Made by a program: the position numbers and the translations under genes
The notes under the pieces: model-generated
Databases searched by the model: none
What the model saw: the letters and a program-made list of their open reading frames with translations, nothing else
Told to the model about the DNA's origin: nothing
IMG/VR virus record: IMGVR_UViG_3300020269_000023
Location: 1-34,065 of that record
DNA from: a virus
Lineage: Duplodnaviria; Caudoviricetes
Reading direction: 5' to 3' (one strand)
DNA length: 34,065 nucleotides
In this document: positions 1 through 34,065 of the stretch, piece after piece
Numbering within the stretch: the stretch's first letter is position 1
Layout: each line of letters begins with the position of its first letter

Positions 1-372
1 TTTAGCACCACCTTTAGACATTTTTTCTGCTTTTTTCATCCTTGCTTGATTAATAAAAAATCTGTTTTTACCACTTTCACGAAAAGGGCTTTCTCCTTTT
101 TTTATTTGCTTTTCAGCATGAAGTCTAGCTTTGTCTCTAATGCGTTCTGGTATAGCCTGAGGTTTACCCTCAAAATCTGTACTTTGTAAAGTTTTGATTT
201 CTTTTTTGGTAAGAGTAGGCACTAATATTGGATAAGAAACTTGTTTGCCACCTATATTACTTCTTACAGAAATCTCTGTCATGGTTTGGCCTTTGTCGTT
301 TTTTATAGGCCCTAACCAACCAGATCCTTTTTTTTCTTTTCCGTTTTCTCTGAATAAATCAGATTTTGCCAT
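1..372 (-). CDS. Hypothetical protein downstream of portal (partial, runs off left end)
   Basis: Not in the ORF track. ATG at 372 overlaps the portal stop (TAATG). Open frame MAKSDLFRENGKEKKGSGWLGPIK...MSKGGAK continues to the window edge. Confidence 0.8.
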   Translation of the reverse strand, partial: MAKSDLFRENGKEKKGSGWLGPIKNDKGQTMTEISVRSNIGGKQVSYPILVPTLTKKEIKTLQSTDFEGKPQAIPERIRDKARLHAEKQIKKGESPFRESGKNRFFINQARMKKAEKMSKGGAK

Positions 373-2762
373 TATTCGCCTCTACCTGGTGTGCTACGAT
401 TAATGCGCTCTAAGTTTACATCTGCTCGTAACTGAGCAATATCCTCAGTTGAATCTATCTTCTCTCTAGTCAAGTCTTGACGCGATGCTTCTTTTTCTGC
501 CTCAAAACCTTGTTTTTGCTGAAACTCTGATGCTTTACGCTGTAAATCTAGCTCTTTAATATCTAGTTCTCTTGCCCTTAATGCTACCAGTGGGTCTGGG
601 CCTTTCGGTGGTGGCATCAGTTGTGCCATAACCTCTTGCGTAATTACCGCAATAAGTTGAGCAACTCGAGACTCTACGTCAAATGGTATAGGCTGCTGTC
701 CTAAGCTCATTGCTTCCTGCATTATTTGTTCCATTTCTGCGTTTGCCATATTTCTTGCTTTCAGCGCAATATGCTCTGAAACATGAGATAGTAGCGCACC
801 AAAAATGGCAGGGGAGTTTGCAGTAACAGGGGTTTTCATGAATGCTAAGTGGGAGGTAATATGCGCATCATGATCTTGCTCGGGAAACGCCTTCAAGGGT
901 TTTTGAAGTAGAGCCATCGAGTTCTCTATAGCTGGATCCATTGGTTGTGGGGGTCGAGGAGGAGGCAAAATAGTCTCTATATTTTGTACTCCTATCGACT
1001 CGTACATTCTACGATACGCCTCATAAATATTATGTAGCTGCGGATTAGATTGTGCTAATTGTAGTTGCGTTTGTGCTAACGTCATACGTTGTGCCATAGA
1101 AAATATGTTCGGATCAGCAACTGGCACCACATCTACCCTATCGTCAAAATCTGATTGTTTTATCATCGCATCGACACCTACATGCTGATAAGGGTACATA
1201 GGTGGCAATGACTCGGCAAAAATACGAGCTAACATACGAAACTCTTGTTTTTGGGCGTAATACATACGTTTATGTATCGCTGACATGACCCGTGAACCAC
1301 GTTCCAATAACGCTAAAGTCGTGCCTACAGCCTGATTTTGCTTGGTTTCTCCAGTCTGCATATCCGCTACCATGGCAAATCTTCGCCCTGCATCGACTAC
1401 GAAGCCTAATAACGACATAAGCGTTTGTGACGGTTCTTTATAAGGTAATGGAATAATACTCTCTCTTAAAGCACCCCCAGGAGAGTCAATATCCCTAAAT
1501 TCACCAGGAGATAGTGGCTCATCGGAGTCCCTTATCCTAATACCACGGGCTTTGAACCCTGCGGGAAGGTTTGCTAACGTCCCTGCATCGATTAATTGAC
1601 GTAAAATGGACGTTGCCGAGCGTCCTAACCCACCAATCATGTGCAAAAGCCCAAATCCATAGAATCCTAAGCCTGGTAAAAACTTATAATGGGTAAAATA
1701 TTGCTGTTTGCGGAAAAATTCGTCCCCTTCTGTGTAATTTCTGCGAATTGCCAGTATTTTTTGGCTACTTAGGTCGATTGTGACGATGTAAGGTATCTTA
1801 ATACCCGTTTTTTCTTCATCTAACGGGTTAATATGCTCAAAACCAGTCAAATCTAGGTCAGTATGTATCTCTAACAGCGTACATTCTTCCCCATCTGCCG
1901 TTTTTTGTACCCCAGAAAGCTCTCTTTCCTTCTTTTTTAGCTCATCATCTTCGGTATATGGCGATAATTCGATGTCCCTATAGAACCCACCTGCCTGATA
2001 TTTACGCACATCGTTCATACTCATGCGTACTACATGGGTAATTCTGGATGCTGACGCTAAATCAGTAGCATTATAGGGCACCACTAGGTCATCTGCGGGT
2101 ACGAAACGAGAAACTGCACGATCTAAAATGTCGTCAAAGTATACTTTTTTGAAAGCACTACCCGCCAGTGGTAGATAAAACAATAATCTATCCATCTCTG
2201 GGTCGTATTCGTCCATAACATGAACTATCTGATAGTTCATAAAATCTTGAATTCGCTGAGACTGAGCTACCGTTTGTGGGGTAGACGTTCCAATCACTTG
2301 CGTTCTCACGGGGCCAGAACTTGGTAGCAGTTCTTTGTACGCTTGTGCCTGAAATTGAGTAACAGCCTCAGCGATCAGGGGATGGGTGACACCACTAGAA
2401 CCTCTAAATGGTTCTTCTCTCTCTTCATACTTTATACCTAATAAGTCTAAACCATCGGTATAAGCATCTTGCCATTCTTGGCGACCTGACGAATCTTCTT
2501 CATAAAAACCAATAAGCTCATTTGCAATATCAGTTAACTCTTTTTCGTCTATCAGCTCCGCAAGGTTCGCATCAAAATCAGTAAGTAATTCTTGCGTTAA
2601 CTCTTCAGTGATATCTTGTCCTTCTATAATTACGCGAGGTAATTCATTTGGATCTTCTTCGATCTCACCCTCTTCTTCCTCAACAATAATATCCTGATCT
2701 TCTTCGTCCATAATCGGCTGCCCCATAGGAGGCATCGATTTGTCCATCATTGATTCTGCCAT
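372..2762 (-). CDS. Portal protein (podovirus type)
   Basis: 796 aa, next to terL. Motifs WQDAYTDGLDLLG, HPLIAEAVTQFQA, LPLAGSAFKKVYFD and RQLIDAGTLANLP are typical of this phage portal family. Confidence 0.85.
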   Translation of the reverse strand: MAESMMDKSMPPMGQPIMDEEDQDIIVEEEEGEIEEDPNELPRVIIEGQDITEELTQELLTDFDANLAELIDEKELTDIANELIGFYEEDSSGRQEWQDAYTDGLDLLGIKYEEREEPFRGSSGVTHPLIAEAVTQFQAQAYKELLPSSGPVRTQVIGTSTPQTVAQSQRIQDFMNYQIVHVMDEYDPEMDRLLFYLPLAGSAFKKVYFDDILDRAVSRFVPADDLVVPYNATDLASASRITHVVRMSMNDVRKYQAGGFYRDIELSPYTEDDELKKKERELSGVQKTADGEECTLLEIHTDLDLTGFEHINPLDEEKTGIKIPYIVTIDLSSQKILAIRRNYTEGDEFFRKQQYFTHYKFLPGLGFYGFGLLHMIGGLGRSATSILRQLIDAGTLANLPAGFKARGIRIRDSDEPLSPGEFRDIDSPGGALRESIIPLPYKEPSQTLMSLLGFVVDAGRRFAMVADMQTGETKQNQAVGTTLALLERGSRVMSAIHKRMYYAQKQEFRMLARIFAESLPPMYPYQHVGVDAMIKQSDFDDRVDVVPVADPNIFSMAQRMTLAQTQLQLAQSNPQLHNIYEAYRRMYESIGVQNIETILPPPRPPQPMDPAIENSMALLQKPLKAFPEQDHDAHITSHLAFMKTPVTANSPAIFGALLSHVSEHIALKARNMANAEMEQIMQEAMSLGQQPIPFDVESRVAQLIAVITQEVMAQLMPPPKGPDPLVALRARELDIKELDLQRKASEFQQKQGFEAEKEASRQDLTREKIDSTEDIAQLRADVNLERINRSTPGRGE

Positions 2763-2763
2763 C

Positions 2764-3159
2764 TTACTTTGTTAACCCCTTAGATTTTTCATAAGTACGG
2801 AGTGACCCTAACCCTAATAAACCACCTAATACCGTCATCAAACTCGCCATATCAAATTCTGGTAACTGAGGAACTTCCGCACCAAATAACGTAACTACAA
2901 ATATAATAATAGGTTGTATCACAAAATGGTAGGCAAATGCTACCCCACATACCCAACCAATGAACGGTCGCCACGAACTTTTGAAAAACTGTGGACTAGC
3001 TGCTTCAATTTTATTTACCTCTATCTGCGCCATGGCAACGTCATGTGCCTGCTTTTCAGCCATAGTTGCTATCTCATGCGCTAACTTAGCTTTCTGATCT
3101 TTATCTTCAATAAATTTATCTAATAATCCTGTAACTGGACCTATAAGTGCTGTCAACAT
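2764..3159 (-). CDS. Holin, 3-TM gene-transfer-release type
   Basis: WRPFIGWVCG motif, hydrophobic segments and C-terminal LLGLGSLRTYEK. Confidence 0.8.
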   Translation of the reverse strand: MLTALIGPVTGLLDKFIEDKDQKAKLAHEIATMAEKQAHDVAMAQIEVNKIEAASPQFFKSSWRPFIGWVCGVAFAYHFVIQPIIIFVVTLFGAEVPQLPEFDMASLMTVLGGLLGLGSLRTYEKSKGLTK

Positions 3160-4625
3160 CAGTAATATACCCTCGGTGCTAATTTATAATCAGTTATCTC
3201 TTCCGCTTCATCATGGTTCAAACGTAAGAACCCACCTTTACGAAAACGTATCAACGCCATCGACATTGAATCGCAAAAGTCATCATGCTCACCATAAGGA
3301 AAAGCTGCACACTCCTCAATCAAATCTTCCGCAAACTTCTTCTCTGGTGCCCACACTTTGCCACTCTCAAATATCGGTGCGACCATGTGCATCCTCGTTA
3401 CCTTATCACGACCTTTGCTCGGTGTATAATTTACTACAGGAATACCCATATTTCGTAACTCGTCCGTTAACGGTGTACCAGTAGCCTTCGCCTCTATCAA
3501 CACCATATCAGGATCCCAGTAATTATACTCCTCTAACGCAGTCTCTTTTAGTTCGGGAAAGTTCCAACGACCCCTCTGTGCATCTAATAAAATAATATGG
3601 TCTGCACCACCCTCTTCAGGTTGAAATATACCCCAAGTAGTTATCGCACTATAGTCTGCCGTCTCCTTCTTACTAAATGCCGTATCATAACTTTGCATAA
3701 TATAATCTACAGGCGGTATCTGCTCTTTCTCCCAAATGTTCCACCATTCACGTTTAATGATCGCTGATTCTTGGGCCGTGGGGTTTTGTTGCCATTGCGC
3801 GTTCCATTTACCTGCACTCAAACTCGCCTTAACCTTTAACAACTCCTCCTTCTTCCAATACTCTGGCCATAACACCCTGTCACTAGGCAATATCGCTGGA
3901 AACTCTACCACATCCCACTGGTCGCTCATCACATCACTAGCCTGTGCCTTAATTAACTTACCCGTCAAATCTTTCAAACTCCAACGAGTCATAACCACCA
4001 CTATCGAACCACCAGGCTGTAACCTCTGCCTCGGGCCAGAGGTGTACCACTCATAAGCACTCTCTAACGCATTCTCAGATAACGCATCCTGCTCCGAATG
4101 CGGGTCATCAATAATGAGCAAGTCAGCACCACGACCCGTAATCGCACCTCCAACACCAGCCGCATAATATTCACCGCCTTCTGACGTTTCCCACCGTCCA
4201 GCAGCTTTGGAATCAGCTTTAAGATTAACATCTGGAAATATCTCCCTATATTGTTCAGTCTCCATTAAATTTCTAACTTTACGACCAAACCGTACCGCTA
4301 ACTCAGCAGTATGTGTCGTCTGGATAATTTTTAAACTAGGATTCTTACCTATCAACCACGCAGGTAATAAATAACTCGCAAACTCACTTTTAGTATGTCG
4401 AGGAGGCATATTGACAATGATCCGTGAGCCACGGTTCTTGGATAACTTCTCAAATTGCTTGGCTACTTTACGATGATGTTTACCCTCAATAAAGCCATCA
4501 TAAACATGATTTACGAAAATCATAAAATCATCTTGTGCCTTATCTCGAATGGTCAGTCTACGCTTGGCTTCCTCCAGTGCCAATATCTCACGAACTACAT
4601 CATCACTTACCGCGTTTAAACTCAT
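3159..4625 (-). CDS. terL: Terminase large subunit
   Basis: Walker A-like NMPPRHTKS, Walker B LLIIDDP, motif III VMTRW, and RNase H-like nuclease residues (SYDTA, HDDFCDS). Confidence 0.95.
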   Translation of the reverse strand: MSLNAVSDDVVREILALEEAKRRLTIRDKAQDDFMIFVNHVYDGFIEGKHHRKVAKQFEKLSKNRGSRIIVNMPPRHTKSEFASYLLPAWLIGKNPSLKIIQTTHTAELAVRFGRKVRNLMETEQYREIFPDVNLKADSKAAGRWETSEGGEYYAAGVGGAITGRGADLLIIDDPHSEQDALSENALESAYEWYTSGPRQRLQPGGSIVVVMTRWSLKDLTGKLIKAQASDVMSDQWDVVEFPAILPSDRVLWPEYWKKEELLKVKASLSAGKWNAQWQQNPTAQESAIIKREWWNIWEKEQIPPVDYIMQSYDTAFSKKETADYSAITTWGIFQPEEGGADHIILLDAQRGRWNFPELKETALEEYNYWDPDMVLIEAKATGTPLTDELRNMGIPVVNYTPSKGRDKVTRMHMVAPIFESGKVWAPEKKFAEDLIEECAAFPYGEHDDFCDSMSMALIRFRKGGFLRLNHDEAEEITDYKLAPRVYY

Positions 4626-4759
4626 ACCCTAATATCAACCCTCTGTGTCGATTTAGGCTTAGACTGCTCACGCCTCTCCTCTACTCGAGCTTGTTCCACT
4701 TGCCTTTTGTCCTTAACAGGCACCAACGGAACACGGTCTTTGATACTCGTCACTTCCAT
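4622..4759 (-). CDS. Small hypothetical protein (45 aa) coupled to terL
   Basis: Not in the track. GGAGA Shine-Dalgarno (SD), then MEVTSIKDRVPLVPVKDKRQVEQARVEERREQSKPKSTQRVDIRV. Its TGA overlaps the terL ATG (ATGA). Confidence 0.65.
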   Translation of the reverse strand: MEVTSIKDRVPLVPVKDKRQVEQARVEERREQSKPKSTQRVDIRV

Positions 4760-4925
4760 CACGGTTCTCCGTCCAATGATAATTATCTTGAATTATATTT
4801 ATAAAACCTACAACTTGCTACTACTTTACTACTAATAAGGGGGGCAAAAAATTTTTTGGTCAATTTTTAACCACCGACCAAAAAACCCAATTCGACCTAA
4901 GTACCTAGGCAACCAACAGATCCGA

Positions 4926-4948
4926 AACGGGGGCATCGTGCCCCCGTT
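4926..4948 (-). terminator. GC-rich hairpin after the leftward early operon
   Basis: AACGGGGGCA-TCG-TGCCCCCGTT, a perfect 10-bp stem just downstream of the 4960 stop. The U-tract is weak. Confidence 0.55.
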
Positions 4949-4959
4949 CCGATGACTGA

Positions 4960-5220
4960 TTAATCGAGTTTGCCGTTTGTATCCTTTAAGATCTTTAACG
5001 CTATACCCCATAGCGCGTCCATTCTTTTTTGTTTAATTTTTCTAATGTCCTGATAAATAGATATGATTAAACCTATCGATAACAACGAACCAATGATCGT
5101 TAAGTAGATCAATGATTCAACGATTAGCGGATCTGTCATGTAAACAATTACCATAAATAAAATATTAATTGCTATTAGTTCGATAAATGTTTCGGTAGTT
5201 TCTGTCATGTTGTTTTTCAT
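4960..5220 (-). CDS. Hypothetical membrane protein (2 TM)
   Basis: Start moved to ATG 5220 behind an AGGGAG SD. Two hydrophobic helices. Confidence 0.7.
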   Translation of the reverse strand: MKNNMTETTETFIELIAINILFMVIVYMTDPLIVESLIYLTIIGSLLSIGLIISIYQDIRKIKQKRMDALWGIALKILKDTNGKLD

Positions 5221-5239
5221 AATGTCGCACTCCCTATAA

Positions 5240-5563
5240 TTAAACATTTTTTAAGTTTGTTTTTTGTTTTAATAGTTGATCTTGATAAAGTGTTTTTGGA
5301 TTAACCCATTTAAAAAAGTGTGGCTCATACTTAGTTTTATAAATAAGTATGTCCCTCACTCTTAATCGATCTACTGGATCACCATGCCCCCAAGTCATAT
5401 TATTTTTTTTACTAGCGCACTTATTAAGATAAAAATCTAAAACTATCGCGATCTTTTTAATGGTAAGATTTGGTATGATTTTTGGCTCAAGGCCAGTTTC
5501 GTTATTGTAGAAAGAATCTACATAATTAATAAATTCTTTTTTTTCTGTTTCTGATATTTTCAT
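5240..5563 (-). CDS. Hypothetical protein
   Basis: 107 aa, AAGGGG SD, in the operon with the ardC-like gene. Confidence 0.7.
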   Translation of the reverse strand: MKISETEKKEFINYVDSFYNNETGLEPKIIPNLTIKKIAIVLDFYLNKCASKKNNMTWGHGDPVDRLRVRDILIYKTKYEPHFFKWVNPKTLYQDQLLKQKTNLKNV

Positions 5564-5573
5564 TGTGTACCCC

Positions 5574-6512
5574 TTAGGCGACGTTAGTCGCCTTGTTGTT
5601 GTGGTTATCGTTTAAATAATTAATTGCTTGGCTAGATAGACCAAACGCCTTTTTCATTTGGTTGGGTTTATCTTTTAGCATTTTGATCCAACTGTTTAAG
5701 TATTGAGCGTGATCCTCTCGCACTTGTGGAGTAACTCCCAAAGTACAACATAGAATCGCTGATCCAGTTTCTGCTACTAGTTCCTCGAAGGCGTAGTTTT
5801 TCTGCCCCTTTTTAAGTCTATCAAGTCTATGCTTTGCACCAGTCCAGTGTATTAATTCATGTAGCAAAGTCGAATAATAATTCTCTACTTGTGAGCTAGT
5901 AGGCGTATCAGTGAAAGATCCTTTTACTGGCATTTCGATAGTATCGGGTAATGGTTTATAGCAAGGGGTACAATATTCAATATGCTTAATATTTGCATTT
6001 TGACTAGCTACGAATTGATCGACGCTATCAATTGAAAACTCCACGTTTTCGATCTCTGGTTTATCTTGTGTTTGCATGTTTGTCTGCTCAACATTAAAAA
6101 CCTTGTGCCATTTTGAAAATTTCATATAGATTTTTTCTGGGTTGCCAGAACTATCTAGAACTACCTTGCCATTTTCTTTTTTATCAATGAGTATTTTTTC
6201 AAAGTAGCCAACATAAGTCCCTTTCTCGCCTTTATTAATATAAATATTGCGGTCCTTAAAATATTTAAACGTGCCCCAATGATTCGAAGTATACCCTTTT
6301 TTAAGTGACATGATTATTAACCTAAGAAAGTTAAGACCGTTGTACGTTTCACCATTTGATAACTTAGTAGGTAAACCACTAGTTTGACATTGTGTTACTA
6401 ATGGTGCGATCCAGTCACTTCCTTCTTTTTCCATCAATTCAATTAAATCGTTAAATATTGTTTTTTCTATTTCTTCGTTTCTTTTCTTTGCTCTTTCTAT
6501 GTTCTTTTTCAT
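5574..6512 (-). CDS. ardC: ArdC-like anti-restriction protein (ssDNA-binding domain plus zincin-like metallopeptidase domain)
   Basis: N-terminal YNGLN..L, WGTFK and KGEKG motifs. C-terminal TLLHELIHWTG..RLDR..YAFEELVAE. Start placed at MKKNIE behind AAAGGA. Confidence 0.85.
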   Translation of the reverse strand: MKKNIERAKKRNEEIEKTIFNDLIELMEKEGSDWIAPLVTQCQTSGLPTKLSNGETYNGLNFLRLIIMSLKKGYTSNHWGTFKYFKDRNIYINKGEKGTYVGYFEKILIDKKENGKVVLDSSGNPEKIYMKFSKWHKVFNVEQTNMQTQDKPEIENVEFSIDSVDQFVASQNANIKHIEYCTPCYKPLPDTIEMPVKGSFTDTPTSSQVENYYSTLLHELIHWTGAKHRLDRLKKGQKNYAFEELVAETGSAILCCTLGVTPQVREDHAQYLNSWIKMLKDKPNQMKKAFGLSSQAINYLNDNHNNKATNVA

Positions 6513-6555
6513 TGTCTTTCCTTTTAATGTCCTTTTAATATTAAACATAAGTAAA

Positions 6556-6584
6556 ATTATAAGGTTTTTTATTCATATATGCAA
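6556..6584 (-). promoter_or_regulatory. Sigma70-type promoter for the ardC operon
   Basis: TTGCAT-N17-TATAAT on the minus strand. Confidence 0.75.
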
Positions 6585-6635
6585 CATATATATACGTTTT
6601 TTTTACTATTTTTATATTAAATGTTTACCTGATGC

Positions 6636-6735
6636 AGTGGATAAGTTGTGAATAACCTGTGGATAACTTTTAAATTTTTGTGAATAACTTGTGGATAACT
6701 TGTGGATAAGTTACCTGTGGATAACCTGTGGATAA
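6636..6735 (-). repeat. Array of 8 co-oriented DnaA boxes
   Basis: TGTG(G/A)ATAA, the reverse complement of TTAT(C/T)CACA, at 6647, 6658, 6679, 6690, 6701, 6716 and 6727. A 1-mismatch copy lies at 6636. Confidence 0.8.
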
Positions 6736-6796
6736 CTTTTTATGGCCCTACATATAAGTTATTATTAACTTCTTAATACCACTATCTATATAAAAA

Positions 6797-6871
6797 GCCC
6801 GAAGCCCGAAGCCCGAAGCCCGAAGCCCGAAGCCCGAAGCCCGAAAAAAAACCCCGATCCCGAACCCCGAA
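6797..6871 (+). repeat. GCCCGAA heptamer tandem repeat x7 plus degenerate CCCGA copies
   Basis: Seven perfect copies at 6797-6845, then CCCGAT/CCCGAA copies to 6871. Confidence 0.95.
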
Positions 6872-6915
6872 AGGACAATCAAAAAACGGGATTCAGGACC
6901 GAGGTAAAGGAGTCT

Positions 6916-7323
6916 TTAGCTGACTAGATCGGAGTACGGAATACTCGCAAGATAATTTATATCTTCATCCTTGAGAGCTTCTTCAATCTTGTCTCTATAA
7001 CTAAGCACTAGCGACTGAGAGTAGTAAAGACGATTTGATAAATATATATAGTTTTTCATCTCCCATTTATTAGGATCGATTAAAGCATCGCAGATGCCTT
7101 GTACTGTCCAAAATCTCGCACAATCATTCATGGATACAGCGTTTGGGTGTGCGTCTTTAAAAGTAGAATCACCAAAACAAAATTTTCGGTGCTCTCTTTC
7201 TTGTTTTAAATTATCTTTAAAAAGTATTTCTCTATGTGGTTTCGTCATATTATTTAAAAAGTAAAGTTTATCAAAAGCTCTATTTACATTTTTTATAATT
7301 TCTTTTTTCTTCTTGTCTGGCAT
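6916..7323 (-). CDS. Hypothetical protein
   Basis: Start moved to MPDKKKK (7323) behind a GGAGA SD. Confidence 0.75.
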   Translation of the reverse strand: MPDKKKKEIIKNVNRAFDKLYFLNNMTKPHREILFKDNLKQEREHRKFCFGDSTFKDAHPNAVSMNDCARFWTVQGICDALIDPNKWEMKNYIYLSNRLYYSQSLVLSYRDKIEEALKDEDINYLASIPYSDLVS

Positions 7324-7353
7324 TTGCCTATCTCCTTTATTTAACATAGGTAT

Positions 7354-7382
7354 ATTATGAAGTAATAAAAGATAATATGCAA
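7354..7382 (-). promoter_or_regulatory. Sigma70-type promoter (leftward)
   Basis: TTGCAT-N17-CATAAT on the minus strand. Confidence 0.6.
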
Positions 7383-7394
7383 GTAATTTATTTG

Positions 7395-7423
7395 TTGATT
7401 TATACAAAAATTTAGTTTACCAT
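7395..7423 (+). promoter_or_regulatory. Sigma70-type promoter (rightward), back-to-back with the previous one
   Basis: TTGATT-N17-TACCAT upstream of an AAGGAG SD and the 7463 ATG. Confidence 0.55.
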
Positions 7424-7462
7424 TAACTTGTGTTTAGAATTTAAAAAGGAGATTACAGAAAA

Positions 7463-7813
7463 ATGGAACACGATTTTTTTAAAAATATTTACATAATAGA
7501 TGATGGTACATTGGATACAGTGGTTTACGTTTACGGCAAGGAATTTCGTTACGACAGAGATTATCATTTACAGTTTCCGACAACAGATCTTTTTTTAGAA
7601 AATGTGTTTCAGGAACATCGCGATCATGTTCGTGACACAATTATGATGGACCACATGAGCCTCACTTTAATTCAAAATTTAAAAGAATGGTGCAAGGCCG
7701 AAAATATAAAATATCAAAGTGCCGATGATATTCTACACTCAGAAGACTTAACGGAAAGTCAAAAACAATGGCTGACGGATTACATAAAAATCTGGGAATT
7801 AATAAACAATTAA
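7463..7813 (+). CDS. Hypothetical protein
   Basis: 116 aa with an AAGGAG SD. Confidence 0.75.
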   Translation: MEHDFFKNIYIIDDGTLDTVVYVYGKEFRYDRDYHLQFPTTDLFLENVFQEHRDHVRDTIMMDHMSLTLIQNLKEWCKAENIKYQSADDILHSEDLTESQKQWLTDYIKIWELINN

Positions 7814-7832
7814 TTTAAAAAGGTAGTGAATA

Positions 7833-8177
7833 ATGAGTAAAAAATTAACAGCAGAACAAATAGAAGACAGACTGCGTCAAGTTGAAGGCCGATACTATAA
7901 AGGTAACAAACAAGATGAGTATTGGTGGAGGGTGAGTGGAGATGTTCATCCGACAGACAGACGACTATGGACAATGTATAACAATATGCTTAATAAAGTG
8001 AAAGAGAAAGAAAAAGTTAGTCTCGATAAAGTGAAACACTGGCTCGGTAACGATTGGTCCTTTGATGATATTTGCGAAACCTTTCAAGACTTAGCCAATG
8101 GCGACTATAAGCCAGAGCAGTTAAAAGAGGATATAGAAAATCTTGCCGAATTAGGATATACAAAAGATAATATTTAA
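7833..8177 (+). CDS. Hypothetical protein
   Basis: 114 aa with an AAGGT SD. Confidence 0.75.
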   Translation: MSKKLTAEQIEDRLRQVEGRYYKGNKQDEYWWRVSGDVHPTDRRLWTMYNNMLNKVKEKEKVSLDKVKHWLGNDWSFDDICETFQDLANGDYKPEQLKEDIENLAELGYTKDNI

Positions 8178-8382
8178 ATGATTTAGGTATTGATTTAGTT
8201 TAGTCTTATATAGTGGATCTTGAACAATTGCGTCCGATTATACCACTCTAAAAAACATCAATCGAAATTGCTAGTCAAATTTTCAGTGCGAGGGTTTACT
8301 GACTTAAACTTTAAACTCTCCTTTTTTATTAAGTAAGTCTGTGATATTATGGACATGTTCTTTTTTCAGAACTCTCCTTTGG

Positions 8383-8901
8383 TTAAGCCCCGTTATTGTC
8401 CTCAAAAGGTACGGGGCTTACTTTAACCCCGAACCCCGAGTCCCGATCCCGAACACCCCGATCCCGAACCCCGAGTCCCGTTAAATAATCAATTAATCCT
8501 TGATACTTATCCCCATGCCATGAACAAGGAACAACTAGTCCCGATCCCGAACCCGAAGATCCCGAACCTCGAACCCCGACCCGAAGGCCATGCTCCGCTA
8601 ACCCCCGACCCCGAACCCCGTCAAACAAATATAGGGTCGATGATGGGAGGGCCTTAACCAAGAAAAAAGATTCGCCTTTTGACTGTGAAAGGCTATAATG
8701 CCAAGCGATTTGATGTGGTGAAACAGAAACTCGGTGACTTTTAGTAACTTTTAGTTCTAACCAGATTGAATATCCATCGATACAGATATATACATCGGGA
8801 ACACCACCACCGATGCGGTTTTCTATCCGATTTACAAACCAATTTTTAGGCAGATTCTTCTTCAGAGTGTTCCAGAACTGGGCTTCGGGTTGTAGGCTCA
8901 T
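8383..8901 (-). CDS. PD-(D/E)XK nuclease (VRR-NUC / Holliday junction resolvase-like)
   Basis: PEAQFW...RIEN..GGGVPDVY...WLELK catalytic signature. The low-complexity G/S/R tail comes from CCCGA repeats. Confidence 0.8.
   Translation of the reverse strand: MSLQPEAQFWNTLKKNLPKNWFVNRIENRIGGGVPDVYICIDGYSIWLELKVTKSHRVSVSPHQIAWHYSLSQSKGESFFLVKALPSSTLYLFDGVRGRGLAEHGLRVGVRGSGSSGSGSGLVVPCSWHGDKYQGLIDYLTGLGVRDRGVRDRDSGFGVKVSPVPFEDNNGA
8427..8620 (+). repeat. Two clusters of degenerate CCCGA repeats inside the nuclease 3' end
   Basis: About 15 CCCGA copies at 8427-8480 and 8540-8620, in the same orientation as those at 6797-6871. Confidence 0.85.
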
Positions 8902-9427
8902 CTATTATTTCCCCCTCCACAAACGCTGTTGGGTGTGTCTTTCTTAACTCCCCTAACCTCTTTTCTATTTCATCGCGCGACATATTTTCAATCGCATGGT
9001 AGTGGTTTGTTTCTCTGCGGTCGATAGTTAATCCACCTAATGATGATCGAATTTTCTCAGCATTCACAGCCGCTGAAAATTGATTCTCTTGCTCAGCTTT
9101 AATAGAAAGCTCTCGAAATCGTTTTAGTTGACCCATCAGAGTTACACCGTATTTCTTTTCGCGGTCCTCTCTCAGTTCTTCGATATACTCAAGCACATGT
9201 GGAAACTCAACGCCATTCAGTAAAGCATAGGCTTTGTTTTTAGCTATACCATTGGTGTCTGAATACCCAGCCAGTCTAGCGCATTCTGCGTTGCTATGAG
9301 TGCCGTCAACGTAATGCCTAGCAAATTCTTTTTGACGGTTAGTGAGCTTTCGATTGTGAGTCTGCTCAACCTTATCCGCTATACGATCTACACGTTTTTT
9401 AAAATAGTCAGCTTTCGTCTTTTTCAT
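8846..9427 (-). CDS. terS: Terminase small subunit
   Basis: LTNRQKEFARHYV..SNAECARLAGYS, an N-terminal HTH typical of TerS, followed by a helical oligomerisation region. Confidence 0.8.
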   Translation of the reverse strand: MKKTKADYFKKRVDRIADKVEQTHNRKLTNRQKEFARHYVDGTHSNAECARLAGYSDTNGIAKNKAYALLNGVEFPHVLEYIEELREDREKKYGVTLMGQLKRFRELSIKAEQENQFSAAVNAEKIRSSLGGLTIDRRETNHYHAIENMSRDEIEKRLGELRKTHPTAFVEGEIIDEPTTRSPVLEHSEEESA

Positions 9428-9443
9428 CGATAATCCTTCTGCT

Positions 9444-9690
9444 CTATATATACCCCCAAATTCATTTTAATAAATAATTTTTTATTTTTCAAAAGTTCCA
9501 TCGGACAAAAAGTTACTTCAAAATGGGACAAATTAATTAGTTTTGGGACAAGTGGAACGAGCAATGGGACGGGATTCATGGTCTAAGTACCTGATTTATT
9601 TATACAATTATTATTCGTCCCACTCGTCTCACTTTTTTTTACCAAAAAAAATATTTTTAAAAGTGTTTTGTGAAAATGGGGTATATATAG
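9444..9690. repeat. Large nested imperfect inverted repeat at the transcription divergence point
   Basis: Perfect 13-bp outer arms (CTATATATACCCC at 9444-9456 and 9678-9690), inner imperfect arms at 9550-9571 and 9616-9634, and GGGAC motifs. Confidence 0.75.
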
Positions 9691-9803
9691 TGCAAATTAA
9701 AAACAATAAAACTATACAAATATTAAATCGTATGTTAATATTGTTTTGTGTGTGTTAATACCATATAATAATCTTAGGATTTACTACTAAAAAGGGAGAG
9801 AAC

Positions 9804-10190
9804 ATGAATAGAATTACTAGAACGATTTCAATCTGCAAGTGGTTCCAAAAAAACGGCATAAACGACATTAATAAACCACTGACCCCAAACAATATACTGT
9901 TTAATTTCTTATTAGATACTTGGGGTATATTTGCCTTACGTAATTGGCTGTCTAAGATAAGTCTTTACTTCGATATTTTAAAGGTGCGATCGTATCCCTT
10001 CACTATTGTATGCACCGACTCTTATAACAAAAGCAACAACAAAATTTTTAAAAACGGTAATGCGTTTTATAAATACTTAATGAGTCGTGATTATGGTGTC
10101 GAGGATATCCCTGAGATCAAAGAAATGTATTATGCAATTACAAACATGAAGGGCAAAGAGTTATTCACTAACCAGAGAGGAAACAGATAA
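9804..10190 (+). CDS. Hypothetical protein
   Basis: 128 aa, AAGGGAG SD, first gene of the rightward block. Confidence 0.75.
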   Translation: MNRITRTISICKWFQKNGINDINKPLTPNNILFNFLLDTWGIFALRNWLSKISLYFDILKVRSYPFTIVCTDSYNKSNNKIFKNGNAFYKYLMSRDYGVEDIPEIKEMYYAITNMKGKELFTNQRGNR

Positions 10191-10510
10191 TGGATAAAAT
10201 AGAAATTAGACTACAATCAATCGTACTAGCCCCATGTGGTTCAAAAGGAAAATTTGAAGGGGTGCTTAAGGAAAATTTTTCAAAAGAATCTTTTTTCCTA
10301 GACAAAATTAGTTACTGCCGACACAACGAGGGAGGCCACATAGTAATTAATGGAAATCTAATGCTATCTGAGAGAGATGCCAAGGACCAAGAGGAAAGAA
10401 ACAAGTATAAGATTGTTAACGAAATTTTGGATGAAACAATTAAAGATTACGATGAAATGTGTTTGCAACAAGAAAGAGAGCATTTTGCAGAACATGGCAC
10501 TTATGGTTAA
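10190..10510 (+). CDS. Hypothetical protein
   Basis: TAATG coupling and GAGG SD. Confidence 0.75.
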   Translation: MDKIEIRLQSIVLAPCGSKGKFEGVLKENFSKESFFLDKISYCRHNEGGHIVINGNLMLSERDAKDQEERNKYKIVNEILDETIKDYDEMCLQQEREHFAEHGTYG

Positions 10511-10534
10511 ACGATTTAAAAAGGGAGTATAGTG

Positions 10535-10753
10535 ATGAATAAAGGCGAAGCAATGGTTGTGATTATGAGAATAATTAATGATTATTTTGAAAATTGCATT
10601 AACGACAGTGAAGATAAAGAAGAGGAAATAGCACACACTTTACAGGCAATAGATGTTATTTACGAGGGTTTAGGGTTTGAAAAGGTAACAGATTCCAAAG
10701 GCAATGTTTATCACAGAGAAGCGGTTTATGTAAAGGGAGAAGAAGATGACTAA
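10535..10753 (+). CDS. Hypothetical acidic protein
   Basis: AAGGGAG SD; start is GTG 10532 or ATG 10535. Confidence 0.7.
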   Translation: MNKGEAMVVIMRIINDYFENCINDSEDKEEEIAHTLQAIDVIYEGLGFEKVTDSKGNVYHREAVYVKGEEDD

Positions 10754-10806
10754 ACTATATTTATATGATGAAATAAGAGAACGAGAAGAAGATCAGAGGA
10801 GGCTTT

Positions 10807-11124
10807 ATGAAAAACGTGCTTAATTTTAAAAAGAAAGAACAAAGGTCCTTGGACCATGATGCAGTAACCAGAGTTATATCAGAGTTATCTGCAATTATCG
10901 GTAAGCCTTATATTAAAGAAAAATCTAATCGTGAGGACTACTACGACTTATTTTTGGGGGTATGGATGGTATTTGACTGGGGCAGTGTAATGCTACGTAT
11001 CGATTCAGAAAGCGAACACCCCATTTTAATAACAGTCAGTGATGTATGGCGCAGAAACCCTTTGAATCAAATTAAATTTAAGAAGATAACTAAATTACGA
11101 TCCGTATCGATTAACTTATTATAA
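10807..11124 (+). CDS. Hypothetical protein
   Basis: Strong AGGAGG SD. Confidence 0.75.
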   Translation: MKNVLNFKKKEQRSLDHDAVTRVISELSAIIGKPYIKEKSNREDYYDLFLGVWMVFDWGSVMLRIDSESEHPILITVSDVWRRNPLNQIKFKKITKLRSVSINLL

Positions 11125-11133
11125 GGAAAGAAT

Positions 11134-11340
11134 ATGAATATACCATTAACTATAGAACAGTTTGACGTGGTGGAGAAGGCCATAAACGATAGTTTGTTAG
11201 ACGATCCACCTATCGATAATATTAGGTTATTAGAGAACGCTCAGACTATCTTACAAACAGTGAGAGCTAATCATCTTATGCAGTTAAAGGCTGAGAGGGA
11301 TGAGCATTTAGAAATGTGGGTAAAGAACACTATAAGCTAG
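11134..11340 (+). CDS. Hypothetical protein
   Basis: AAGGA SD and tight packing with neighbours. Confidence 0.7.
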   Translation: MNIPLTIEQFDVVEKAINDSLLDDPPIDNIRLLENAQTILQTVRANHLMQLKAERDEHLEMWVKNTIS

Positions 11341-11349
11341 GGGAACGAT

Positions 11350-11745
11350 ATGGCACAAATTTTAGACTTAACACCTAAGATAAACTTTCGTAGGGTGGCC
11401 AACAAATACAATCATTGGGAGGCTGTACCTAAACACATACGATTATATTTTTATCTTAAGAGAGCGCGAAAAGAGCAATCTTTCATGAATGTTTTAGAAT
11501 ACATTGAAGAGATCAAATTATCCGAAACAGATATGGAAGAGTTGATGAAACTTAGCGACCAAGATTTACTTAAAATTATGCAAGAGGACGAGCGCAAAGC
11601 TAGACCTATCGTTAAGCTCATGGCACTAATGAAAGCGTTCGATCAATACTATGGCGACCAGTTCGACCATGAACTAGTCGAAGAGCGTTACAGTCAAGGT
11701 AAATTTAAATACGATGATGAGTTAGGGCATTGGATAGAACCTTAA
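11350..11745 (+). CDS. Hypothetical protein
   Basis: AGGGG SD and tight packing with neighbours. Confidence 0.7.
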   Translation: MAQILDLTPKINFRRVANKYNHWEAVPKHIRLYFYLKRARKEQSFMNVLEYIEEIKLSETDMEELMKLSDQDLLKIMQEDERKARPIVKLMALMKAFDQYYGDQFDHELVEERYSQGKFKYDDELGHWIEP

Positions 11746-11747
11746 TT

Positions 11748-12545
11748 ATGAAACAAAATGATTATAAATTTTTAAATTGGTATTTTTTAGGGTCAGAAAT
11801 AAAAAAGTGCATGGCTATAAAAAGTATTTCTCAACAGGATGTTGCTGATGAGATTCAAAAATCCAGAGCCAGTGTTGCCCTATGGTTTTCAAATTCAGAG
11901 AAGTATGTGCATTTAAATCCAAATTTTGATGAGCTTATTAAAGTAGCGAATCTGTTGCAGCTAAGTGCTGATGATTTAATTTTGTTGTCCAGTAATAAAC
12001 CTTTATCGGAAAAACATAAAAATAATTCAGCTCGAATGCAACGTAACGTCAATCGTTCTTTTAAGGCTAGATTTCGCATGGCATGGTTGAAAAAATTTGA
12101 GACTGATGAGCCTCATTTACTACAGGAACTCACATTTTCCTTGAACAACCAACCAATCGATCCTATTTTTTTCTTGGTAAATCGTCAGGACATAGCATTA
12201 ATTTTCTCGGGAAATAAACCGCGGAAAGGGATATTGCAGAGCTGTATATTTAAAAAACTACAACCTACAAACGAAAAATCAATAGGTGTCATCATGCCAC
12301 CAAGTCCTAGTTTGCGTCCTGAACAGTTGATAGCTTTAAAGAAAGAGGCCGAATTAATGGACCTAAAATTATTCTCTGGCAAACCGAACGGGGCTTTAAT
12401 TAATGAGATAATTAAAACATTTGATAAGAACTCATTAACAAAAAATTACACGATTAAAATTGACAAAAACAATTCTCAAAAATTAAATTCAATTAAATCT
12501 GAATTAATAGAAAAAGGTTTTACAGAAGTTAAGTATGAGCCGTAA
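11748..12545 (+). CDS. XRE/Cro-type HTH protein with an uncharacterised C-terminal domain
   Basis: LGSEIKKCM..ISQQDVADEIQKSRASVALWF..NPNFDELIKVANLL is an XRE HTH pattern. Start placed at ATG 11748. Confidence 0.7.
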   Translation: MKQNDYKFLNWYFLGSEIKKCMAIKSISQQDVADEIQKSRASVALWFSNSEKYVHLNPNFDELIKVANLLQLSADDLILLSSNKPLSEKHKNNSARMQRNVNRSFKARFRMAWLKKFETDEPHLLQELTFSLNNQPIDPIFFLVNRQDIALIFSGNKPRKGILQSCIFKKLQPTNEKSIGVIMPPSPSLRPEQLIALKKEAELMDLKLFSGKPNGALINEIIKTFDKNSLTKNYTIKIDKNNSQKLNSIKSELIEKGFTEVKYEP

Positions 12546-13188
12546 AATTTTACCAATCAAAAGTCATGAAACTTACGATTGGTTATTACTGAAACACTAT
12601 GCAAAACGAATACCCTCGATCTCATTTGCTTTTGGATTGTTCGAGGACAATGTTTTAGAGGGTGTAGTTACCTTTGGCAAACCGCCTTCATCATCGCTGT
12701 GTAAGGGTGTCTGTGGTAATCATAATAGTGAGTATGTGTATGAGCTAAACAGATTATGTTTACAAAGCAATAAACCTAATCAGGCCAGTTACCTCGTAGC
12801 AAATGCCATGAAACAGCTACCTCAACCGACTATAGTTGTAAGCTATGCAGATACTAGCGTGAACCATACTGGCTATATCTATCAGGCTTGTAATTTTATT
12901 TATACTGGGATGAGTGACAAACGCACTGAGTGGCGAGAAAAAAACTCGAACCGCCATAGCAAAACATTATGCGAACAAACTTCTTTGGAAGAGAGAAAAG
13001 CAAACCCGAATAAATATGAGGTCGTTGATCGACCAAGGAAACATCGGTATGTTTATTTTGTGGGCAATAAAACTCAAAAGAAAAATCTTATGAATAGTTT
13101 AAATTATCCTACAGCACCATATCCTAAAGGCGATAATAAAAGATATGATTCAGGGTCCAAGGTAAGTGTTCAGGGAAACTTATTTTAA
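12535..13188 (+). CDS. mom: Mom-like DNA adenine-modification enzyme (GNAT fold)
   Basis: KHY, GVVTFG.P, YELNRL and IVVSYAD...HTGYIYQACNF.YTG motifs of the phage Mu Mom family. Confidence 0.75.
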   Translation: MSRKILPIKSHETYDWLLLKHYAKRIPSISFAFGLFEDNVLEGVVTFGKPPSSSLCKGVCGNHNSEYVYELNRLCLQSNKPNQASYLVANAMKQLPQPTIVVSYADTSVNHTGYIYQACNFIYTGMSDKRTEWREKNSNRHSKTLCEQTSLEERKANPNKYEVVDRPRKHRYVYFVGNKTQKKNLMNSLNYPTAPYPKGDNKRYDSGSKVSVQGNLF

Positions 13189-13409
13189 CACTCTTGACTG
13201 TATGATACCCGAAAGATGGGGGTGCCTTCACCAACGTAGGCACCTCTAACGTTAAACTCCATCCATTCAATCGCTTCTTCATCAGTCCAGTTATTCAACT
13301 TCATTAGTATATCTATGCACTTATCGTAATCATAAATAAGTCGGTCTGGCTTATCGAACTGTAGCCCGACCCCAATGATAGCGTCATCTAGCCCGTCTGC
13401 TTTCATCAT
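13185..13409 (-). CDS. Conserved phage hypothetical protein
   Basis: ADGLDDAIIG...YDYDKCI..L...EEAIEWMEFNV.GAYVGE.TPIF, a pattern common in marine phages. Confidence 0.8.
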   Translation of the reverse strand: MMKADGLDDAIIGVGLQFDKPDRLIYDYDKCIDILMKLNNWTDEEAIEWMEFNVRGAYVGEGTPIFRVSYSQEC

Positions 13410-13576
13410 TGGCCATGTTCTCTCAGCAACTTCTCAATTTTTTTATAATTTTTTACAAACCATTTTATTTGATGAGCAGGGGTGCGACTCTCTGCATCAG
13501 CAATTTGCCATAATTGTTCCCAAACTTTTTTTTCTACTGCAACACTCTTAAATTCTTTATTATTAGTAGTAGTCAT
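13406..13576 (-). CDS. Small ribbon-helix-helix (Arc-like) DNA-binding protein, 56 aa
   Basis: Not in the track. GAGGA SD, then MTTTNNKEFKSVAVEKKVWEQLWQIADAESRTPAHQIKWFVKNY.... Beta-alpha-alpha pattern; the stop overlaps the next ATG. Confidence 0.65.
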   Translation of the reverse strand: MTTTNNKEFKSVAVEKKVWEQLWQIADAESRTPAHQIKWFVKNYKKIEKLLREHGQ

Positions 13577-13585
13577 AATATCCTC

Positions 13586-15028
13586 TTAATTGAACCATTG
13601 TTTAACATTTTCGCCCATAACCTCAGTGGCGATATCCATTTTATTTTTGAGTGCTTTGACAATGCGCTCATCGACTGTACCCTTACAGATAAAGTCAATG
13701 TAAGTTACATTGTTCTTTTGCCCGATACGATGCGCCCGATCTTCTGATTGCGTTCGAATCGCAAGGTCAAAACTATTGGCAAAGTAAATGACGTTTTGTG
13801 CTTTGGTTAGAGTAATACCCATACCACCTGTTTGTGGATTACCTACAAAGAACTGCGCTTCACCGTTTTGAAACTGGTCAATGGCACTGCTACGTTCTTC
13901 ATCATTTACATCACCGAAATATTGTACGACTGATTTATCCCCGTAATCTTTTTTTAACCTTTCATAGATACGGGTAATGTCATATCGAAACCTAGACCAA
14001 ATGATGGTCTTACCTTGTATCTCTTGTAATACGGCCATAAGTTCTTCGATACGATTATCAGGTAAATCTATTATCTCACCTAAATCTGATTTAAAATGCC
14101 CTGATAGGATTTGTTGTAATCGCAATAACTGTGTCATTACATTATTAGCAGTCATAAACTCTTCATTATCTAAATGCGACACACAATACTTTCTAACTTC
14201 TTCGTAAACTCTCATTTGCTCTGAACTCATAGTCACTTCTCGAATCTGATAAATCTTTTCAGGTAAGTCTAAGCACTCTTCTTTTAACACTCGAGAAGAG
14301 AAATGTTGCAACAATGAGTTGAGTTGCTTTAAATTCTTGAACCCAACTACATCCTGAAAGCTATGAGACTGTAGATGCCTACGTACTATCACTGCATAGC
14401 GGTATTGAAATTTATGGAACGAGTCACCTACATCACCTAATAAATTTTTAGACAAGAATCTGATCTGCGCCCACAAGTCTAAAGGTGACTTGGTTATTGG
14501 AAAGCCAGTCAAGATTCTTCTATAAATTGCAAATTCACTTAACTTAATAATATTCTTCGTGCGTTTTGCGGTAGGCTGTTTAATGGTCGTTGACTCATCT
14601 ATCGCTAACATCGAACGCGACCGCATCAAAAACTTTTGTAAGTAAGCGCAACCTTTTTGTGTGGATAGTGCCTCGATATTAATAATAAATATTCTTAACT
14701 CATCACAATCTTCTAAAAACTCTTCACGTTCTTTTAATATTTTTTTAGAAGTCGTAGGTTTCCACACTACTATTTTAGTTTTTATGCGATCAGGTAAATG
14801 ATTTGGTATTTCTTGTTCAGCCCAATTACGGTATACGCCTTTAGGTGCAGTAATAACCAAAGCATTTATGAAATTATTTTCATACAATGTCGCAGCGTTA
14901 TCTATACATACTTTGGATTTGCCTGTACCCATTTCCATAAACCACGCATAGTTTTTTGAGTTCCAACATTTTTGCAACACTTCTTTTTGGTGGTCATACG
15001 GTTTCGTCTTGAACACATATTTCTTCAT
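13586..15028 (-). CDS. SNF2-like SF2 helicase
   Basis: PYDHQ Q-motif, MEMGTGKS, AIDES, LTGFP, GMGITL and QSEDRAHRIGQ motifs. Confidence 0.9.
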   Translation of the reverse strand: MKKYVFKTKPYDHQKEVLQKCWNSKNYAWFMEMGTGKSKVCIDNAATLYENNFINALVITAPKGVYRNWAEQEIPNHLPDRIKTKIVVWKPTTSKKILKEREEFLEDCDELRIFIINIEALSTQKGCAYLQKFLMRSRSMLAIDESTTIKQPTAKRTKNIIKLSEFAIYRRILTGFPITKSPLDLWAQIRFLSKNLLGDVGDSFHKFQYRYAVIVRRHLQSHSFQDVVGFKNLKQLNSLLQHFSSRVLKEECLDLPEKIYQIREVTMSSEQMRVYEEVRKYCVSHLDNEEFMTANNVMTQLLRLQQILSGHFKSDLGEIIDLPDNRIEELMAVLQEIQGKTIIWSRFRYDITRIYERLKKDYGDKSVVQYFGDVNDEERSSAIDQFQNGEAQFFVGNPQTGGMGITLTKAQNVIYFANSFDLAIRTQSEDRAHRIGQKNNVTYIDFICKGTVDERIVKALKNKMDIATEVMGENVKQWFN

Positions 15029-15119
15029 TAGCACTTTCCATTATTTTCATTAAACGTAATAGTAAATCGTAATCGTCCTCGTTATCTGTATCAAAGTTTA
15101 TAGTTATACTTACTTTCAA
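14994..15119 (-). CDS. Small hypothetical protein (41 aa)
   Basis: TTG start overlapping the upstream TGA. MKVSITINFDTDNEDDYDLLLRLMKIMESANEEICVQDETV fills the gap before the helicase. Confidence 0.5.
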   Translation of the reverse strand: MKVSITINFDTDNEDDYDLLLRLMKIMESANEEICVQDETV

Positions 15120-15346
15120 TGTGTAAGCCCTACTTTTATATCTTCAATCTTTTCTTCATGAACCGTAATTCGTGAAGATTGTAACTCGTTAGTTTCTTCG
15201 AGTCTTTTTGTTATTCGGTTCAATGCTGTTTTTGCACCATGTTGCATACCCAGTTTGAATGCAACTCTTTCTCCCTCTGTTTTTAATGTATCCAAATAAT
15301 TTTGTGATATTTCTACGTCATTTAGCCAATTTGTCTTTTTTTCCAT
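15116..15346 (-). CDS. Hypothetical protein
   Basis: 76 aa with an AGGT SD. Confidence 0.7.
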   Translation of the reverse strand: MEKKTNWLNDVEISQNYLDTLKTEGERVAFKLGMQHGAKTALNRITKRLEETNELQSSRITVHEEKIEDIKVGLTH

Positions 15347-15397
15347 GATTTTTTACCTATAATTAAATTATATAAGATATTTTACTAAAAAAAATGT

Positions 15398-15426
15398 TTG
15401 ATTTCTATCATTTTGCATATTATACT
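15398..15426 (+). promoter_or_regulatory. Sigma70-type promoter of the RAMP-like/replication operon
   Basis: TTGATT-N17-TATACT. Confidence 0.7.
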
Positions 15427-15436
15427 GCACTAACTC

Positions 15437-15452
15437 ATCGCTTTAAAGCGAT
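15437..15452. promoter_or_regulatory. Perfect 16-bp palindrome (operator or 5' hairpin)
   Basis: ATCGCTTTAAAGCGAT just downstream of the predicted transcription start. Confidence 0.55.
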
Positions 15453-15485
15453 TTAACATTGAATAATTAATATGGAGAATGAAAG

Positions 15486-16139
15486 ATGGCAGAAGCAAAA
15501 AAAGCAATTATATTGCAACCAATAACAATAGACACAGTAAGTTTAAGAATAGTTGGAACGTCACCAATTGTACAGCATAAGTGGTCAGAGAAAGCAAAAA
15601 AGATGCTTCGTGACAAACATGCGGGGGTAAAAACTAAAACAAGAGATAAGAGAGATCCAAAGTCCGAGTTTGAGGCTTGTTTATATGTTGGTCAAGAGAC
15701 TAATCAATTTGGAGTACCTTGTAACGCTCTTAAAAACTGTATCATCAACGCAGCCCATAAAGACATTGGCGTAGAGAAGACGCTAATTAGAAAGAGTGTC
15801 TTTATTGAGGCGCAGGATATTGATAAAGACGAAAAGGTTGACATGGTTTTATTTGATACTGCGGATAAACCAGAGATGCGTGAAGACATAGTTAGGGTAG
15901 GGACGGGAACGGCTGACCTACGCTATCGACCAGAATTTAAAAAGTGGTCTATTTTGTTTAACGTGCAAATGAACACTGATGCGATTCAGTTAGATACCTT
16001 TGTCAATTTAGTTAATCTAGCTGGGTTTGGGGTTGGCTTACATGAGATGAGGCCACAAAAGTCAGGAGACTATGGTAGATTTAAGATTGACGAAAATCAT
16101 CTAGTAACAGGCAACAAGCAAACTTTAAAAGGAGATTAA
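15486..16139 (+). CDS. Stand-alone RAMP/Cas7-like RNA-binding protein (putative Vipr-like effector)
   Basis: RAMP-like motif order: beta1 VSLRIVGTSPIV; FGVPCNALKNCI (compare IPGSSLKG); thumb-like REDIVRV; C-terminal glycine-rich loop GFGVGLHEMRPQKSGDYGRF. Sits upstream of a patterned array. Confidence 0.7.
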   Translation: MAEAKKAIILQPITIDTVSLRIVGTSPIVQHKWSEKAKKMLRDKHAGVKTKTRDKRDPKSEFEACLYVGQETNQFGVPCNALKNCIINAAHKDIGVEKTLIRKSVFIEAQDIDKDEKVDMVLFDTADKPEMREDIVRVGTGTADLRYRPEFKKWSILFNVQMNTDAIQLDTFVNLVNLAGFGVGLHEMRPQKSGDYGRFKIDENHLVTGNKQTLKGD

Positions 16140-16142
16140 TTG

Positions 16143-16655
16143 ATGTCAAATTACGTATGGGCGGATACTCGACCAGGTAGTGATTTAAAAAGAACAGGTG
16201 CTGACCCTAACAAGGTCAGTGCCGAGATTCTACAGGTTGACAAAATATATGGTGGCAAGGCTCCTACTGGATCTTATTACGAGTATGTAAAAGATAATCC
16301 AAATGCGGAGGGCTACAAATTATTTGAACACGATGACTCCGTAGCTGCCTACAAACAGAGGCTAGTGCAAGAGCGTGAAATCAAACGATCACTGGTAATT
16401 ATAAAAGCAGAAGTAGTAGAGCGACAATTAGAGGCTCCGATTAGGGCGTTTGTAAACATCAATACGAAAAATTCTGAAGGTAAAACCATAGGGGTTTATT
16501 TTCATATTGATGAAGTGCTTAACGATCCTGAGAAGAGAGCTAAGATGGTAGCTCGAGCAAAGCGTGATGCAGAGAGTTTTATAAAAAAATATAAATGTTT
16601 AGAAGAATTATCAGCAGTAATAGAAAACTTGGAAAAAGTTATTGAGGCAGATTAG
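16143..16655 (+). CDS. Accessory protein of the RAMP-like locus, function unknown
   Basis: GGAGA SD before ATG 16143. Motif LFEHDDSVAAYKQRLVQ.R.I. The last codons overlap the first array unit. Confidence 0.75.
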   Translation: MSNYVWADTRPGSDLKRTGADPNKVSAEILQVDKIYGGKAPTGSYYEYVKDNPNAEGYKLFEHDDSVAAYKQRLVQEREIKRSLVIIKAEVVERQLEAPIRAFVNINTKNSEGKTIGVYFHIDEVLNDPEKRAKMVARAKRDAESFIKKYKCLEELSAVIENLEKVIEAD

Positions 16656-16968
16656 GCGAGTTGGGTTTGGTTGCGTTCTGTTTCGTTAAGTTTTGGCAGG
16701 TGTGGTACGGTCAGTTCTGTTATGTTTCGTTCGGTTGGGTTAAGTTTTGGCAGATAGGTTATGTTAGGTTAAGTTTTGTTCTGGTAAGTTTTGTTTAGTT
16801 TTGGCAGGTGAGTTATGGGACGGTACGTTCGGTTGGGTTAAGTTTTGGCAGGTATGGTAAGTTGTGTTCAGTTCAGTTGCGGTTCGTTGAGTTGGGTTTT
16901 GTTAAGTTTTGGCAGGTGAGGTAAGGTACGGTCTGTTTAGGTAATGTAAGATGGTTTGAGTTTTGGCA
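16646..16968 (+). ncRNA. Array of six putative guide-RNA units: (GTT/GGT-NN)x8-12 delimited by GGCA (VIPR-like)
   Basis: GGCA at 16646, 16695, 16749, 16803, 16847, 16911 and 16965. Between them lie exactly 9, 10, 10, 8, 12 and 10 pentamers. 52 of 59 constant triplets are GTT or GGT. Every unit ends GTTTTGGCA. Confidence 0.8.
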
Positions 16969-16990
16969 GATATGATTAAAGGAAAATATT

Positions 16991-17557
16991 ATGAAAGAAG
17001 AACTTTTTAAAGAATTAGAAGCAGATGCGATGGATTTTGCAAAAGCTGACACAGAGAGTGTTAGTGATTTAACAACAATCATCAATGAAGCTGAAAAGTG
17101 TAGATTACAATTAGAAGAGGCTGAGAAGGCCGTCAAAGAGATTCGCAAAAGGTATGATGCTTATAAGTACGAGCGAATACCGAATCTAATGCAAGAGATG
17201 GGTGTCACGGAACTACAGGCTGGAGATACAAAAGTTAAATTAAGAAACTATGTATCTGCGCGTATGCCTAAAGACCCTGTATTAAAAGCAAAAGCGTTAG
17301 AACACTTGCGAGAACTTGGTAAAGGCGACTTTATCAAAAATGATGTGACAGCTACCTTTGGTGTTAATCAAGATGACCGAGCAATAAAATTACTTAGTGA
17401 GCTTGAGGGACACGGTTATGATGTTGCATCTAAAACTTGGGTCGAGCCACAGACTCTAAAAAAAGTGGTAAGGGAAAGTGTCGAGAATCGTGAAGGAATT
17501 AACTTAGATTTATTTGACGCAGTAATGGGAACTTACGTTGACATAAAAGGAACTTAA
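16991..17557 (+). CDS. Conserved phage replication-module protein (coiled-coil N-terminus)
   Basis: AAGGA SD. IP.LM.E.G, G.GD.IK and V.PQTLK..VRE pattern seen upstream of SSB genes in such phages. Confidence 0.75.
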   Translation: MKEELFKELEADAMDFAKADTESVSDLTTIINEAEKCRLQLEEAEKAVKEIRKRYDAYKYERIPNLMQEMGVTELQAGDTKVKLRNYVSARMPKDPVLKAKALEHLRELGKGDFIKNDVTATFGVNQDDRAIKLLSELEGHGYDVASKTWVEPQTLKKVVRESVENREGINLDLFDAVMGTYVDIKGT

Positions 17558-17558
17558 T

Positions 17559-18320
17559 ATGGAAAAAGCATTACAATCAATGTTAGAAGAAACCGCAAAC
17601 TTAGGTATGGAAGAGGTCACAGCAGATGACTTACAGATGCCATTTTTGCGAGTGGTACAAGCAATGTCACCTGAACTTAATAAAAAAGAAAGCGCATATA
17701 TCGAAGGCGTAAATCAGGGTGATATTTTTAATACAGTCACACGACAGTATTGGAAAGGTGATGAGGGTGTCATGGTGATACCTGTTTATTACCAACTTAA
17801 ATACTTGGAGTTTGTACCAAGAACCGCGGGTGGTGGTTTTGTAGGCGAGATAAACCCACAAGATCCACAGCTACAAGGTGTTGTTCGTGATGAGAACAAT
17901 CTTGAAATGTTAAAAAGTGGTAATGAGTTAGTAAAGACAGCGCAGCACTATGTAAAAATCGTTCATCAGAGAGGAAAAGATGAATATGATTTGGAAAGTG
18001 CAGTAGTCGACTTGAAAAAGACTGGCCTTAAAAAGTCTAGGAATTGGAACTCGATTATGTCGATGCAAAAAGTCAATGGTAAAACGATGGCTAGTTTTGC
18101 TAACATCTACACTCTTACTACCATATCGGAAGGGAATGATAAGGGTTCGTGGTTCACGTTAAACCCACAACATAAGATGGTCATACCGTCTATTGAGCTT
18201 CTTACTGAGTGCAAGGAGTTTCATCAGGCGATTTCTGACGGTCAAGTAAAACTGGCAATACCCAGCCAGGAGCCAGAATTACTTGAATCTTCGAAAGAAG
18301 CAGAAAACTCACCATTTTAG
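17559..18320 (+). CDS. Putative single-stranded DNA-binding protein
   Basis: DDLQMPFLRVVQAMSP N-terminal motif, acidic tail ending ENSPF, and position in the replication operon. Confidence 0.6.
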   Translation: MEKALQSMLEETANLGMEEVTADDLQMPFLRVVQAMSPELNKKESAYIEGVNQGDIFNTVTRQYWKGDEGVMVIPVYYQLKYLEFVPRTAGGGFVGEINPQDPQLQGVVRDENNLEMLKSGNELVKTAQHYVKIVHQRGKDEYDLESAVVDLKKTGLKKSRNWNSIMSMQKVNGKTMASFANIYTLTTISEGNDKGSWFTLNPQHKMVIPSIELLTECKEFHQAISDGQVKLAIPSQEPELLESSKEAENSPF

Positions 18321-18327
18321 TTGAGGT

Positions 18328-18372
18328 GTGTCCCCTCTTACTTTTCTCCTTTGCTAAGGGGGGACATTTTTT
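18328..18372 (+). terminator. Intrinsic terminator-like hairpin between SSB and primase
   Basis: TGTCCCCTCTTA...TAAGGGGGGACA stem followed by a T-run. Confidence 0.6.
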
Positions 18373-19902
18373 ATGAGTGTAACAAAATTTTTTAAAATAT
18401 TCAGTGGGTGTCAATCTGCACACGGTCAAACGAAAGTTTTAGATAGTGCGCGTAATGGCAAGATGAACGCACAAAGTTTTATTGTGAGGGCACCATTGAC
18501 TGAAGAATTAGTAAAAGAACATTTTAAAGGGACGCAAGGTATTGGTTCGATACCGATTGATGAGTCTAACAAATGTGTATTTGGCGCGTTAGACATTGAC
18601 GACTACAACTTAGACCTGATTGCGTTAAAAAATAAAATAGATAGATTAAAGCTACCATTGGTCGTGTGTCGATCAAAAAGTGGTGGCGCACATTGTTTTT
18701 TGTTTGTTAAAGAAAAGATATCGGCAGCTGAGATGCGTGACAAGTTAGCGGAGTTTGCTAGTGCGTTAGGTTTCGGAGGGTGTGAGATTTTTCCTAAACA
18801 AGAAGAAGTGAAGGTAGAACGGGGTGATGTGGGTAATTTTATTAACCTACCTTACTTCAATGCAAAATATCCTACTCGATACGCGATTAATAAAAATGGT
18901 GATGCTTACACGTTAGATGAGTTTTTCGAACAGGTAGACCATTTTATGATGACACCTAAAGAGCTATCTGAATTTCAAATACATGACGATAATAATTTAT
19001 TACCGCATGGGCCACCATGTCTTCAACAGCTAACAGAGTTTGGCATTCCTGAGGGTGGACGTAATCAGACGCTATTAAATATAGGCATCTATTACAAAAT
19101 GGCTAACCCTAGCGACTGGAAAGAGAAATTAGAGGCGCATAACCAAAATTACTCTAATCCACCATTACCCGCAAAAGAGATAGTGGATATTCAAGGTAGG
19201 CTCGATAAGAAAGATTATTACTATTTATGTAAGCAAGAGCCGTTGTGTAGCCACTGTAATCGAGGTTTATGCCGTAATCGAAAGTTTGGTATTGGTAGTA
19301 ATCAAGCGTTTCCAATACTGGGAGGATTAACAGTAGTCGAGTCAGAACCACCTGTCTGGTTTGTTGATGTCGATGGAGCAAGATTGGAGTTAACTACGAA
19401 GCAGTTACAGATGCAGTTAGAGTTTCAACGGGCGTGTATGGAACAAACTTATCGAATGCCTGTTCGCATGAAAGATAATGACTGGCGAGATTTAGTAGAC
19501 AACTTGTTAGACAGTGCGACTCGTATCTCAGTTCCTGAGGAACTAACACAGAAAGGTCTATTTAATGAGTTGTTAGAAATGTTTTGCACCAGTAGGCTTC
19601 GAGGCACGAGTCCTGAGGAGTTACTCACAGGCAAACCTTGGACCGATGAAGGTTATACCTACTTTAAACTAGGTGCATTACAAGAGCATCTTAAACGGCA
19701 TGGGTTTACTAACTACACTCGAGGCCAAATCACAGAGCGTCTTAAAGAGCTGAATAACGGTGCGACAGCAGACAAAGAGTATCGGTTTAAAGATTCTCGA
19801 GACAAATGGCGTAAAGTCAGGGTTTGGTTTATTCCAGAAATAAAAAGGGGGGAGGTTGAGCTACCAGAAGTTTCTTTCAGTAACGATGAAATTCCGTTTT
19901 AG
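18373..19902 (+). CDS. Primase (AEP/prim-pol type with PriCT-like region)
   Basis: GALDIDDY (DxD), RSKSGGAH, GNFINLPY, PPCL, EGGRNQTL and a Cys cluster. Confidence 0.8.
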   Translation: MSVTKFFKIFSGCQSAHGQTKVLDSARNGKMNAQSFIVRAPLTEELVKEHFKGTQGIGSIPIDESNKCVFGALDIDDYNLDLIALKNKIDRLKLPLVVCRSKSGGAHCFLFVKEKISAAEMRDKLAEFASALGFGGCEIFPKQEEVKVERGDVGNFINLPYFNAKYPTRYAINKNGDAYTLDEFFEQVDHFMMTPKELSEFQIHDDNNLLPHGPPCLQQLTEFGIPEGGRNQTLLNIGIYYKMANPSDWKEKLEAHNQNYSNPPLPAKEIVDIQGRLDKKDYYYLCKQEPLCSHCNRGLCRNRKFGIGSNQAFPILGGLTVVESEPPVWFVDVDGARLELTTKQLQMQLEFQRACMEQTYRMPVRMKDNDWRDLVDNLLDSATRISVPEELTQKGLFNELLEMFCTSRLRGTSPEELLTGKPWTDEGYTYFKLGALQEHLKRHGFTNYTRGQITERLKELNNGATADKEYRFKDSRDKWRKVRVWFIPEIKRGEVELPEVSFSNDEIPF

Positions 19903-19937
19903 TTAAAATTAAATTAACATTCGCATTAAAATTAGAT

Positions 19938-19966
19938 TTGCTTATGTGTTTCTATTGTGATAGAAT
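19938..19966 (+). promoter_or_regulatory. Sigma70-type promoter with extended -10
   Basis: TTGCTT-N17-TAGAAT, with TGn before the -10 box. Confidence 0.7.
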
Positions 19967-20030
19967 AGGTATAAGTGGTAATAAAACCACTTAATAAATA
20001 ATTTTAATTTAATTACTTTAGGAGAGTATT

Positions 20031-20456
20031 ATGAAAGAATGTGAATGGCATAGGCTAGTTGATAGTAAGTGGCAAAAACTAGAACAAGAGTTAGGCTCTT
20101 TGCATATTCCAACTGAAAAAGAAGCTATTAACGGTGTGAAAAGATTGTATCGACATATCATGAAAAAACCGTTTGAAGGTCGAGTTGAAGTTGCGAAAAA
20201 AAGAAACCAACGCACTTGGATTAGATATAAAACTACTAGATTTGACGGTTATTCCAGAACAGAAAGGGTATTAACTGTAAGTCCAAAATACCAAAATTTC
20301 TGGCACAGTGGTTGGTCTGCAATAATTCATGATCTATCGCACTGCATTCATCGTGAAAAAAACCCAACACTAAGACCTCATCATCACTATCAGTTACGGA
20401 TAGAAAAAGAAATGACTGATTACGCGATTAAATATGAGTTTCATAAATCTAAGTAA
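20031..20456 (+). CDS. Hypothetical protein with an HDxxH zincin-like motif
   Basis: AGGAG SD. AIIHDLSHCIH...RPHH resembles the SprT-like HExxH...H arrangement. Confidence 0.7.
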   Translation: MKECEWHRLVDSKWQKLEQELGSLHIPTEKEAINGVKRLYRHIMKKPFEGRVEVAKKRNQRTWIRYKTTRFDGYSRTERVLTVSPKYQNFWHSGWSAIIHDLSHCIHREKNPTLRPHHHYQLRIEKEMTDYAIKYEFHKSK

Positions 20457-20466
20457 GTGGTTTAAC

Positions 20467-20490
20467 GGGCGGGGCAACCCGCCCACTTTT
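20467..20490 (+). terminator. Intrinsic terminator
   Basis: GGGCGGG-GCAA-CCCGCCC (GNRA loop) followed by ACTTTT. Confidence 0.7.
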
Positions 20491-20503
20491 AAAGGAGAAA
20501 GAC

Positions 20504-20734
20504 ATGGAAATGTATCAAGAAGTTAATGGTCAGTTAGTTCAGTGGGAATGGAAAGATAAAAAGAAACAGTTTTATGAAACTTGGTTACCTAAAGCCAAAG
20601 ACATAAACATCATTACAAAAGTAAGTGATGATGTTAAGAAAGAAGCGATTCGAGAAATCATGGTCGCAGTGGAAGAAGAGAATGATCAGGTTAGAGCAAT
20701 GTTAAAACAGAGAAGGAAAAATAAAAATGTTTAA
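20504..20734 (+). CDS. Hypothetical protein
   Basis: AAGGAG SD. Confidence 0.75.
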   Translation: MEMYQEVNGQLVQWEWKDKKKQFYETWLPKAKDINIITKVSDDVKKEAIREIMVAVEEENDQVRAMLKQRRKNKNV

Positions 20735-20981
20735 CGAAAACGTAAAAATTGAAAAAGGCATAGAGCCACCTAAAAACCTATCGGTTAAAAATAGGGTTAA
20801 ATATGACTGGGATAGCATAGAGGTGGGAGATAGTTTTATTTTTGAAAAATCAAAACAGTCATCGATAATAGGATCTTTTAGAAACTGGCAAAATAAAGAT
20901 AAAGCAAGACTTAAATTTAGACTTAGATCATTTACCATTTCTGAAGACCAAGTTCGTTTTTTCTTTGAAGAAAAAGAATGA
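20727..20981 (+). CDS. Small putative DNA-binding protein
   Basis: IEKGIEPP...KYDW..IEVGDSF pattern of a common small phage family. Confidence 0.7.
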   Translation: MFNENVKIEKGIEPPKNLSVKNRVKYDWDSIEVGDSFIFEKSKQSSIIGSFRNWQNKDKARLKFRLRSFTISEDQVRFFFEEKE

Positions 20982-22510
20982 AACAAATAGAGAGAACCAT
21001 ACTTGGACCACCAGGCTGTGGTAAGACTCACACTAACACTTTATTAATAAAGCAGTGTATCGAAGATGGCATCGCACCACAGAGGATAGCTTGTGTATCG
21101 TTTACTCGAAAGGCTGCACAAGAAAGTAGAGAGCGAGTCTGTCGAGACTTAGGTATAAGCGACAAAGATTTACCTTACTTCCAAACCTTACACTCGATGG
21201 CTTTTCGCACAGGTGACTATAAGAAAGAAGATGTTATTAGAGGTAAAGACCTTTGGACCGTGGGCAGTGCGACAGGTGTAGCGTTCAATGGTAAAGAGAC
21301 ATCAGAGATTGAATCAGACTTCGATGTGATTGGCATCTCGAAAGGCGATCAGTATTTAAATGTTTATCAGTTAGGCCGTAATAAACGATTATCATTAGAT
21401 GAGTCGTTTCGTTTGTTTGCTTCATACTCTTTGAACTGGGTAGAGTTTTTGCGTTTGGTTAAGGCTTACGAAAGTTATAAGAGAGCTAATAACAAAGTAG
21501 ACTTTACAGACATGATTGAAAGGTTCATTGACCGTGGTCAGCCTATCGATATCGAAGCGTTGTTTGTTGATGAAGCACAAGACTTATCGACTTTGCAGTG
21601 GGACATGATAGAGGTGTTAAGACGTAGACCTAGAATTAAATATTTTACAGGGGACGACGACCAAGCGATTATGGGTTTTCAAGGGGCAGACGTTGGTCGT
21701 TTTTTAAACGCAACTAAAGACAAACAAGTATTAGAAAAAAGTTATCGTTTACCCAAACAGCCGTGGCATGAGGCGCAACGTATCGTTAGCCGAATACATA
21801 ATAGGGCACCTAAGTCTTGGAATCCGCGCTCTGACAACGGCTCTGTGCGTTGGCATCAGTCATTACAGGACATCCCGTTACATGAAGGTGAATGGACGAT
21901 CATGGGTCGCACCAATCATATCGTGTCAGGTTATGCAAACATGTTACGAGATGACGGTATTGTATTTTCACGCAATGGTAGGCTGTCTATATCGCAAAAG
22001 ACATATGACGCAGTGCAGAACTGGCAAGCGTTAATAACAGGGGCACCTATCACAGCGAAACAGATTAGAGACATTTATAGCTTTATGAGTAGTGGCGTTG
22101 GTTTTAAAAGAGGTTATGGGCCACGGTCTAAAGCACTATTAGCTTTAGATGAGCAAATGGAAATAACGTATGAGTATGCTGTACAATCGTTAGGTTTGAT
22201 GGTAGACAGAGGTAAAGATTGGAACTTTGCCTTGGATAAACTTGACACAGATACTCAAGTGTATATCCTAAGTGCTTTAAAACGTGGAGAAAACTTAGAC
22301 TCTCCTCGCATAAAATTAAGCACCATACATTCTATGAAAGGTGGAGAAAATGAAAACATTGTGGTTATACCAGACTTATCACCCGCAGCTTATCAAAGCT
22401 ACATGCACAACCCAGACATCGAACATCGCATCTATTACGTAGCGGTGACTCGTTCTAAAAGCACACTTCACTTTATCGAACCGCAAACAAATAGGTTTTA
22501 CACAATCTAA
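20978..22510 (+). CDS. UvrD/Rep-like SF1 helicase
   Basis: GPPGCGKT, VSFTRKAA, VDEAQD, GDDDQAI, SYRLP, TIHSMKGGE and YVAVTR motifs. Confidence 0.92.
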   Translation: MKQIERTILGPPGCGKTHTNTLLIKQCIEDGIAPQRIACVSFTRKAAQESRERVCRDLGISDKDLPYFQTLHSMAFRTGDYKKEDVIRGKDLWTVGSATGVAFNGKETSEIESDFDVIGISKGDQYLNVYQLGRNKRLSLDESFRLFASYSLNWVEFLRLVKAYESYKRANNKVDFTDMIERFIDRGQPIDIEALFVDEAQDLSTLQWDMIEVLRRRPRIKYFTGDDDQAIMGFQGADVGRFLNATKDKQVLEKSYRLPKQPWHEAQRIVSRIHNRAPKSWNPRSDNGSVRWHQSLQDIPLHEGEWTIMGRTNHIVSGYANMLRDDGIVFSRNGRLSISQKTYDAVQNWQALITGAPITAKQIRDIYSFMSSGVGFKRGYGPRSKALLALDEQMEITYEYAVQSLGLMVDRGKDWNFALDKLDTDTQVYILSALKRGENLDSPRIKLSTIHSMKGGENENIVVIPDLSPAAYQSYMHNPDIEHRIYYVAVTRSKSTLHFIEPQTNRFYTI

Positions 22511-24435
22511 TGCAAGAAGAACTAATATTTGACGAAAAAGTATGGACACCACCAGAGTCTTTCCCAGACTTATCTCAAGAAAAATTATTAGCCATAGACG
22601 TAGAAACTAAAGATCCTAACCTTACTACTAAGGGTGCAGGGTGGTTCAGGGACGATGGGCACCTCATAGGCATCGCTGTAGCGTCTAAAGAGCGACAATG
22701 GTATTTTCCCATGCGCCATGAAGGTAGAGGCAATCTCAGCCCAAATTTGGTGGCTTCTTGGCTATGTGACCAGTTATCACACGGTATGGACGTGGTAATG
22801 CACAACGCTCAGTACGATTTAGGGTGGTTACATCATGAAGGGATCACGGTTCATGGTTCAGTGTTCGACACGATGGTAGCAGCAGCATTGCTTGACGAGA
22901 ATAGGTTTAGCTACTCGTTAGATGCGTTAGGTAGCACATACATAGGTAAAAGAAAGGCTAATTTAGAGTTAAATACCACGGCTAGTCAGCATGGGGTCGA
23001 TGCGAAGAAAGAAATGTGGCGATTACCTGCCGCTCGAGTAGCCAATTATGCCGAGACAGATGCCAGAATCACTTATGATCTATGGTCGGTGTTGCATCAA
23101 AAATTAATACAGGACGACTGCAAGAATATTTTAACTTTGGAACTGGCACTGATACCTATCATTTTCGAGATGAGAAAAAAGGGTATACGCATAGATTTAG
23201 AACAAGCAGAAAAAACTAAAAAGGTTTTGGAGACAAAGGAGAAAAAACTTCTACAAGAAGTAAAAAAAGAAGTAGGCTTTTTTATAGAGCCTTGGAACGC
23301 AACAAGTCTAGCAAAGGCTTTCGATACATTGGGGTTAGAGTATGAAAGAACGCAAAAATCAAATGCACCAAGTTTCACGAAACATTTTCTTAGCAACCAC
23401 GAACATCCTATCGCACAGAAAATTCTTGAAATTAGAGAATTTAACAAAGCGAACACTACCTTTATCGACACTATTTTATCTCATCAGCATAATGGCCGCA
23501 TTCATTGTGAGTTTAACCAACTTCGTAGTGAAGTAGGGGGCACCGTCACTGGTAGGTTTTCATCGAGCCATCCTAACTTACAGCAAGTTCCTGCTAGGCA
23601 TCCTGAGATAAAAAAGATGATACGAGGTTTGTTTTTACCTGAAGAGGGTAAACTGTGGGGTAGTTTTGATTACTCTGCACAAGAACCACGGTGGTTGATG
23701 CACTATGTAAGTTTAACACCTACGACCAAAGACGATCATCGGGTGCAAGAAATAATTAAACAGTATCACCAAGAAGACTTTGACTTTCATCAAATGGTAG
23801 CTGATTTAGCAGGAGTAGAAAGAACAATAGCTAAAACAATTAATTTAGGCATTATGTATGGCATGGGGTTAGGTAAATTATCTAATGTGTTAGGCGACAT
23901 ATCTATGGGAGAAACAAAAGAGATACGAAATGACTATGATGATAAAGTGCCATTCATACGTGAAATAGCTAACGCTGTGTCTAAAGCAGCGGAGTCTCGT
24001 AAAGAGATTCGAACATTATTAGGCCGTAAATGTAGGTTTCCGATGCGAGAGAAGGGTGTGTATGGCAGTAAAAGCTCAGAGTTTTTGCATGTGGATAGAT
24101 TGGAAAGGGAGTGGAAAGCAATACTTGATGTGCCGATAGAAGAACGAGAAAAAGACTGGGAATATCGAAACCCTAAGTTTTTTAGGGTGGCTAATACTTA
24201 CAAAGCTCTAAATCGTTTGATACAAGCGTCTAGTGCAGATCAAACTAAACAAGCGTTATTAAACTGCTATAACGAGGGTTTTACCCCAATGTTGACTGTG
24301 CATGATGAATTATGCTTTTCTATAGATGAGGAAGATATAGGTAAAATTAAGGATTTGATGGAAAATTGCGTTAAGATGCAAGTGCCGTCAAAAATAGATG
24401 TAGGACTAGGAGAAAACTGGGGAGAGACAAAATGA
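22510..24435 (+). CDS. polA: Family A DNA polymerase with 3'-5' exonuclease
   Basis: Exonuclease motifs IDVET, HNAQYD and YAETDA. Polymerase motifs TGRFSS..PNLQQ, FDYSAQEPR, AKTINLGIMYG and TVHDEL. Confidence 0.95.
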   Translation: MQEELIFDEKVWTPPESFPDLSQEKLLAIDVETKDPNLTTKGAGWFRDDGHLIGIAVASKERQWYFPMRHEGRGNLSPNLVASWLCDQLSHGMDVVMHNAQYDLGWLHHEGITVHGSVFDTMVAAALLDENRFSYSLDALGSTYIGKRKANLELNTTASQHGVDAKKEMWRLPAARVANYAETDARITYDLWSVLHQKLIQDDCKNILTLELALIPIIFEMRKKGIRIDLEQAEKTKKVLETKEKKLLQEVKKEVGFFIEPWNATSLAKAFDTLGLEYERTQKSNAPSFTKHFLSNHEHPIAQKILEIREFNKANTTFIDTILSHQHNGRIHCEFNQLRSEVGGTVTGRFSSSHPNLQQVPARHPEIKKMIRGLFLPEEGKLWGSFDYSAQEPRWLMHYVSLTPTTKDDHRVQEIIKQYHQEDFDFHQMVADLAGVERTIAKTINLGIMYGMGLGKLSNVLGDISMGETKEIRNDYDDKVPFIREIANAVSKAAESRKEIRTLLGRKCRFPMREKGVYGSKSSEFLHVDRLEREWKAILDVPIEEREKDWEYRNPKFFRVANTYKALNRLIQASSADQTKQALLNCYNEGFTPMLTVHDELCFSIDEEDIGKIKDLMENCVKMQVPSKIDVGLGENWGETK

Positions 24436-24590
24436 TAAAAAATTTATGGTTTAATTTATTTATGGTAGTGTATTTATTTTTTGCAGCATTGACGATAATA
24501 TTTTGTGGTATTGTAGGTGTAATAATTACCACTTTATTAAATTTTAAGGGGTGTAACGATAGTGGCCAGAAGTCCATCACCAAGACCTAG
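24432..24590 (+). CDS. Small membrane peptide (52 aa)
   Basis: Not in the track. ATGA overlap with the polA stop, GGAG SD; MIKNLWFNLFMVVYLFFAALTIIFCGIVGVIITTLL.... Confidence 0.5.
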   Translation: MIKNLWFNLFMVVYLFFAALTIIFCGIVGVIITTLLNFKGCNDSGQKSITKT

Positions 24591-24879
24591 AAGACAAAAA
24601 AATATAGCCAGAACTACTACTGGTAAAAACCCTAACTTTCGCCCCACTAAAAAGGGCGCAGGTATGACGGCAAAGGGCGTTAAAGAATACCGCAAAAAAA
24701 ACCCTGGCTCTAAATTACAAACTGCGGTAACAGGCAAAGTTAAACCTGGCAGTAAGGCAGCTAAAAGGCGTAAATCATTTTGCGCTAGGTCGTTGGGTCA
24801 ACTCAAAAAATCATCAGCAAAGACAAGGAACAATCCTAATTCTCGTATTCGACAAGCGAGAAGACGTTGGAAATGTTAG
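24562..24879 (+). CDS. Basic conserved phage protein (DUF6321-like)
   Basis: KNPGSKL..., RRKSFCAR and RRRWKC motifs; very K/R-rich. Confidence 0.75.
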   Translation: MARSPSPRPRRQKNIARTTTGKNPNFRPTKKGAGMTAKGVKEYRKKNPGSKLQTAVTGKVKPGSKAAKRRKSFCARSLGQLKKSSAKTRNNPNSRIRQARRRWKC

Positions 24880-24880
24880 T

Positions 24881-25435
24881 ATGGAAGACGACATTCTTGA
24901 GGCTAATATCCGTAGTGAGATACGCGATTGGTCAAAAACAGCATTAGAAGTGCCAAATAAAGAGTATAACGACTTTCCTGTGTGCCCGTTCGCAGCTAAG
25001 GCTTGGAGCGACAATAAGGTTGATATTCAGTTTAAATATAGTTGCTCTCCAGAAGTTTTTTACGAAATTCTATCTAATTACAACGATAAATATGAATTAG
25101 TAATCTTAGTTGACTTTGAATATGACGAAGAGCCAGAGCGATTTTATGAATATTTAGATGGCATGAATGAGTGCATATCAAATGCTAATTTTACCGATAG
25201 GGACTTATATGTTATGGGTTTTCACCCAGACGATGAGGCAAATCCAATCATAGATCATGAGGGTTTTGAACAAACAGTGGATGTGAGCTATGCTATGATT
25301 TTTATACAAAGATTAAGTTTACTCTATAAATCATCACAAAAGTTGAGTATGCTTAATTACTATAAAAGAGAAAGCGGTGATTACGAAGCGGAAACTATTA
25401 TGAAACGTAGAAAAGAGTTATATAGGAGACTATAA
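24881..25435 (+). CDS. DUF1415-like protein
   Basis: CPFA, GFHPDD and IFIQR motifs. Confidence 0.65.
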   Translation: MEDDILEANIRSEIRDWSKTALEVPNKEYNDFPVCPFAAKAWSDNKVDIQFKYSCSPEVFYEILSNYNDKYELVILVDFEYDEEPERFYEYLDGMNECISNANFTDRDLYVMGFHPDDEANPIIDHEGFEQTVDVSYAMIFIQRLSLLYKSSQKLSMLNYYKRESGDYEAETIMKRRKELYRRL

Positions 25436-25436
25436 A

Positions 25437-25649
25437 ATGCCTGGTATGAGAAAAACTGGTATGCGCGGTGGCGGTATGAAAACTAAAATGAAGCGTGGTG
25501 GTGTTAAAAAAACTGGCATGAAGCGTGGTGGTGTTAAAAAAACTGGCATGAAGCGTGGCGGTGTTAAGAAGACAGGTATGCGCGGTGGCGGTATGAAAAC
25601 TAAAGTCACAATGAAACGTGGCGGTGCTATGAAGAGAAAGAGAAAGTAA
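25437..25649 (+). CDS. Protamine-like K/R/G/M-rich repeat peptide
   Basis: AGGAG SD. MKRGGVKKTG x3 encoded by a 30-nt tandem repeat (25488-25577) with synonymous variation. Confidence 0.8.
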   Translation: MPGMRKTGMRGGGMKTKMKRGGVKKTGMKRGGVKKTGMKRGGVKKTGMRGGGMKTKVTMKRGGAMKRKRK

Positions 25650-25650
25650 T

Positions 25651-25848
25651 ATGCCTCCTAGAACTAAAAGCAAAACTACTAAAAAGAAGTCTACGACAAA
25701 AAGTGGTGCTAAACCAACTAACCCTGCTTTATACGCAAGAGTAAAAGCAGAGGCGAAGCGTAAGTTTAATGTTTATCCATCAGCTTACGCTAATGCTTGG
25801 TTAGTTCGTACTTACAAAAAACGTGGTGGCGGATACAGGTCTAAGTAA
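25651..25848 (+). CDS. Basic conserved phage protein (DUF5872-like)
   Basis: NPALYARVKAEAK.KF.VYPSAYANAWLV..YKKRGG. Confidence 0.75.
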   Translation: MPPRTKSKTTKKKSTTKSGAKPTNPALYARVKAEAKRKFNVYPSAYANAWLVRTYKKRGGGYRSK

Positions 25849-26201
25849 TGGCTAAACCTAAAGGCGGTTTAACGGAGTGGTTTGGTAAAGGCCCTAAAGG
25901 TGATTGGGTCGATATTGGCGCACCTAAAAAAGATGGAAAGTTTCAGTCTTGCGGTAGAAAATCTACAAAGACCAGTAAAAGAAAATATCCTAAATGTGTG
26001 CCTCGATCTAAAGCTAGGAGCATGAGCAAAGAACAAATTACTAGTGCTGTTCGTAGAAAAAGAGCTAAGGCTCAAGGCGTGGGAGGTAAACCTACAAATG
26101 TCAAAACTTTTAAAGCGAAAGCAGGTGGTTTAGCAAGTAAGATTGCGATAGGTTGTGGAGCAATAATGGACAATAGGCGTAAAAAAACTAAATACGCTTA
26201 G
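25848..26201 (+). CDS. Basic conserved phage protein
   Basis: GGLTEWF..WVDI...CGR...YPKCVP motif and TAATG coupling. Confidence 0.75.
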   Translation: MAKPKGGLTEWFGKGPKGDWVDIGAPKKDGKFQSCGRKSTKTSKRKYPKCVPRSKARSMSKEQITSAVRRKRAKAQGVGGKPTNVKTFKAKAGGLASKIAIGCGAIMDNRRKKTKYA

Positions 26202-26947
26202 CCTTGTCTACGAGGACCAAAGAACGGGTTGCGTAAACCAATACCCCTCATTTCTCTAAAATTTCTCATGGGACTTTCCCCAAAACCTGGTGGAAAAGGT
26301 CTGCGAGCAGGTCTAAACCCAACAGGTAAACCAAATCTAGGTGGTGGCGGTGGTCTAAAACGATCAAATCCTCCTAAAATACCATCTAATCCAAATCTAG
26401 GTGGTGGTGTAGGCATTGATACTGGTCTTGTAGGAATACCAAATTCTGGTAAAGGCATTGGCCGCATCATAGAATCGTCAGGCTGTGGAGTTGATGCTAT
26501 TGGTTGTTCTGGAAAATTTACTCCACTGTCTCTTAATCTACCAAAAAAACTTCTAGCAAAATCATTGTCTGATTGATCCATAACAGGGGGTGCCATTGGT
26601 GGTGGTGCCATTGGCGGTGGTTCTTGCACTGGGGGCGTTGTTGGTATTCCCATAGGAGGCTGTATATTGAGTTGCTCCGAAGGAAGTGCGGGTTGTGGCT
26701 GAGGTATCATAGGTTGTGGCGTTGGTTGTGGCGTTGGTTGTGGCGTTGGTTGCGCTATTGGTGGTGCCACTGGTTGTGGTGCTGGGGCTGTTGGTTGTGA
26801 AAAACCAGGTATCGGCACAACTCTATTACCTTCTATTTGAAAACCACTTCGCGCTAAAAATGGACGGGGGTCCATGCCTATCGAAAAACCTCTTGGAAAC
26901 ACAGATTGTGGATTAAATACTTGTAAAGAACCTAAACCATTAGCCAT
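26198..26947 (-). CDS. Proline-rich, probably disordered protein
   Basis: PQPT x3 (12-nt tandem at 26712-26747), PPMAP repeats, PPRFGL x2 and AAGGGT SD. Confidence 0.75.
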   Translation of the reverse strand: MANGLGSLQVFNPQSVFPRGFSIGMDPRPFLARSGFQIEGNRVVPIPGFSQPTAPAPQPVAPPIAQPTPQPTPQPTPQPMIPQPQPALPSEQLNIQPPMGIPTTPPVQEPPPMAPPPMAPPVMDQSDNDFARSFFGRLRDSGVNFPEQPIASTPQPDDSMMRPMPLPEFGIPTRPVSMPTPPPRFGLDGILGGFDRFRPPPPPRFGLPVGFRPARRPFPPGFGESPMRNFREMRGIGLRNPFFGPRRQG

Positions 26948-27006
26948 TTTTTTACCCTTTAATTTTTTTATTAATATATAGAACTAATGCGTAAACTACA
27001 AGCCCA

Positions 27007-27219
27007 TCATTCCCAGACCTTTGTTTTATCTGGATTAACATAGGTAGGTAAACAAGTAGCTGCTACCTCTGGGCTATTATACTTCTTATCTGGAGGAAAG
27101 TAATTCTGTCTACGGATAGTCTTAGCAAAGTACATACATCGGTTTACGTCTTTCCAGTAAGTTTTTTCTCCGTAAGGTTCACCATCAAGATAAACGGTTA
27201 ACATGAAAACTAATAACAC
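27007..27219 (-). CDS. Hypothetical protein
   Basis: GTG start abutting the upstream stop; two cysteines. Confidence 0.65.
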   Translation of the reverse strand: MLLVFMLTVYLDGEPYGEKTYWKDVNRCMYFAKTIRRQNYFPPDKKYNSPEVAATCLPTYVNPDKTKVWE

Positions 27220-27702
27220 TTAACCACCTAATGAGAGTATATAAACAAAGCCTACTAACAAAGCAATAATAGCAATTCCACCTATACAAACAAATATAAA
27301 ATCAGATACTTTTTGCCTAAATTCTGCTCGTTCATGTATTTGTCTTTTGCGTTCAGCTCGAATATCTTTTTCCATTTGCACAAGTTCGGCCCAAGCATCT
27401 TTACCCCAAGAATACACAATAAGTTCGTACAGTTGTTTTCGCATCTCTGCCATCTTACGTTTGGCTATGAGGGCATCAAACGCTTCTTTTTCAACAGACT
27501 TTGCTTGAGTAAGTTTTTTAAATAAGCTAGGTTTTTTAGCTCTACGTTCGGCAGCATTAACATCAGATACACACTCGAACCAACGAGATATGTGTCCCAT
27601 AGCTGATTCTAGATCACGACCTGCATTAACAGCTTTCGTAACGCCATTCAAACACTTGCCAGCTATCGTAATAGCAGCGGTAACGGTCAATGGATCGGGC
27701 AT
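27220..27702 (-). CDS. Hypothetical protein with a C-terminal TM anchor
   Basis: DPLTV N-terminus, helical body and hydrophobic C-terminus. Confidence 0.75.
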   Translation of the reverse strand: MPDPLTVTAAITIAGKCLNGVTKAVNAGRDLESAMGHISRWFECVSDVNAAERRAKKPSLFKKLTQAKSVEKEAFDALIAKRKMAEMRKQLYELIVYSWGKDAWAELVQMEKDIRAERKRQIHERAEFRQKVSDFIFVCIGGIAIIALLVGFVYILSLGG

Positions 27703-27912
27703 CTACTTCCACCAAATAAGTGTTGCTACAATAAACCCACAAACACTGGTTGAAATCAACATCAGTATTAAGTAGGGATATATCTCTTTACAAAATTGAT
27801 GTATTGCTTGCTTTTTAGTTTGCCCGCTATGTGTACGTAAATGTCTAAATAAGTCTTGTGTCATACTTTTACCTTTATTATCTACACTTTCGATTAAATG
27901 TGACCAAGTCAT
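27703..27912 (-). CDS. Small membrane protein
   Basis: C-terminal TM segment and coupled packing. The start may be the internal MTQ. Confidence 0.55.
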   Translation of the reverse strand: MTWSHLIESVDNKGKSMTQDLFRHLRTHSGQTKKQAIHQFCKEIYPYLILMLISTSVCGFIVATLIWWK

Positions 27913-28271
27913 TTTTTACTCATCCACGCTGAAACGCCAAAATATCCGCATACCACACCTGCCATAGCAAGGTAGTACATAGATATAAGCTCTTCGAGAA
28001 CGTCTAGCTTTTCAGTAGATATTAGGTCGGTAAGTAGTATGATTGTAAGAATAATCATGCTAGATAAAGCAATCCATGACATCTTTTTTTGAGTTTGTAG
28101 CTTCTCTAGCTGTATCAGCTCTTTACTACTCTGTATCTCATCATCACTAACGATGCCATCGTGATCTAAGTCAAAACCTTCGAAACGACTATCCTTCTCC
28201 AGAGAATGAGAGCCTTTCGTAGTTTTTACCGTTGTATTTGAGTGCTTTTTTTCTATTGTTTCCTTTGACAT
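27909..28271 (-). CDS. 2-TM membrane protein with an EF-hand-like loop (holin/antiholin candidate)
   Basis: DLDHDGIVSDDE followed by two TM helices; overlaps the endolysin 3' end. Confidence 0.65.
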   Translation of the reverse strand: MSKETIEKKHSNTTVKTTKGSHSLEKDSRFEGFDLDHDGIVSDDEIQSSKELIQLEKLQTQKKMSWIALSSMIILTIILLTDLISTEKLDVLEELISMYYLAMAGVVCGYFGVSAWMSKK

Positions 28272-28650
28272 AACTACAATGTACCCAGCCTGAGTTTGGT
28301 TCTCCTTTACGGTAGAACTCTAAAATTAATTGATCGTAGTCTAAATTAAGCATAATCCAATGTGCCAAATCTTCATTGCTTATATGCGGTACTTCAAAAT
28401 CAACCGCTTCTCCTTTTACGTGTTGAGAACTATCACTAGATCCTATCGCACGATTCAGTTCTAAACAACGAAAACCGCTAGATGGACGCAAAGGCACCCC
28501 ATAATTGGTTCTAACGGGTTCCAGTATGTTTAGGCATACATTCTTCAAAGATTCTATTTGCGTGTCGTCAGGAGCATTTTTGATGCCTTTACGCTCTGCT
28601 GTAGAGGATTTGGTAAGCTCCTGTAAGGTAAAATGGTCAGATAAACGCAT
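28189..28650 (-). CDS. Endolysin, peptidase M15A family
   Basis: LSDHFTL.E, SSGFRC..LN.AIG, SQH..GEAVD and WVHCS zinc-ligand motifs. Confidence 0.88.
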   Translation of the reverse strand: MRLSDHFTLQELTKSSTAERKGIKNAPDDTQIESLKNVCLNILEPVRTNYGVPLRPSSGFRCLELNRAIGSSDSSQHVKGEAVDFEVPHISNEDLAHWIMLNLDYDQLILEFYRKGEPNSGWVHCSYVKGNNRKKALKYNGKNYERLSFSGEG

Positions 28651-28651
28651 G

Positions 28652-31600
28652 TTACACCAACCCTAACGCTTTTCGCCTCTCAATGTCTGCTAATAGTTGT
28701 TCGCCTGTACCCATGTCAGGGGCCATGGTCGGTGGTTGTTGGTTCGCTAGTGGTGCAAAATTGCTTGTGTCGGGTAAGTTCAATGTCGATGCTTGTGGTC
28801 TTAAATTTTGCACTTCTTCAGTTATTTGTTCTGTTACAGGTTGTGTTTCTTCGGCTATGTCTTGAACAACTGGATTCACTGCCTCTTGAATTGGCTCTCC
28901 AAATAACCCACTAGCTGTTAAAATACCAAGTTGAGAATTAGCTATGGGCAACAATTTATTTACACCAAACTGCTCCTCAGTTAAATCAGCTCCTGTTTGC
29001 TTGAAAAGATTATATTCATTAGCTCGTAATCGCGGAGAAGTTAAATATTTTAACACTGTCTTATTTCTTAAAAATCGTGATGCAAGAAAAACTGGTAATA
29101 AAGAACCAACAGCAGATAAAGCAAGAGCAGGATTTAAAAGAGCACCGAATATAGCAGCAGCTACAGCTATCTTCTTTTGAGGTCCCGCAATAGAAGTTCC
29201 CGCCATCTCACTGTCCGATATTTTTATTGCGTCATCAGCTAGTTTGTTCAAATCTGAAAATATATCTTTACCTAAAATTTTTTCTACGCCACCATTTGCG
29301 TTTTGTCTTTCTATTGCACTTTTTAATAGTTTTCCCCATTTGCCAGTTTGAACAAAATCTTCAGCCGCGCCCCTGCCCTCTGATAATTTTTTTAGTGGTT
29401 CTTCAAAAATGTCAAACATAATCATGTCTTTTACACCACCTGGCTCTTCTAAAACTTCATCACCAACTAAATTTCTAAGTCTGTCATAGCTGTTTGGATT
29501 GTCTCTTAATGCTTTTGCCACCTGACTGGGATCTTCTATTCTTCCTTCTTTCAAACTTTTAGTTAAGGCATCAGAGTTAATTATTTTAGCTTGTTTTATT
29601 TCTTCGGATAATCCTACTAATTGTTCTTGAATATCTTTGTTAAAAGCACTTGGTAGTTTTGCAATTAATTTGTCAGCGTCTTCCACACTAACTAAATGAA
29701 AGTCTGATATAATGTTATCCATTTCTTGAGCATTATCGGCACCAAACAATTCTTTTCGCACCGCAGGATTTAATCTAAAATATCTAGTAGCAAACCCTTT
29801 TGGATCTATTGTGTCATCGCCCCTAACCGTTGCTTGTTTAGTATTTTCTATCCATTTTTTTGCTAAAGACTCTCGAATGTTTGTTCTTAATTGATCTGGA
29901 GAAACACCTGCCCTTGCAAGTTGAGTTAAATTACTTATTTCATTTGCATAATCATCTAAATATGCTTTTTTAAAATCTGCTTGAACTGAGCCTCGCATCC
30001 ATTCTGGTATTTCTCTTACAATAAAACCTTTACCATCAGGTCCTATTTTTGCTAAATCATTAGCCTTTAATAGATTATTTATTTGATCTATGGCTTCTCC
30101 ATCAACATCAGCTCTGGTAAGTATTTGTTGTATCTCTTCTAAAGTATTTATTTTTGTTGGAGTTAAGTTTAATTGTTTTACTGTGTCGGGTGGTGTTACA
30201 GCGTCTAAATATTGATTTAAAACTCTAGGATCAAAATTATCCATCTGATCTAAAATTTTTTGATTAGAAACAAATTTACCCGCTTTTGCATCTTTGATTA
30301 TGGCATTTATACCCGCTCTATTATAAATGTCTTGACCATCGGCCCAAGCCTTATTAGCCTCACGTAAAATATTTAATCCTTTTGTTAGATTTTCTCTAAT
30401 TAGGGGATCTTTAATTTGATCTGTTTCAGAAGCTAAAGATGCGTGTTTACTGGCTCTTGCATCATCAATAGATCTTATAACATCATCGACAATTTTTTGC
30501 TCTCCTGTAGCGATAAGATCAGAATCGCCTCTGGCTATTCTTAAAGCCTCTTTCATTTGCTGTGTTTCTTCTAAAGTAAATTTACCCTCTGGAGATTTAG
30601 TAAGTGTTGCACCTTCTTGAACACTAGAAGCACCTGATGGACCTCTTATGGTCGTTGTATTTGTTTTTGGATCGTAACTAGCATTAGCGACTTGTTTAAT
30701 TCTATTAAAAAGTGCTCCTTCACCTTCAAAAAATTTATTTTCTTGTATTTCATCAAGTTTTTTTAATATGGGATCGGCATCAATAAATACTTTATCTTTT
30801 AATATATTATCCGCTTGAGAATATAATCTTCTGGTGCCTTGCGTATAAAGTTGTGCAGACAGTTTAGCTGCTTCGTCAAAATCTGTAGGTAAACCAGTTA
30901 CAGGAGAATATTGATCAACAAAAATTTTCATTTGTTTTTCTAAAATTGGTAAAATTTTAGTTTGAAAGTTTTGCACGGCATCTTTAGGGTCTACAAATTG
31001 TTCAGATATTTTTTCAGATAATGCCTTTGCATGATCTGTTAATAGTTCTCTAGCTTGTTCACCACTTATTTCTCCTTTCTCTAATCTAGCTAACTGATTT
31101 TTTATAAAAGCAACATTACGTCTAGCCACCGATCGATCGGGTAGGATTAACTCATTAATTTCTTGAATAGCTCCCGTTAAAGTTTTATCTGCGGCAGCTT
31201 CAACAGAAGGTACCCCTCCTGCCTTAATAATATCGTTCATTTGCTTTCTAGCTTCTTCTTGTGCAATTTTTTCTGCTTGTTTACGATTTATAACTACATC
31301 TTTTCCTTTTTTATCTTTAACTATCGTCCCTTCTAGTTGTTCAATTCTTTTTTGCGATAATTTAGGTCCTTTTCCCTTAAACAAACGACCTCCTAAAGCA
31401 GTTATAGCTCTACCTCCACCTTCTCCTACTAACCCTAAAGCACCAGATACTGCAACTTGTGTGGCCACATCCTCAAAAGACTGTTTGTTGTATCCCTCTC
31501 CGTATTCTATTGCTTCATCAATAGCTCTACCCCCTGCAGTAGCAGCTCCAACTTTAGCCGCAGCTGCTAAAAAAGGTAAAATACCGCCTCCTGTACCTGC

Positions 31601-32125
31601 AACTGCGATACTTGCTCCTAAACCAGCAGCTATTTCAGGTCCAGCTTCTCCCGCAAAATCAATTAAATCAAAAACGCTAAAACCTGGTTTATCAGCATAA
31701 ACAAAACCTTTTTCTCCTAAACCAAATTCTTGTCTAACCTCTGGAGATAATAGTTCTTGATTAATTAAAAAAGCACCATCAGCATCTTGTACTACTGCTT
31801 CTGTAGAACCCATGACATCTTGTATATACCCTAACTTTTCTTCGTCAGTATCTTTTCTACCTAAATTAAAACGAAAAGTTTTGTCTTTTACTTCTGATAA
31901 AAGTTCTTTTTCATCTTGTGAAGATCGATCTGTTGTACCACTTTTTGGGGATCGGCCCATACCTCTTGCATAAATTTCAGCTATGGTTTCTTTTTTTTCA
32001 ACTTGTTTTTCTTCAAATAGATCTGGTCTGTTGGTTCTTAGAGCGTTGATCGCTGTTCCGATTTGTTGTCTATCAGCATCACCAAAATCTATAATTTGAC
32101 CAGAGGGCATTTTTATCTGTGTCAT
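28652..32125 (-). CDS. Large internal virion / DNA ejection protein (putative)
   Basis: 1157 aa, helical, with G/A-rich hydrophobic segments. Last of three such genes before the lysis genes. Confidence 0.6.
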   Translation of the reverse strand: MTQIKMPSGQIIDFGDADRQQIGTAINALRTNRPDLFEEKQVEKKETIAEIYARGMGRSPKSGTTDRSSQDEKELLSEVKDKTFRFNLGRKDTDEEKLGYIQDVMGSTEAVVQDADGAFLINQELLSPEVRQEFGLGEKGFVYADKPGFSVFDLIDFAGEAGPEIAAGLGASIAVAGTGGGILPFLAAAAKVGAATAGGRAIDEAIEYGEGYNKQSFEDVATQVAVSGALGLVGEGGGRAITALGGRLFKGKGPKLSQKRIEQLEGTIVKDKKGKDVVINRKQAEKIAQEEARKQMNDIIKAGGVPSVEAAADKTLTGAIQEINELILPDRSVARRNVAFIKNQLARLEKGEISGEQARELLTDHAKALSEKISEQFVDPKDAVQNFQTKILPILEKQMKIFVDQYSPVTGLPTDFDEAAKLSAQLYTQGTRRLYSQADNILKDKVFIDADPILKKLDEIQENKFFEGEGALFNRIKQVANASYDPKTNTTTIRGPSGASSVQEGATLTKSPEGKFTLEETQQMKEALRIARGDSDLIATGEQKIVDDVIRSIDDARASKHASLASETDQIKDPLIRENLTKGLNILREANKAWADGQDIYNRAGINAIIKDAKAGKFVSNQKILDQMDNFDPRVLNQYLDAVTPPDTVKQLNLTPTKINTLEEIQQILTRADVDGEAIDQINNLLKANDLAKIGPDGKGFIVREIPEWMRGSVQADFKKAYLDDYANEISNLTQLARAGVSPDQLRTNIRESLAKKWIENTKQATVRGDDTIDPKGFATRYFRLNPAVRKELFGADNAQEMDNIISDFHLVSVEDADKLIAKLPSAFNKDIQEQLVGLSEEIKQAKIINSDALTKSLKEGRIEDPSQVAKALRDNPNSYDRLRNLVGDEVLEEPGGVKDMIMFDIFEEPLKKLSEGRGAAEDFVQTGKWGKLLKSAIERQNANGGVEKILGKDIFSDLNKLADDAIKISDSEMAGTSIAGPQKKIAVAAAIFGALLNPALALSAVGSLLPVFLASRFLRNKTVLKYLTSPRLRANEYNLFKQTGADLTEEQFGVNKLLPIANSQLGILTASGLFGEPIQEAVNPVVQDIAEETQPVTEQITEEVQNLRPQASTLNLPDTSNFAPLANQQPPTMAPDMGTGEQLLADIERRKALGLV

Positions 32126-32126
32126 A

Positions 32127-33755
32127 TTATTCTTCTCTCAAAACAAATCTCATATCTTCACCTGTACCCTGAAAAGATCCGATATCATCTATGCTTAATA
32201 TTTGTTCGTCTCCTTTTTCTCCTCTTCTTCTTGCAACTGCTCCTAAATCTAATACTTGTCTTCCCGCTATTCTAAAACCTGTTGTTGGATCAATTTTTGT
32301 ACCTGGACCTTTTATATAATAATCACCGTAATCTCTTTCAAAATCATCAGCTGCATTATTACCGTTTGTTATTATGCCATCTAACCTTTTTTCAATAGCC
32401 TCGAACGCTCTTTTTACAGATTCCATATCTTTAAAAATTGCTTCTGTATTAGTAAAATTACCCATTAATGAGCGAACCAACTCTCGGTCTCTATCCGAAA
32501 TAGTTTTTCCAGCCTCCCCTAGTAATATGGGAGCTAATTCCGCTTCAAGTCTTCTTAATTGGCTTTGAGTAAGTTCCACCTTTGGGTTTCTTAAGCGGCT
32601 TATTTCATTTTTGTTAAGCCCAATCGCATTTAAACCTTTATTAATTTTGTCTGCCAAAAAATTGTTAATTCCTAAAACCCCCTTTTCATCCGTAAAAATA
32701 TTTTTAGCAGCATACCTTAAACCCTCTTTTGCGTTTTCTGCTTTAGCTACATCCTGTAATGCTTCTGTATATAATTTTAATTGTGGTTGTATATCCTTCA
32801 TTTCTAACATATTGTTATCTTGAAGTGCTTTAATGTTCTCTAAAATTTTATCGTTTGCTGCTATTTTTGCATCACGATCAGCTTGTAAATCTAGTTTTTT
32901 TAATTCAAATTGATTTTGTCTATCAATATTTAATCTATCTAAAACAGCTTGAGATGTTGCAAGTTTTACTTGTCTTTCATATTGTCTTTTTTCTTTAGCG
33001 TCCTCACTAAAAGTATCGCCCATAGCTAAAAATCCTTTAGAAATATTTTGTATTGCATTAGGGCTATCCCCTGCCGCAATAGCCATTCCTAGTCTAGCTA
33101 AATCCATTCCTTTCTCTTGTCTGGTCTTACCTTCAAACTCAGGAAACAATGACGATATCTCACTGGCATATTGTTCTGCTAAATTTTTAGCATTCTCTTT
33201 ATCAAGTTTTGGAGGGGGTGACTCTCCATCAGGCGATGGTCCACCTTCTTTTTTTAGTTCTTCATTTACACTTGCAGCGGTAGTAGCGGCTTGATTAGCT
33301 TTATTTAATTGCATTGCCCTAGCTACACCCTCGGGGCCTATGGGTTCGTTCACATCGCCTATTTGTGTTCGGCCTCTGGATTCTGGACTTTTACTTAATA
33401 AAGCATCTCTAGCCTGTTGTTTTGTTAATGGATCTTTGTCGATGTCGGATAACAGTAAACTTGAAGGATTAGACTGTGCTCTCTCTCTTATGGCTTGTGC
33501 CGTCGGATTTACAATTTGAGAACTAAGATTCCTACTACCTCTTCTTCCTGGTCTTGTTTTTGTATCGTCTAACGCTGCTTGTAAAGTTTCACTCGTAAGA
33601 GGGGGTAAAATGGTACGAGGTCTATTTCTACCCATCCTTCCTGCTCCTGGTAAAGCTAAATCAATCAAATCTTGTTCACGAGCTAACAGTTGCTCAGAGG
33701 CTGTAAGACCGCCTCCAATTATTCCTTGTCCTCTACCTAAAGGTCCTTGTACCAT
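32127..33755 (-). CDS. Internal virion / ejection protein (putative)
   Basis: 542 aa, LARLGMAIAAG segment, coiled coil and LLGE.G..ISD.DR motif. Confidence 0.6.
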   Translation of the reverse strand: MVQGPLGRGQGIIGGGLTASEQLLAREQDLIDLALPGAGRMGRNRPRTILPPLTSETLQAALDDTKTRPGRRGSRNLSSQIVNPTAQAIRERAQSNPSSLLLSDIDKDPLTKQQARDALLSKSPESRGRTQIGDVNEPIGPEGVARAMQLNKANQAATTAASVNEELKKEGGPSPDGESPPPKLDKENAKNLAEQYASEISSLFPEFEGKTRQEKGMDLARLGMAIAAGDSPNAIQNISKGFLAMGDTFSEDAKEKRQYERQVKLATSQAVLDRLNIDRQNQFELKKLDLQADRDAKIAANDKILENIKALQDNNMLEMKDIQPQLKLYTEALQDVAKAENAKEGLRYAAKNIFTDEKGVLGINNFLADKINKGLNAIGLNKNEISRLRNPKVELTQSQLRRLEAELAPILLGEAGKTISDRDRELVRSLMGNFTNTEAIFKDMESVKRAFEAIEKRLDGIITNGNNAADDFERDYGDYYIKGPGTKIDPTTGFRIAGRQVLDLGAVARRRGEKGDEQILSIDDIGSFQGTGEDMRFVLREE

Positions 33756-33757
33756 AA

Positions 33758-34065
33758 TTAATCCCTTCTAAAAAAGTCAGCCACGCTAGGTAGCCCTGCG
33801 GCTTGTCCTAAACCTGCAATACCTAATCCTGTACCAAGAGCCGCGGACAATGGACTAGCACCAGGAGCTTGAGTTGATGTCAACTGCTGTTGAAAACTTG
33901 GTACACCACGTAAAATATCACTAATAAATCCAAATCGAGTAAATGGGTCTTGTGATCGAGCTTGTTGATTTAAGAAATCTGTATCAAGCTGTCTTTGTCC
34001 AAAGGCTTGTTCTAACCCACCTAATCCTGCTGTAACTCTTTGTCCTTGTAACCCTATATTACCTA
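33758..34065 (-). CDS. Internal virion (pilot/DNA transfer-like) protein, 3' part
   Basis: Not in the track. Open frame ...DPFTRFGFISDILRGVP...ALGTGLGIAGLG...FFRRD*, Q/G-rich. Confidence 0.7.
   Translation of the reverse strand, partial: GNIGLQGQRVTAGLGGLEQAFGQRQLDTDFLNQQARSQDPFTRFGFISDILRGVPSFQQQLTSTQAPGASPLSAALGTGLGIAGLGQAAGLPSVADFFRRD

Follow-up and report, generated by a model that had tools for sequence, protein, structure and literature searches.

The closest described system to the locus reported here is the phage-borne type II VIPR of Escherichia phage SUSP1 (PDB 36pp), in which a vipr gene and an accessory gene accompany an array of pentamers, each consisting of a fixed triplet and a variable dinucleotide (NN). 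According to the published rule, which was experimentally tested, the NN are read with one target base skipped, on the codon wobble position (bioRxiv 2026.04.26.720920). The consensus triplet of the scaffold is GGY "or a related consensus", alternative repeats are NNNGG, YNNNG and NNNNG, and a change of GGY to GAY is one of the scaffold alterations with which silencing in SUSP1 was reportedly lost (bioRxiv 2026.04.26.720920). A companion report describes a cryo-EM structure in which residues H17, R138, D177 and R179 of SUSP1 Vipr read the scaffold triplet; W178 stacks on the second G, and R138 and W178 read scaffold position 2 (bioRxiv 2026.04.26.720927). In staggered vrRNA arrays, the end of one unit and the start of the next overlap by 1 nt, as the legend of fig. 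S18 states (bioRxiv 2026.04.26.720920), and unit lengths are therefore 5n+4. VIPR-like arrays with the triplets GAC, CAC, WGT and TGH are also described in bioRxiv 2026.10.21.760802.

We analysed a virus record of 34,065 nucleotides (IMGVR_UViG_3300020269_000023; hereafter the window). It very likely carries a VIPR locus, made up of a vipr gene, a candidate accessory gene and a six-unit array. The array likely yields six guide RNAs, which are predicted to direct Vipr filaments against genes of rival mobile elements. The protein family and its fold, the gene layout, the 5n+4 grammar, the conservation of the array in relatives and the exchange of units in register support this reading. An original prediction made from the letters of the window had proposed that the array dinucleotides form a discontinuous code. 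This code matches the published VIPR rule (bioRxiv 2026.04.26.720920), and a Vipr gene lies at the locus. Since the array grammar fits published staggered VIPR arrays, the prediction rediscovered the VIPR code, and its headline claim is therefore not new. In the accessible text of the VIPR papers we did not find a GTT-dominant scaffold, the YDGWALS reading of unit 1 or in-register unit swaps. The main text of bioRxiv 2026.10.21.760802 contains no occurrence of GTT or GKT, which its fig. S10 may show, and the accessible part of bioRxiv 2026.10.15.759431 contains none of "methyltransferase", "HGG" or "staggered". The scaffold or the targets may already be included in figs. S17/S18, data S3/S4 or Evo-PIN S10.

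Phage context of the locus

The window encodes a portal protein, a terminase, a primase, a UvrD helicase and a DNA polymerase A. The named phages closest to it are HTVC023P, HTVC027P, DSL-LC04 and 023Pt_psg01, with identities of 58-62% for the terminase and 45-47% for the DNA polymerase. Two further genes concern DNA modification and restriction: a Mom-family DNA-modification gene at 12535-13188 on the plus strand (PF25680, E 2.6e-37) and an ArdC-like anti-restriction gene at 5574-6548 on the minus strand (PF08401 and PF18818). After an AT-rich region, the minus strand of a non-coding stretch at 6636-6735 carries eight copies of TTATCCACA, five of them exact and three with one mismatch. We take TTATCCACA to be the DnaA-box consensus, and the repeats are possibly a host-DnaA-dependent origin or a DnaA decoy. 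Other repeats in the window are a perfect tandem of AAGCCCG (7.3 copies, 6795-6865), related CCCGA-type repeats of 6-7 nt (8425-8585) inside the ORF at 8383-8901, and a 30-nt tandem repeat of 3.6 copies at 25451-25570.

The vipr gene and the candidate vap gene

The vipr gene (Table 1) encodes a Vipr, a stand-alone RAMP protein with thumb and G-loop that is homologous to the described Viprs. The ORF showed no Pfam or NCBIfam family, and its PHROG match is unnamed. A search with the single sequence matched SUSP1 Vipr weakly (E 0.003). When a profile of 76 out of 338 Vipr homologues (profile A1) was compared with the PDB, SUSP1 Vipr was the sole match at E<=1 (E 2.3e-12, positions 14-195). An AF2 model of the protein (pLDDT 88) had Csm3/Cas7-type RAMPs as structural matches, with TM of about 0.4-0.5. 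Residues H31, R148, E187 and R189 align with the RNA-reading residues H17, R138, D177 and R179 of SUSP1 Vipr. At the position of the SUSP1 Trp178, in contrast, the window Vipr has a methionine (M188) in the alignment.

The following ORF is likely the accessory gene vap, and tblastn found homologues of it in 46 of 81 vipr loci. Its product corresponds to phrog_15946, a PHROG of unknown function, lacks credible matches in Pfam and the PDB and retrieved only unnamed viral clusters from Atlas. In comparison with SUSP1, the window accessory gene is set apart by having no match among 50,697 phage records. A structure model made without an alignment reached a pLDDT of 41 and was unusable.

As at the described VIPR loci, vipr and vap stand together without a cas operon, and such loci are mostly viral. 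The Cas7/Csm3 backbone of class 1 CRISPR resembles the window Vipr in its RAMP fold and in the filament that Vipr is predicted to form on guide RNA. Class 1 CRISPR differs in that the window has no repeat-spacer array or cas operon and that the predicted pairing is gapped instead of contiguous. Scanning of 22 ORFs in the window did not reveal a cas gene, the array has no match in Rfam, and its grammar is pentameric throughout, so that the locus does not qualify as CRISPR.

Table 1. Coordinates of the VIPR locus components in the window.
Feature	Position	Strand	Description
vipr	15486..16139	+	217-aa RAMP (Cas7-like) protein with thumb and G-loop
Candidate vap (accessory gene)	16143..16655	+	170 aa; last codons overlap first array junction
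Staggered vrRNA-type array	16646..16969	+	six G(T/G)T-NN pentamer units, seven GGCA(G) junctions
Unit 1	16646..16694	+	49 nt, 9 NN
Unit 2	16695..16748	+	54 nt, 10 NN; final four NN common to unit 4
Unit 3	16749..16802	+	54 nt, 10 NN
Unit 4	16803..16846	+	44 nt, 8 NN
Unit 5	16847..16910	+	64 nt, 12 NN
Unit 6	16911..16964	+	54 nt, 10 NN

Grammar of the array

Re-parsing reproduced exactly the six predicted units (Table 1) and all six NN strings, and returned the same triplet counts (38 GTT, 14 GGT, 3 GAT, and one each of GGC, GGG, TGT and TTT; n = 59). The predicted unbroken phase also held, out-of-register indels being absent from the array. The entropies of the five pentamer positions were 0.21, 1.13, 0.25, 1.95 and 1.90 bits: the first and third are fixed, T or G occupies the second, and the last two are near random. 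The array consists of tandem pentamers with a fixed triplet and hypervariable NN, as VIPR arrays do. Its longest in-phase run comprises 12 pentamers; when the bases of the region were shuffled 2000 times, the mean was 2.3 and no run exceeded 5. A period-5 scan for G(G/T)T over both strands of the whole window retained no second region besides the array. The NN had been described as freely varying; this does not hold for the 3′ ends of the units, where the last NN is TT in all six and the preceding one AA in four of six.

The 4-nt GGCA said to close each unit is present; however, it is followed by G in 7 of 7 cases. Therefore, the junction can be read as a pentamer GGC-AG, its final G at the same time opening the unit that follows. 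The array has the features of a staggered VIPR array, namely a 1-nt overlap at every junction and tail-less units, all of them 5n+4 in length. This arrangement is common to the staggered arrays of the fig. S18 legend, the window and its relatives. The units, of 8-12 pentamers, abut through GGCA(G) and lack the 40-nt pseudoknot tail of SUSP1. The array RNA is predicted to fold no better than shuffles (z +1.19), with no structured 3′ tail. Around the array, no terminator was found and a promoter search gave no clear excess.

GGC is kept in 7/7 junctions, compared with 1/59 inner triplets. The scaffold of SUSP1 is GGY, whereas that of the window is dominated by GTT: only 15 of its 59 triplets are GGY, and just 17 of 59 pentamers have G at scaffold position 2. 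The alternative VIPR repeats (bioRxiv 2026.04.26.720920) all retain a G that the window array has lost. Loss of the middle G has a precedent in bioRxiv 2026.10.21.760802, where divergent triplets likewise occur beside a Vipr-like fold. The locus is of VIPR type in its protein, gene arrangement and array architecture, and departs from the canonical GGY, which the VIPR papers let vary.

Arrays and scaffolds of related loci

The comparison covered 81 viral vipr loci, the best 80 of 302 among them; one locus, L001, is the sequence of the window itself. A caller that rewards GGCA(G) junctions identified arrays with them in 75 of the 81 loci, L001 included, and the printed parses confirm the junction. 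The array of L021 has the same staggered junctions as the window. In the two nearest relatives (60% identity), GTT accounts for 74% and 56% of the triplets, and the NN strings are unlike those of the window. Scaffolds range from GGC through GGT to GTT within one family. Therefore, the GTT of the window is a scaffold variant and comes under the "related consensus" of the published definition.

A neutral GTT-rich microsatellite, or some other non-guide repeat beside an unrelated gene, would account for the low complexity of the array and its lack of an Rfam match. This explanation has a negligible probability, given that a Vipr gene accompanies such an array in 74 of 80 relatives, that no indel is out of register, and that positions 4-5 approach maximal entropy while positions 1 and 3 are fixed. 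The original prediction had named neutral microsatellite decay, together with a lack of hits above shuffled controls at every gap size, as the result that would overturn it; homology to SUSP1 Vipr, the arrays of the relatives and the entropy profile contradict such decay.

We also examined the position of SUSP1 Trp178 with a quickly built tree that held 63 proteins, 18 of the 81 loci having been dropped for fewer than 25 called pentamers or an identical protein. Met at this position required four changes on the tree. GTY made up 44-89% of the scaffolds in the window's Met clade versus 0-8% in the neighbouring Trp clade, and 31-41% and 36% in two further Met lineages versus 10-31% in nearby Trp lineages. 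Exceptions were L056, the fourth Met lineage, with 0% GTY, and L063 and L081 (Trp), with 40%. The GTY share also co-varies with GC content (rho -0.42). In these sequences, a GTT-dominant scaffold tends to accompany Met at the Trp178 position in three of four lineages, a tendency that is not significant and serves as a lead. A methionine (Met188) where SUSP1 has its stacking Trp might relax the need for G at position 2 and let GGY drift to GTT, a tentative proposal to which we give somewhat less than an even chance.

In the relative L006 (3610-6268) there are three arrays, and the accessory gene is repeated; the array of L010 (3921-5544) comprises about 300 pentamers and 30 junctions. The guides of L024 and L035 share a run of 10 NN at 54% Vipr identity. 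Among 309 guides of the relatives, a set outside which unit 1 lies, this was the single shared run of at least 7 NN between proteins less than 80% identical, compared with 0.005 per shuffle. A guide string of the type V-G-V-G-x-I-H-E-G-L-S is common to L036, L041 and L047, at 68-69% Vipr identity.

Candidate targets of the guides

Read with a 1-nt skip, the first seven NN of unit 1 fit codons for YDGWALS. This pattern gave 116 viral matches, 62 of which read Y[DE]GWALS in frame, on the sense strand and with the skip on codon position 3. The Y[DE]GWALS matches are all in one methyltransferase-like family with DPPY, which has at least 6542 members and weak matches to PF02086 and phrog_1996, and the cluster includes 53 distinct flanks. 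The collection control for unit 1 was skip 2 alone. It gave at least 120 matches (about 200 estimated), contrary to the expectation in the original prediction that one gap size would stand out by its number of matches; its largest cluster among 120 listed matches consisted of five near-copies. Skip 2 is not codon-phased and is therefore a weaker control. Codon-phased patterns also cluster by chance, as with unit 5, for which 9 of 23 matches fell in one unrelated, cellular-looking protein family, a cluster that we took as chance.

The last two NN of unit 1 match in full in 0 of 62 family members, the best common case being 16 of 18 bases (35/62). Most family matches come from DNA of 55-75% GC, compared with 37% for the window phage. 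Among the best 120 homologues, the two labelled Tara have FDAWALS and YGGWALS. The family is absent from the four named relatives HTVC023P, HTVC027P, DSL-LC04 and 023Pt_psg01, from the L021 contig, from the window and from the vipr loci. In L022, whose Vipr is 57% identical, one unit has the same first seven NN as unit 1 and differs from it at 5/27 scaffold and 1/18 NN bases, differences too few to separate selection from unit transfer. On balance, we favour the reading that the conserved YDGWALS codons in a methyltransferase-like viral gene of the DPPY type are the target of unit 1. Aimed in this way, the unit would be a guide of broad range that synonymous changes do not affect.

A guide of L038, which we take to be HGGxSTG-like, served to test the code in the clade as a chosen rather than a blind case. 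Four of its five matches are in frame in HGGxSTG genes (NF041373), and one agrees at 22 of 22 NN bases, four of which lie outside the search pattern. The predicted 1-nt skip on the wobble position finds support in the first seven NN of unit 1 and in this guide; units 2-6 gave no target in the scans described below. Guides of L030, L034, L037, L038 and L041 read L-H-G-G-x-S-T-G-P-x-T with a 1-nt skip, which contains the HGGxSTG motif.

The other units did not lead to convincing targets in the sequence sets searched. A self-target scan at skips 0-3 in the 34-kb window, which may be an incomplete genome, performed no better than shuffles. Neither unit 3 nor unit 4 had a target in the window and two protein sets. 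The exact scan with unit 2 gave two matches without full extension, one in a levivirus-like RNA phage and the other in an unrelated small virus. With up to three mismatches, units 2 and 5 matched 0 of 5 records, including HTVC023P, HTVC027P, DSL-LC04 and 023Pt_psg01. Eight NN of unit 5 gave eight viral matches, none of which extends, and nine NN gave 23 metagenome matches, none of which fully matches the 5′ AT or the 3′ AA-TT. A 20-base match of unit 5 in a 61%-GC Chloroflexota MAG was rejected, about one such match being expected by estimate. None of the 21 matches from the exact scan with unit 6 extends; three matches of this unit, antisense in one gene family and with the skip off the wobble position, were set aside. 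Unit 6 also resembles vipr itself at 15774-15803, in frame and at a sub-threshold 15 of 20 NN bases (16 of 20 in L006), with P 0.015 against order shuffles for one gene and uncorrected. From this likeness, unit 6 could be aimed at a rival vipr. Within 1 Mb of fetched loci, no skip size was enriched for the 309 guides of the relatives, and no further guide among them fits the methyltransferase or Vipr families at the peptide level, tested on every third protein and 40 per family.

These results bear on whether a functional Vipr here follows a code unlike that of SUSP1, with another skip, one long uncut RNA or RNA targets. Such a code would agree with the lack of a structured 3′ tail, and in the text of bioRxiv 2026.04.26.720920 we found staggered arrays tested neither for the skip rule nor for processing. 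However, the guides of unit 1 and L038 match in frame solely at skip 1, the skipped base being on the wobble position, and skip 2 produced no family cluster in the collection scans, which covered skips 1 and 2. We therefore consider a different code improbable and retain the one-base skip of SUSP1.

Strain variation and RNA

Half or more of the locus was present in public runs of 14 metagenomes, 12 of them labelled marine or seawater, four of them possible sources of the window DNA. In other marine runs, strain contigs agree with the window across vipr, vap and unit 1, as far as 16699-16702, and depart from it in the rest of the array. Over the matching part they contain 16-20 differences per 1.1-1.2 kb, and vipr and vap are about 98-99% conserved. 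The array was unchanged in run X5. All four fully read strain replacements obey 5n+4; a fifth does so on condition that its 100 unread letters contain one junction. Two runs have an additional complete pentamer after 16806. Some variants retain the 5′ or the 3′ half of a unit, and those of unit 4 keep its 5′ part and differ in the 3′ part, although joints in such low-complexity DNA may be misplaced. The half-unit variants, together with the four NN common to units 2 and 4, suggest in-register exchange. New guides may arise in this manner, by exchange of pentamer blocks between units, a route that we judge about evenly balanced.

The variation could also be that of a decaying VIPR array, derived from GGY, in which GTT no longer loads Vipr and slippage drives turnover without selection. 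The scarcity of the position-2 G, which R138 and W178 read in SUSP1, the failure to find targets for five of the six units and the apparently homogenised 3′ ends point in this direction. However, vipr and vap are intact and conserved among strains, GTT dominance is common to relatives at 60% identity, the junctions keep the GGC that inner triplets have lost, and strain variants stay in register and retain unit 1. Decay is therefore very unlikely, and an array in use as a source of guides remains our reading.

In one metatranscriptome, 13 contigs lay on the array, one of them identical over 150 nt (16690-16839). This shows the presence of the array in an RNA library and has no bearing on transcription, strand, ends or level. 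Among the other RNA runs, X15 gave none, X18 gave one piece, downstream, and X16, with no cover of vipr and vap, provides no evidence either way.

Proposed mechanism and implications

The locus most likely works as follows, the steps of binding and repression being taken from the published work on SUSP1 and P. fulva. The vipr-vap-array operon would be transcribed from the plus strand. The array RNA behind vap is probably cut at GGCA(G) into guides of 44-64 nt, the one-base register slip marking the cut that would release six tail-less guides. One Vipr protomer per pentamer would coat the RNA and bury the triplet, and the NN would pair with double-stranded DNA, every third base being skipped. 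The bound filament would then block transcription of a gene of the rival element. A marine lineage, in phages related to the HTVC023P group, may combine all of the following: a reader with Trp replaced by Met in the G-loop for GUU, tail-less guides cut at the slip, targeting of conserved motifs (YDGWALS and HGGxSTG) and in-register pentamer shuffling. We regard this full combination as speculative and rather unlikely.

If it is true, a motif-aimed guide would cover a whole gene family, and a route of guide acquisition would be visible without Cas1. Motif-level targeting would explain the payoff of a wobble-blind code, in which one guide serves against many unrelated phages. A residue that sets the scaffold triplet would be useful for orthogonal programmable repressors. 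The locus makes three questions about VIPR amenable to study in a natural population: how tail-less staggered guides are cut, which residue determines the triplet of the scaffold and where new guides originate.
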